Shown piece by piece: positions 1-51,850 of a stretch of DNA of 51,850 bases. The notes below the pieces were generated by a model. It worked only from the letters and a program-made list of their open reading frames with translations, searched no databases and had not been told where the DNA came from. The position numbers were made by a program, and so were the translations under genes. Source of the DNA: Octopus bimaculoides (Eukaryota); contig NC_068986.1 in NCBI RefSeq assembly GCF_001194135.2, forward strand, positions 61,974,698 through 62,026,547, given 5' to 3'. Numbering within the stretch: the first letter of the stretch is position 1; each line of letters starts with the position of its first letter.

Positions 1-150
1 GATAAACATAAACACACATACACACAATGTGCTTCTTAGAGTTTCTCACAATGGTTTGACCCAGAGATACAATAGAAGGTGTCACACAGTGGGACTGAAC
101 CCAAGTCCACATGATTGGGTAGCAAGCTTCTTAACCATACAATCACACCT
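1..150 (-). mobile_element. tRNA-derived SINE (family A), 5' part
   Basis: Reverse complement of 85-150 is a tRNA-like head (gtatggttaagaagcttgctaccc...gggttcagtcccactgtgtgacac) matching the heads of the copies at 13115-13489 and 40291-40705; CA-repeat remnant at 1-27. Confidence 0.7.
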
Positions 151-276
151 TAAAACACACACACACTTGTTTACGTGTGTGTGAAAATGTTTAAAACCTC
201 GTGTCAGCCCTTAATAAGCAGACTCATGATCATAATAATTTCTTCTTTATTTAATTTTCCCATATAGCAAAGTGGC

Positions 277-592
277 CAAGCTCCCTTCAAGTGTTGGGCC
301 TTTTGGAGGCAATGACAGAGAACTTTGGCGTTATGTTGTGCTTGAGAAGAAGACCCATCAAGCTGGGCAAAATGGCTGTCATGGCAGATACCAATGTCAC
401 GCAAATGGCACCCATGCTGGTAGCACGTAAAAGCACCCATTACAGTCTCAGAGTGGTTGGCGTTAGGAAGGGCATTCAGCCGTAGAAAACCATGCCAATC
501 AGACTGGATCCTGGTGCAGCCTTCCAGCATGCCAGCCCAATCAAACCGTCCAACCCATGCCAGCATGGACAATGGACGTTAAATGATGATGA
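277..592 (+). mobile_element. RTE-type LINE 3' end / RTE-tailed SINE
   Basis: Contains ggcgttaggaagggcattcagccgtagaaa...ccaacccatgccagcatggacaatggacgttaaatgatgatga, the same tail as the RTE copy ending at ~32733. Confidence 0.75.
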
Positions 593-930
593 ATGTGACT
601 GATAACAATGGCCTTGAAGGTTACTAAGATTTTGCCTATTATATTCACTGGTTGGGTAGAACAACACTTTTAACTATGAATATTTTTTGTTTTTGAATTC
701 AGTTTATATTAAATAAGTTTACATTTAATAAGTACATGCATATAAAAAATTGGCTCAAATTTCACAGTAAGAGTCTGGAAGAGCTTAAGTGACTTCTTGA
801 AATACAACTAGCTTGAATCTTTTTACATTATTTGCTTCTTAATTATAAAAAAGTTAAATGTTCTTGTTTGAATATAAGTTCCTATTGGGTTTTACAACCT
901 GATTTCTGTTCTTATAGCATTTTACTCCAG

Positions 931-1053
931 TTACATTACACAATGCAAAGAGAAATGCATGACCACCACGGGTGTTGTTCCTCTCTATTTGAATACATGG
1001 CTTCTAGAGAAGGCAATAAGAAACTGGATGCAGAATAATTTCTCAGATTCAAA
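931..1053 (+). CDS. Candidate internal coding exon of an unidentified host gene (123 nt, phase 2-2)
   Basis: Acceptor tttactccag| at 930 and donor caaa|gtaagt at 1054. One frame is open across the whole exon: YITQCKEKCMTTTGVVPLYLNTWLLEKAIRNWMQNNFSDS. Protein not recognised. Confidence 0.4.
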
Positions 1054-1164
1054 GTAAGTTAGGTAGATATATTTTGTAAAGAAAAATACCTAACATTATT
1101 CCTAAGTCAATCACAAATAATTCTTAGCTAGCAGATTATTGATACTAGTAATACTGATTTCTGA

Positions 1165-1305
1165 CATTGGCACATGGCCAGAAATTTTGAGGGTGAGGTG
1201 TAGTTGATTAACTTAACCTGTACCACTCGTACTTATTTTACATCACCCATTCCATGAAAGGATGAAAGATTATATTGGCCTTGATGTTAGTTGAGATCAA
1301 TGTTG
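1165..1305 (-). mobile_element. Degenerate SINE (family B core)
   Basis: gtacttattttacatcacc...gaaaggatgaaagattatattggcctt is a decayed version of the core seen intact at 24270-24330. Confidence 0.5.
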
Positions 1306-2202
1306 ATATATAACCAATGCAGCAAGACACTTTGCTTGTCAGATTGCCAGTTCAGCCATTCTATTGTACTTTATTAGTAGTAATATTGGAGTACCAGTAC
1401 TTTTTAGTTTTTTCTTTTCTCTTTTATTGTTATAGAGAAAACAACCAGGATTAAATTTAAGCTTTATGTAAAGACGAATTTTCTTATTTAAGTGACACAA
1501 ACATGAAAGAATATGATTTATTTGTATGTTTATGTGTGTATTATATATATATCTTCACAGGGGTGCAATCATAGCTTTCTATCTAAAAAAAAGCCCGGTG
1601 ACAGAAGACAAACAAAAGAAATGAGGTTATGTACTGTATAAGCATAGATTATGCAAATACGACACACACACACACACACACACACGGTTATTGTGGTCTG
1701 TAGTTTTTAGCAAAGAATATTATAGAAAATGGATTATGCAGTTTAAGTGGAGACAACTCTGCAAATACACAAATTATCTCCCTTGAAAAGGGATTTTTTT
1801 TTCTTTCTTTCAAGTCACTGATAATGTTTTATCATAAAAAAAGATTGTGAGTTTATTTTGAAATATAATTGTGCATTGAATCGAATGTTGGCATAACAAA
1901 TTCATTAGACCATTTGAACTCAGTACTGAAAATAACCGAAAATTTATCAGAATGAATTGCTCCACTGTTATTAAAGTATCTCTCCACCAGAGTGCCTCTA
2001 CTGTTCGACTTACAAACAACCAAATCTCTCTGCTCCTTTTATACTAACCCACTTGAGGCCATCCCTAGTTGTTATTCAAGTGATCCAAATTAAAATCTTT
2101 CAGAATTACATGTTTATGTCCCACGCATCAGCTTGATAGTAACAAAGTTATTTTATTAAATTCTATTCCATAATTAATTGAAAGAAAAGCATTGTATTTT
2201 GG

Positions 2203-2884
2203 TAGGTGCCACGTTTTCTGACACCTAATCAAAAGTGTACCAGGCTGATCACGTCACTGGAAAATCTGACATTGCTTGAGGCAGATCGAGCTGGTTTCCA
2301 TGAACATTTTCTATGCAAAGATGACTTCATTACATTGAGCGAGAGACAAAGAAATAATCTATGCAGTGGAAACACCCCCTCCATCTGCTCCAAAGAAGGC
2401 CAAGATCGTTTCATCTACAGGAAAGGTGATGGCCTCAGATTTTTGGGATGCAAAAGGTATTGTGCTTATTGAGTATCTTCAAAATGGAGAGTACTATGCC
2501 TACTTGCTGAGGCAGTTACAAAAAGTTACCAAAATCAAACACCTTAGAAACTGAATGCTCTAACACATAGTCATTAGTTTCAATGACTGTAGCATTGGAC
2601 TAGTTGACCTATTTTCTGGATTTGGCCCCATCTGACTGACTATCATCTGTTACCCAGCATGAAAAAACACTTGGTTGGGAACCAGTATTGCAGTGAGGAT
2701 GATGTCATATCTGCTGTTGATGACTTCTTGGACCAACAGGATGAAAGCCTCTTCACCTTCAATTGGATTGAAGTGCTGTAACCCCAATGGAAGAATTATG
2801 TGGACAGCAAGGGGATTATGTTGTAAAATAAACTTCATAAAAGTATTTTGATTAGCTGATGAACTTTTCAGCCGACCCTTGCTA
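2203..2884 (+). mobile_element. mariner transposon relic (5'-truncated), transposase pseudogene
   Basis: Translations VPRFLTPNQK, PKKAKIVSSTGKVMASDFWDAKGIVLIEYL and DLAPSD...HL are mariner WVPxxL / YSPDLAP motifs. 3' TIR gaacttttcagccgaccctt at ~2860-2882. Same family as 35393-38197. Confidence 0.85.
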
Positions 2885-3666
2885 TATCTCAGAATTTGAG
2901 TGAACATGATATATAGTTACACATTTAAAGTCTACTTACATTATGAAAAACGTTTTTTCTGTATTATGTTTCTTTGAAAATTTTCAGCATATATTTTACT
3001 GGATTACACATCAGAATTTTACTTTTTGTGTGCATGCATGCATGTTCTTTTTTCATTGCAAATCAAATCCAAAAACGAAATATAGATAACATTGTTGTTC
3101 ACTTTTATTTTGTATTATAGTAATAATTACTAGAAGAAAATGCTAAGTATTCCTTTTTAAACATATTTATACTTAATCGTTTTGATACTACCATACTTGG
3201 GATTGCTTCTTGTTCTATGAGACAAAGTTGCTTGTTTTAAAATGTTCATATTTAAAACAGTCTTTTTATAATTTTACATAAACAAATGTTATGTAACTGC
3301 AACAAATGCTAGTTTTATAAAGAAAAGTGAATTATTTTGCAAAATACTTCCAAACTCATGGTTATTTTAAAAATGAATTTAAATACATAGGTAATGTTTC
3401 ATGAGAAATATGGTCTTGAAAAGTAATTCTACATGAGTGCTTCGTGTATTTTAAGGTTTGATTGTTGTTTGGAGTTAGATTCATGCTTTGAAATTTGTAA
3501 CTTGGGAATTTTACCATGATATGCTTTGCATTTCCACTTTTGTTTCATGTTCACAATATTCTTCATGTTTGTTACATTCAATTGTTAAAATTAGATGTTT
3601 ACTGATCATTGTGTAATGGATATAACTATTTTAGTATTTGAATTATGTTACCTTTAATCACTATCG

Positions 3667-3950
3667 TTCATCGTTTAACTTCCGCCTTCCTTGCTAGCAT
3701 GGGTTGGACAATTTGACTGAGGACTGGGGAACCAGATAGCTGCACCAGGCTCCAATCTGATCTGGCATAGTTTCTACAGCTGGATGCCCTTCCTAACGCC
3801 AACCACTCCGAGAGTATAGTGGGTGCTTTCATGTGCCGCCGGTATGAGGGCCAGTCAGGCGGTACTGGCAACAGCCATGTTCAAAATGGTGTTTTTTACG
3901 TGCCATCTGCACAGGAGCCAGTTCAGCGGCACTGGCAACGACTTCACTCA
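3667..3950 (-). mobile_element. RTE-type 3' end / RTE-tailed SINE
   Basis: Reverse complement of the tail at 277-592 and 32330-32733 (catcgtttaacttccgcc...ggatgcccttcctaacgccaaccactcc). Confidence 0.75.
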
Positions 3951-4649
3951 AAAGTTCTGCCCCGGTTGAGGACTAAAAGTGAAATATTTATAAAACCAAG
4001 CTGTAAAAGTATGTTGTAACATACTTAATGTAAAGAACCCCAAAACCTTCAATTAAAATTAACTCTTTGTGAGGAGAAAATAATATCACAAGCATAATGA
4101 TGATTTCCAGTTATTAGAAGAGCAAGGCGACAGGTAGTAATTAGCGAGTCTAGCCTAAGATTTAGACATTTCATTTTATCCATTTGTCCTTTCTACTAGT
4201 AAAATGAAAAATTACATCTGTCAACAATCACATCAGATATCAGGAAATTCCCACAGCAATTGTAGAGCAAATGTAGACTGAGACACAGAAGTCATGGACG
4301 GACGGATAGATAGAATTTCATGTTTATTATTATAGATAACAAGTGATGCAGTTTTGACAGATAATACAATACATTAAGATTTAAATTTATAAAATGGTAT
4401 TGTTTTCATCTTTTAGTCAGGAGGGAAGGCAGTATCTATGACTTGTTATAGGGCCTCTGAAATTGGTGAGAGGGGAGGAGGAAGGTATCTTCAAACCAGA
4501 AACTTGGCCTGAATACTTGCAACAAAGTAGGTGCTACTAAACATACCCAATTAGGCCATGGAAGGATTTGCATTCAGAATGCAAAGAGCTGGAACAAATA
4601 CCACAAGCCATCCTGTCAGACGTTCTTACATTCCTTTGAATCCACTGTC

Positions 4650-4787
4650 TTAGCTTGGTACTTTTTTAGCAACCCCAAAAGAATGAAAGGCAAAGTTGAT
4701 GTTGGCAGGATTTGAACTTGGAGCAAAGTAAGTCAAAGCAAACAACAAGAAGCATTCTCTCTGACATTCTAATGACTGCCAATTCAC
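4650..4787 (-). mobile_element. Degenerate SINE (family B)
   Basis: tggtacttttttagcaaccccaaaagaatgaaaggcaaagttgatgttggcaggatttgaact: core plus B-box in reverse orientation. Confidence 0.6.
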
Positions 4788-5511
4788 ACCTAAGTTATAA
4801 ATGATAATTTTATTTTAGAAAGCATTACAGTGATACTGTATTATGGAAAGTGGTATTAAGAAGATGCTACTGAATTTCTAGTCTTTAGAAACAATGAAAG
4901 GGATTAAAAGCATTGACTTAATATATTCATTGCTATTGCCTATTATTATGAGCTTGACATTTAGTAATGTTAGTATTAGCTGACCTTTCTTTAAGTGGTA
5001 CCATATGCATTTACCCTGTTATAAAATAATTTGTCCTCCATCGAAGGTACGACTGTAGAATACAATTTTATAATTCATGACATCATTATACTTACAAAGT
5101 TTTAGTTACAAGTGTGTGTGTGTGCGCACACGCAATAGACTAAATATTTTAGAGCAGAGGATGTAGGATTCAAGTTTCAAATCCTATATAAAGTAATTAT
5201 GGCTGATGAAAACAAAATGCAAAAATGTTTACATGCCCAACTGTAATTAAATTAGTTCAAGCCTGGTTAATGTTTTCCTGGCATGTCCTCCTACATTGAT
5301 CCTTATTTCTTTTGATATGATGGGTTTAGCTATTTGTATTATACTAATTTGCTCTATAATTCTTCCTTACTGATTTGCTGGGATAAATATATTTGAATCA
5401 AGTGATTATGAAGCAAAGCACATTTTTGTACTCCACTTGACTGGCACCCTGTTTCACTTTATGGTTGAGTGATGAGTAGTAGGGAGGACATTTTCTGTAA
5501 GTGCAGCTTTG

Positions 5512-5515
<4 letters not shown>

Positions 5516-5542
<27 letters not shown>
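5516..5542. repeat. (GA)n microsatellite
   Basis: Perfect AG dinucleotide run. Confidence 0.95.
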
Positions 5543-7084
5543 CTCTAGTTAACCTGAATGTACAAACAAAAATAAAAACAAGTTAAAACATTTGAATTAT
5601 AATTGAGATGGTTGCTTGAACTGATTTCTCCCATGTTCAGGAAGTGGGAAGATTGTTTAAAACTGACAGATTAAGATAAATTGTTAAAATAACATAAAGG
5701 TGTCATTTAGTCTCAGGTCAATGCTTATTCAGCTAAGCTGTGTTTGAAAGTACTTCAGCTGAGATAACTTAGTCTCTTGGTTTTTCCAGGATTACATTAC
5801 CCACTATATCCTCCTTTTCTAAAATAGTAGAGTGTGGTCGCTATTTTAGCAGGGTAATGATTACAGAAAGACTATACATGTATGTATTGAATGAGATGTG
5901 ACTTTCCAACCCATCTAGGAGGATATTAACTCTAAATATATACTGGCCTAATACCAGCCCTGCAGACAGAGAAAATCAGATATGCAAAAAAATTCTCAAT
6001 TTACACCTTGATTGAATGTTTGAATGTCTTAAATTACATTAACAGTCTGTAGCAACCCTGTAATAAACATGTTGCACTGAAACATTTTTATTGTGATTAT
6101 TATGTCTTTTACATGAACAATGTGTGTTTGAATGTAACTTTTTTTTTTAGTCATCTTGTGGTGTGTGTTTGTGGTACTAAATTTGAGATAGCCATAATAA
6201 TACTACGATGTTTATGCTCTTAACTTATAACAAATCATTGGGTTTCTTAATATCATACACACACTTTTGCTTTCCTAGACAATCTTGAGAGGAGATAAAT
6301 TTAATTTTCAGAAGCACAAATTTAGTCCTACAATTATATCTTCATCAGTCTGGCTATGCAAATCCAGCACTACCACTACTATAGCTGTCTCACTTTGGTT
6401 ATGAAAAATGTGTGTAAGCACGTCTCTTTCCTTCCTCCTTTACTCTTTTCTTTGTTACATGTCCTCACAATTGTTTTACATGCCCTCCTTGTAAGTTTTA
6501 TTTATTTTCTGATACTGTCAGCTTTACTTACAAAGGCAATGTTAGGGAGTCAATAAAGTTTTAAGTTTTTATGAGTGCATATAAAATACTGTTAACACAG
6601 CTGCCTCAGTCTGGCTATAGCCATGCTCTCTACATACAGGTATATGGAAAATGTGTATTCATTCATGTTTCTGTATCTTACTGTGACACATGTGTGCACA
6701 CCTACATTCTCATATATCAACAATGAAAGAATTTATTTGGTGCGACATCTTTTAGTGAGTGCATACATTTTTGTGTTTGGGTGTTTGTGCATATCTATGT
6801 ATATTTGTACACATTTACATGCACATTTCTCTGTGTGCTTGTATGTATATTTTCATGTATATACACAGACATGTTTATAAAGATGAAGCATCCAAAGATG
6901 ATCTGGGTTTTTTTCAGCTTGATCTGGATTTCTTGATCTTTACAATCTTTGGTGGGAGTAGTAATTACATAGTTGTAGTAATGTTTGTTGTGGTAGTGTG
7001 GTACAAACACGTGTGTCGGTCTGACTTTCTGTCTTCTATTAGGGAATATACTTAAGTGTACTGCATATATATCAAAAAGATCGA

Positions 7085-7255
7085 AGATCCATCCCAGGCC
7101 ATTGGCTCATAATGCCAATTTCCTGGATTCTGTGGCATACATATATCTCTCCCATGGATGAGATGCCAGTCCATCACAAGATTACTCATTTACGCCAGTT
7201 GAATAGACTGAAGCAACATGAAATGAAGTTTTTTGCTCAAGAACACAACACCCAG
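7085..7255 (+). mobile_element. SINE fragment (CORE/V-like body)
   Basis: tggatgagatgccagtccatcacaag...gactgaagcaacatgaaatgaagttttttgctcaagaacacaac resembles the aagtgtcttgcccaaggacacaac-type SINE body. Confidence 0.45.
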
Positions 7256-7369
7256 TTTTGCTTACACACACACATTTATTAATTTGAGCTAAGACCATTA
7301 TACATAAATACTATCTAAGCACTAAAATGTGCATGTTAGTACACTTTTGTGAACTATTTAATCCTTATT

Positions 7370-7760
7370 GGACATCAAGTTGGAGAAGATGCTAACAATT
7401 TCTTTTACCTGGCCAGTGTGATTAGTGATGGAAAAATAGTAAATAATGTGAACAAGAGAATTAGCAATGTAGGAGCAAGAACAAAAATCAATACTGATAT
7501 GAATGAAGGTTTGCCTATACAATGCTAAACAAGGAAAGTGTCCAAGAAACTGGACACACTTCACCAACAATATCTACAGAAGAACCTCAAAATCACTTGG
7601 TAAGATGACACTACACTTGAGAAAATCTTTCTGTGAAACACTGATGCTGCATTGGTTTTGCCTTGCACTTGGTATGCAATGACTGCAATGATGAAAATAC
7701 TGGAAGAAGGATAATGAGGAAATGGTTTTGGGTTCAGTCTCACAGTATGGACCTTGGGAA
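7370..7760 (+). mobile_element. Old RTE LINE ORF2 relic
   Basis: Frame-shifted translations FFYLASVISDGKIVNNVNKRISN and KLDTLHQQYLQKNLKITW match the RTE post-RT motifs (F.YLGS.I...G....EV..RI..A; KL..FH..CLR.IL.I.W). Confidence 0.6.
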
Positions 7761-7777
7761 GCATTTTCTATTTGAAC

Positions 7778-7842
7778 ACTGGGCCAACAAAAGCCTTGTG
7801 AGTAGATGGGAATTGGTAGACAGAAACTGAAAGAAGCCTGTT

Positions 7843-7879
<37 letters not shown>

Positions 7880-8075
7880 AATAGAGTGTGAGTGTTTGTC
7901 TCCTTCTCTTGACACAAAGTGATGATTGTTGTAAACAAGTATTATTGCTATATTAGCAGTGTTCTTCATTTCCAGTCTTCCATGACAACATGTCTAGCCA
8001 TGAAAACATGTTACCTTGTTTCGAAGCAGATGAGATTTGGTGGCAAGGCAGACATCAGACCAGAGAAAATCTCTC
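7778..8075 (+). mobile_element. SINE family A body with (TG)n(AG)n and 3' tail
   Basis: aaagccttgtgagt...ggtagacagaaactgaaagaagcc followed by the microsatellite, as in the other family A copies. Confidence 0.6.
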
Positions 8076-9254
8076 ATGCATGAAAAAGTGGATGTTACAT
8101 TTGGTGATATTGCAATTCGCTAGAATATTATTCACATGATAAAAAATTTTAACCAATCACAATATCACCTAGAACTGGCTCCAGCAACAATCCCATCCTT
8201 TTTGGCCATTTTCCTTGAGCCTATTCAGCACACCCTGACTACTTGACAGAGAGCATTGATAGACACCATAGGAAATGGCCAACAGAGATGATGGACAGTA
8301 GCTGACAACCACAATGAACAATCGACAATAACAACATAATGACCAGCAACTAACTTTTCAACTGTTACTACAATTACACCAAGAACAATGACATTCAAAC
8401 TCTTTTGACGTTTTGCTGTTTGTAATAACAACCTTTGCTTTCTGTTTACAGGAAGAATAAAATTTTGTTTATCATAAATCTCATAGATATTAGTATTCTT
8501 CATCATAGATATCCATATGCATGTAATCATATTTATTTAAAACAAACTTATTACTTTGTTGTGTAAGGTATATTGAGAGGTAATTAGAATTTTGATCTAT
8601 AATTTTAGCTAATTTGCTAGCCTATTATTGTCGTTTAGTGTTGGAATTCTTGCAACACTTATCTATAGTGATCTAATATAACTTTCAAAATGCTGGTAGA
8701 AAATCAATGTGAGATTGATTATCTCACAATATGGGCGAAATATGCTTTTGTACAGATTTATCCAACCCATATGATGTACAAGAATTGTAATTTAACAAAT
8801 CTTTTAAGGTGCTTTTAGTTTTAGGATAATTAAAAGAAAAATATGTATATTATATTTTAAATTTTATTTTTGGTCAACTCTAGATTTACTCTGAAAAAGA
8901 GAAGAAAAGTATAATTAAAAGAAATTCCTAACTACTTTTGTTTTTTATTCAAGATTGTTCAAAGAATAAATTTCTAGATATAGATTATTTCAAATGATAT
9001 ATATATATATATATATAAATATACACACATATTATCTTAATATGCATTTTTAAATAGACAGAATATCATTGAAAATGAAAAATTTCTTGTTTTATTGTTG
9101 TCCTTTCCTGTTGTATTTTGCAACAGGAAAAGTATATAATCAGGATAAAATATCAGCAAGACTAACTATATTTAATGTTCTATTATATGCTATAATTAAA
9201 TTACAGACACATTTATATTGAAGTTATATGTGGCATGTATGTGTGTATATATAA

Positions 9255-11672
9255 GAGGGTTATGACGTTTTGATTTTTTTGGAAGTAAACAATTTCCTGT
9301 GTCAAAAGTCAATGAGCAATTTCATTATTTTAATTTTAATTTTAATTTTTTTAGAAAAATGTCACCTCCAACTGGAAAAATCTAACACCACTTTTGATCC
9401 AAATCATGCAAAATTCTAGGGGGTGGGGTCATAATACCTACTCAAGTTTTTACCAAACTTGGTGTGCTAACTTAATGCAATGCAGAAGCAGTATATCTCA
9501 AATTTCAGCTTTCAGGTTTAAGTAGGTTAGGAGTTACAGAGTTTTTAATTTGTTACTACTTAGGCCCTACTTTAGGAAATATCACCTTCCTCTCCTTTTT
9601 ATTTCTGTGATGCTAAAAACTCTAACTATATTAACTGTTTTTCTGAATAGTAGGCTTATCCAACTAGAGTCTAAAATAATGTCTCATAAGAGAAGTGCTT
9701 GTGTCACTCAAAGAAACAAAAAAAATTTGGATGAAGAATCTTGTGCAATTTCAAGACTCACATAGGAAAAGACCACCTGTTCCCCTAGAAGAGCATTCTT
9801 TGGAAAACAACTGCAGGATACCAATGAAACTTCAAATTGTCAGTTGCTACCTGTTCCTTAGAGGTACCATCAAAGGAAGGAAAGGAAATGTGTAAAATGA
9901 GGAAAATACAAATCATTGAAAGGAACTTTTGGCATTACAACGGAAAATGGTGAATGGCTGTGCAGTGAGGATAGAAGGTTATGTTATCTTCAAAGTGAGA
10001 GCAAGGGACAGGTTGGGTATGCAACTGAAAAGGCAGCCAGTTACACAGCTATCCATCCATCCATCCAAAAGAAGGAAAGTGTCCTTAATACCAACTTCAA
10101 CCAGAGCAACTCCAGTGTCATTGTCAATGTGTGAAGCAGAGACTGAAAGTGAATATCAAGAGTCCGAAAAATCAGATGAAGAATCTACACAAACAAGGAG
10201 GAAGTATAGCAAAACTGGAACTGCAACCAAGTTAGTAATACCTTCCAGCCCAAAAAGCAGCAACAGTTTGTCGACAGTTATCTCAAGATGGAATCAATGT
10301 CAATACTCCTTCCCAATTTGGTATTTACAGATCAACTATCATAGAAGCTGTTAAACTAAAAACGAAAATGAAGAAAACACTACATTTAGAAACTTGTTCA
10401 TTGGAAATGTAAGGTAAACGTATTGATGATCAAGAATACCAAAGTGCTAGTTTTAAAGAATGAACAGAGAGAAGTTAAGTTAGAAGCACTTCAATTACCA
10501 AACAGAAAAGCCGATACTGTTGCGAATGGAATAACAGCTGTTTTAGATGAATACAGTTTATGGAATTGTGTAAAGATGATTGTCACTGATACGAGTGTGA
10601 ACACTGGGAAAAGAAATGGCATTGTCATTCAGTTGCAAAGACTGTTTGCTCCCAAGGGTTTGAAAGAACCACAATTTATTGGTTGTCAGCATCATATCCT
10701 TGATAGAGTTCTTCGTGTTGTAATGGATAATGAACTTGGAGAAAAAAGTCATCTCCCAATATTAAATATACGCACGGTGGTGCACCAGCATGACCGCAGC
10801 CACTTGGCTGAAACACATAAATAAATAAAATACATTCATGTCAGAGCGTCTAAGTAATTACAAGAAACTCCAGGTTAATTTCAACAATGGTGAAGAAAAG
10901 ATTACTGATTCAGCAGGTGGCGAGATGATATAAAATTTCTATTTCATTTGACCAGAGTTTTTCATTTCTTTGAAGCAACCGGAAAATTTCCTATTGTAAA
11001 GTTTCAAAAAATACCCAACTTAAGATGGAATTCTCAAGCAATATTAGCTCTTTTGGCATTTATTCTTCTATCAGAGAAAAGAGTTTTGCTTCTCAATGTT
11101 TTTCAATTCATCTCTTACAGCTGGGCAGATTTTTGGTTTACTGACCAAATGTTCAATGCACATGATTATCAGAAGTTATGTGGTAGCCTGCAAGTTCATA
11201 ATGAAGCATTGAACTATGTAAAAAACTTTTGGAGTCGAAAACCATCAAAACTGGAAATTCCCAGAACAAATCAGAGTGCAGAATGGGCAATCAAGTGCCC
11301 TCAAGATCTTTATGATGTTTGTAAAGAGAAGGAGAAACTTCAGTTTCGATTTATTTTATCTGACAAAACATTAATTCTTTGTTTAAAAATTGGCTTTAAA
11401 TAGGGAATTAAACTTATAAAGTTAAAAATATGTATTGTTTTTAATTTTGTATGTTATTGAATGCTTGTAGTGGCCTCTGTCTTAAAATAGCTGTTTTGAA
11501 CCTTTGCATAGAGCAATTTTAATTCAGTAATCTTAAAAATGTATAAATACACTTTTATTCCACATCTCTCTTGTGAAATAAAGTAAAATGTGTGTTAGTT
11601 TCCTGACTTTTATGAAATTATTCATTGAATTACAGTATAGGATTATTAGGTTGTGAAAATGTCATAACCCTA
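9255..11672 (+). mobile_element. hAT-superfamily (hATm-like) DNA transposon, near full length, transposase pseudogenised
   Basis: TIRs gagggttatgacgtttt (9255-9271) and aaaatgtcataacccta (11656-11672); flanks atatataa / atatatat resemble an 8-bp TSD. Peptides MIVTDTSVNTGKRNG, FIGCQHHILDRVL (CxxH-type motif), RWNSQAILALL and PRTNQSAEWAIK (ORFs 10423-10824, 10948-11403). Confidence 0.75.
10771..10830 (+). mobile_element. Short SINE family A 3'-tail insertion splitting the hATm-like transposase
   Basis: ggtggtgcaccagcatgaccgcagccacttggctgaaaca matches the reverse complement of the family A tail at 13125-13170; transposase-like sequence resumes after ~10830. Confidence 0.5.
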
Positions 11673-12209
11673 ATATATATATATATGCCTTTGTATGAAA
11701 ATTACAATATATATTCAGAATTTAAATATATTTCTTTGTCTGGAGTAATTAATATTTTCCATTTATCTGTTAATGTCTACTGCTTGTGAATTTTTCTGGT
11801 TATTCCACAAATAGAACTAATGAATCACAGTTTGAAACTTAGAAAGATGTAGTTAAGAAAATGGTATCCAATTTTATCATATTAATGAAATGTTTCTAAA
11901 TTCAAAATTAGGGACACTTTTTATTGGAAGAGAAATGACTGCTGGAAATAATATTGACTTGAGACCAATAAGATTAGTTTTCTGGTGTATATAACATATT
12001 GATTTCCTTTAAATTAACCACATATTGATGATGGATACATCTGGTTTAAAGAAATTTAGAAATTGATTTAAATGATTCTAGTGATAATGCCTGAACAGAA
12101 TGAATGTTTTTCAATTGAACAGTTGATAAATAAATGAGGTGAATATAATGATGATGGTGTAAAGAAAGAATAAATAAAATTCCTATGAATCTACATTTTA
12201 ATGTGAAGG

Positions 12210-12432
12210 ATTTACAAGGTGGCGAGCTGGCAGAATTGTTAGCACACCAAGCAAAATGCTTAGTGGCATTTCGTCTGTCTTTATGTTCTGAGTTCAAATT
12301 CTGCTGAGGTCAATTTTGCCTATCATCCTTATGGAATTGATAAAATGGGTACCAGCTGAACACTGGATTTGATGTAATCAACTAACCCCTTGCTTCAAAG
12401 TTGCTGGCCTTGTGCCAAATTTGAAATCAATA
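12210..12432 (+). mobile_element. tRNA-derived SINE (family B), full length
   Basis: A-box-like ggcgagctggcagaa, B-box gagttcaaatt, core ttttgcctatcatcc...gataaaatgggtaccag, tail ggccttgtgccaaatttgaa. Confidence 0.8.
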
Positions 12433-13114
12433 TGAAGGATTTATTCCTTAATATTTTAAATTAATAAACATTGTGTGGAGTTGGTGGGGTCTAAAATTAA
12501 GTATTGAGGATTAGTTGGTATAATATTTAGAGCTTTAGATGGATAAACGTAAGCTGTTAATATATAATCAGGATAAAACATCAGTAAGACTAAGAGTGAG
12601 ACTAATTTATATTAACTAGGTTATTGAGAAAATTACAATTTTCAAATTCATTCTGTATTTATATTGTTCTGTGGGTAAGGTATCTTGTTTATTTATACAC
12701 ACATGAATGATTTTAGTTTAAAAATTTACCATTAAGAAACTATTTAATTATTAATTTTTTTAAAGGAGACCTAATTTGCTTCATCTCTACCATTCTAAAA
12801 GTCAAATTGAATAACATTGTTTGGTAAATTTGTTTGGGAGAATTTTTTTAAATTCTAATCTTCCTTAGCAAAGATGACAGGAGTATGTAAGTAAAGTGTC
12901 AATAATTTTTGGTCAACAAGTTGTTTTTTCCCCTCTCTCCATATTAAAATCTTTTGTTCAAAACTGCAATGTAACAAATAATTATACCTGTTACCAGCCA
13001 GCTAATTACAGCAGAGACCATTCATATACAAAATCCACTGAATTTCACACTTTTCCTTGCTAGATCTTTTCATTAAAAAAAAAAGTTAGACAACTATTTT
13101 GATTCATAATTCTC

Positions 13115-13489
13115 GTTTACTCTTTTGTTTCAGTCATTTGACTGCGGCCATGCTGGAGCACCGCCTTTAGTCGAACAAATCGACCCTATAACTCGTTCTT
13201 TGTAATCCTAGCATTTATTCTATCGGTTTCTTTTGCCGAACCGCTAGGTTACAGGGGCGTAAACACATCAGCATCGGTTGTCAAGAGATGGTGGGGGGAC
13301 AAACAAAGACACAAACATATACACATATACGACGGGCTTCTTTCAGATTCCGTGTACCAAATCCACTCACAAAGCTTTGTTTGCCCGAGGCTATGGTAGA
13401 AGACACTTGCCCAAAGTGTCACGCAGTGGGACTGAACCCGAAACCATGTAGTTGGTAAGCAAGCTACTTACCACACAGCCACCCAAGCG
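13115..13489 (-). mobile_element. tRNA-derived SINE (family A), full length
   Basis: tRNA-like head at 13420-13489 (reverse strand), CA-rich middle, tail tttcagtcatttgactgcggccatgctggagcaccgcc; collinear with 40291-40705. Confidence 0.85.
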
Positions 13490-14384
13490 CATATTTACTT
13501 TCAATTTATACTTTTGTATCTATTGTAAATAAGAATGGGCGAAAGTAAAGAATACGCACACCCGGTGTTTAGGGTTAGGGGTTTTGTTACGCCTAAAACG
13601 GATGGTGTACGTATTGTTGTTGATGATGAAGGGTATGTTCAATTGTTTTTACTAAAGTTCTCCAAAGATCTATTTATATAAAAACGTTACATTTCTTTCC
13701 TCCTCACCACAAGGACGGATATCTTGGTATTAAAAGAATTTTTAGAATAAAAGTGGAGTTTGTACTGAAATGCGTACATACTTGCAGCAATTTGAACTAT
13801 TGTTGATAAACTTTTTCTTTAAGTTTTAATGAAATCTTTATTCAGAAAGGTAATTTCAGTATTGTCGATAAATTTATTAATACAGTGCACTGATGAAGTA
13901 AAGCAAAACAAAGACGAAATTCTCACCATCTGAAGCCACTTGATTTCATGATATTTGATTTTGCTTTTTACGTTCTGAGTTCAAATCTCGCCTAGGTTAA
14001 CTTTGCTTTTCATCCTTCGCTAACTGTTAAGCTCTGTACCAATTGTAGAAACGATTATTAAGAAATATAATCACACGGGGAGTGTACTTACGTCTCTCTC
14101 TTGTGTGCAGGTGGTTGTTAGAAGTACCCATGAAAAGAACAAGGAGTGTAATGATAGGTTCTTTATGTTGATAGTATTACTTCCGTTAAAAAAAGTCATT
14201 GTTTACAGTTTACGTAGTGACTTGTATGATTCAACGAGAGAACTATCCGGTGCGAAGGCGTGTCTGCTGATTGAATTATTTACATAGGTAAATGCAGTAG
14301 TTTTATTATTAGTCTCATATTTAAAATTTTATTTCACAGATGACTTAGTTCCCAGATTGAAATATCTGTTCACATTGCGAACTA

Positions 14385-14590
14385 AACCAAATTGTTTAGC
14401 CCCAGGTTAGAATTGAGCAGAATGAGCAGACTTATGGCTAAAGGCGTTCCAGCTTTGACCACTCTGTTTTTGTTCGTTTGATACAAAACCATATTATCTA
14501 CACTTTTAAAGACAGTAGAGTGTGATATGAGGATATGATTTTATTGCTATTTCTAGCAGGACTAGCGACTATGTTGAAGCTCCCTGGTTA
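14385..14590 (+). repeat. Unclassified interspersed repeat fragment
   Basis: aattgtttagccccagg...gctatttctagcagg motifs recur at ~18640-18700 and ~41810-41870. Confidence 0.4.
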
Positions 14591-15501
14591 CCAGAGCCAA
14601 GTATGTAAATGAAATAGTATACGAACAGTGTTGAAAGTTGGCCGAGCATGCCCATTGGTAGATGTTACACTTAAAACTATTTATTGACTTACTTGACTTC
14701 AACCAACAATACTGCCTCAAGCAGGTTTTTTTTAAAAATTCGTGTAGTTTTAAGCCCCCATTTTGCTCTTTGTTCCTATTCGCTTTCAGTTAACGTTATT
14801 ATTTCGTCATTCAGACGTGTGTACTTATTAGTAGTACCATTTCCGCTTTCTTTCTCGTGTCATAATCTCTCGCACTCACACAGGTACACGCCATATGGAG
14901 ATATTAAATAAAAAATCTTACTTAGCAAGGCTGGTAACAACGTTACATCTACTACTTGCTGAAAATGCGTTAAGACACGCTCCTCGTCTGTAATGAGAGA
15001 TCTCTCGACATTTGATTATCTAATACATAGAATCACCAACATCTTTTGTTTGAACATAGCCACCGCTTATTTGTCAGTATGAAGAACTTTAATGGGTAAC
15101 ACGTTTTACCTATATGGGTGACCTCATCAGGAGCTGCTGCTTACTATCAACTGAGATAAAAGCGAAGGAGTGTAACAAGAAGACGAAAGCCTGTCACCGA
15201 CCAACTCCTACCCCAAGCTCCTCATCCAATTATCAGCAGCTCTAACGAAAAGCAGCAGCATGCCAAGCTATCGTTTTTCTCATCCTTATCACACTTACTG
15301 CTGTTATTTACCAACTTCTCTAGTTTATGGCTGTCTACATGGTCGGTATTTGGTACCGCTGCCAACATCATATTACGATTGCTTCTTTCTTTTACACCGG
15401 GACAACATACCAGCAGCAACATAATCTTCATCTAACTGCTACATAAAGCTAAGTTAGAGGTTGAGCGGTGCTTCCCCACCACCCTCAAAAACCCGATCGG
15501 T

Positions 15502-18154
15502 ATGGGTGAAGATAGTGGATACTTTAGCCGCCGCTCCTGCCAGTTTCGACTTCCTACACGAAAGCAACATCAACAACAAACAGATACGGGTAACTGCAAG
15601 AAAAAAAGCTCTAATGGATACGACTGTAATGCTGCTACTAGTTCGGTTGCAAACTGCATAAATAAAAGTGAAGCTATAACAACCAGTGGCTGTTGTGATG
15701 CTGTTACTGATGCTAACAATTATAACAATACCTCTATTACTGTTGCTAATTGCACCAATAACAACTGTCGCGCCGATCTAAATAGCAAAAATTCTGGAGA
15801 TCACCGCTACTCTTGTGATCATCTACAATTTGATCTGCGATGCAGACCAGTGGAACAAAATGTAGTTTCCTCTCTCTCTCCAAGACAGGTGTTTGATGTA
15901 GTAACTGAAAACACGACAAATCGTAACCCCTCAAATAGTTTAAACAGTTCTATTAATAGCTGTTCACTATTAGTTGATGACGTGAGAGATGCTAATAACG
16001 ACAGTACATGTACATCCAATTTGCCGTGTAGCTTATACAGTCGACCGGTACATCAAGTCGGTAGTTCTGCTATCGACACAGATACTACTTATAATACTGG
16101 AAGTAGTAGTTCTAGTGGTGGTTATTACACTCAGACGAACAACAGTTGTGGTCGAACGACATTTTCTCCAAACAGTATACTCCATTTGAAATACACAGAT
16201 CTCAACGATTTGAACTCTTACAGAAATTTATGTTACGTGTTTAAGGACGAACAGGATTTTGAAGAATTTAAACAAGAATTACAAGACTTCCAGTTTCTGA
16301 AAGAAAGTCTTCAGAAAAGTGGATGTAATCACGACTACCAAGTATCTCCACTGCGCGAAATACCAGTAAATATTGAAGAACAATTGGCCCAAAATAACAG
16401 ATTCGGAAACAGCCCGAGTAATAGTCCAATTTTTACCAGTATTAACCAGCAGGATCAACAAAACAAAGTTAACAATAATATCTGTGATGATCAAAGTGCG
16501 AATTGTTTAACATTGCAGGAGGAAACTTTCTCTACACGTAACTCTGGAAGAATTCTTGGTTGTGATATTGTACCTGTTCCTATTGCTACTACACCAGCAG
16601 CTTCTTCAGAAACTTCGTCATCATGCCAACCTCGTTTTGTTAACACCTGTATTTCTTCCTCACCAACGCCAAGCAGTTGTAATAAAGCCAGAATCACAAA
16701 TTCTATAAGCAGACGAAGTTCTTCAAACTCCTCGTCCCCTCTGAAATATTTATCGTCGTCTTTCAGAAACGCATTAGCCCCACATGACATGTTAATGGAC
16801 TTTTTCAAAAGTGATGAAAATTTCCAGGAGTTCGAACGGGAGTTTGCTAACTTGGATAATGACTTCAATGTGTTCGGTCGACTTGGTCGAATAGAGGACA
16901 GTGAAGATAGAGACCAAGTATTTGCAACTAGAGATAGAAAACGTAATGTTGAGAGTGAAGGGCGAAGTTCGATTCCTTTGAAAATTAATTTTCAACAGGA
17001 TACGAATGTTTGTTGTTCGAATGAACACATGCCACTGACTGAACTAAAAGTTAAACACAGTTCAGCTGGGGCTAAACAAGATGTTGCAGTAACGAAAAGT
17101 ACTGGGAAAAGTGATTCCTTTTCAGATTTCTTTGACAATGACGAAGATTTTAAGGAATTTGAGAAAGAATTTGCTAACTTCAAATTGCGGAGAAGATCAC
17201 GAGCTTTTGCTGATGATTTTAACAGACGTTCAAATTGCGATCTGTTTGCTGATTTTTTCCCCAAGTTTGAAAATCAGGAAAAAATCGAACGGCGAAGTCG
17301 TGGACCTGCCAATGATTGGGATTATTTATTTAACAAAATCAAAAGAAACAGTGGATTTTTGGCGGATGTTAATGAACTGCAAAGTACACCTTGTGAAAGA
17401 TCTCAGAGCCCTACGTTTTTGGCCACACAATCTCCTAAAAGAACTACTGAAGATATTTCAACATCACTTTGCAAAGCAAACGAAAGTCCAGTAAGAAAAC
17501 CTATCGAAATAGCCGTTCAACGACGACCTCCTCTCCCGCCTCTAGTAACAAAACATCCACACTTTTCATGTGAGCGACACAACAGCTCAAGTTTGCAGAA
17601 AAAGCCTTTGGAATTAAAGATTGAACATGTATCCTCTCCAGTATCGCTTAATTTCCGAAATGACAGCCCCAATCCGTTGTCAGACAGTGTTGGCAGCACT
17701 TACATGCGAATACCCAAATTAATAGATGAGGAAGATAGAGAAGAGTCTGTATCACCGACAGTATTACATATCGATGAAACTCCCGTGTATAATCCAGATA
17801 CTACTGGTACTACTGATGCTTCTAATAGTGCAGAAGAACTTTCTCACATTATTATTGAACATCATTTCACCGGTGGTGTTTCTAAACCAACTCTTACCAT
17901 TACTAGGAGAACGAATAAGTCGCTGGATGAGGCCAGTGAAAGCGAATCTCCCGTTTCTGTACACGCACAACAATTGTCTGAGCTGAGGGATAAACGTTGC
18001 CACACGGACCCACCTAGAATTGTTATAGAGCATAGGTTTTCTCCCCGTGAGTTTGAACCCGGTTCTAGTAAACAGAATAGGTTTTCTACTGCGTTGGAAT
18101 TTTTACAGGATGTGGATTCAGGCAAAGTTGAGGATAAGAAAAAACCACACAAAG
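15502..18154 (+). CDS. Giant (probably first) coding exon of an unidentified, largely low-complexity S/N/T-rich protein; unspliced ORF is 903 aa to 18213
   Basis: Uninterrupted 2.7-kb ORF in AT-rich DNA. ggtATGg start context with an in-frame stop upstream at 15433-15435. Donor AAAG|GTAAGC at 18154/18155 (phase 1) after ...VEDKKKPHK. No transposase or RT motifs. Confidence 0.8.
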
Positions 18155-19789
18155 GTAAGCAAGCAATAGAGAGACTGGTTTGTGGAAGTCATCATTCATT
18201 TCGATTGTTCTAATTTTTTAATGATGATTATGTGAATTGAGTTCGATTTCCAAATAACAATTTTATTTTTTTTAAATATGTTCAAATAACTCCTTATTAC
18301 ATATCCATGCATACGTGAAGTATGTATTTGTCGTGTGTGTGTTTGTGTTTCCATATATACCTATAAATATAGTTTTAATTGAAGATGAAAAAAAACTTTG
18401 CAAACTGTTACTGTGTTCGTGTGTGCGAGTAATTGTAATAGGCTACAGCGCTTTATATATATATATATATATATAAATAAAAACATAAATTATTTATAAA
18501 CGCCCTTACGTATACATTTCTCCGAAGGGTTTTCGCTTGAACATTATTATTGTCAGTTCAGACCCGTTTGTCATTTAAACGGAGTTCTTTATTATTTATT
18601 CGTTTGAGTAAAGCATGATTGCTCGCGGATGGTTTTGATCCAACACGAGCTGCTATTTCCAGCAGATCGAGTGACCACACAGAGGCTCTCGCTAACTCGA
18701 TGTATACTTGAAGAAGCAGAATTCAAGGCTGCTCTGTCTTAGGTTTCTGTTCTTACTCTCATCACGTTAAGTGTTGTAAGTTGTTAAACGTTCAGTTGAC
18801 TATTTCAATTATTTACATTTACCTAGTTCTACTGCATTACCAGCATATGAGGACTCCAGCAAAAACAGTGGATAATATTTGCATTGCTACAAAGATTAAC
18901 TGGGAATTTACTAAGTCAACATACCTTTCTTGTCTAAGTTTGTTGATCTGAATTATAAAAAAAAGTTAGTAATTGCCGCAGAAAGAAGTTAGAAAATAGT
19001 TCAAATGAAGATAAAAATTGTGGGATAGTTTCTTTGTTAGAATTCAGTTCATTTCAAATGTAGGCGCGTGTGCGCCCAAGACAGTTACAGCATAGCTCTG
19101 TCTTTTTGTCTCATCTTTTGGAAATCAGAGAAATCTGTGAAACCAGTTAAGTCTTTAAAAATTCAAAAATAAAAAAATCTAAATGAATTCCAGTGCATAT
19201 TCAACTTTTTTTTTTTATATTTCTACCTTCATGGAATAAAATAACTTTGTTTCATATACACATACAAACACGTATATATGTGTATATACACCCATTATGT
19301 ACATATGTATACACACACACACACACTTCAGTTATGTAGCCATGTGCACTTTTTTTCCCTTCTCTGGATCTTATTCCTCTCCTCTTTCTGATGAAGAGCC
19401 ATGCCTGAAATGTTATACACTCTTTTTTCCCCTCTTATACTGAGTGTCAACCATGTGTACATCTTTTTGATTTTTGTTTTGTTATTTTTAATTTTCGATT
19501 TGCCTATGTATATATGTGTGTTTGTGTATGCATCCCTAGCTTTACGGAAGTAGTATATTTCCGAAAATATGTTTGTAATGTGAAATTTCATAGTGCAAAG
19601 TTAATTTTCCTATTATCAAATGAGATTGCGTTCTTATGGACTCCTTCAAAAGAAAAAAAAATACACAAGAAAGCAATAGAGAACAAGCAACACACTCACC
19701 TTTATACATGAAAATAATTTCTAAACTTATACATAAAAACAAAAACATTCCAAGTGGAATGAGTTAGAGAATTAATAAGAATCAAAATA

Positions 19790-20880
19790 TCGTAAGAGTA
19801 CATTCTTACCACAATAGAGATGTTGACTACTGTGTGAGGGGTGCTGGTAGAATGAGCATTACTAGGATGATGAGGAACAATTTTTACTCTCTTATGGTTC
19901 ATTATCACCAACATCAGCTTGAGGGATGAAGAACTTATCCTAAGTTGTTTATTCTTTGTACAGCTCAGTATAGGAACTGAGCTCATTATAAACTCCTCTT
20001 GTAATCTTTATGCTACATTCATGATTAGGATCATTATCAGCAAAAGCCTGCAGACCTTCCTTTACCAACCTTTTTGTAATAATTTTTGTAATCAATTTAA
20101 GTGGTGTAGGTGGAACTTCTGTTGTCTGATCTGTATTCTCAGCTTGTTCTTTTTCTAGCAGTATCAGCCCCTTGTCAGATAAACTTTCTCTCTGGGACAC
20201 TTGCAAATCAATCACATCATACTTTATGACTTCTTCAGATCCTATATCCCTTGCTAGTGTCATTATCTTTCTGAAATTCATATAGACTTTCTGCTTGAAG
20301 AAAACTTGTAATCTCATGGATATTGTCTGACCATTTACTTTCCCAAGCACTATTCAAGGTTGAAGGTTTCACTCACTCCATGATTCAGCTATGTTATCCA
20401 CAACATCCATTACGATGAATTTCTTCTAGGAATCTCTAACTGTAGGTTTATCCTCTTTGTTAATTGCTTCCATATGTTGTTTGAAAGTTCTCATAATATG
20501 TCTTGATCTATTGGTTGGAGTGTTCTTGGGGATATATTCGACTCTCACATTATCAAAAAGGTCATCTAAGTTCACTAGTTTTCTCGGTTCATTATTGGAA
20601 ATATGTCTGGCACTGTACCTTGTATACTGAAGGACAAAAAATGTTTGTAACTAATCTTTGAAAAGGCTCTTAGTGATCCATGTCTTTTTATTTGAATGTC
20701 AAATCAGAGGTAGATCAAAGTATGTGTAATCCTAGAATGCCCCTTAGATTTTCAAAATGATACACATATAGGCATCAGGCTTGCTGAACCTGGTACTATT
20801 GCCCCAACTTTGGTACTTTTGGTGTGTGGTAATACACTGCAGTAATTTGCTACTTTTTTCAAATTTTTTCGCTTCATGTA
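19790..20880 (-). mobile_element. Tigger/pogo-family transposon relic
   Basis: Minus-strand ORF 19949-20350 ends ...ECSIKITRGVYNELSSYTELYKE (Tigger C-terminus). Upstream EYIPKNTPTNRSRHIMRTFK is a decayed FLPPNTTS..QPMDQGVI..FK motif. Confidence 0.7.
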
Positions 20881-21176
20881 AAAAATAAGTTTACAGCATA
20901 TGTAAGTGAACAATGTAACAATAAATACATTACATTACTATTGGACTAACTATTTTATATCAAAATATATTTTGCGACATTTTATAACGAGGCAGTTTAT
21001 AGCTAATTGGTAGCTAGTTGGTATAGAATATGTTCAATACGTATATTGTACATACCATCCAATATCTCTGGCTTGCTGCTCTAATGCCAGTCAGTAGCAT
21101 ATTTTATACATAAGTGACAAGTGCTTCCTTACTATCTCGTTAAACTTTTATCAATTATGAATCATTTATAACCCAC

Positions 21177-21520
21177 ATGATGAGCAAAAATACAAAAGAT
21201 AAAAGCAGTGATGAGATTGACTTAGGTTTAACTCCGCCAAAGAAAAGAATTAAACAAAAATGGAAAACTGACCGACTTTTTGCACTGTACAACTTCTTCT
21301 GTTCATATTACAGGTGTAGCAGCTGCAGAGCTGCTTAATTGCAAAACATAACTTACCAGTGAGACTTATGGATCATTTACCTGGACTAATTCAGAATGCA
21401 TGTCCTGATTCCAAAATAGCTAAAGATATCAAATGTGCAAGAAACAAAGATACTCAAATATATAAAAATGTTTTAGCCCCTCATTCCTTTGAAAACTTCA
21501 TTAAACAGTTAAAAGAGTGC
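21177..21520 (+). mobile_element. hAT transposase pseudogene, N-terminal part
   Basis: AAAELL/IAKHNLPVRLMDHLPGLIQNACPDSKIAKDIKCARNK is typical of ZNF862-like hAT transposases; interrupted at 21520. Confidence 0.7.
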
Positions 21521-21607
21521 AATACAGTTCTATATTTAAGAGATGAGGAATTGTGTACATTATTTACATTCGATGGATATTTGTCCTCATCTTGTTTGTT
21601 GTTAACA

Positions 21608-21649
21608 GAACGTTTCGGCTGATATACCCTCCAGCCTTCTTCAGGTGTC
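21608..21649 (-). ncRNA. Minimal hammerhead ribozyme motif in the PLE terminal repeat (left arm)
   Basis: Reverse complement GACAC-CTGAAGA-A-GGCTG-gagggtatat-CAGCC-GAAA-CGTTC: core boxes, 5-bp helix II, palindromic AACGTT at helix III. Helix I is only partly paired. Confidence 0.55.
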
Positions 21650-21730
21650 TTGGGGGAAATTTTGAACCTGGGTTCTCATTCCTAAGGTATTTTTCAATGT
21701 TATTATTATTATTATTGTTATTATTGTTCA

Positions 21731-21803
21731 GGTCACTGCTTGGAATCGAACTCGGAATCTTGGGGTTAGTAGCCCGTGCTCTTAACTACTTCACCGTATG
21801 CCC
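21731..21803 (-). promoter_or_regulatory. tRNA-derived Pol III promoter cassette in PLE (left arm)
   Basis: Reverse complement gggcatacggtgaagtagttaagagcacgggctactaaccccaagattccgagttcgattcc; B-box intact, A-box degenerate. Confidence 0.55.
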
Positions 21804-23478
21804 GTGGGCAATTATGGAGTGATTTTAGGGCTTGTAAGTCTAATATTTTTCTATCCTTCCTTAATACCGATTCCCATATGCTGCTCATATCTGCACTCAG
21901 TCAGCTTAGGAGGTTGTTGTGTCCTAGCATACGTGCTGCTTCTTTTAGTTTTCATATTTTCCAGTGGTGTTCTCTATCTATTATTTTAACTTCATCCCAC
22001 AGGGGGAGGTGGTCTCCATTTTTCCATACATGATCAGCTATACCCTATTTATCAATATCTCTCCGTATCACAGCTTTGCGATGTTCATCTACCCTTATTT
22101 TGAGGGGGCAGGATGTTTCACCTTTGTATAACCTACCACAGCTGCATGGGATGGAGTACACACAGTCTTTAGTCATATTCTCTTCTATTGGTGGTTTTAC
22201 TCAAAGGAGATATTTGCAAAGTGTTGTATTACTCTTGAATACTGTCCTGATGTCATATGGGCCGCATATCTTTTGTATCTTTTCGGAGAGGCCTTTCACA
22301 TAGGGTAGACAGACTGCACAGTTTTTTGGCTTCATCCTTTCTCTTCTCCATAATTGGAGTGGATAGTATACTTTTGGGGTAGTTGTTTAACAGATCATTA
22401 TTGAGCTTGATCATTTCTTCGTGGTGTGTATTACAGTTGCTACTTATATTCTTTGCATGATGTTTTAGGCACTGAGCAATCCCTCTCTTTACACTATATG
22501 GATGGTGGGAATTGAAGTTGAAGTGCAAAGAATATAAGTAGCAACCGTTATACATACCACGAAGCAATGATCAAGCTCAATAAATATCTGTTAAGCAACA
22601 ACTATCCCAAAGTATACTATCCACTCCAATGATGGAGAAGAGAGAGGATGAAGCCAAAAAACTGTCCACAGTCTGTCTACCCTATGTGAAAGGCTCTCTC
22701 TGAAAAGATACAAAAGATATGCAGCCCATATGACATCAGGACAGTATTCAAGAGTAATACAACGCTTTGCAAATATCTCCTTCGAGTAAAACCACCAATA
22801 GAAGAGAATATGACCAAAGACTGCGTGTACTCCATCCCATGCAGCTGTGGTAGGTTATACAAAGGCGAAACATGTTGCCCCCTCAAAATAAGGGTAGATG
22901 AACATCGCAAAGCTATGACATGAGGAGATATTGATAAATCGGGTATAGCTGATCATGTATGGAAAAATGGAGACCACCTCCCCCTATGGGATGAAGTCAA
23001 AATAATAGAGAACACCACTGGAAAATACGAAAANNNNNNNNNNTATTCAAGAGTAATACAACGCTTTGCAAATATCTCCTTCGAGTAAAACCACCAATAG
23101 AAGAGAATATGACCAAAGACTGCGTGTACTCCATCCCATGCAGCTGTGGTAGGTTATACAAAGGCGAAACATGTTGCCCCCTCAAAATAAGGGTAGATGA
23201 ACATCGCAAAGCTATGACATGAGGAGATATTGATAAATCGGGTATAGCTGATCATGTATGGAAAAATGGAGACCACCTCCCCCTATGGGATGAAGTCAAA
23301 ATAATAGAGAACACCACTGGAAAATACGAAAACTAAAAGAAGCAGCACATATGCTAGGACACAACAACCTCCTAAGCTGACTGAGTGCAGATATGAGTAG
23401 CATATGGGAATCAGTATTAAGGAAGGATAGAAAAATATTAGACTTACAAGCCCTAAAATTCACTCCATAATTGCCCAC

Positions 23479-23551
23479 GGGCATATGGCATAGTGGTTAA
23501 GAGCGCGGGCTACTAACCCCAAGATTCCGAGTTCGATTCCAAGCAGTGACC
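23479..23551 (+). promoter_or_regulatory. tRNA-derived Pol III promoter cassette in PLE (right arm)
   Basis: A-box TGGCATAGTGG (23486-23496), B-box GAGTTCGATTCC (23529-23540), followed by an (AAT)n(AAC)n tract. Confidence 0.65.
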
Positions 23552-23638
23552 TGAACAATAATAATAATAATAATAATAACAACAACAACATTGAAAAATA
23601 CCTTAGGAATGAGAACCCAGGTTCAAAATTTCCCCCAA

Positions 23639-23685
23639 GACACCTGAAGAAGGCTGGAGGGTATATCAGCTGAAACGTTCTGTTA
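23639..23685 (+). ncRNA. Minimal hammerhead ribozyme motif in the PLE terminal repeat (right arm)
   Basis: CTGAAGA at 23644-23650, helix II GGCTG/CAGCT, GAAACGTTC at 23672-23680. Confidence 0.55.
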
Positions 23686-23731
23686 ACAACAAACAAGATG
23701 GGAACAAATATTCGTCGAATGTAAATAATGT

Positions 23732-24185
23732 GAGTGTGAGTTTTCATTATTTGTTGATAAAACTACTGATGTAAGTACAAGAAACAGCTTGTACTGTTAG
23801 TAAGATTTTATGATTGTAGCACTCCAAAAATATTATTAATAGTCATTTAATTCTTTTGGAAGCCAAGGATTGCTCTGCTAATGAAATTTTTTCCTCTATT
23901 GAAAGATTCTCCACCTTACATGAAGGATTTGCCAGTGACAATGCTAGTGTAATGATGGGACAGAAGGGTGGTGTGCTGGCATTACTGAAGAACAAAGTTC
24001 CCTCTCTCTTTATTCAGCGTTGTGTCTGTGACTCTATGCATATCTGTGCATCAAAATCATATTCAGAATTACCTTCATGTTTAGAACTTGCTAGAAGCAT
24101 ATATTCATTCCTCTCAAATAGCCCAAAGAGACTGCAGGAATATGAAGAATTTCAGGCATTTACTCAAACAAATCCTCATAAATTA
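23732..24185 (+). mobile_element. hAT transposase pseudogene, catalytic part (continuation of 21177-21520)
   Basis: FSLFVDKTTDVST (first catalytic D), GFASDNASVMMG (second D), RCVCDSMHICAS (CxxH region), SYSELPSCLELARSIYSFLSNSPKR. Confidence 0.8.
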
Positions 24186-24407
24186 TTCTTTTCTACTCTA
24201 GGCAGAAGGCCGGGAATGTTTTTTTTTGGGGGGGGGGGGGCAGTCGATTAGATCGACACCAGTACACAGCTGGTACTTAATTTATTGACCCCGAAAGGAT
24301 GAAAGGCAAAGTCAACCTTGGTGGAATTTGAACTCAGAATGTAGACAGATGAAATACCTCTAAGCATTTCAACCTGCGTGCTAACGTTTCTGCCACCTCA
24401 CTGTCTT
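24186..24407 (-). mobile_element. tRNA-derived SINE (family B) with 14-bp TSD
   Basis: Core gaccccgaaaggatgaaaggcaaagtcaacc; TSD atcctcataaatta at 24172-24185 and 24408-24421. Confidence 0.9.
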
Positions 24408-24421
24408 ATCCTCATAAATTA

Positions 24422-24760
24422 GGATCTTTTCCCTTTGAACGGCACATCGAGAAATTAATTTTTTGTAACTAAACAGTTTCAAATTTCGGAAACTGGTAGA
24501 ATGTATCATATAAAACGTCTTTTACTCTTAGTGATGTTGAGAAAAGTTTATATTTTCAAAGTTATTTCGTGTTAAAGTTGTCTTATTTCGGTAATTTCAA
24601 GCAATGACGTGTATTCAGCTGAATAAAATTACTGCTGTTGTTTGTCAACAACAACTTCCGGCGGTGTATATTTCGTTTGTCACTGTTATTTATGACATAT
24701 TTCATCTCAGTTATGTTTGTATGATTACCTTGGACATTGTTCTCACAAATCGGATCTTTC
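24422..24760. repeat. Unclassified repeat fragment (CpG-retaining)
   Basis: CG-containing block that abruptly replaces the hAT coding sequence; family not determinable. Confidence 0.3.
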
Positions 24761-25777
24761 CTGGGTCAAATTTTTTTACTATTTGTTGTGGAAAATTAAT
24801 GCCATTGCTGTTGGATTTGCCTAAAGAAAATTGTAACTACAAAAGTTGGCAAAGTGAAATTAATTATTTTACTATGAGAAAGAGGAGTTTAGAATTGAAA
24901 TATAGAAAATAATCTTATCATCTGTATTTTGCTTGAGTTTGCAGTAGGATATAGCATGGCCCTCTAAAATTAGAAACATGAACTGAATATTTTAGTAAAT
25001 CAGTATTATTATTGGTTGCTACTGTAGATTATGGGCAAAAAATGTTCATAGTGAGCTGAATTTTTCAACTCGTCTTACTTTTTGGTCGAAGCAATTTCAT
25101 TTTTTACATATCCCTTCCATCTTTGGTAAAGACATAATTGTTGCATCATCTTGTTTCTTTTCTCTGATAAGTTGCAAGCTTTAAACCTATTATGAAAAAC
25201 CATTATTAGATACTGTTGTATCACAGCTAATATGTCCAGGAGATTTGGACCTATCCTGCACAACTAGTTTAACTAAGGCATATGAAAGTTGACAGACACA
25301 ACATCTACTCCAGATATTTTATAAAATACTTGCACTCTTAAAATAGAGTGCAGTTGTTCCAATATTTTTCTCCTAGTTATTTTGCTTCAGTTTGTGATCT
25401 ATAGAAATGTTTTATTGTTTCTGAGCAGGATGCATTACTGCACACCCTTCTTGCCACAGGGAATAGGAAACAAAATATCTGAAAATGTTACTCGTAAGAG
25501 ATTATTCTTCATTCATTTTTACATAGCTCTAAAGTAACTGGAATTCAGTACTGACCAATACCTGGACCTCTGCAGTTTGCAATTAAATTTTTTTAAATAA
25601 ATAGTCCAGGTTTTGTAATGATAACTATGATTCCTTATATAGGCATGACATATTTTGGGACAGAAAATAATTATTTCAATCTCTAGTTCTTGACTGAAAT
25701 GATTTTATTGGCTTTGGAAGGATGAAAGACATAAACTGACTTGAGTGGGGTTTAAACAAAGAATATAAAGAAAAGTA

Positions 25778-28140
25778 CCATATTTGCTGGTGTATTAACC
25801 GCACTTTTTCTGATGGGGAAAATCCAGGAAAAGGGGTGTGCGGTTTATACATGGGTACAATGAAAAGTCAGTCTAAAGCCCGAACATTATTTCATGTAAT
25901 TATCCAAGATTCATGTGGTACTAGCTTCTCTTACAATTCTTACTTTTAAAACTAGCAAAAAACCTGTTTAGATATTCTTATTTCAGTGTCATAGTCCATT
26001 TTGTCCGTCATACACTCTTATAACATTACACATTTCAAGCCAACGTATGCCGGTGTTATCTCAATCGCAGCCTCTGCTTAGATGGTGCTGTAGCCCTGTA
26101 GAAGAGGGACATGTACCGGTAGAAAAGTAGTGAGAATTTCTGTAAAGACTTAGCTTTTGTCCAACAAATGCACTATGATTGACAGCTGATTGCAATTTCC
26201 ACTCACCCTTTGACTTACCGTGAATTACCTATGAGTTTGGTAATCCCCAGGTCTACGACATAAACAACTTTTGTTTGGTGACCTAGATGTATGACTTATC
26301 TCACCATGTAGGGAAACGAGAGAGAGAGGGAGAGCTGTGATTTATTCTTGAACGTGATTGTTGAAATGTATTTAGTAGGTAAGAAGTAAATGAAAATGGA
26401 ATATGAAAAAGTTATTTCATATAAGGGGAGGTAATTGCATTTATTCAGAATTATCTTGAACCAGGAAAGGTAAGTTTCAGCACCATCACCAATGTTACAA
26501 AGGAATATAAATCAACTGGAATTTCATTACCGTACCTTAAAGTACTGGTAAGTGCATTGGTTTGTTTGTGTTTTGTAATATATCTACGTAAATACTTAAA
26601 GAAATTGATAATGATGAAAGGAAGCTTTCAAGCTACATCCCATTGATTGGACCACAATTAGCTTTACTGACTTGTCTACTCCGCTTTTCAAGTTCCATGT
26701 GACTCATCTACTTTGCTCTATAAGTTCAATGATGGTGAAGTGATCATGCTGAGACGAACATTCATAGCCGCCTTCAAGCTCTCAGCTCCCAGGTTTGCTG
26801 AGGAGTTTGGAAACCATGCAGTGGGCCGTCACTTCTGGGTTGATGCATCTGTTGTCTGACAGCGCTCCGATAAGGCCACAATCGAATCAATGCCCAAGAA
26901 GAAGAAGGTGATGAGGGGCAAGACTGCGCAGTGGCCGGAATTAGAGGAGAAGCTTCTAGGATGGGTGAAGAAGAAGATGGTGGGATTCACGGTGTCATCA
27001 CCGACCCTTCGAATTGAGGCCAAGAAGATCGCCAAAGACATCAGCATCAGAGACTTGTGTTCCAGCACATCATGAGCTTTCTGGTTTATGCACAGACATG
27101 ATCTGTTCATCAGGTGTCGCACCCACATTGCACAGCAGCCACCTGAAGAGCTTGACAAGAAAACTGAGTGGTTTCAGCAGTTTATCATCAACCTGCGTAA
27201 ATGGCATCAGTACCCTCTGAGCTGCATTGGCAATGCAGACCAGATTTCCCTCACATTTGATCTTCTGATGGCGAGAAGTCTTTGCTAAGAAGGGGAAGAA
27301 AATAGTGGAAATCGTCATAATGGGTCATAAGAAGGACTGTTTTACAGTGATGCTGGCTTGTACGGCTGATGGAGGAAAGCTGCCAACCATACTTTGTCTT
27401 CAAGAAGTCACTACCCAAAGATGCCAAGTTTCTGGAAGGGGTCATTGCTTGAGCCCAAGTGAAAGGTTGGATGGACCAGGCACTCATCAAGGACTGGCTT
27501 CAGGTAGTGTGGGGGTGGCACATCAGTGGACTGCATCAGAGAAGGAGTCTCCTGGTTCTGGATGCATTCAGATGCCACAAGTCAGAAGAAACCAAGGCGA
27601 AGATACGTCATCTGAACATCGATGTGGCAGTGATCCCCAGGGAATGACATCCCTTCTTCAACCCTTTGATGTTGCAATCAACAAACTGTTTAAGGACTGT
27701 CTCAAGCACCGCTGGGAGGATTGGATGGCCAATGCACCGAAGGAGATGACAGAAACTAGGTGCATGAAGAAAGTCAACATGGGGATGATCTGCGAGTGGA
27801 TCCTGAAGATCTGGAAGGAGATTCCAGCAGACATCATCAATCGGGCTTCCCTGAAGTGCTGCATATCCAATGCGCTCGATGGCACAGAAGATGACATCTT
27901 GTGGGAAGACAAGACCATCTCTCCTGACTCTTCTGACTCCAGCAATGACGAGGATGAACTGGCATATGCAGGTGATCAACTCTACGAGGTCTTCAATGGG
28001 TCGTCTGATGATGAAGAGTTCTTAGGCCTTGAGTGAAATCTCTACCCATTAGGGTCGATCTTTTTTTAGGACCACACATTTTCAAGAAAGAATATAAAGA
28101 CCACAATATGAATAAATCATATAAACGCACGTTTTCTTGA
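25778..28140 (+). mobile_element. pogo-family (POGK-like) DNA transposon, transposase pseudogenised
   Basis: 5' end TA|CCATATTTGCTGGTGTATTAACCGCAC with inverted partner gtgcggtttatac. Coding ~26750-28036: Brinker-like RRTFIAAFKL, CENP-B HTH QWPELEEKLLGWV, DDE motifs IGNADQ, KGWMDQ, LLVLDAFRCH, GMTSLLQPFDVAINKLFK; frameshifts present. Confidence 0.85.
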
Positions 28141-28657
28141 ATTTAAAAACTAAGCTTTGTTTTTGATGGTTTACACAAAGAATGGTCTTTGGTAGTGTCC
28201 CAGCAACTTAATATATTTTGAATGTGTATGTGGAAAAAAGAATTTTTTTTGAACAAACATAGGGCTAATTTTTGTAACAGAAGTGTAGTTTATTGTATTA
28301 AACTTGGAAGTATGAAATCAGAATGTAGAACTACATACTCCAGGCATTTAGTCTGTGAATTTTGCCAGCTTATAATAATTCTTGTATGAAAGGTGTGTAT
28401 AGGCATGTACAGCTATTTGAATTCTTTCAGTATAATACTGGTACCTATTAACTGTACAGATGAGATTTGAATACAAAAACAGTCTCTGAATATCTGTGTC
28501 TGCAAAATATCCAGCCAATCATATTTTTTTTCCAACTTCCAATAAGAAAAACTTAATTCTTTTGTTACACTGTTAAAATACACTACATTTGTTTTAATTA
28601 ATTTTGTAAATAATGACATATTTAGTAAAAATAACTGGAATTTGGAACATAAATTAA

Positions 28658-28876
28658 CCCTTCAAATTTCTTTATCTAATGTAATGCTTATTTATTCACT
28701 TTGTCTTGTGTTTGAATTAATTATGTGTTATCCTGTAGCTTTGAGATTTCAATGATGCAACTGTTTATTTTTAGAAGGACATTGTAGGCTAGGTGTGAGA
28801 AGCTGGAGCTGGCCATTTTGAGCATAAAACAGGTAGAATATTTGGGCCAGATATGGCTAGTTTAAATACTAAAGGG
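28658..28876. mobile_element. piggyBac-type MITE remnant
   Basis: TTAA|CCCTT ... AAGGG|TTAA termini (TTAA at 28654-28657 and 28877-28880); left TIR partly deleted. Confidence 0.6.
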
Positions 28877-30049
28877 TTAATATGAAATTTTGAAGGAAGA
28901 TTGTCATTTACAAGAAGTTTGTATCATAGAACCAGGAGTGGTTCTATGATACAGACAAGTTGGCATCAAAATAGTGAGGGGGAAACTTTCAAAGATTGAA
29001 GAGCTGTTTTGTTGCTCACAAGATCACCACAGAAAATGTTATGTGATTCAAGGAGGGGCACACAAATAGTTTTCTCTTACCTTTAATAATAATGGTAGGA
29101 TACAAAATATCGACTCTTCAACTGGTGGTCTGACATCCTTTCAACTCAGTCCAGCTGTGACTCTTTTACTGTTGTTTATTTTATAAGCACATATACCTGC
29201 TCTCTCAGATATTGATTGAAAAGAGATAACATTGATTTTAAATATACTACACACACATGTGAGAATTTTAATAGATTATTTTAAAGCAATATATCTAAAA
29301 ACAGAACACTATTATTGACAGCATTGTTACGACACCAAGGCAAATGCAGTGTGCTATTTAGTTGTGTCTCATTGCCTTTTGAGTTGAAATCCAGCTTTAT
29401 TCTTCATAAAAATGAGTACAAATCATCTGTCTATCTATATATATATATATGTATGATATATAAATATAAGATTGAAGGATCGAGGTGGAGGAAGAAAGTT
29501 AGCTTCAAGCAATTCATAGTAAATATAAAAAACAACTTTCAAGGACAACAGTGGTTTATTGAGATAGAAAGTTGTGGATTTTTTTGTATCAAGTACTATA
29601 TTTCATGGTAGGTGACCAGGATTACTGAGTATGTGAATAAGAAGCAGCTTTGTAATGATTTGGCACACCTCACCTTACTTGGTTGTGTTGTGGTTTATAA
29701 TGCCTCAGATTAGAAAGCATCTAAATTCTATTATTAGTTAATAAAATTCCGTCAGTACACCAGTGGATGGGTCTTCTGCATCACATGATTTCACTGTATC
29801 ACGGATCATCAGTGGTAGCTAGCCAAGCTGAATGCTAGGCAGAAAATCAGTAATACTGATGCAGAATAATAATACTGGTCAAACAGCTGGTGATGCCATG
29901 GAAAGCTGGCAGGCTATGTATAAATTAGCTACTAACAACTTGCTTGTTGCACAGATTTTTATTGAACTCTAGAAATAAATTTCTAGTACCCTTCCTTGCT
30001 TAGCGGAGCTATTACTGCTGCACTTCTCTGGTACATTTTTTTGTGGAGA

Positions 30050-30303
30050 TTCTGAACAGTTTAATCTGCCTCAAACTCATTTCTAATCTGAGTGATAGCA
30101 GTTCACATTGGTGAATAAGTTTGAAACTCCTTCCTTAAATTGTCTTTGCACTTTGACTGCATTTTCATACTGCCAATAGCACTTTATGGAAAATTTCTTT
30201 AGTTCAAAGCTTAGTCTGGCACTCTTCATTATTTCTAATGAGTTAAATCTTAAAAAAAGAGTCATCAGCTGTTAAAATGTGTATAAATTTTTTGGGACTC
30301 CTT
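30050..30303 (-). mobile_element. Tc1/mariner-superfamily 5' fragment with DUF4817-like HTH
   Basis: KKFSIKCYWQYENAVKVQRQFK on the minus strand; TIR-like gtgtataaattttttgggactcc at ~30280-30302. Confidence 0.6.
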
Positions 30304-30307
30304 GCAG

Positions 30308-30712
30308 GCACAGATGTGGTTGTGTGGTTAAGAAGTTTGTTTCCCCTTCTCAATCACATGGTTCTGGGTTCAGTCCCTTTGTGTGGCACCTAGGACAATT
30401 GCCTTCTGCTGCAAGTTCTGGACTAATTAAAGCTTTGTGAGTGGATTTGGTAGATGGAAAGTGAAAACAGCCTATCAGTGTGTGCATATGCGTGTGTGAA
30501 AATTGGTGCTTACTTGTCTCGACATGCTGTAATTGTTTTAAATGTGTGTCACTGTCATGTAAGTGGTGTCCCTCATTTCCAATTTTTTATAAAATCATGT
30601 TCAGTCCACGAGGAAAAATTACCTTACAGGTGAGAGTTGGCAAAATGAAGTGCATCTGGCCATAGAAAATTCTGCCTGACCCATGTCAACATGGAAGATT
30701 GGATATCAAAAT
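30308..30712 (+). mobile_element. tRNA-derived SINE (family A head, RTE-like tail)
   Basis: Head gtgtggttaagaagttt...gggttcagtccc; body aaagctttgtgagtggatttggtagatggaaa; tail acccatgtcaacatggaagattggat. Confidence 0.7.
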
Positions 30713-31569
30713 GGTACACACACACACATTGATTCAATCAATTGTACTTATAAAATTCTCCAACATTTAAATTTTTCTATTATAAGAAATTATTATTATC
30801 ATTTTGATTTACATCATTGCATATCTCAGTTCTAAGTGTGATTCTCTATATTTTAGGAGTTGCTGAGTAATATTTTTTACTTTCTTCTTTGTCTAAATGT
30901 TCAGTTGTGTGTTCTAGTGGAGGATATACATTTCTTTGCTTAACATGTTTATATATTTTTCTTCTATTTGGTATGTAGTCACTGCTAATCTTAGCATCAT
31001 GTCAATTTATGCATTTTGTAAAATTGTTTTCACAAGCCCCAGCATACCCTGTAATATTGGGGTAGGATAGGATGATTAATTTATAGGTATGTCTTTTTTG
31101 TTGGCATTTTGGCTTCATGTTCTATGCCTTTTTAAAGAGTTTTTTGTTGGCTTTTCTTCCATACTATAAGTACTTTTGTTATTTTATTTGTATTATCTAA
31201 TTTTCTAAATATAATTAGTATGTAAAACATATGAATAATTTCTTTTCTTTTGAAATTCACATACTTCAGTGATGAGAAGGTAAATCATATAAATGAGAGA
31301 ACATCCAGGAACTTTTTCTGTTTTGAAATATTCTTTACTCTTAAGTTTTTATGTTATTTTAGTTGCCCAGATGGAAACCAAGTTGACATTTTTCAAGTAA
31401 AGTTTGCTGTTTATTAAGCAGGTATACTTTTAGTTAGTTAAGAATGGTCAGTGTTCTACAGTTTTTTGGTAAGGAAGAAAATGTGTCGTTTGAGATATTA
31501 AAATATTTTACTCCATATATGCTATATGTTTTCTTACTTATGTTGCAGTTTTAAAATGTAGTTATGAAA

Positions 31570-32733
31570 TTATTTATACTTGTGATTTTGCAAGAGAATA
31601 GTCTAAACTCCATATGATGTACCCTATAGACACATAAAAGGTGCAACAATATCAAAGGAAGGTTAACTGGGAAAATAGTTTTTGTGTGTGGTAAATGCAC
31701 TGGGGCAATAAACACTGAAGGTGTACAGAAAGCAGGTTCCATCACATGCCAGGAGAAGAAACTAGAAGCTTCTGCTACCTAGGCGACCAAGTCTGTAGTG
31801 GGGGAGGTTGCTCTGAGAGTGTAGCGACTAGAGTAAGAATAGTTCAGGGAGCTCCTACCTCTGCTGGCAACTAAGGGCCTCTCGCTCAGAGTGAAAGGTA
31901 GACTGTATGATGCATGTGTGCGAACTGCCATGCTACACGGCAGTGAAACATGGGCCATGAATGCTGAGGACATGCATAGGCTTGAAAGAAATAAAGTTAG
32001 TATGATCCACTGGATGTGTAATGTCAGTGTGCATACACGTCAGAGTGTAAGCACCCTTGAGAGAAAAGTTGGGCATAAGAAGCATCAAATGTGGTGTGCA
32101 AGAGGGGCGACTGTGCTGGTATGAAAGGTATGAATGAAGACAGCTGTGTGAGGAAGTACCGCTCCCTAAATGTAGAAGGAACCTGTAGAAGAGGTAGACC
32201 CAGGAAGACATGGGATGAGGTGGTGAAGCATGACCTTTGAACATTGGGCCTCACAGAGGCAATGACAGGAGACCAGGATCTTTGGAGATATGCTGTGATT
32301 GAGAAGACCCAGCAACTAAAGTGAGACCACAGCCACGCATGTTCGGCCCTGTTAAGAATACCCTTTATGTGTTGGGCAATATGACATGCTTGGGAAGACC
32401 TGTTGAGTCGAGTAAAACCAATATCATAGCTGGGGCCAATGCCCCTGACTGGCTCCCATGCCAGTACCCACTGACTGGATTCTGTGCTGGTGGCACATAA
32501 AAAGCACCATCCGAATGTGATCGTTGCCAGGCCTACCTGACTGGCTCCTGTGCCAGTGGCATGTAAAATGCACTCAGTACACTCTTGGAGTGGTTGGTTT
32601 AGGAAGGGCATCCAGCTGTAGAAACAATGCCAGATCAGATTGGTGCCTGGTGCAGCTACTGGCTCTCCAGACGTCAGTCAAACTGTCCAACCCATGCCAG
32701 CATGGAAAACGGACGTTAAATGATGATGATGAT
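31570..32733 (+). mobile_element. RTE-clade LINE, 5'-truncated
   Basis: LKVKGRLYDACVRTAMLHGSETWAMNAEDMHRLERNKVSMIHWMCNV and RGRPRKTWDEVV..D; 3' tail ends ggacgttaaatgatgatgatgat. Confidence 0.85.
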
Positions 32734-33766
32734 AATAGTTAATTATAGCTAACAGGATGATTAATTACCAAGGGATGGCATTTTGAAAAAGGTTTTTACT
32801 CTCCCTTCTTTACTTTTATTCTTATTTACTGGGATATGCTGTTTTGTAAAATATGAGCAGTCCCTATACACTGTCAAGTTAACACCTACAGTGTGGACAA
32901 AGATAGATTGTAGTTTTATCATTGTTTAACATAGCTGCTCTAGTTATATCTCATCTGATTGACCTTCAAAGACTTGAAACTAAAAGTACTCTTAGTTTTA
33001 TAATGCTGTTATATAGTAGATTTTTTTGTTGGTTTTTTTTTAAAAGTATTTTTGAACTTAACATCATAAAAGTGCATGCAGCTACTAAACCAGATCTGTG
33101 ATACAGGTTTGATTCATAACTGAACCATTCCACTTTGATTGCCAATTTTTGGGTGTAGTTAATTCTGTGGAGAGAGGTGGGTTCTGCCAAACTGAAACTC
33201 TGATGATCCAATTAAGAGTTATGTTGATGTTTTTATTTCAAATGTACACAACTCCCTTCATGTTTTTTGATAGTTTTTTCTTTCCTTTCTTTTTACAGAC
33301 AAGGGGGCATGGGAATGGTTTTTGTAAATTGGATATTTGTATATTGATGAAATAAATACTTTTACAGGTTGATGCTCTTCTGTTAAATAGTGAAAGAAAA
33401 TGATTCCATCATGTTATGAAGATTAAGATTAGAAGAATCTAACCTTGTAGTTGTAGATTTGGCATTCAACAAACCCCCATGGACAAAACCAGATTTCTGC
33501 TGAGAATTAAATTCTTAATTTATTGAATTAAATTTCTTAATGAAATTATCTCACCTTTCTGGGCCACATATATAGATCACTTAGTTTTTGTTTTTCTTTG
33601 CTGACAAAGAAGAAAATTTCTACCATTTTTTTGCATACACTGTTCATTATATCCATACACACTTGATTTATCTCAATCCATGTTATTGATTTATTTGAGT
33701 TATTTCTCTAAGCTCAATTAGAACTTACGTTATTAGTAGTTACATTGGAAAAGTTAAAGTTTAGAT

Positions 33767-33910
33767 CAGTCATGGGGAAACTGCAATCTATGAGTTTCTG
33801 AGTGACACACTTAATGAAAACTTACTTTGAATGTTTTTAGTAGTGCAGCCCACCCAATGATGATCCATGTCTCGTCTGGCTTGTTTCTCAAAAAAGGTTG
33901 CCCATATCTG
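33767..33910. mobile_element. hAT (Charlie-like) MITE
   Basis: TIRs cagtcatggggaaact / aggttgcccatatctg; perfect 8-bp TSD gtttagat at 33759-33766 and 33911-33918. Confidence 0.8.
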
Positions 33911-35392
33911 GTTTAGATACTTTGTTCATGATTGGCAATTAATAGAGAGGTAAGTTCATAACTCTTTTCCTTAAAAGTTAATCAGGCTGAAGGATTTGTC
34001 TTGTGATTCTTTCCTGTAACATTCTAATCATGTGTCCGTAGTACTGGAGTTGTGACCTTTCAGTGGCTTTTGGTATTTTAGCTTTTGTTTTTTACAAATG
34101 AATAGTTAATTGTTTCTTATTTATGGAAGTATATTTTGTACACATCACTAGATCTACTTTTGCTAGAAAACTAATTTTTTAATGAATATATTGATCTACA
34201 AATTGTATTTTGTAGCACTGGGTTAAATAACTGGTGTATGTGAAAATATCAATGATTTTTATCCTTAAAACGCATCTCAGATATCTACTAAATTATCAAA
34301 AATAATTTTAAAAATTCTTCTTCACTTCGGTTGTACATTTAGTTTCTTTTTTTAATGATTTGTGATGAGTCAGCTTACATTTTAAATATTGTTTACTATC
34401 AGTTACATCTCTATTCTATTGCTTTGTATGGGTAGCTAATTGTTTGCTGGTGTTTTGAGGAAGCAAAAAGCAACAGATTTTTGTGTTAAAATATTTAATG
34501 CTAGCGGGACCTATGAATATTTCATAACCTATTGGGTTATTTCCAAAAATTTTATCCCCAAATCCTGAAAGTGTAGCCTGCGTTGCGTCTGTATGCTACT
34601 CATTGAAAAGTGAAATAAATTGAAATACAATAATTACATAATGCGCTTGATTTATGTGCAATTTTATGGACTTAATACACAGCACTCATAAAATAAATAT
34701 TCACTCTTATTTTTCCATTTCCCCCATAAACAACAACAAAAAAAAATCCTGTACATATGATACAACCTTTAGTTAAATTGCATATATCTGCCATGTAAAT
34801 AAGCGTGAATATTTCATGGAATTGCACTTAGGCGCATATGCTAAGTAATGGGTGACATAAAAAACTTAGTCCAATTTTTAAAAGATAGATTTTTCACTAT
34901 CCAATCATCATCACCTCTCTCTTTCCCCTCTCTGCCATATTTTTGGCCTTACCATCAGAACATCGCCCTTCTGTTAAAATTATATTTTTAACTCTCCTGT
35001 ATAACTAACCTCTACCTTCAATTAACTTTTTTAACCACATAATCAATATTACATTCCGCCTACCACACAACATGGACAGTTCTCTCTCTCTCTTTTTCTC
35101 TTTCCCTTTTTCTTTCTCCCTCATTTTGTCTCACTCTTCATCTTATCCTTTTTCTCTCTCTCCTTTTTCTTTCTCTCTTTCCCTTCAACTAATCATGTGA
35201 AAGTGTTACAATCACATTCACTCTACCTCGTGTCATGGACACTTCTCTCTCCCTCTTTCATTATTATGTAAAAGCATTACCCACGGGTTAAGTAAGGGAA
35301 TTATAAGATATATAAAATTCTTCAAAGTATTCAGTTTTAAGCATTGTATAAGTGTTTCTTGCTTTGACTTAATAGTATGTAAACAGAAGATA

Positions 35393-38197
35393 CAAAGGTT
35401 AGCTGAAAAGATCATAGGCTGACCAAGATACACTCATGGAATCTGACCAAATGAGGTTTGTTTTTCAACATAGTCTCCCTTTTTTGCCCACACACTTCTT
35501 CCATTAGTGTTGCAATACTTTCATCCCATTGGTGAAGATGCTTTCATCCTGTTTATCAAAGAAGTCAGCAACAGCAGATGTGAAATCTTCATCACTGCAA
35601 TACTGACTCCCAACCAAGAGTTTTTTCCCATGTTGGGAAATAGATGATAGTCAGATGGGGCCAAATCACAAGAATGGGGTGGATGGTGGGGTGGTTTTAT
35701 CAACCAGTTCAAAGCTACAGTCAAGGATAGCAGCCATTAGAACCAAGGACTTGCATGCTGGAGTACTGTCCTGATGAAACAACACTCCTTTCACCAGTTT
35801 TCCTGGACATTTGGTCTTGATAGTCTTTGTAATTACCTCCGCAAGTTGGCGTAATATTCTCCATTGATGGTGTGGCCCTTTTGAAGATAATCAATGAACA
35901 CAGTCCCTTTTACACCCTCAAAAACTTATGACATCACCTTCCCTGCAAATGAAATGACCTTGGCTTTCTTTGGAGCAGGTAGGGAGGAGTGTTTCCACTT
36001 TATGGATTGTCTCTTTGTCTCTGGCTCAAAGTGATGAAGGTGACACTCATTTTTGGTTACGAAATGTTCAAGGAAACTAGTTGAATCTGCCTCAAGCTGT
36101 GTCATATTCCTGTAATGTAATCAACCTGGTGCACTTATGATCAGGTGTCAGAAGACATGGCACCTCCCAGCAGAAATGTTTGTTATGCCAAGTTCATTGT
36201 GCAGAGTATTCTCTACTCTCATGAAATACACTAACAACATTGCCTTTTCAATTTATGCTTGTCATCCATCACCATGTGCTGAACACAAGCAATGTTTTCC
36301 TTGGTGGTGGCAATTGCAGGATGTCTAGACCTTGGGTTATCTTCAAAACACTTGGTTCTCCCTCCTAAATTCAGCTATCCACTTTTGCCCTGTTGATAAA
36401 GCTGGAACATCATCCCCTAATGTAGCAAGCATGTCAGCATGAATGTCGTTGGGGGCTTAAACCCTTTTCTACAGATACTTGATAACACCATCATGCCAAG
36501 TTTTATCCATTTTCGAGAGAAATTGCTAGTAGTTACTTTTGAAGTTTTCTTTGAACAGTCAGATGTCAGTTTACTTGGAAAGAAAGAATCATTCAACTAC
36601 AGTAGTAGTTGAATAATATTCTTAAGGCTGCAATTTGCTCACATGCAGCACCTTTCAGAGCTTGTTGCTAATTCAGTTCTTAACTAAATTGAAAACATTT
36701 TTGAAGAGGACTGGTCCCTAGCTACATTTTGGCATAAAAAAATTGAGATTTGATCCAGTAGAAAAAAGATTACATCAAAATTTGTAGCAACGTTATAGGA
36801 AAGTAACGCCCCCAATCAAGTTTAGATCTAAATAACTTCTTTATTTTAAAAGCAAAATATATTTATCTTAGCTTCAATGAGAGAAGAAAGCATGAAAAAT
36901 TTCATAGTTTTGTTCCCATTCAACAAAAATTTGTATCAAAAATAAGACAAAAAATTGGATTCAAACATAATTAACTTTTTTATTTTAAACTATATTTTAA
37001 TAAAGCTTAAATGATAGAGCTCAGTTCAAGGAATTTCATGGTATCAATCTCATGCAGTGAAGTTTTAAAAGAAAAAAGTTATGAATGTTTGTTTCTCAAA
37101 TTTGAGGGTGATAATACAGTTCTATACTTTTTTATGAATATAGTTCTATAATGGGACTTTTAATATATGCCACTGGTGTCATTGAGGTAAGGAAAAAATT
37201 ATCAATGGCACTGCTAATTGACACATTTGACATTAGTAATTAGCATAATAACATAGCCTGGAAAAAACATGGATTACACGGAAAAATGTGAGCAAGAGAA
37301 ATAATATTCTTAAGATTATAAACCTGGAAAATTACAGGATAAGTTATTACACTTGGAAAAGTTCAGAACAACTTATTACATCTGGTAAAGTACAGATCAA
37401 GAAAATTTTTATTTAAAATATTGCAGCTAAGGATAAAATTCAAATATTAAAAATTATTTGATTTTAATTTACAAAGTAACATTATAATTAAAAAAAGGTA
37501 CCATCATTTTGTTAAGAATACTTAAAAAATGAGAGCCAAAAATACCAATGTAGCTAAAGTTTTATGCAAAGTAGAATAGTATATATGGTAAACAAATTCA
37601 TTATGTAAAAAATAGGCATTGAGTCAAGACTAAAAATGTGAAGACTTTGCAAGAACTCAAGCAAATTTTACTGTGAATTTGTTGTTATAGTAAGATTTTA
37701 TTGTAATATATAACTAATTTTTGTATTATTCTATTTATTGTACTAATTATGTACTACCCATTTTCAAATTTCCAATTATTAATTAATAATTAAAAAAACA
37801 TTTTTTAAAGTGCAAAAAATATTTTAATAGAAGTAACAAATAATATCAAATAGAAGTAATAACTTGTAATAAAATTTTTACTTTTAATAAAAGCTAATAT
37901 TTTCTAAATCTAAATATTTTATTTGAAATTTTATCCTTAGCTGCAATATTTTAAGTAAAAATTTTCTTGTTCTGTACTTTACCAGATGTAATAAGTTGTC
38001 CTGAACTTTTCCAAGTATAATAACTTGTCCTGTAATTTTCCAGGCTTATAAAACCTTAAGAATATTATTGTTCTTGCTCGCATTTTCCCATGTAATACAG
38101 TTATGAATAAGAAGAATTGAAATTAATGCATGCAAGGATTCAAAGCTCTAGCATCATTCCTTCATAGTCAGCCTATGAACTTTTCAGCCCACCCTCA
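35393..38197 (-). mobile_element. Full-extent mariner element with nested insertions
   Basis: TA-flanked TIRs caaaggttagctgaaaagatcataggctgac and gtcagcctatgaacttttcagcccaccctca. Transposase ATG at 36510 (MDKTWH.GVIKYL), later HPPHSCDLAPSDYHLFPNM; ~1.4 kb of extra DNA at ~36720-38100. Confidence 0.85.
37271..38098. mobile_element. Foldback/long-TIR non-autonomous element
   Basis: ~180-bp imperfect inverted arms (37271-37446 vs 37920-38098), each with tandem 29-bp subunits, around an AT-rich non-coding spacer. Confidence 0.75.
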
Positions 38198-39101
38198 TAC
38201 ATAATTATCAGTTTTAATATATTCATCATTGTGCCACTGAAAGGAATACTGGTCATTAGTGTCCATGGATACTTTTCTAATGATATATTGCTATTGATTT
38301 TCTTTCTGCCAACTTGACTCCTAAACATCTTTATTATTTATTCTCCAATCAATTTTTGCACTAACTATTTCCCTCATTTGTTGGTGCATTAGTCTAAAAA
38401 AATATTAAAAATTTTTCTTTCTCCTTTCTGAATAAATAATAAGCTACATAAATAAAGCAACTAATTTCTTTCTTGCTGTAACTATTGATTTAGGTCTTGT
38501 TAGTATTGGTTACAATGAAGCAGACTTGTTCAAGCCAGCCTGTGTTTGTTTGTTTGGACAACATTATGATCTCATTTAAGAACATTGTAAAACCTTTCCT
38601 TGTTAAATGTCATCTGATTGTTGGAATTATCAGAAATACACTTATGGATTTTTCTTGGTAGTTTGAGTCCCTAGTAGTGACCATTTATTATTATTATTAG
38701 AGTTGAATGGTAAGAATAATACAATGATCCCTTTTAAGCATAATCTTTTCTCTCAAAATTCAGAGAATAAGAGAGATCTGGTGAAACAGGAGGAAATGAA
38801 TTTTGCTTGTTATTTGTCGCTGGCATAAAAATTCATGAATACTAGTGGCAGTAAAATTATGAGTGTCAAAATTTGGTAAAGCTTCATAATAATTCATTTT
38901 TTCATATTTAACACATATACATGTACTATGTATGTGTACAACCCCCGCCCACATTCCTTAATTTCCTGCCATATCAACATACACTTATATTGTTTTTGAT
39001 GGAAGTATTTAGTTTGCTTCTCAAGAACAATTAAGGATTTTTTCTTCTAATGTATTATTAAAAGAAAACACAGCATTACAAGAAAACAATTGTAATATAT
39101 A

Positions 39102-39315
39102 CAGGGTGTGGCAAAAAAACAAAACAAAAAAACCTTCCCTCATGTTACAGATTGACATATGTTTCAACAGCAAATGTATGGTTTGCATTAGCCCAAACCA
39201 TGACAGTAACTGAGAGGAAAAATGTTACATGAAGATACTATTACCACAGCCTGACTTCACAAGCTAATATACATCAAAATAAGACAAAAGTTGGAAGTTT
39301 TTCTGCTGGACCCTG
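39102..39315. mobile_element. Tc1/mariner-type MITE
   Basis: TA|CAGGGTG...CCCTG|TA termini with imperfect TIRs extending to ttcc / ggaag. Confidence 0.65.
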
Positions 39316-39506
39316 TATCTATTTTGTGAATCTTAACAATTATAAGATGTTAGTATAAAAATGACTTGAGGAAAGTTTCTGAGAACTGAAAGAGTTGAAA
39401 TGATTTAGTATTAAAATGAACCCTTTTTTAACTTCTTATATGGCTCAATTAATTTTCAGTTTAATCATAATTTTGGAAGAGTTTAATAAAATATCAGCAA
39501 CTATAT

Positions 39507-40492
39507 ATCGGGTCATCCCATAAATAATGTGGTTTTTCAATTGCATGAACTAAAAGTCAGAGGGGGTGGGGAAGATAAACTACCAGCATCAACTTGCTAT
39601 AAAATAAGGTAGTAATTTTACCTTGTCCTTATTCTTAGTGCAAGTTTTGAAGAGTGCAGTTCGATTTTAATTACTTTTTCAAAGCTATAATGGAAATGAC
39701 AAAGGAATATATTCAGCATATTTTGCTTTATGAGTTCAATAAAGGCAACAACATAATGGAAGGTGCAAAGAATATTAATTCATTATATGGGAATTGGACA
39801 ATAAATGTAAGCCAGTGTCAATGGTGGTTCCAGAAATTCCGAGCTGCAAACTACAGCCTAGCTGATGAGCCTCATCCTGGAAGATCTGTAGAGCTCAATG
39901 AGGGCATCCTGCAAACCCTAGTGTAACAAAATCCCATTGTAACAGTTGAGGAACTAATGGAGAAGCTTGGATTTGGTCATTCAACCATTCATTGACACCT
40001 GGTGCTATAGGAAAAGTCAGCAAATTGGGTCAGTCGGTTCCTCACAATAATTACAAGTCCTCACAAACATTTTGAGTCTAATCATATGCAAAGAGTGAAT
40101 GTGTGCTCTTCTTTGCTGTCACATCTCATGAATGAACCTTTTTTGGACCAAGTAATGACTGGTGATGAGATGGGTTCTCTATAAAAATGTCAAGTGCCGA
40201 AGACAGTGTGTAGGGAAAGGAGAAACACTGACACTTCAGGCTAAAGAAGGTCTTCACCCATGTAAAGTGTTGCTATTTGTTTGGTGGGATACTCTCTTTT
40301 CTCTTTCACTTGTTTCAGTCATTTGACTGTGGCCATGCTGGAGTACTGCCTTTAGTCGAGCAAATCGACCCCAGGACTTATTCTTTGTAAGCCTAGTACT
40401 TATTCTATCGGTCTCTTTTTGCCGAACCGCTAAGTTACGGATGTAAACACACCAGCATCGGTTGTCAAGCGATGTTGGGGGGGACAAACACA

Positions 40493-40556
<64 letters not shown>

Positions 40557-41115
40557 TATATACGACAGGCTTCTTTCAGTTTCCCTCTGCCAAATCCACT
40601 CACAAGGCTTTGGTCGGCCCGAGAAGACACTTGCCCAAAGTGCCAGGCAGTGGGACTGAATCCGGAACCATGTGGTTGGTAAGCAAGCTACTTACCACAC
40701 AGCCATGATGTGAAAGGTTTAGTCCACTTTGAACTTTTAAACCCAAACCAAATGACAACAAAGATCTACTGTGAGCAGCTTAAGTTGGCGCTAGAAGAAA
40801 AGCAACCTTCTTTGGTTTCAAGACGAAAGTTGTTCTTCCATCAGGATAATGCTTGGCTACATACAGTGAGGGTGACATTCCAAAGGCTGGAGAATTTTGA
40901 ATGGGAGATGATGCTCCACCCACCATATCCGCTGGACATTGTCCCATCTGTTTATCTATTTCGCAGTCTTCAAAATCATTTGGACGGAAAAAATAAATTC
41001 TGTAGACGATGTCAGAACAGTATTGAAGGGGTATTTTTCGTCATGGACAAGTGAATTTTGGAAGAGGGGCCTTGCAAGTTTACCAGATAGATAGAAGAGC
41101 ATTGTACTATTATTA
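39507..41115 (+). mobile_element. mariner transposon (second family), pseudogenised, interrupted by a SINE
   Basis: MEMTKEYIQHILLYEFNKG...QWWFQKFRA..SLADEPHPGR, then KGLVHFELL, FHQDNAWLH and HPPYPLDIVPS; 3' TIR not found. Confidence 0.85.
40291..40705 (-). mobile_element. tRNA-derived SINE (family A), full length, with (CA)n
   Basis: Collinear with 13115-13489; long (CA)n at ~40495-40553; inserted in the mariner ORF. Confidence 0.9.
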
Positions 41116-41499
41116 CTAAAGACCAATGACAAAAAATCGTCATCGTCTATGTCCTCTAAGAGAGCATTGCTGAATTCCATGTTTCCTTTTGTCACCAACA
41201 CAAGCTTGTACAATTTATAATCTGTATAGCTTCATGGTAAAACATTGCCTTAACACATGCCACAGAGTTAAGTCCTCTGCTCAAACACCTGTTGAATTCT
41301 TCACACATTTTTATCAGATGTGCATGGTCGACCTGGACTTTCCCCCTTGCACCAACATCCAGTTTCTTCAAACTGCCTATACCAATGACATTTGTTCTTT
41401 GACAGTGGTGGATTAATGCTTAAAGTGGTAATGAAATACAAACTGAACTGAAATTACTGATTCACTAAACTGTAGAATGCAAAACACCTTCTGTTGAGC

Positions 41500-41682
41500 A
41501 GACCACATCTTGCCAGTTACTAGAGTTTACATTGAAAATTAAGGCATGGATCAACCTCTAGCGGTGATTCCTTAAAACTGTAGACCATGCCAATTTCAGC
41601 CACACACATTTCAATTGCTGGACGCTCATAGTTTCAAAAAACTGATACATTTAAATTGAGTCATTCTTTTTGAAACACCCTG
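41500..41682. mobile_element. Tc1/mariner-type terminal fragment
   Basis: Ends tctttttgaaacaccctg|TA, a CAGGGTG-type TIR. Confidence 0.5.
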
Positions 41683-42762
41683 TAATTATGTATTTTAATC
41701 AAATACAATTCTAAAAAAATTTTTGTTCATTTTTTAATGTGGTACAGTCTGATCATTACTGAATGTTTTTTATTGTTTGTATTTTTAAAAATATTTTTTT
41801 TTGTTGTTTAGCCCCAAGTTAACCCTGATTGAGCTGACCTATGATCAGTGGCATTCTCTTTTTTTAAGTGTATCTGTGATTTCAGGGAGGTTGACTGTTA
41901 CATCTTGTAATTTGAACAACCACTTAGAGACTTCTTTGTTGGCTCACATATATTAAACATTTTATTTACTTTATATTTTTTGTCCTCTTTTGCACTACTA
42001 TTGTTAACAACTTGCTGCAATGCGATTTACAGATTTACTGCAGTCATTTTCATTTTGTCAAAGGCCTCCTATTCATTACCCTAAAATGCTTTATTTTGTA
42101 TTATAAAGTCTCCCCACTCTCCTTTAAATAAATGATTGCCATGACAACTACTCTTCTAATGTTTGCCTTCTATGAATAATTCTTTAATATTGAATGGTTT
42201 TAATAAATTTTAGCGCACCATTTACTTTCACCCTTCTGTTTACCTGTTTCTATTTCAAATAATTTGAGCTTTCTAGCAACAATGAAAATAAATTTAATGT
42301 TATTTTAGAATTTCTTTTTTGAAAATCTTAAATTGTTTGTAATGTATTCATATGTTTTATATACATATGTATACATTTTATTTTGCTGTACACAACAGGA
42401 ATCAAAAACATTGATTCAAAATGGGTTTATAGTATTACTTGAAATCTGAAGTTTATTATTTGATCATTAACAACTATTTAATCACAAAGACTATCAGTTC
42501 ATTTTATTTTGGTTAAACTCCCAAACAAAATTTGATGATTTAATACTTGAAGATCTTTCCTGACTTGATCATTTAGTTTATTTATATTAATCTTATTTCT
42601 GCCTGTAAGTTTTGCAAATCTCCTTTGTTTACTAACCTTTTTTTCATTGTCTTAGATCTGGTTGTTCACTCATACAGGACATATGAATAACCATGTATAG
42701 CGAAACTATATTGGGTTGCAATCTGCTCAATGCTTCACCTGGCATAATATCAGTAAGGAAGA

Positions 42763-42900
42763 GGGGCATTCTTGAAATGGCCATACAAGTTTTAGAGGTA
42801 TTAGACTATTAGAAGCACTACACTTAACTCTACACATTACAATTCATTTAGATGTATGAAAGAGGTACCAAATAGTTTGAGTTAGTACATCTAACAGACC
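42763..42900 (+). repeat. Unclassified repeat, left member of an inverted pair
   Basis: ggggcattcttgaaatggc...ggtaccaaatagtttgagttagtacatctaacaga matches the reverse complement of 45495-45686. Confidence 0.75.
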
Positions 42901-43789
42901 ATACTAGAATATAAAGTTTCAGAGTACTCTTTATATGCTAGTTGTTCCACTACATGGCTTAACTACTCCTTTCAGTGTATGCAAACGGGTCTTCTTTATG
43001 TATAATTTAGGTGTATCTATACTATGACGGAGAAAGCTGCTTATTAATTAGGTATGTAACAATTACTAAAAGTACTGGAAAGGAGCAATTATTAAAGGGT
43101 TGACCGTCTGGAAATATTATTATAAATTCACGTTCTAAGAATATTTCCTATAATTTTGATTTCTGAAGTTTCTTGAATTTTTTAATTCCTATTTCTTGCA
43201 AATTTAAATATTCACTGTGTCCAATTCATCACAAATTTAAATATTCATTGCGGAGTATTCCATTTTCATTTGCAAAGTCTCTCACTTTCTCTTTTAAGTG
43301 CACCTTATTCACAGTTTCCAAACACATCTTCAACAGTGACACACACACACACTAATACACAGTCACACATACACATAGATATGCATACACACAAATGAAA
43401 GGCAGTTTGTGTGTGTGCATGCTGTTCACTGACAAAACTTTGTGCTGCATCACTTTTGTGAAGTTTTGTCAGTGAACAGGTCACGGTTTCAAAGTGACAG
43501 AAATATTTTGACACAAATGAAGTTTTAATGTTGAAGTGAAACTAATGGTATTTGTGTGTTCTTGAATGGTTTACAAATATCTTCCATGCTGCAATTGTTT
43601 TTATTTCAGCACATGATCTCAGATCAAGTCGCTTGCTATGCAAGTACATCTCCATAATTTTTTTAAATCACTGGATAAATGCCAGCAATGACCTTCTCAG
43701 GCTCTCCAATATTTTAATTTCTAAACAGAAACAATTGGGGGCAAAAAATTCATAATTTCTCAAATTTTATTTTTCATAGCATATAAATG

Positions 43790-44420
43790 TATTTATGGGG
43801 AAAAAATTTTGAAAAACAATACATGCGAGAGTGATAAAGAAACGAGGAGGGTTGTCTTTGGATGTGCTAGAAACAGCATCCAAATCGCCCTTAAATCATT
43901 TTTCCTCTTTGAAAATATTAACAATTAAAAAATTTTTTTTACTGAAAATGCTCTTCCCATGGTTTTGAAGTGCAAAAGAAAAATGGCCAAAATAGGTCCA
44001 GAGTGGGATGATGAGAGAGGGGTGTGTAAAAAAGAGAGTTTTTAAAATGTTTTGTACAAAGAAACCGCCCCCACCCCATCATTTTGAAGGCTGCAGCTTG
44101 AAAAAAGGGGGTGAAATCCCCGAAAAAATTTACCTCACAAATTTCTTTATAATCATAATCTAATGCTGTTTGAAAGGGATTTGTATAAATTTTCATAAAA
44201 TGATACCCATCTTCCTGGAAGTTATGAGGGAAAAAAGTCAGATCGGGTAAATTTTCTGAAAACTCCTCTCTCCATCCCCTTGCAAAAATTCTTTCCCATA
44301 AATCCCTATATACTCTGAAGCCACAACATCTAAGCTGTGTTTGTAGAAAATTTTATTAAAAAGTATCCATTTTTCTGGTTCTTATGAGACGACAAAGTCG
44401 GGGATGTAGGAATGCCCTTT
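43790..44420. repeat. DINE-1/HINE-like interspersed repeat remnant
   Basis: aaattttcataaaatgatacccatcttcctggaagttatgagg resembles the aaatttcatcaaaatcgg...gagttatg motif of DINE-like elements; a similar motif follows at ~44345-44390. Confidence 0.3.
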
Positions 44421-45276
44421 ACTTATCCAAATTTTTCATTTCATGTTTATTTCATTCATTGTTTGCAATGTTCTCTTTCTCTCTCTCTCTCACACACACA
44501 CACACACTGCAAAGCTTAGAGATGGGCTGCTGAATTGAAATCTCTATGTTGCTTTGAGGGGAAGGTAAAACTTGATAAACTGCTTCTCCCTCTGTTGTTG
44601 GACTACCATGATGTTTGTTTAAAAAAGAGAGATTATGGCTGTGATAAAATAATGAAAGTAGTATTTACTAAGAAAGTAAGCACTATTATACAAAGAAATA
44701 ATTAGATGTAAAATATAAAAATTATTAGAAATGGGAATCAAATGTGAAAATATTATCAAGGGGCTAGCAGAAAACTGCTTGGAGGTGGTCTTTCTGCTNN
44801 NNNNNNNNATACTTCAAAATTCATTAGCACAACTAGCAGAAAGACCACCTCCAAGCAGTTTTCTGCTAGCCCCTTGATAATATTTTCACATTTGATTCCC
44901 ATTTCTAATAATTTTTATATTTTACATCCTCTTTTTAACCTCTATTTCCTCCTCAATTTGTTGCAGTCTAATCTAAAGTCAAAGTTTTATGAGCTTAAAG
45001 CCTTACAGTAGATATTTTACCTCATATGTGCATTTCTTTAAGTATTGGTGGTTACTGCTTTGAATGGAAAAGCACTCTTTCTGGTTTATTTTTATAGCCC
45101 TTAATTTTACTGTTTTCTTTTTTGTAATGCAGTTTGATGAATACATTCTTGGTTTTGCTTGTTGACATCACAACATGCTGTCACAAATCATAAGGCTTCA
45201 TTGTAAATGTATCTTAATCCTTAAGGGCTTTAAGTGCTGGTACTTAGCTCTGGTTTCTTAACAATTAGTGAATACA

Positions 45277-45490
45277 GGATGGCAAGCTGGCAGAATCATT
45301 AGCATACTGGGCAAAACACTTAGCAACATTTCATCCATCTTTATGTTTTGAGTTCAAGTTCTGCTGAGGTTAACTTTCTTTCCAGCATTTTGGGGTAGAT
45401 AAAATAAGTACTAATTGAGCACTGGAGTCAATGTAATCAACTTATCCCCTTCTCTGAACTTGTTAGACTTGTGCCAAAACTTGAATACAA
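45277..45490 (+). mobile_element. tRNA-derived SINE (family B)
   Basis: ggcaagctggcagaatcattagc...gagttcaag...gataaaataagtac...ttgtgccaaaacttgaa. Confidence 0.75.
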
Positions 45491-45494
45491 GACT

Positions 45495-45686
45495 GATCTG
45501 TTAGATGTACTAACTCAAACTATTTGGTACCACCTTTGTACTTCTAAATGAATTATAATGTGTAGAATTAAGTATAGTGCTTCTTATACCACACAACGCA
45601 CACTAAAGCATCTAGAGTGGAATTGAAATTTATGAAAAGTCGTCTTATACCTCTAAGACCTGCACAGCCATTTCAAGAATGCCCCC
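45495..45686 (-). repeat. Unclassified repeat, right member of an inverted pair
   Basis: Reverse complement of 42763-42900 plus ~50 extra internal bases. Confidence 0.75.
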
Positions 45687-47363
45687 ACACTCAGTTTGTT
45701 ATTAGAAGTAACTTTCCCTGGTGCTTATTTTCCTGCTAGGTAAACTTACAGCAAGTATAGTTACCTTACCCAGAGAAGCAATGAAACAATCCATTTACTG
45801 ATTGATTATTAAGTCATGTCCTATGAACCAGTATGTTAAGTAGTAGCTTACTCACTGTCATTTCTTCTGGGACTTGGAAAAGACACATTATTAAAATGGC
45901 AATTACTTTGTGTTTTTTCTTTTTTTCACTTTTTAGCATACTGTTATGATGATAATCTTGGATGTAAACTGAATGCAATTTCCCTGGTGTTTTGCAGCAG
46001 CTAAGGCAGAAACTACTTGCATTGAAGAAGGGGAACTGTATCAAACTGGGTTTTTTAAAAAAATATATATATTTTTATAGTTTCATCAATTTCCTTTTTT
46101 ATTAAAGTTAGATTAACAAATAGAAAGGCTTTTTTATTATTATTCATAAGGTTAAGTTTATTTTCTTTAAATTTGTAAGTCATTCCTTGAGACAAAAACT
46201 TATTAAATGCTGTTTACAAGTTTGTAACATGTTCCCATATGTGTGCGCATATGCATAAACATAACATATTCTGAACATGAAGAAACATCTCAGCTTTTAC
46301 AACCTGTTGGTGGCAGCTGTGGCTCATAATAAATTGGAGTTGTTTTAGAAAGTTCTGTTTAGTCTTGATCATAAAACTAACCTGTCTTAATATTCTCAAT
46401 CTGCTTGACCCCTTTTAGTCAATCAGGTGAAACAATGATAAATGTATTTTATGAATGCATGGAAATGTCTCTCTAGTGCCAATGGCACAGTAAAATGCTC
46501 ATAATCAACTCTGTAAGATATATACAACAACAGAGTTGATCTATTCTTTGTTCTCTATATTACTGTGTTTGTGAGATGACACAGACTGCAATGAGTGACA
46601 AGACCCAGTTAACTGATGTCAGTATGGAAAAATGAATGTAAAATAGTGTTTGCGTGATGGGGGTACTTAAAAATGCTTGTAGGATTTGGATCAAAATTTC
46701 TTTATTCTTTTCTTTTTAAACAATGTCTAATTAGTTGATTCTCAGTTTTCCCAAGTATGTTAAAAATATATTTGAGGTTTTACAACTAAAATCTTTAGGG
46801 TTATACTGTAAATATACGAAAGTATAATTTATTTATTTTTTGCTTAGTATAAGCAAGTTTTCTTTCAGATATAATTTGCATAAATTGACCTTTTTTATTG
46901 AAAGTATTTGTGTTCTAAATAGGCACTCAGATTTATAGGAGTGGTAGATTTTTGCAATGGTCATATTATTCTCAAACATGGACATGGCTTGCTAGAAAGT
47001 GACCTTTAAAATACACTCATTAGAATATGATTCATCAAATATCAAAGTTAATTATATTTTTATGGCAGAATGCAAATAGAAATTTTAAAAAATCAATTTT
47101 AGAAATATTTAAAACATTTGATTTGTCAATTCCTATTAAAATTATATTTTCTGTGCATGATATCAAAAACTTGTAATTTTGACAGTTATCTCAAAGTTAG
47201 AAAGAAAACAAATGTTTGCAAGTTAAGGAATAAAGAACTTTCCTTTAAGACTCTTACAGTTGTATAATTGATTTTAAATATAACATACCTTTTGGTTTGC
47301 TTAAATTATGTAGCTATGGACATTTAAGAACTATTGCTACATGTTGTGTGGTCAGATTCTTCT

Positions 47364-47527
47364 TCATCATCATCATCATCATCATCATCATCTAACTTGT
47401 TTTCCATATTGGCATAGATTGGATGGTTTTACAGGATCTAGCAAGCCTCAACCGTAACGAGCTCCAGTGTTAATTTTGGCATGGTTTCTACAGCTTTATG
47501 TCCTTTCTTATGCCAATCACTTTACAG
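47364..47527 (-). mobile_element. RTE-type 3' tail fragment with (CAT)n
   Basis: (CAT)n then ttttccatattggcatagattggatgg...ggtttctacagct: reverse of the RTE tail. Confidence 0.65.
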
Positions 47528-47649
47528 ATTAATTTTGGATTATATTAATTCTTATTTCAGTATAACTTCCTCCATATTATTTACAAAACTATGAATGGGG
47601 AAGTGCTTCTGTTTCTGGAAGCAAATCAACATTTTTTTGTTCTCTGCAT

Positions 47650-47990
47650 GGCATCGTAGGAAGGTGTCTTCTACTGCAGCCATGGCCTGATCAAAGCCGT
47701 GCAAATGATTTGGCAAAGAGAAGCTGAAAGCAGCCTGTTGTGTCTGCATATGTACACATGCACACATGCGTATGTATGTCTGCATGTTTGTCTTTAGCAC
47801 CTCTCTGAAAATCACTCAGCTTTGGGTGGTAATGTTGCTTTCAGTTCCCCTGTCAATGAGTTTTTTCTTACTTTTCCACCTTTGAAATTGTGTGGGTGTT
47901 ATTGACAGGAAAAGAATCTGGCTGTAAAATAATACCCCAATAATATATTCATCTAACTCATGCTAGCATGGAAAAATGGATATAAAGTAA
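47650..47990 (+). mobile_element. Old SINE (family A body, RTE-like tail)
   Basis: gtgtcttctactgcagcc...gatcaaagcc...gaagctgaaagcagcc; tail aactcatgctagcatggaaaaatggat. Confidence 0.5.
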
Positions 47991-48004
47991 CAGGAAAATA
48001 GTAC

Positions 48005-51850: not shown

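What the first reader, a model, noticed from the sequence alone, without database searches (positions are those of the whole stretch)
16237..17184. Orphan 903-aa ORF contains three copies of an unrecognised aromatic/acidic helical module
Seen: YVFKDEQDFEEFKQELQDFQ (16237-16296), DFFKSDENFQEFEREFANLD (from 16798) and DFFDNDEDFKEFEKEFANFK (17125-17184) stand out from an otherwise S/N/T/C-rich, disordered-looking protein. The codons have diverged while the F..DE.F.EF..EF pattern is kept, which suggests selection at the protein level. Each module is followed downstream by an I/V-rich beta-type motif (REIPVNIEE, SSIPLKINF, KPIEIAVQ). Established: F/D-rich N-terminal segments and IxI/IPV motifs characterise small heat-shock proteins and their partners such as BAG3/starvin. 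Inference: this may be a lineage-specific multivalent scaffold for sHSP-type interactions. Gene identity is unknown.
Basis: partly seen in the sequence, partly recalled or inferred. Interest (0 to 1): 0.7.

Follow-up and report, generated by a model that had tools for sequence, protein, structure and literature searches.

The report
Conserved helices in mollusc RASSF exon
The "orphan" ORF is the giant alternative first coding exon of the octopus RASSF1/5-type Ras-effector (Hippo-pathway scaffold) gene, and its three phenylalanine/acidic modules are real, strongly constrained helices found in this gene in cephalopods, gastropods and bivalves, with an unknown binding partner and no support for a small-heat-shock-protein role.

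Summary
M2 and M3 are far more alike than chance allows. The modules evolve at dN/dS about 0.05, against 0.56 for the rest of the exon.

The ORF is not an orphan. Residues 1-884 (15502-18154, donor AAAG|GTAAGC) match Octopus bimaculoides LOC106878752 exactly. That protein continues into half a C1 zinc finger, an RA domain and a SARAH domain, so it is a RASSF1/5 (Nore1)-type protein.

An exhaustive profile search found the same ordered set (N-terminal DSGY.S, M1, M2, M3, a Trp helix, half-C1, RA, SARAH) in gastropods, bivalves and cephalopods. In several species it alternates with a short isoform that has a complete C1 finger, as human RASSF1C alternates with RASSF1A.

AlphaFold2 predicts the modules as the only ordered parts of the exon (pLDDT 86-98, helix-kink-helix). 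There is no Pfam, PDB-sequence or Foldseek match.

The sHSP/BAG3 idea is not supported.

Most likely these are Phe-faced docking or regulatory helices of the C1-less isoform. The partner is unknown. Interest is modest.

The parts
15502..18154 (+). Giant coding exon (aa 1-884 plus the first base of a split codon) of the RASSF1/5-type gene LOC106878752. It is the alternative 5' coding exon of the long, C1-less isoform.
   Evidence: 100% identity to P0001 over aa 1-884. In-frame stop 23 codons upstream of the ATG. Donor AAAG|GTAAGC, phase 1. Overall omega 0.46 against another octopod.
15502..15555 (+). Conserved N-terminus MGEDSGYFSRRSCQFRLP, containing the DSGxxS motif DSGYFS (15511-15528).
   Evidence: Invariant in six cephalopod sequences. 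MEDSGY[FY]S is the start in most gastropods. No substitutions at all against the octopod L001.
16150..16311 (+). M1 block (aa 217-270): GR..FSP..IL.L.Y.DL...[YF]..L...F.DE.DFE.FKQEL.DFQ.LK.
   Evidence: AF2 pLDDT 91-98 with helices 231-236, 238-244 and 250-277. The scallop equivalent has pLDDT 88-95. Conserved across molluscs. Omega 0.16.
16777..16884 (+). M2 block (aa 426-461): APHDMLMDFFKSDENFQEFEREFANLDNDFNVFGRL. The core is 16798-16857.
   Evidence: 34 of its 36 residues are invariant in the cephalopod alignment. The mollusc consensus is LMEFF..DEHFQEFERVFET. AF2 helix-kink-helix 427-437 / 439-454, pLDDT about 91. Omega 0.19 against the octopod; dN 0.095 against cuttlefish-type.
16966..16992 (+).
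   Evidence: pLDDT < 50 and no strand.
17113..17280 (+). M3 block (aa 538-593): DSFSDFFDNDEDFKEFEKEFANFK (core 17125-17184), then the basic stretch LRRRSRAFADDFNRRSNC, then a degenerate fourth copy DLFADFFPKFENQE (17239-17280).
   Evidence: The longest conserved island between octopus and the cuttlefish-type sequence. Omega 0.028 for aa 538-620. AF2 helices 539-545 and 548-563, pLDDT 86-88. R564 and S566 are nearly invariant across 41 mollusc sequences.
17287..17361 (+). W block (aa 596-620): ERRSRGPANDWDYLFNKIKRNSGFL. The mollusc consensus is LWNS..EWD.[IV].NK.KRNSR.
   Evidence: W606 and K612 nearly invariant. AF2 helix 605-615, pLDDT about 60.
17494..18117 (+). Cephalopod-type tail with short conserved motifs: RKPIEIAVQRRPPLPP (17494-17541), KPLELKIEHVSSP (17602-17640), TVLHIDETP (17758-17784), HIIIEHHF..SKPTLTITRRT (17845-17913), DPPRIVIEHRF (18007-18039), KQNRFSTALEFLQDVD (18070-18117).
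   Evidence: Conserved between octopods and cuttlefish-type sequences. LHIDE and FSTAK recur in some gastropods. All lie in 10-residue blocks with mean pLDDT of 55 or less, with no predicted secondary structure.
18155..18160 (+). Splice donor GTAAGC. The next exon (outside the window) starts with the second half of a C1 zinc finger (D)CQYTCHKTCRQLVTLDC.
   Evidence: C1_1 profile positions 33-52 of 53 only.

Best explanation
The ORF is the large alternative 5' coding exon of the octopus RASSF1/5 (Nore1)-type gene. Its product is a Ras-association / SARAH scaffold of the Hippo (MST kinase) pathway.

Shown:
- The exon joins to the second half of a C1 zinc finger. This long isoform therefore lacks a functional C1 and carries about 880 mostly disordered residues instead.
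- Within that disorder, the three modules are ancient paralogous copies of a roughly 25-residue helix-kink-helix element: a short helix ending in FF, an [S/N/G]-D-E cap, then a helix with Phe at i, i+3, i+7 and i+10. The helix is acidic at its start and basic at its end.
- The modules are present in the same order in gastropods, bivalves and cephalopods.
- They are under strong purifying selection and are the only parts predicted to be ordered.

Inferred:
- Together with a fourth conserved Trp helix, they form the functional core of the long isoform. This could be a small helical unit whose Phe faces pack against one another across variable linkers, or a set of fold-on-binding docking helices for one partner.
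- This core takes the place of the C1 finger as the N-terminal regulatory or targeting element of the RASSF-MST scaffold. The conserved but unexplained N-terminal exon of vertebrate RASSF1C / RASSF3 / NORE1B plays a comparable role.
- The invariant RRS and KRNS sites next to M3 and the W helix suggest control by a basophilic kinase.

The partner is not identified.
For: Gene identity:
- 100% match to LOC106878752.
- RA at 1035-1124 (E 1.7e-13), Nore1-SARAH at 1133-1172 (E 5.6e-11), and the C1 profile matched only at positions 33-52 of 53.

Alternative exon:
- In Mya (P0018 / P0085) and Saccostrea (P0059 / P0073), the long and short isoforms come from the same contig and are identical downstream of ...C-x2|C-QYTCH.
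- The short isoforms have a complete C1 (PF00130, E 2.7e-14).
- A cuttlefish short isoform with full C1 exists.

Conservation:
- An exhaustive hmmsearch of 1.84 billion representatives found 32 hits, and every named one is a mollusc.
- The order M1-M2-M3-W-halfC1-DSGY-RA-SARAH is invariant.
- F247, D252, E254, F256, K257, L260, M432, F434, D438, F441, E443, F444, R446, F448, F540, F543, F544, D547, F550, F553, E554, E556, R564, S566 and W606 are at least 90% conserved in 41 sequences.

Selection: omega 0.03-0.19 in the blocks against 0.56 outside, with similar dS.

Structure:
- The octopus model has pLDDT 91-98 (M1), 91 (M2) and 86-88 (M3), and below 50 for most of the rest.
- The same helices appear in the scallop full-length model.

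Repeat homology.

Analogy: the RASSF1A/1C alternative promoters and the unexplained conserved N-terminus of RASSF1C / RASSF3 / NORE1B are described in PMC2586335.
Against: - No partner, localisation or expression data exist for this region.
- Coordinates and PAE of the models were not available, so packing of the helices against one another rests only on unusually high pLDDT. In the scallop model M2 and M3 reach only 56-83.
- Linkers between modules range from about 35 to more than 400 residues, which is unusual for a single folded domain.
- No Pfam, PDB-sequence or Foldseek relative gives a functional anchor.
- That the octopus gene itself also makes a full-C1 isoform was not shown. No first-half C1 exon lies in the window.
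Confidence: 0.6

Rival explanations
1. Multivalent scaffold for small heat-shock proteins. The F/acidic helices and the following IPV/IxI-type strands would dock onto alpha-crystallin domains, as the IPV motifs of BAG3/starvin do.
For: Cephalopods keep [ST].IP[LMVI].[IV][DN] between M2 and M3; cuttlefish-type sequences have PIPVHVD and PIPIHVD. Some unnamed homologues that resemble caenogastropod sequences carry VTIPIRIIR, VIPIQLV or IVLPIKLV. From memory, these resemble BAG3 HIPIQVIRK.
Against: These motifs are absent from scallop, oyster, mussel, limpet and abalone homologues, which keep all three modules. Where present, they lie at different places relative to the modules. REIPVNIEE is not conserved even between two Octopus species. 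There is no predicted strand or order and no BAG, WW or alpha-crystallin domain. The conserved signal lies in the helices, not the I/V motifs.
Confidence: 0.05
2. FFAT-like motifs. DFFDNDE (M3) and [DE]FF..DE (M2) would bind the MSP domain of VAP proteins and tether the long RASSF isoform to the endoplasmic reticulum.
For: The M3 core across molluscs is D-F-F-D-N-D-E, preceded by acidic or Ser residues. That matches 6 of the 7 core positions of E1F2F3D4A5x6E7 (definition in PMC7705450).
Against: Position 5, which sits in a small hydrophobic pocket and is Ala in conventional motifs, is a conserved N (about 80%) or H/T in the sequences inspected. Position 4 of M2 is N/K/S/Q/G rather than the required acidic or phosphorylatable residue in most species. 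M1 has no FF. Conservation extends 15 residues beyond any FFAT core. AF2 predicts a helix, whereas FFAT peptides bind in an extended form.
Confidence: 0.1
3. Nuclear export signals. Each module is a CRM1-binding hydrophobic helix, and the adjacent basic RRRSR stretch is a phospho-regulated import signal, giving a nucleo-cytoplasmic shuttling switch.
For: Each module contains one match to the pattern Phi-x2-Phi-x3-Phi-x2-Phi. An invariant basic RRS patch directly follows M3. Human RASSF1C moves between nuclear bodies and cytoplasmic microtubules (PMC2586335).
Against: Any amphipathic helix satisfies that pattern. The number of matches in the exon (4) is not above shuffles (mean 1.6, P = 0.089). 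Conservation of the acidic and polar positions is far stronger than I would expect of an export signal (my own knowledge, not tested).
Confidence: 0.12
4. Chance low-complexity similarity or a non-coding ORF: the repeats have no function.
For: The rest of the exon is compositionally biased and fast-evolving (omega 0.56).
Against: The M2-M3 score is about 10 sd above shuffles. Omega is 0.05 in the modules with normal dS. The modules are conserved in three mollusc classes. The NCBI gene model matches exactly.
Confidence: 0.01

Closest known systems
RASSF1C / RASSF5C (NORE1B, RAPL) / RASSF3: the C1-less isoforms and paralogues of the classical RASSF family
   Same: Same family: RA and SARAH domains downstream. 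The same logic of an alternative 5' exon replacing the C1 zinc finger (PMC2586335). An N-terminal [DS]SGY.S motif like the SSGYXS of RASSF1C (PMC10487276). In both cases the N-terminal exon is conserved and its function is unknown.
   Different: The vertebrate exon is about 50 residues, while the mollusc exon is 300-900. The mollusc junction lies inside the C1 finger and leaves half of it. The mollusc module profile gives negative bit scores against the human N-termini as I recalled them (sequences from memory, unverified). M1-M3 therefore have no detectable vertebrate counterpart.
BAG3 / starvin IPV motifs and sHSP partners
   Same: Disordered scaffold with short I-P-[IV]-type motifs in some lineages.
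   Different: No BAG or WW domain. The IP motifs are not conserved across molluscs and are not coupled to the modules. The conserved elements are acidic Phe helices, which are not a described sHSP-binding element.
FFAT motifs (VAP/MOSPD2 ligands)
   Same: [quoted passage not shown]
   Different: Position 5 is N/H rather than Ala or another small residue. M2 and M1 fail position 4. The element is about 25 residues long and predicted helical.
Acidic-aromatic amphipathic helices that fold on binding (for example p53 TAD1 ETFSDLW, VP16-type activation helices)
   Same: Composition and predicted behaviour are similar (my own knowledge). The start of M3, [DE][ST]FSDFF, resembles p53 ETFSDLW, and mammalian RASSF proteins are reported to contact MDM2. 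Both points are recalled, not tested.
   Different: The i, i+4, i+7 hydrophobic triad used by MDM2 ligands is not kept: the i+7 position is Asp. No homology was detected. This is a lead only.

Membership tests
Classical (C-terminal) RASSF family, RASSF1/3/5 branch | Ras-association (RA) domain | tested here: met
   PF00788 at aa 1035-1124 of P0001, E 1.7e-13, 51.4 bits against a cut-off of 21. It is encoded outside the window. P0001 is identical to the window exon over aa 1-884.
Classical (C-terminal) RASSF family, RASSF1/3/5 branch | C-terminal SARAH domain | tested here: met
   PF16517 Nore1-SARAH at aa 1133-1172, E 5.6e-11.
RASSF1A / NORE1A-type isoform | Complete C1 (DAG/phorbol-type) zinc finger upstream of RA | tested here: not met
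   Only profile positions 33-52 of 53 are matched, at 12.4 bits against a cut-off of 26.5. The exon junction falls between the two Cys of the second C-x2-C. Sister isoforms in Mya, Saccostrea, Haliotis and cuttlefish have the full finger.
RASSF1C / NORE1B-type isoform | Alternative 5' exon that replaces the C1-encoding exons and joins the shared RA/SARAH exons | tested here: met
   Shown for Mya (P0018 / P0085) and Saccostrea (P0059 / P0073): same contig, identical sequence after the junction. For octopus, the long form is shown. The short form is inferred from cuttlefish.
RASSF1C / NORE1B-type isoform | N-terminal SSGYXS-type motif | tested here: met
   DSGYFS at aa 4-9, invariant in cephalopods and present in most gastropods. 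Whether it is homologous to the vertebrate motif or convergent was not resolved. A second ETDSGYRSG lies in the shared exons.
BAG3 / starvin | BAG domain and WW domain | tested here: not met
   No such Pfam hit in P0001 or four other mollusc homologues at E <= 1, and none in the window ORF.
BAG3 / starvin | Conserved IPV motifs | tested here: inconclusive
   An IP.[IV]-type motif is kept in cephalopods and a few unnamed homologues resembling caenogastropod sequences, and is absent in bivalves, limpet and abalone. Binding was not testable.
Small heat-shock proteins | Alpha-crystallin domain | tested here: not met
   No PF00011 hit.
FFAT motif | Core E/D-F/Y-F-D/E(or pS/pT)-A(small)-x-E with an acidic tract, bound in extended form | tested here: not met
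   M3 is D-F-F-D-N-D-E, with N (or H/T) at position 5 in the sequences inspected. M2 has N/K/S/Q/G at position 4. M1 lacks FF. All are predicted helical. Criteria are from PMC7705450.
CRM1 nuclear export signal (class 3 pattern) | Phi-x2-Phi-x3-Phi-x2-Phi that is accessible and CRM1-dependent | not testable with these tools
   The pattern is present once per module, but its count is not above shuffles (P = 0.089).

The most novel reading that the evidence does not exclude
M1, M2, M3 and the W helix together are a previously undescribed, mollusc-wide protein domain of about 170 residues, built from pieces separated by disordered linkers of very variable length. It would be a Phe-zipper helical unit that replaces the C1 finger as the autoregulatory or targeting element of a RASSF-MST (Hippo) scaffold. 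If so, it could offer a tractable model for the equally unexplained conserved N-terminus of vertebrate RASSF1C / RASSF3 / NORE1B.
Probability: 0.3. Interest if true: 0.45.

Novelty: new variant of a known kind. Interest (0 to 1): 0.3.

Why it matters
RASSF proteins link Ras/Rap GTPases to the MST (Hippo) kinases. How their C1-less isoforms (RASSF1C, NORE1B/RAPL, RASSF3) differ mechanistically from the C1-bearing tumour-suppressor isoforms is still unclear. A 2007 review notes that the conserved N-terminus of the short isoforms has an unknown role (PMC2586335).

Molluscs turn out to have a much larger and strongly constrained N-terminal exon at the same place in the gene. It contains four well-defined helices in an otherwise free-evolving disordered chain. 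That gives a defined set of residues to mutate and to use as bait.

For genome annotation, it turns dozens of "uncharacterized protein LOC..." entries into long isoforms of RASSF1-like, and it defines a region with no Pfam match. It does not change any general principle.

Tried and rejected
- tblastn of the full protein against the window found no downstream exon there.
- tblastn with 22 mollusc short-isoform N-termini found no first-half C1 exon in the window.
- Pfam on the ORF gave no hit at E <= 1.
- A PDB sequence search with the module profile gave 0 hits at E <= 10.
- Foldseek of the octopus model against the PDB gave 0 hits at E <= 10.
- The search for homologous proteins with a concatenated-block alignment scored only 639 candidates and returned one oyster-like fragment. 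That search was effectively wasted.
- The module HMM against human RASSF1C / RASSF3 / RASSF5C N-termini written from memory gave negative bit scores, so no case for homology of the modules.
- The hydrophobic moment (Eisenberg, 100 degrees) did not single out the modules.
- The class-3 export-signal pattern is not enriched.
- I considered whether conserved Cys in the long exon could complete the half C1 finger. The second Cys of the S.CDI...AFCD block is lost in cephalopods, and the C.C just before the junction is present in only some species. Rejected.
- PP2A-B56 LxxIxE (FERVFE in M2 of gastropods and bivalves) was rejected as general, because cephalopods have FEREFA.
- An EB1 SxIP reading of SSIP was rejected: acidic context, and A-P-I-P in one cuttlefish-type copy.
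- Model coordinates and PAE could not be read, so inter-helix contacts could not be measured.
Full report
**1. What is in the sequence**

The window holds one long ORF on the + strand, 15502-18213 (903 aa).
- M1, YVFKDEQDFEEFKQELQDFQ, is aa 245-264 = 16234-16293.
- M2, DFFKSDENFQEFEREFANLD, is aa 433-452 = 16798-16857.
- M3, DFFDNDEDFKEFEKEFANFK, is aa 542-561 = 17125-17184.

The similarity is beyond chance.
- The M2-M3 ungapped BLOSUM62 score is 75. The best 20-mer pair in 300 shuffles averaged 35 (sd 3.8, maximum 51).
- M1 is a weaker copy, scoring 47 against M3 and 41 against M2.
- There is a fourth, degenerate copy, DLFADFFPKFENQE, at aa 580-593.
- M2 and M3 share 13 of 20 residues. Nine of those 13 use different synonymous codons, so the copies are old.
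- The exon is S/N/T/C-rich.

**2. What gene it is**

The ORF is not an orphan. Residues 1-884 are identical to Octopus bimaculoides LOC106878752 isoform X2 (P0001, 1186 aa). The match ends at a canonical donor, AAAG|GTAAGC, at 18154/18155. The last 19 codons of the ORF are intron read-through. An in-frame stop lies 23 codons upstream of the ATG.

The rest of P0001 is encoded outside the window. It contains:
- (D)CQYTCHKTCRQLVTLDC, which matches only positions 33-52 of the 53-position C1 zinc-finger profile
- a Ras-association domain (PF00788, aa 1035-1124, E 1.7e-13)
- a Nore1-type SARAH domain (PF16517, aa 1133-1172, E 5.6e-11)

It is therefore a classical RASSF1/5 (Nore1)-type protein. The window carries its giant 5' coding exon.

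**3. Conservation**

Orthologues were found in O. sinensis (86%), another octopod (80%), Argonauta hians (58%) and two decapodiform-type sequences (34-36%). The 90% cluster of one decapodiform sequence contains an Acanthosepion pharaonis protein.

In the alignment the modules are invariant islands in fast-changing flanks. Nei-Gojobori estimates against the octopod locus L001 are:

| Region | omega | dS |
|---|---|---|
| Three 20-mers | 0.053 | 0.24 |
| aa 538-620 | 0.028 | not quoted |
| M1 block | 0.16 | not quoted |
| M2 block | 0.19 | not quoted |
| Rest of exon | 0.56 | 0.18 |

Against the cuttlefish-type locus, dS is saturated and dN is 0.078 in the modules against 0.717 elsewhere. Synonymous sites are not constrained, so the selection acts on the protein.

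**4. Not cephalopod-specific**

I ran a profile of the six cephalopod sequences with HMMER against 1.84 billion representative proteins. It found 32 proteins at E <= 0.001, of which 28 were at E <= 1e-10.

Every hit that carries a name is a mollusc:
- Patella, Haliotis, Gigantopelta, Nucella, Biomphalaria, Argopecten, Mya.
- also Physella, Batillaria, Plakobranchus, Candidula, Mizuhopecten, Pecten, Saccostrea, Mytilus, Tegillarca, Sinanodonta, Solemya, Mercenaria and Dreissena.

No named non-mollusc was hit.

All hits share one order: N-terminal MEDSGY.S, M1, M2, M3, W helix, half-C1, ETDSGYRSG, RA, SARAH. The consensus elements are:
- M1: GF.DE.DFEDFKQDL..F..LK, preceded by IF.L.F.DL..S..Y
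- M2: LMEFF..DEHFQEFERVFET
- M3: D..F.DFFDNDEDF.EFE.EF..FK..RRS

Linkers between modules range from about 35 to more than 400 residues.

**5. Alternative isoforms**

In several species the same gene also gives a protein of about 440-460 aa with a complete C1 finger (PF00130). The Mya pair (P0018 long, P0085 short) and the Saccostrea pair (P0059, P0073) each come from one contig. They become identical exactly at ...C-x2|C-QYTCH, inside the C1 finger. A cuttlefish short isoform with full C1 also exists.

The long exon therefore removes four of the eight zinc ligands and substitutes the module-bearing region. This parallels human RASSF1A (exons 1alpha and 2alpha-beta, with C1) and RASSF1C (the single alternative exon 2gamma). 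A review states that the conserved N-terminus shared by RASSF1C, RASSF3 and NORE1B has an unknown role (PMC2586335).

The module profile does not match the human short N-termini as I recalled them (negative bit scores). Those sequences are from memory and unverified.

**6. Structure**

AlphaFold2 on the 884-aa octopus exon, with 41 aligned mollusc sequences, gives mean pLDDT 48. The confident segments are exactly the modules.

| Element | Helices | pLDDT |
|---|---|---|
| M1 block | 231-236, 238-244, 250-277 | 91-98 |
| M2 | 427-437, 439-454 | about 91 |
| M3 | 539-545, 548-563 | 86-88 |
| W helix | 605-615 | about 60 |

The full-length scallop homologue shows the same helices: M1 at 88-95, M2 at 56-76, M3 at 69-83.

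Each module is a short helix ending in FF, a break at [S/N/G]-D-E, and a longer helix with Phe at i, i+3, i+7 and i+10. The helix is acidic in its first half and basic at its end.

I had no access to coordinates or PAE. Whether the helices pack on one another is therefore an inference from the unusually high local confidence. There is no Pfam family, no PDB sequence relative and no Foldseek match.

**7.

- REIPVNIEE reads RETPENIEE in O. sinensis and is deleted in the other octopod.
- SSIPLKINF is kept only as [ST].IP..[IV][DN] within cephalopods.
- KPIEIAVQ is part of a cephalopod-only block, RK.[IV]EIA[VI]QRRPPLP.
- IP[IV]-type motifs occur in a few unnamed homologues that resemble caenogastropod sequences, but between M1 and M2. 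They are absent from scallop, oyster, mussel, limpet and abalone homologues, which keep all modules.
- AF2 gives no strand or order at these motifs.
- There is no BAG, WW or alpha-crystallin domain.

The sHSP-scaffold reading has no specific support.

**8. Other readings tested**

- FFAT. The M3 core is DFFDNDE and fits six of seven core positions. Position 5 is a conserved N or H rather than Ala. M2 fails position 4, M1 lacks FF, and the element is helical and much longer than an FFAT (criteria from PMC7705450).
- Export signal. One Phi-x2-Phi-x3-Phi-x2-Phi match lies in each module, but the count is not above shuffles.
- PP2A-B56 and EB1 motif readings fail on conservation.

**9. Most likely mechanism**

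Shown:
- The exon is the alternative 5' exon of a RASSF1/5-type gene.
- The modules are ancient paralogous helices under strong purifying selection.
- They always co-occur in the same order.

Inferred:
- They form the functional core of the C1-less isoform. This could be a small Phe-zipper helical unit spanning variable linkers, or cooperative fold-on-binding docking helices.
- That core regulates or targets the RASSF-MST scaffold. The invariant RRS after M3 and KRNS after the W helix are candidate sites for a basophilic kinase.
- The partner is unknown.

I put about 0.6 on this general model and about 0.3 on the packed-domain variant.

**10. Verdict**

This is a real, well-conserved and apparently undescribed region, but it lies in a known gene family and follows a known logic of alternative N-termini. 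I class it as a new variant of a known kind, with modest interest (0.3).

Noticed in passing
window 15511-15528 (aa 4-9); also P0001 aa ~940 (outside the window): DSGYFS at the very N-terminus fits the DSGxxS beta-TrCP phosphodegron pattern. It is invariant in cephalopods and present in most gastropods. A second copy, ETDSGYRSG, lies in the shared exons before the RA domain. Bivalves instead carry DTG[FY]YS near the 3' end of the long exon. Human RASSF1C binds beta-TrCP through an SSGYXS motif (PMC10487276).
   Followed up: partly
window 18154/18155 and the next exon (outside the window): The exon junction lies inside the C1 zinc finger, between the two Cys of the second C-x2-C. The long isoform therefore keeps only C, H, C, C of the eight zinc ligands. 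In the scallop model this remnant has pLDDT of about 33.
   Followed up: partly
window 17602-18117: Cephalopod tail motifs: KPLELKIEHVSSP, TVLHIDETP, HIIIEHHF, DPPRIVIEHRF and KQNRFSTALEFL. PRIVIE fits a PxIxI-type calcineurin-docking pattern, and VLHIDE/IIIE resemble SUMO-interaction motifs (my recollection, not tested). LHIDE recurs directly before M3 in Nucella, Batillaria and similar unnamed sequences, and downstream in heterobranchs. FSTAK recurs in heterobranchs.
   Followed up: partly
window 17239-17280: A fourth, degenerate copy of the start of the module (DLFADFFPKFENQE; score 40 against M2). In non-cephalopod molluscs the same position reads S.CDI..D.KAFCD, with two conserved Cys.
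   Followed up: partly
window 17185-17205 and 17335-17349: RRRS after M3 (R564 and S566 at least 90% conserved in 41 mollusc sequences) and KRNS after the W helix look like basophilic-kinase (PKA/AGC-type) sites next to the helices.
   Followed up: no
window 16834-16851 vs 17161-17178: In coleoid cephalopods M2 ends EFANL, like M3 (EFANF), and the codons TTT GCT AAC are identical. All other molluscs have ERVFET in M2.
   Followed up: partly
window 27305-28036 (+): A 243-aa ORF matches the C-terminal part of a DDE_1 transposase (PF03184, E 4e-8). It is a pogo/Tigger-type transposon remnant and coincides with the GC-richest 2-kb bin of the window (GC 0.446 at 26001-28000).
   Followed up: partly
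P0019 / P0045 (unnamed Logan contigs): A homologue whose M3 (EFEEEFANFK...DDFNRRSWCDL) is closest to the cephalopod form is followed by a long tail of RSQSYDFS-like repeats. Its taxon is unknown.
   Followed up: no
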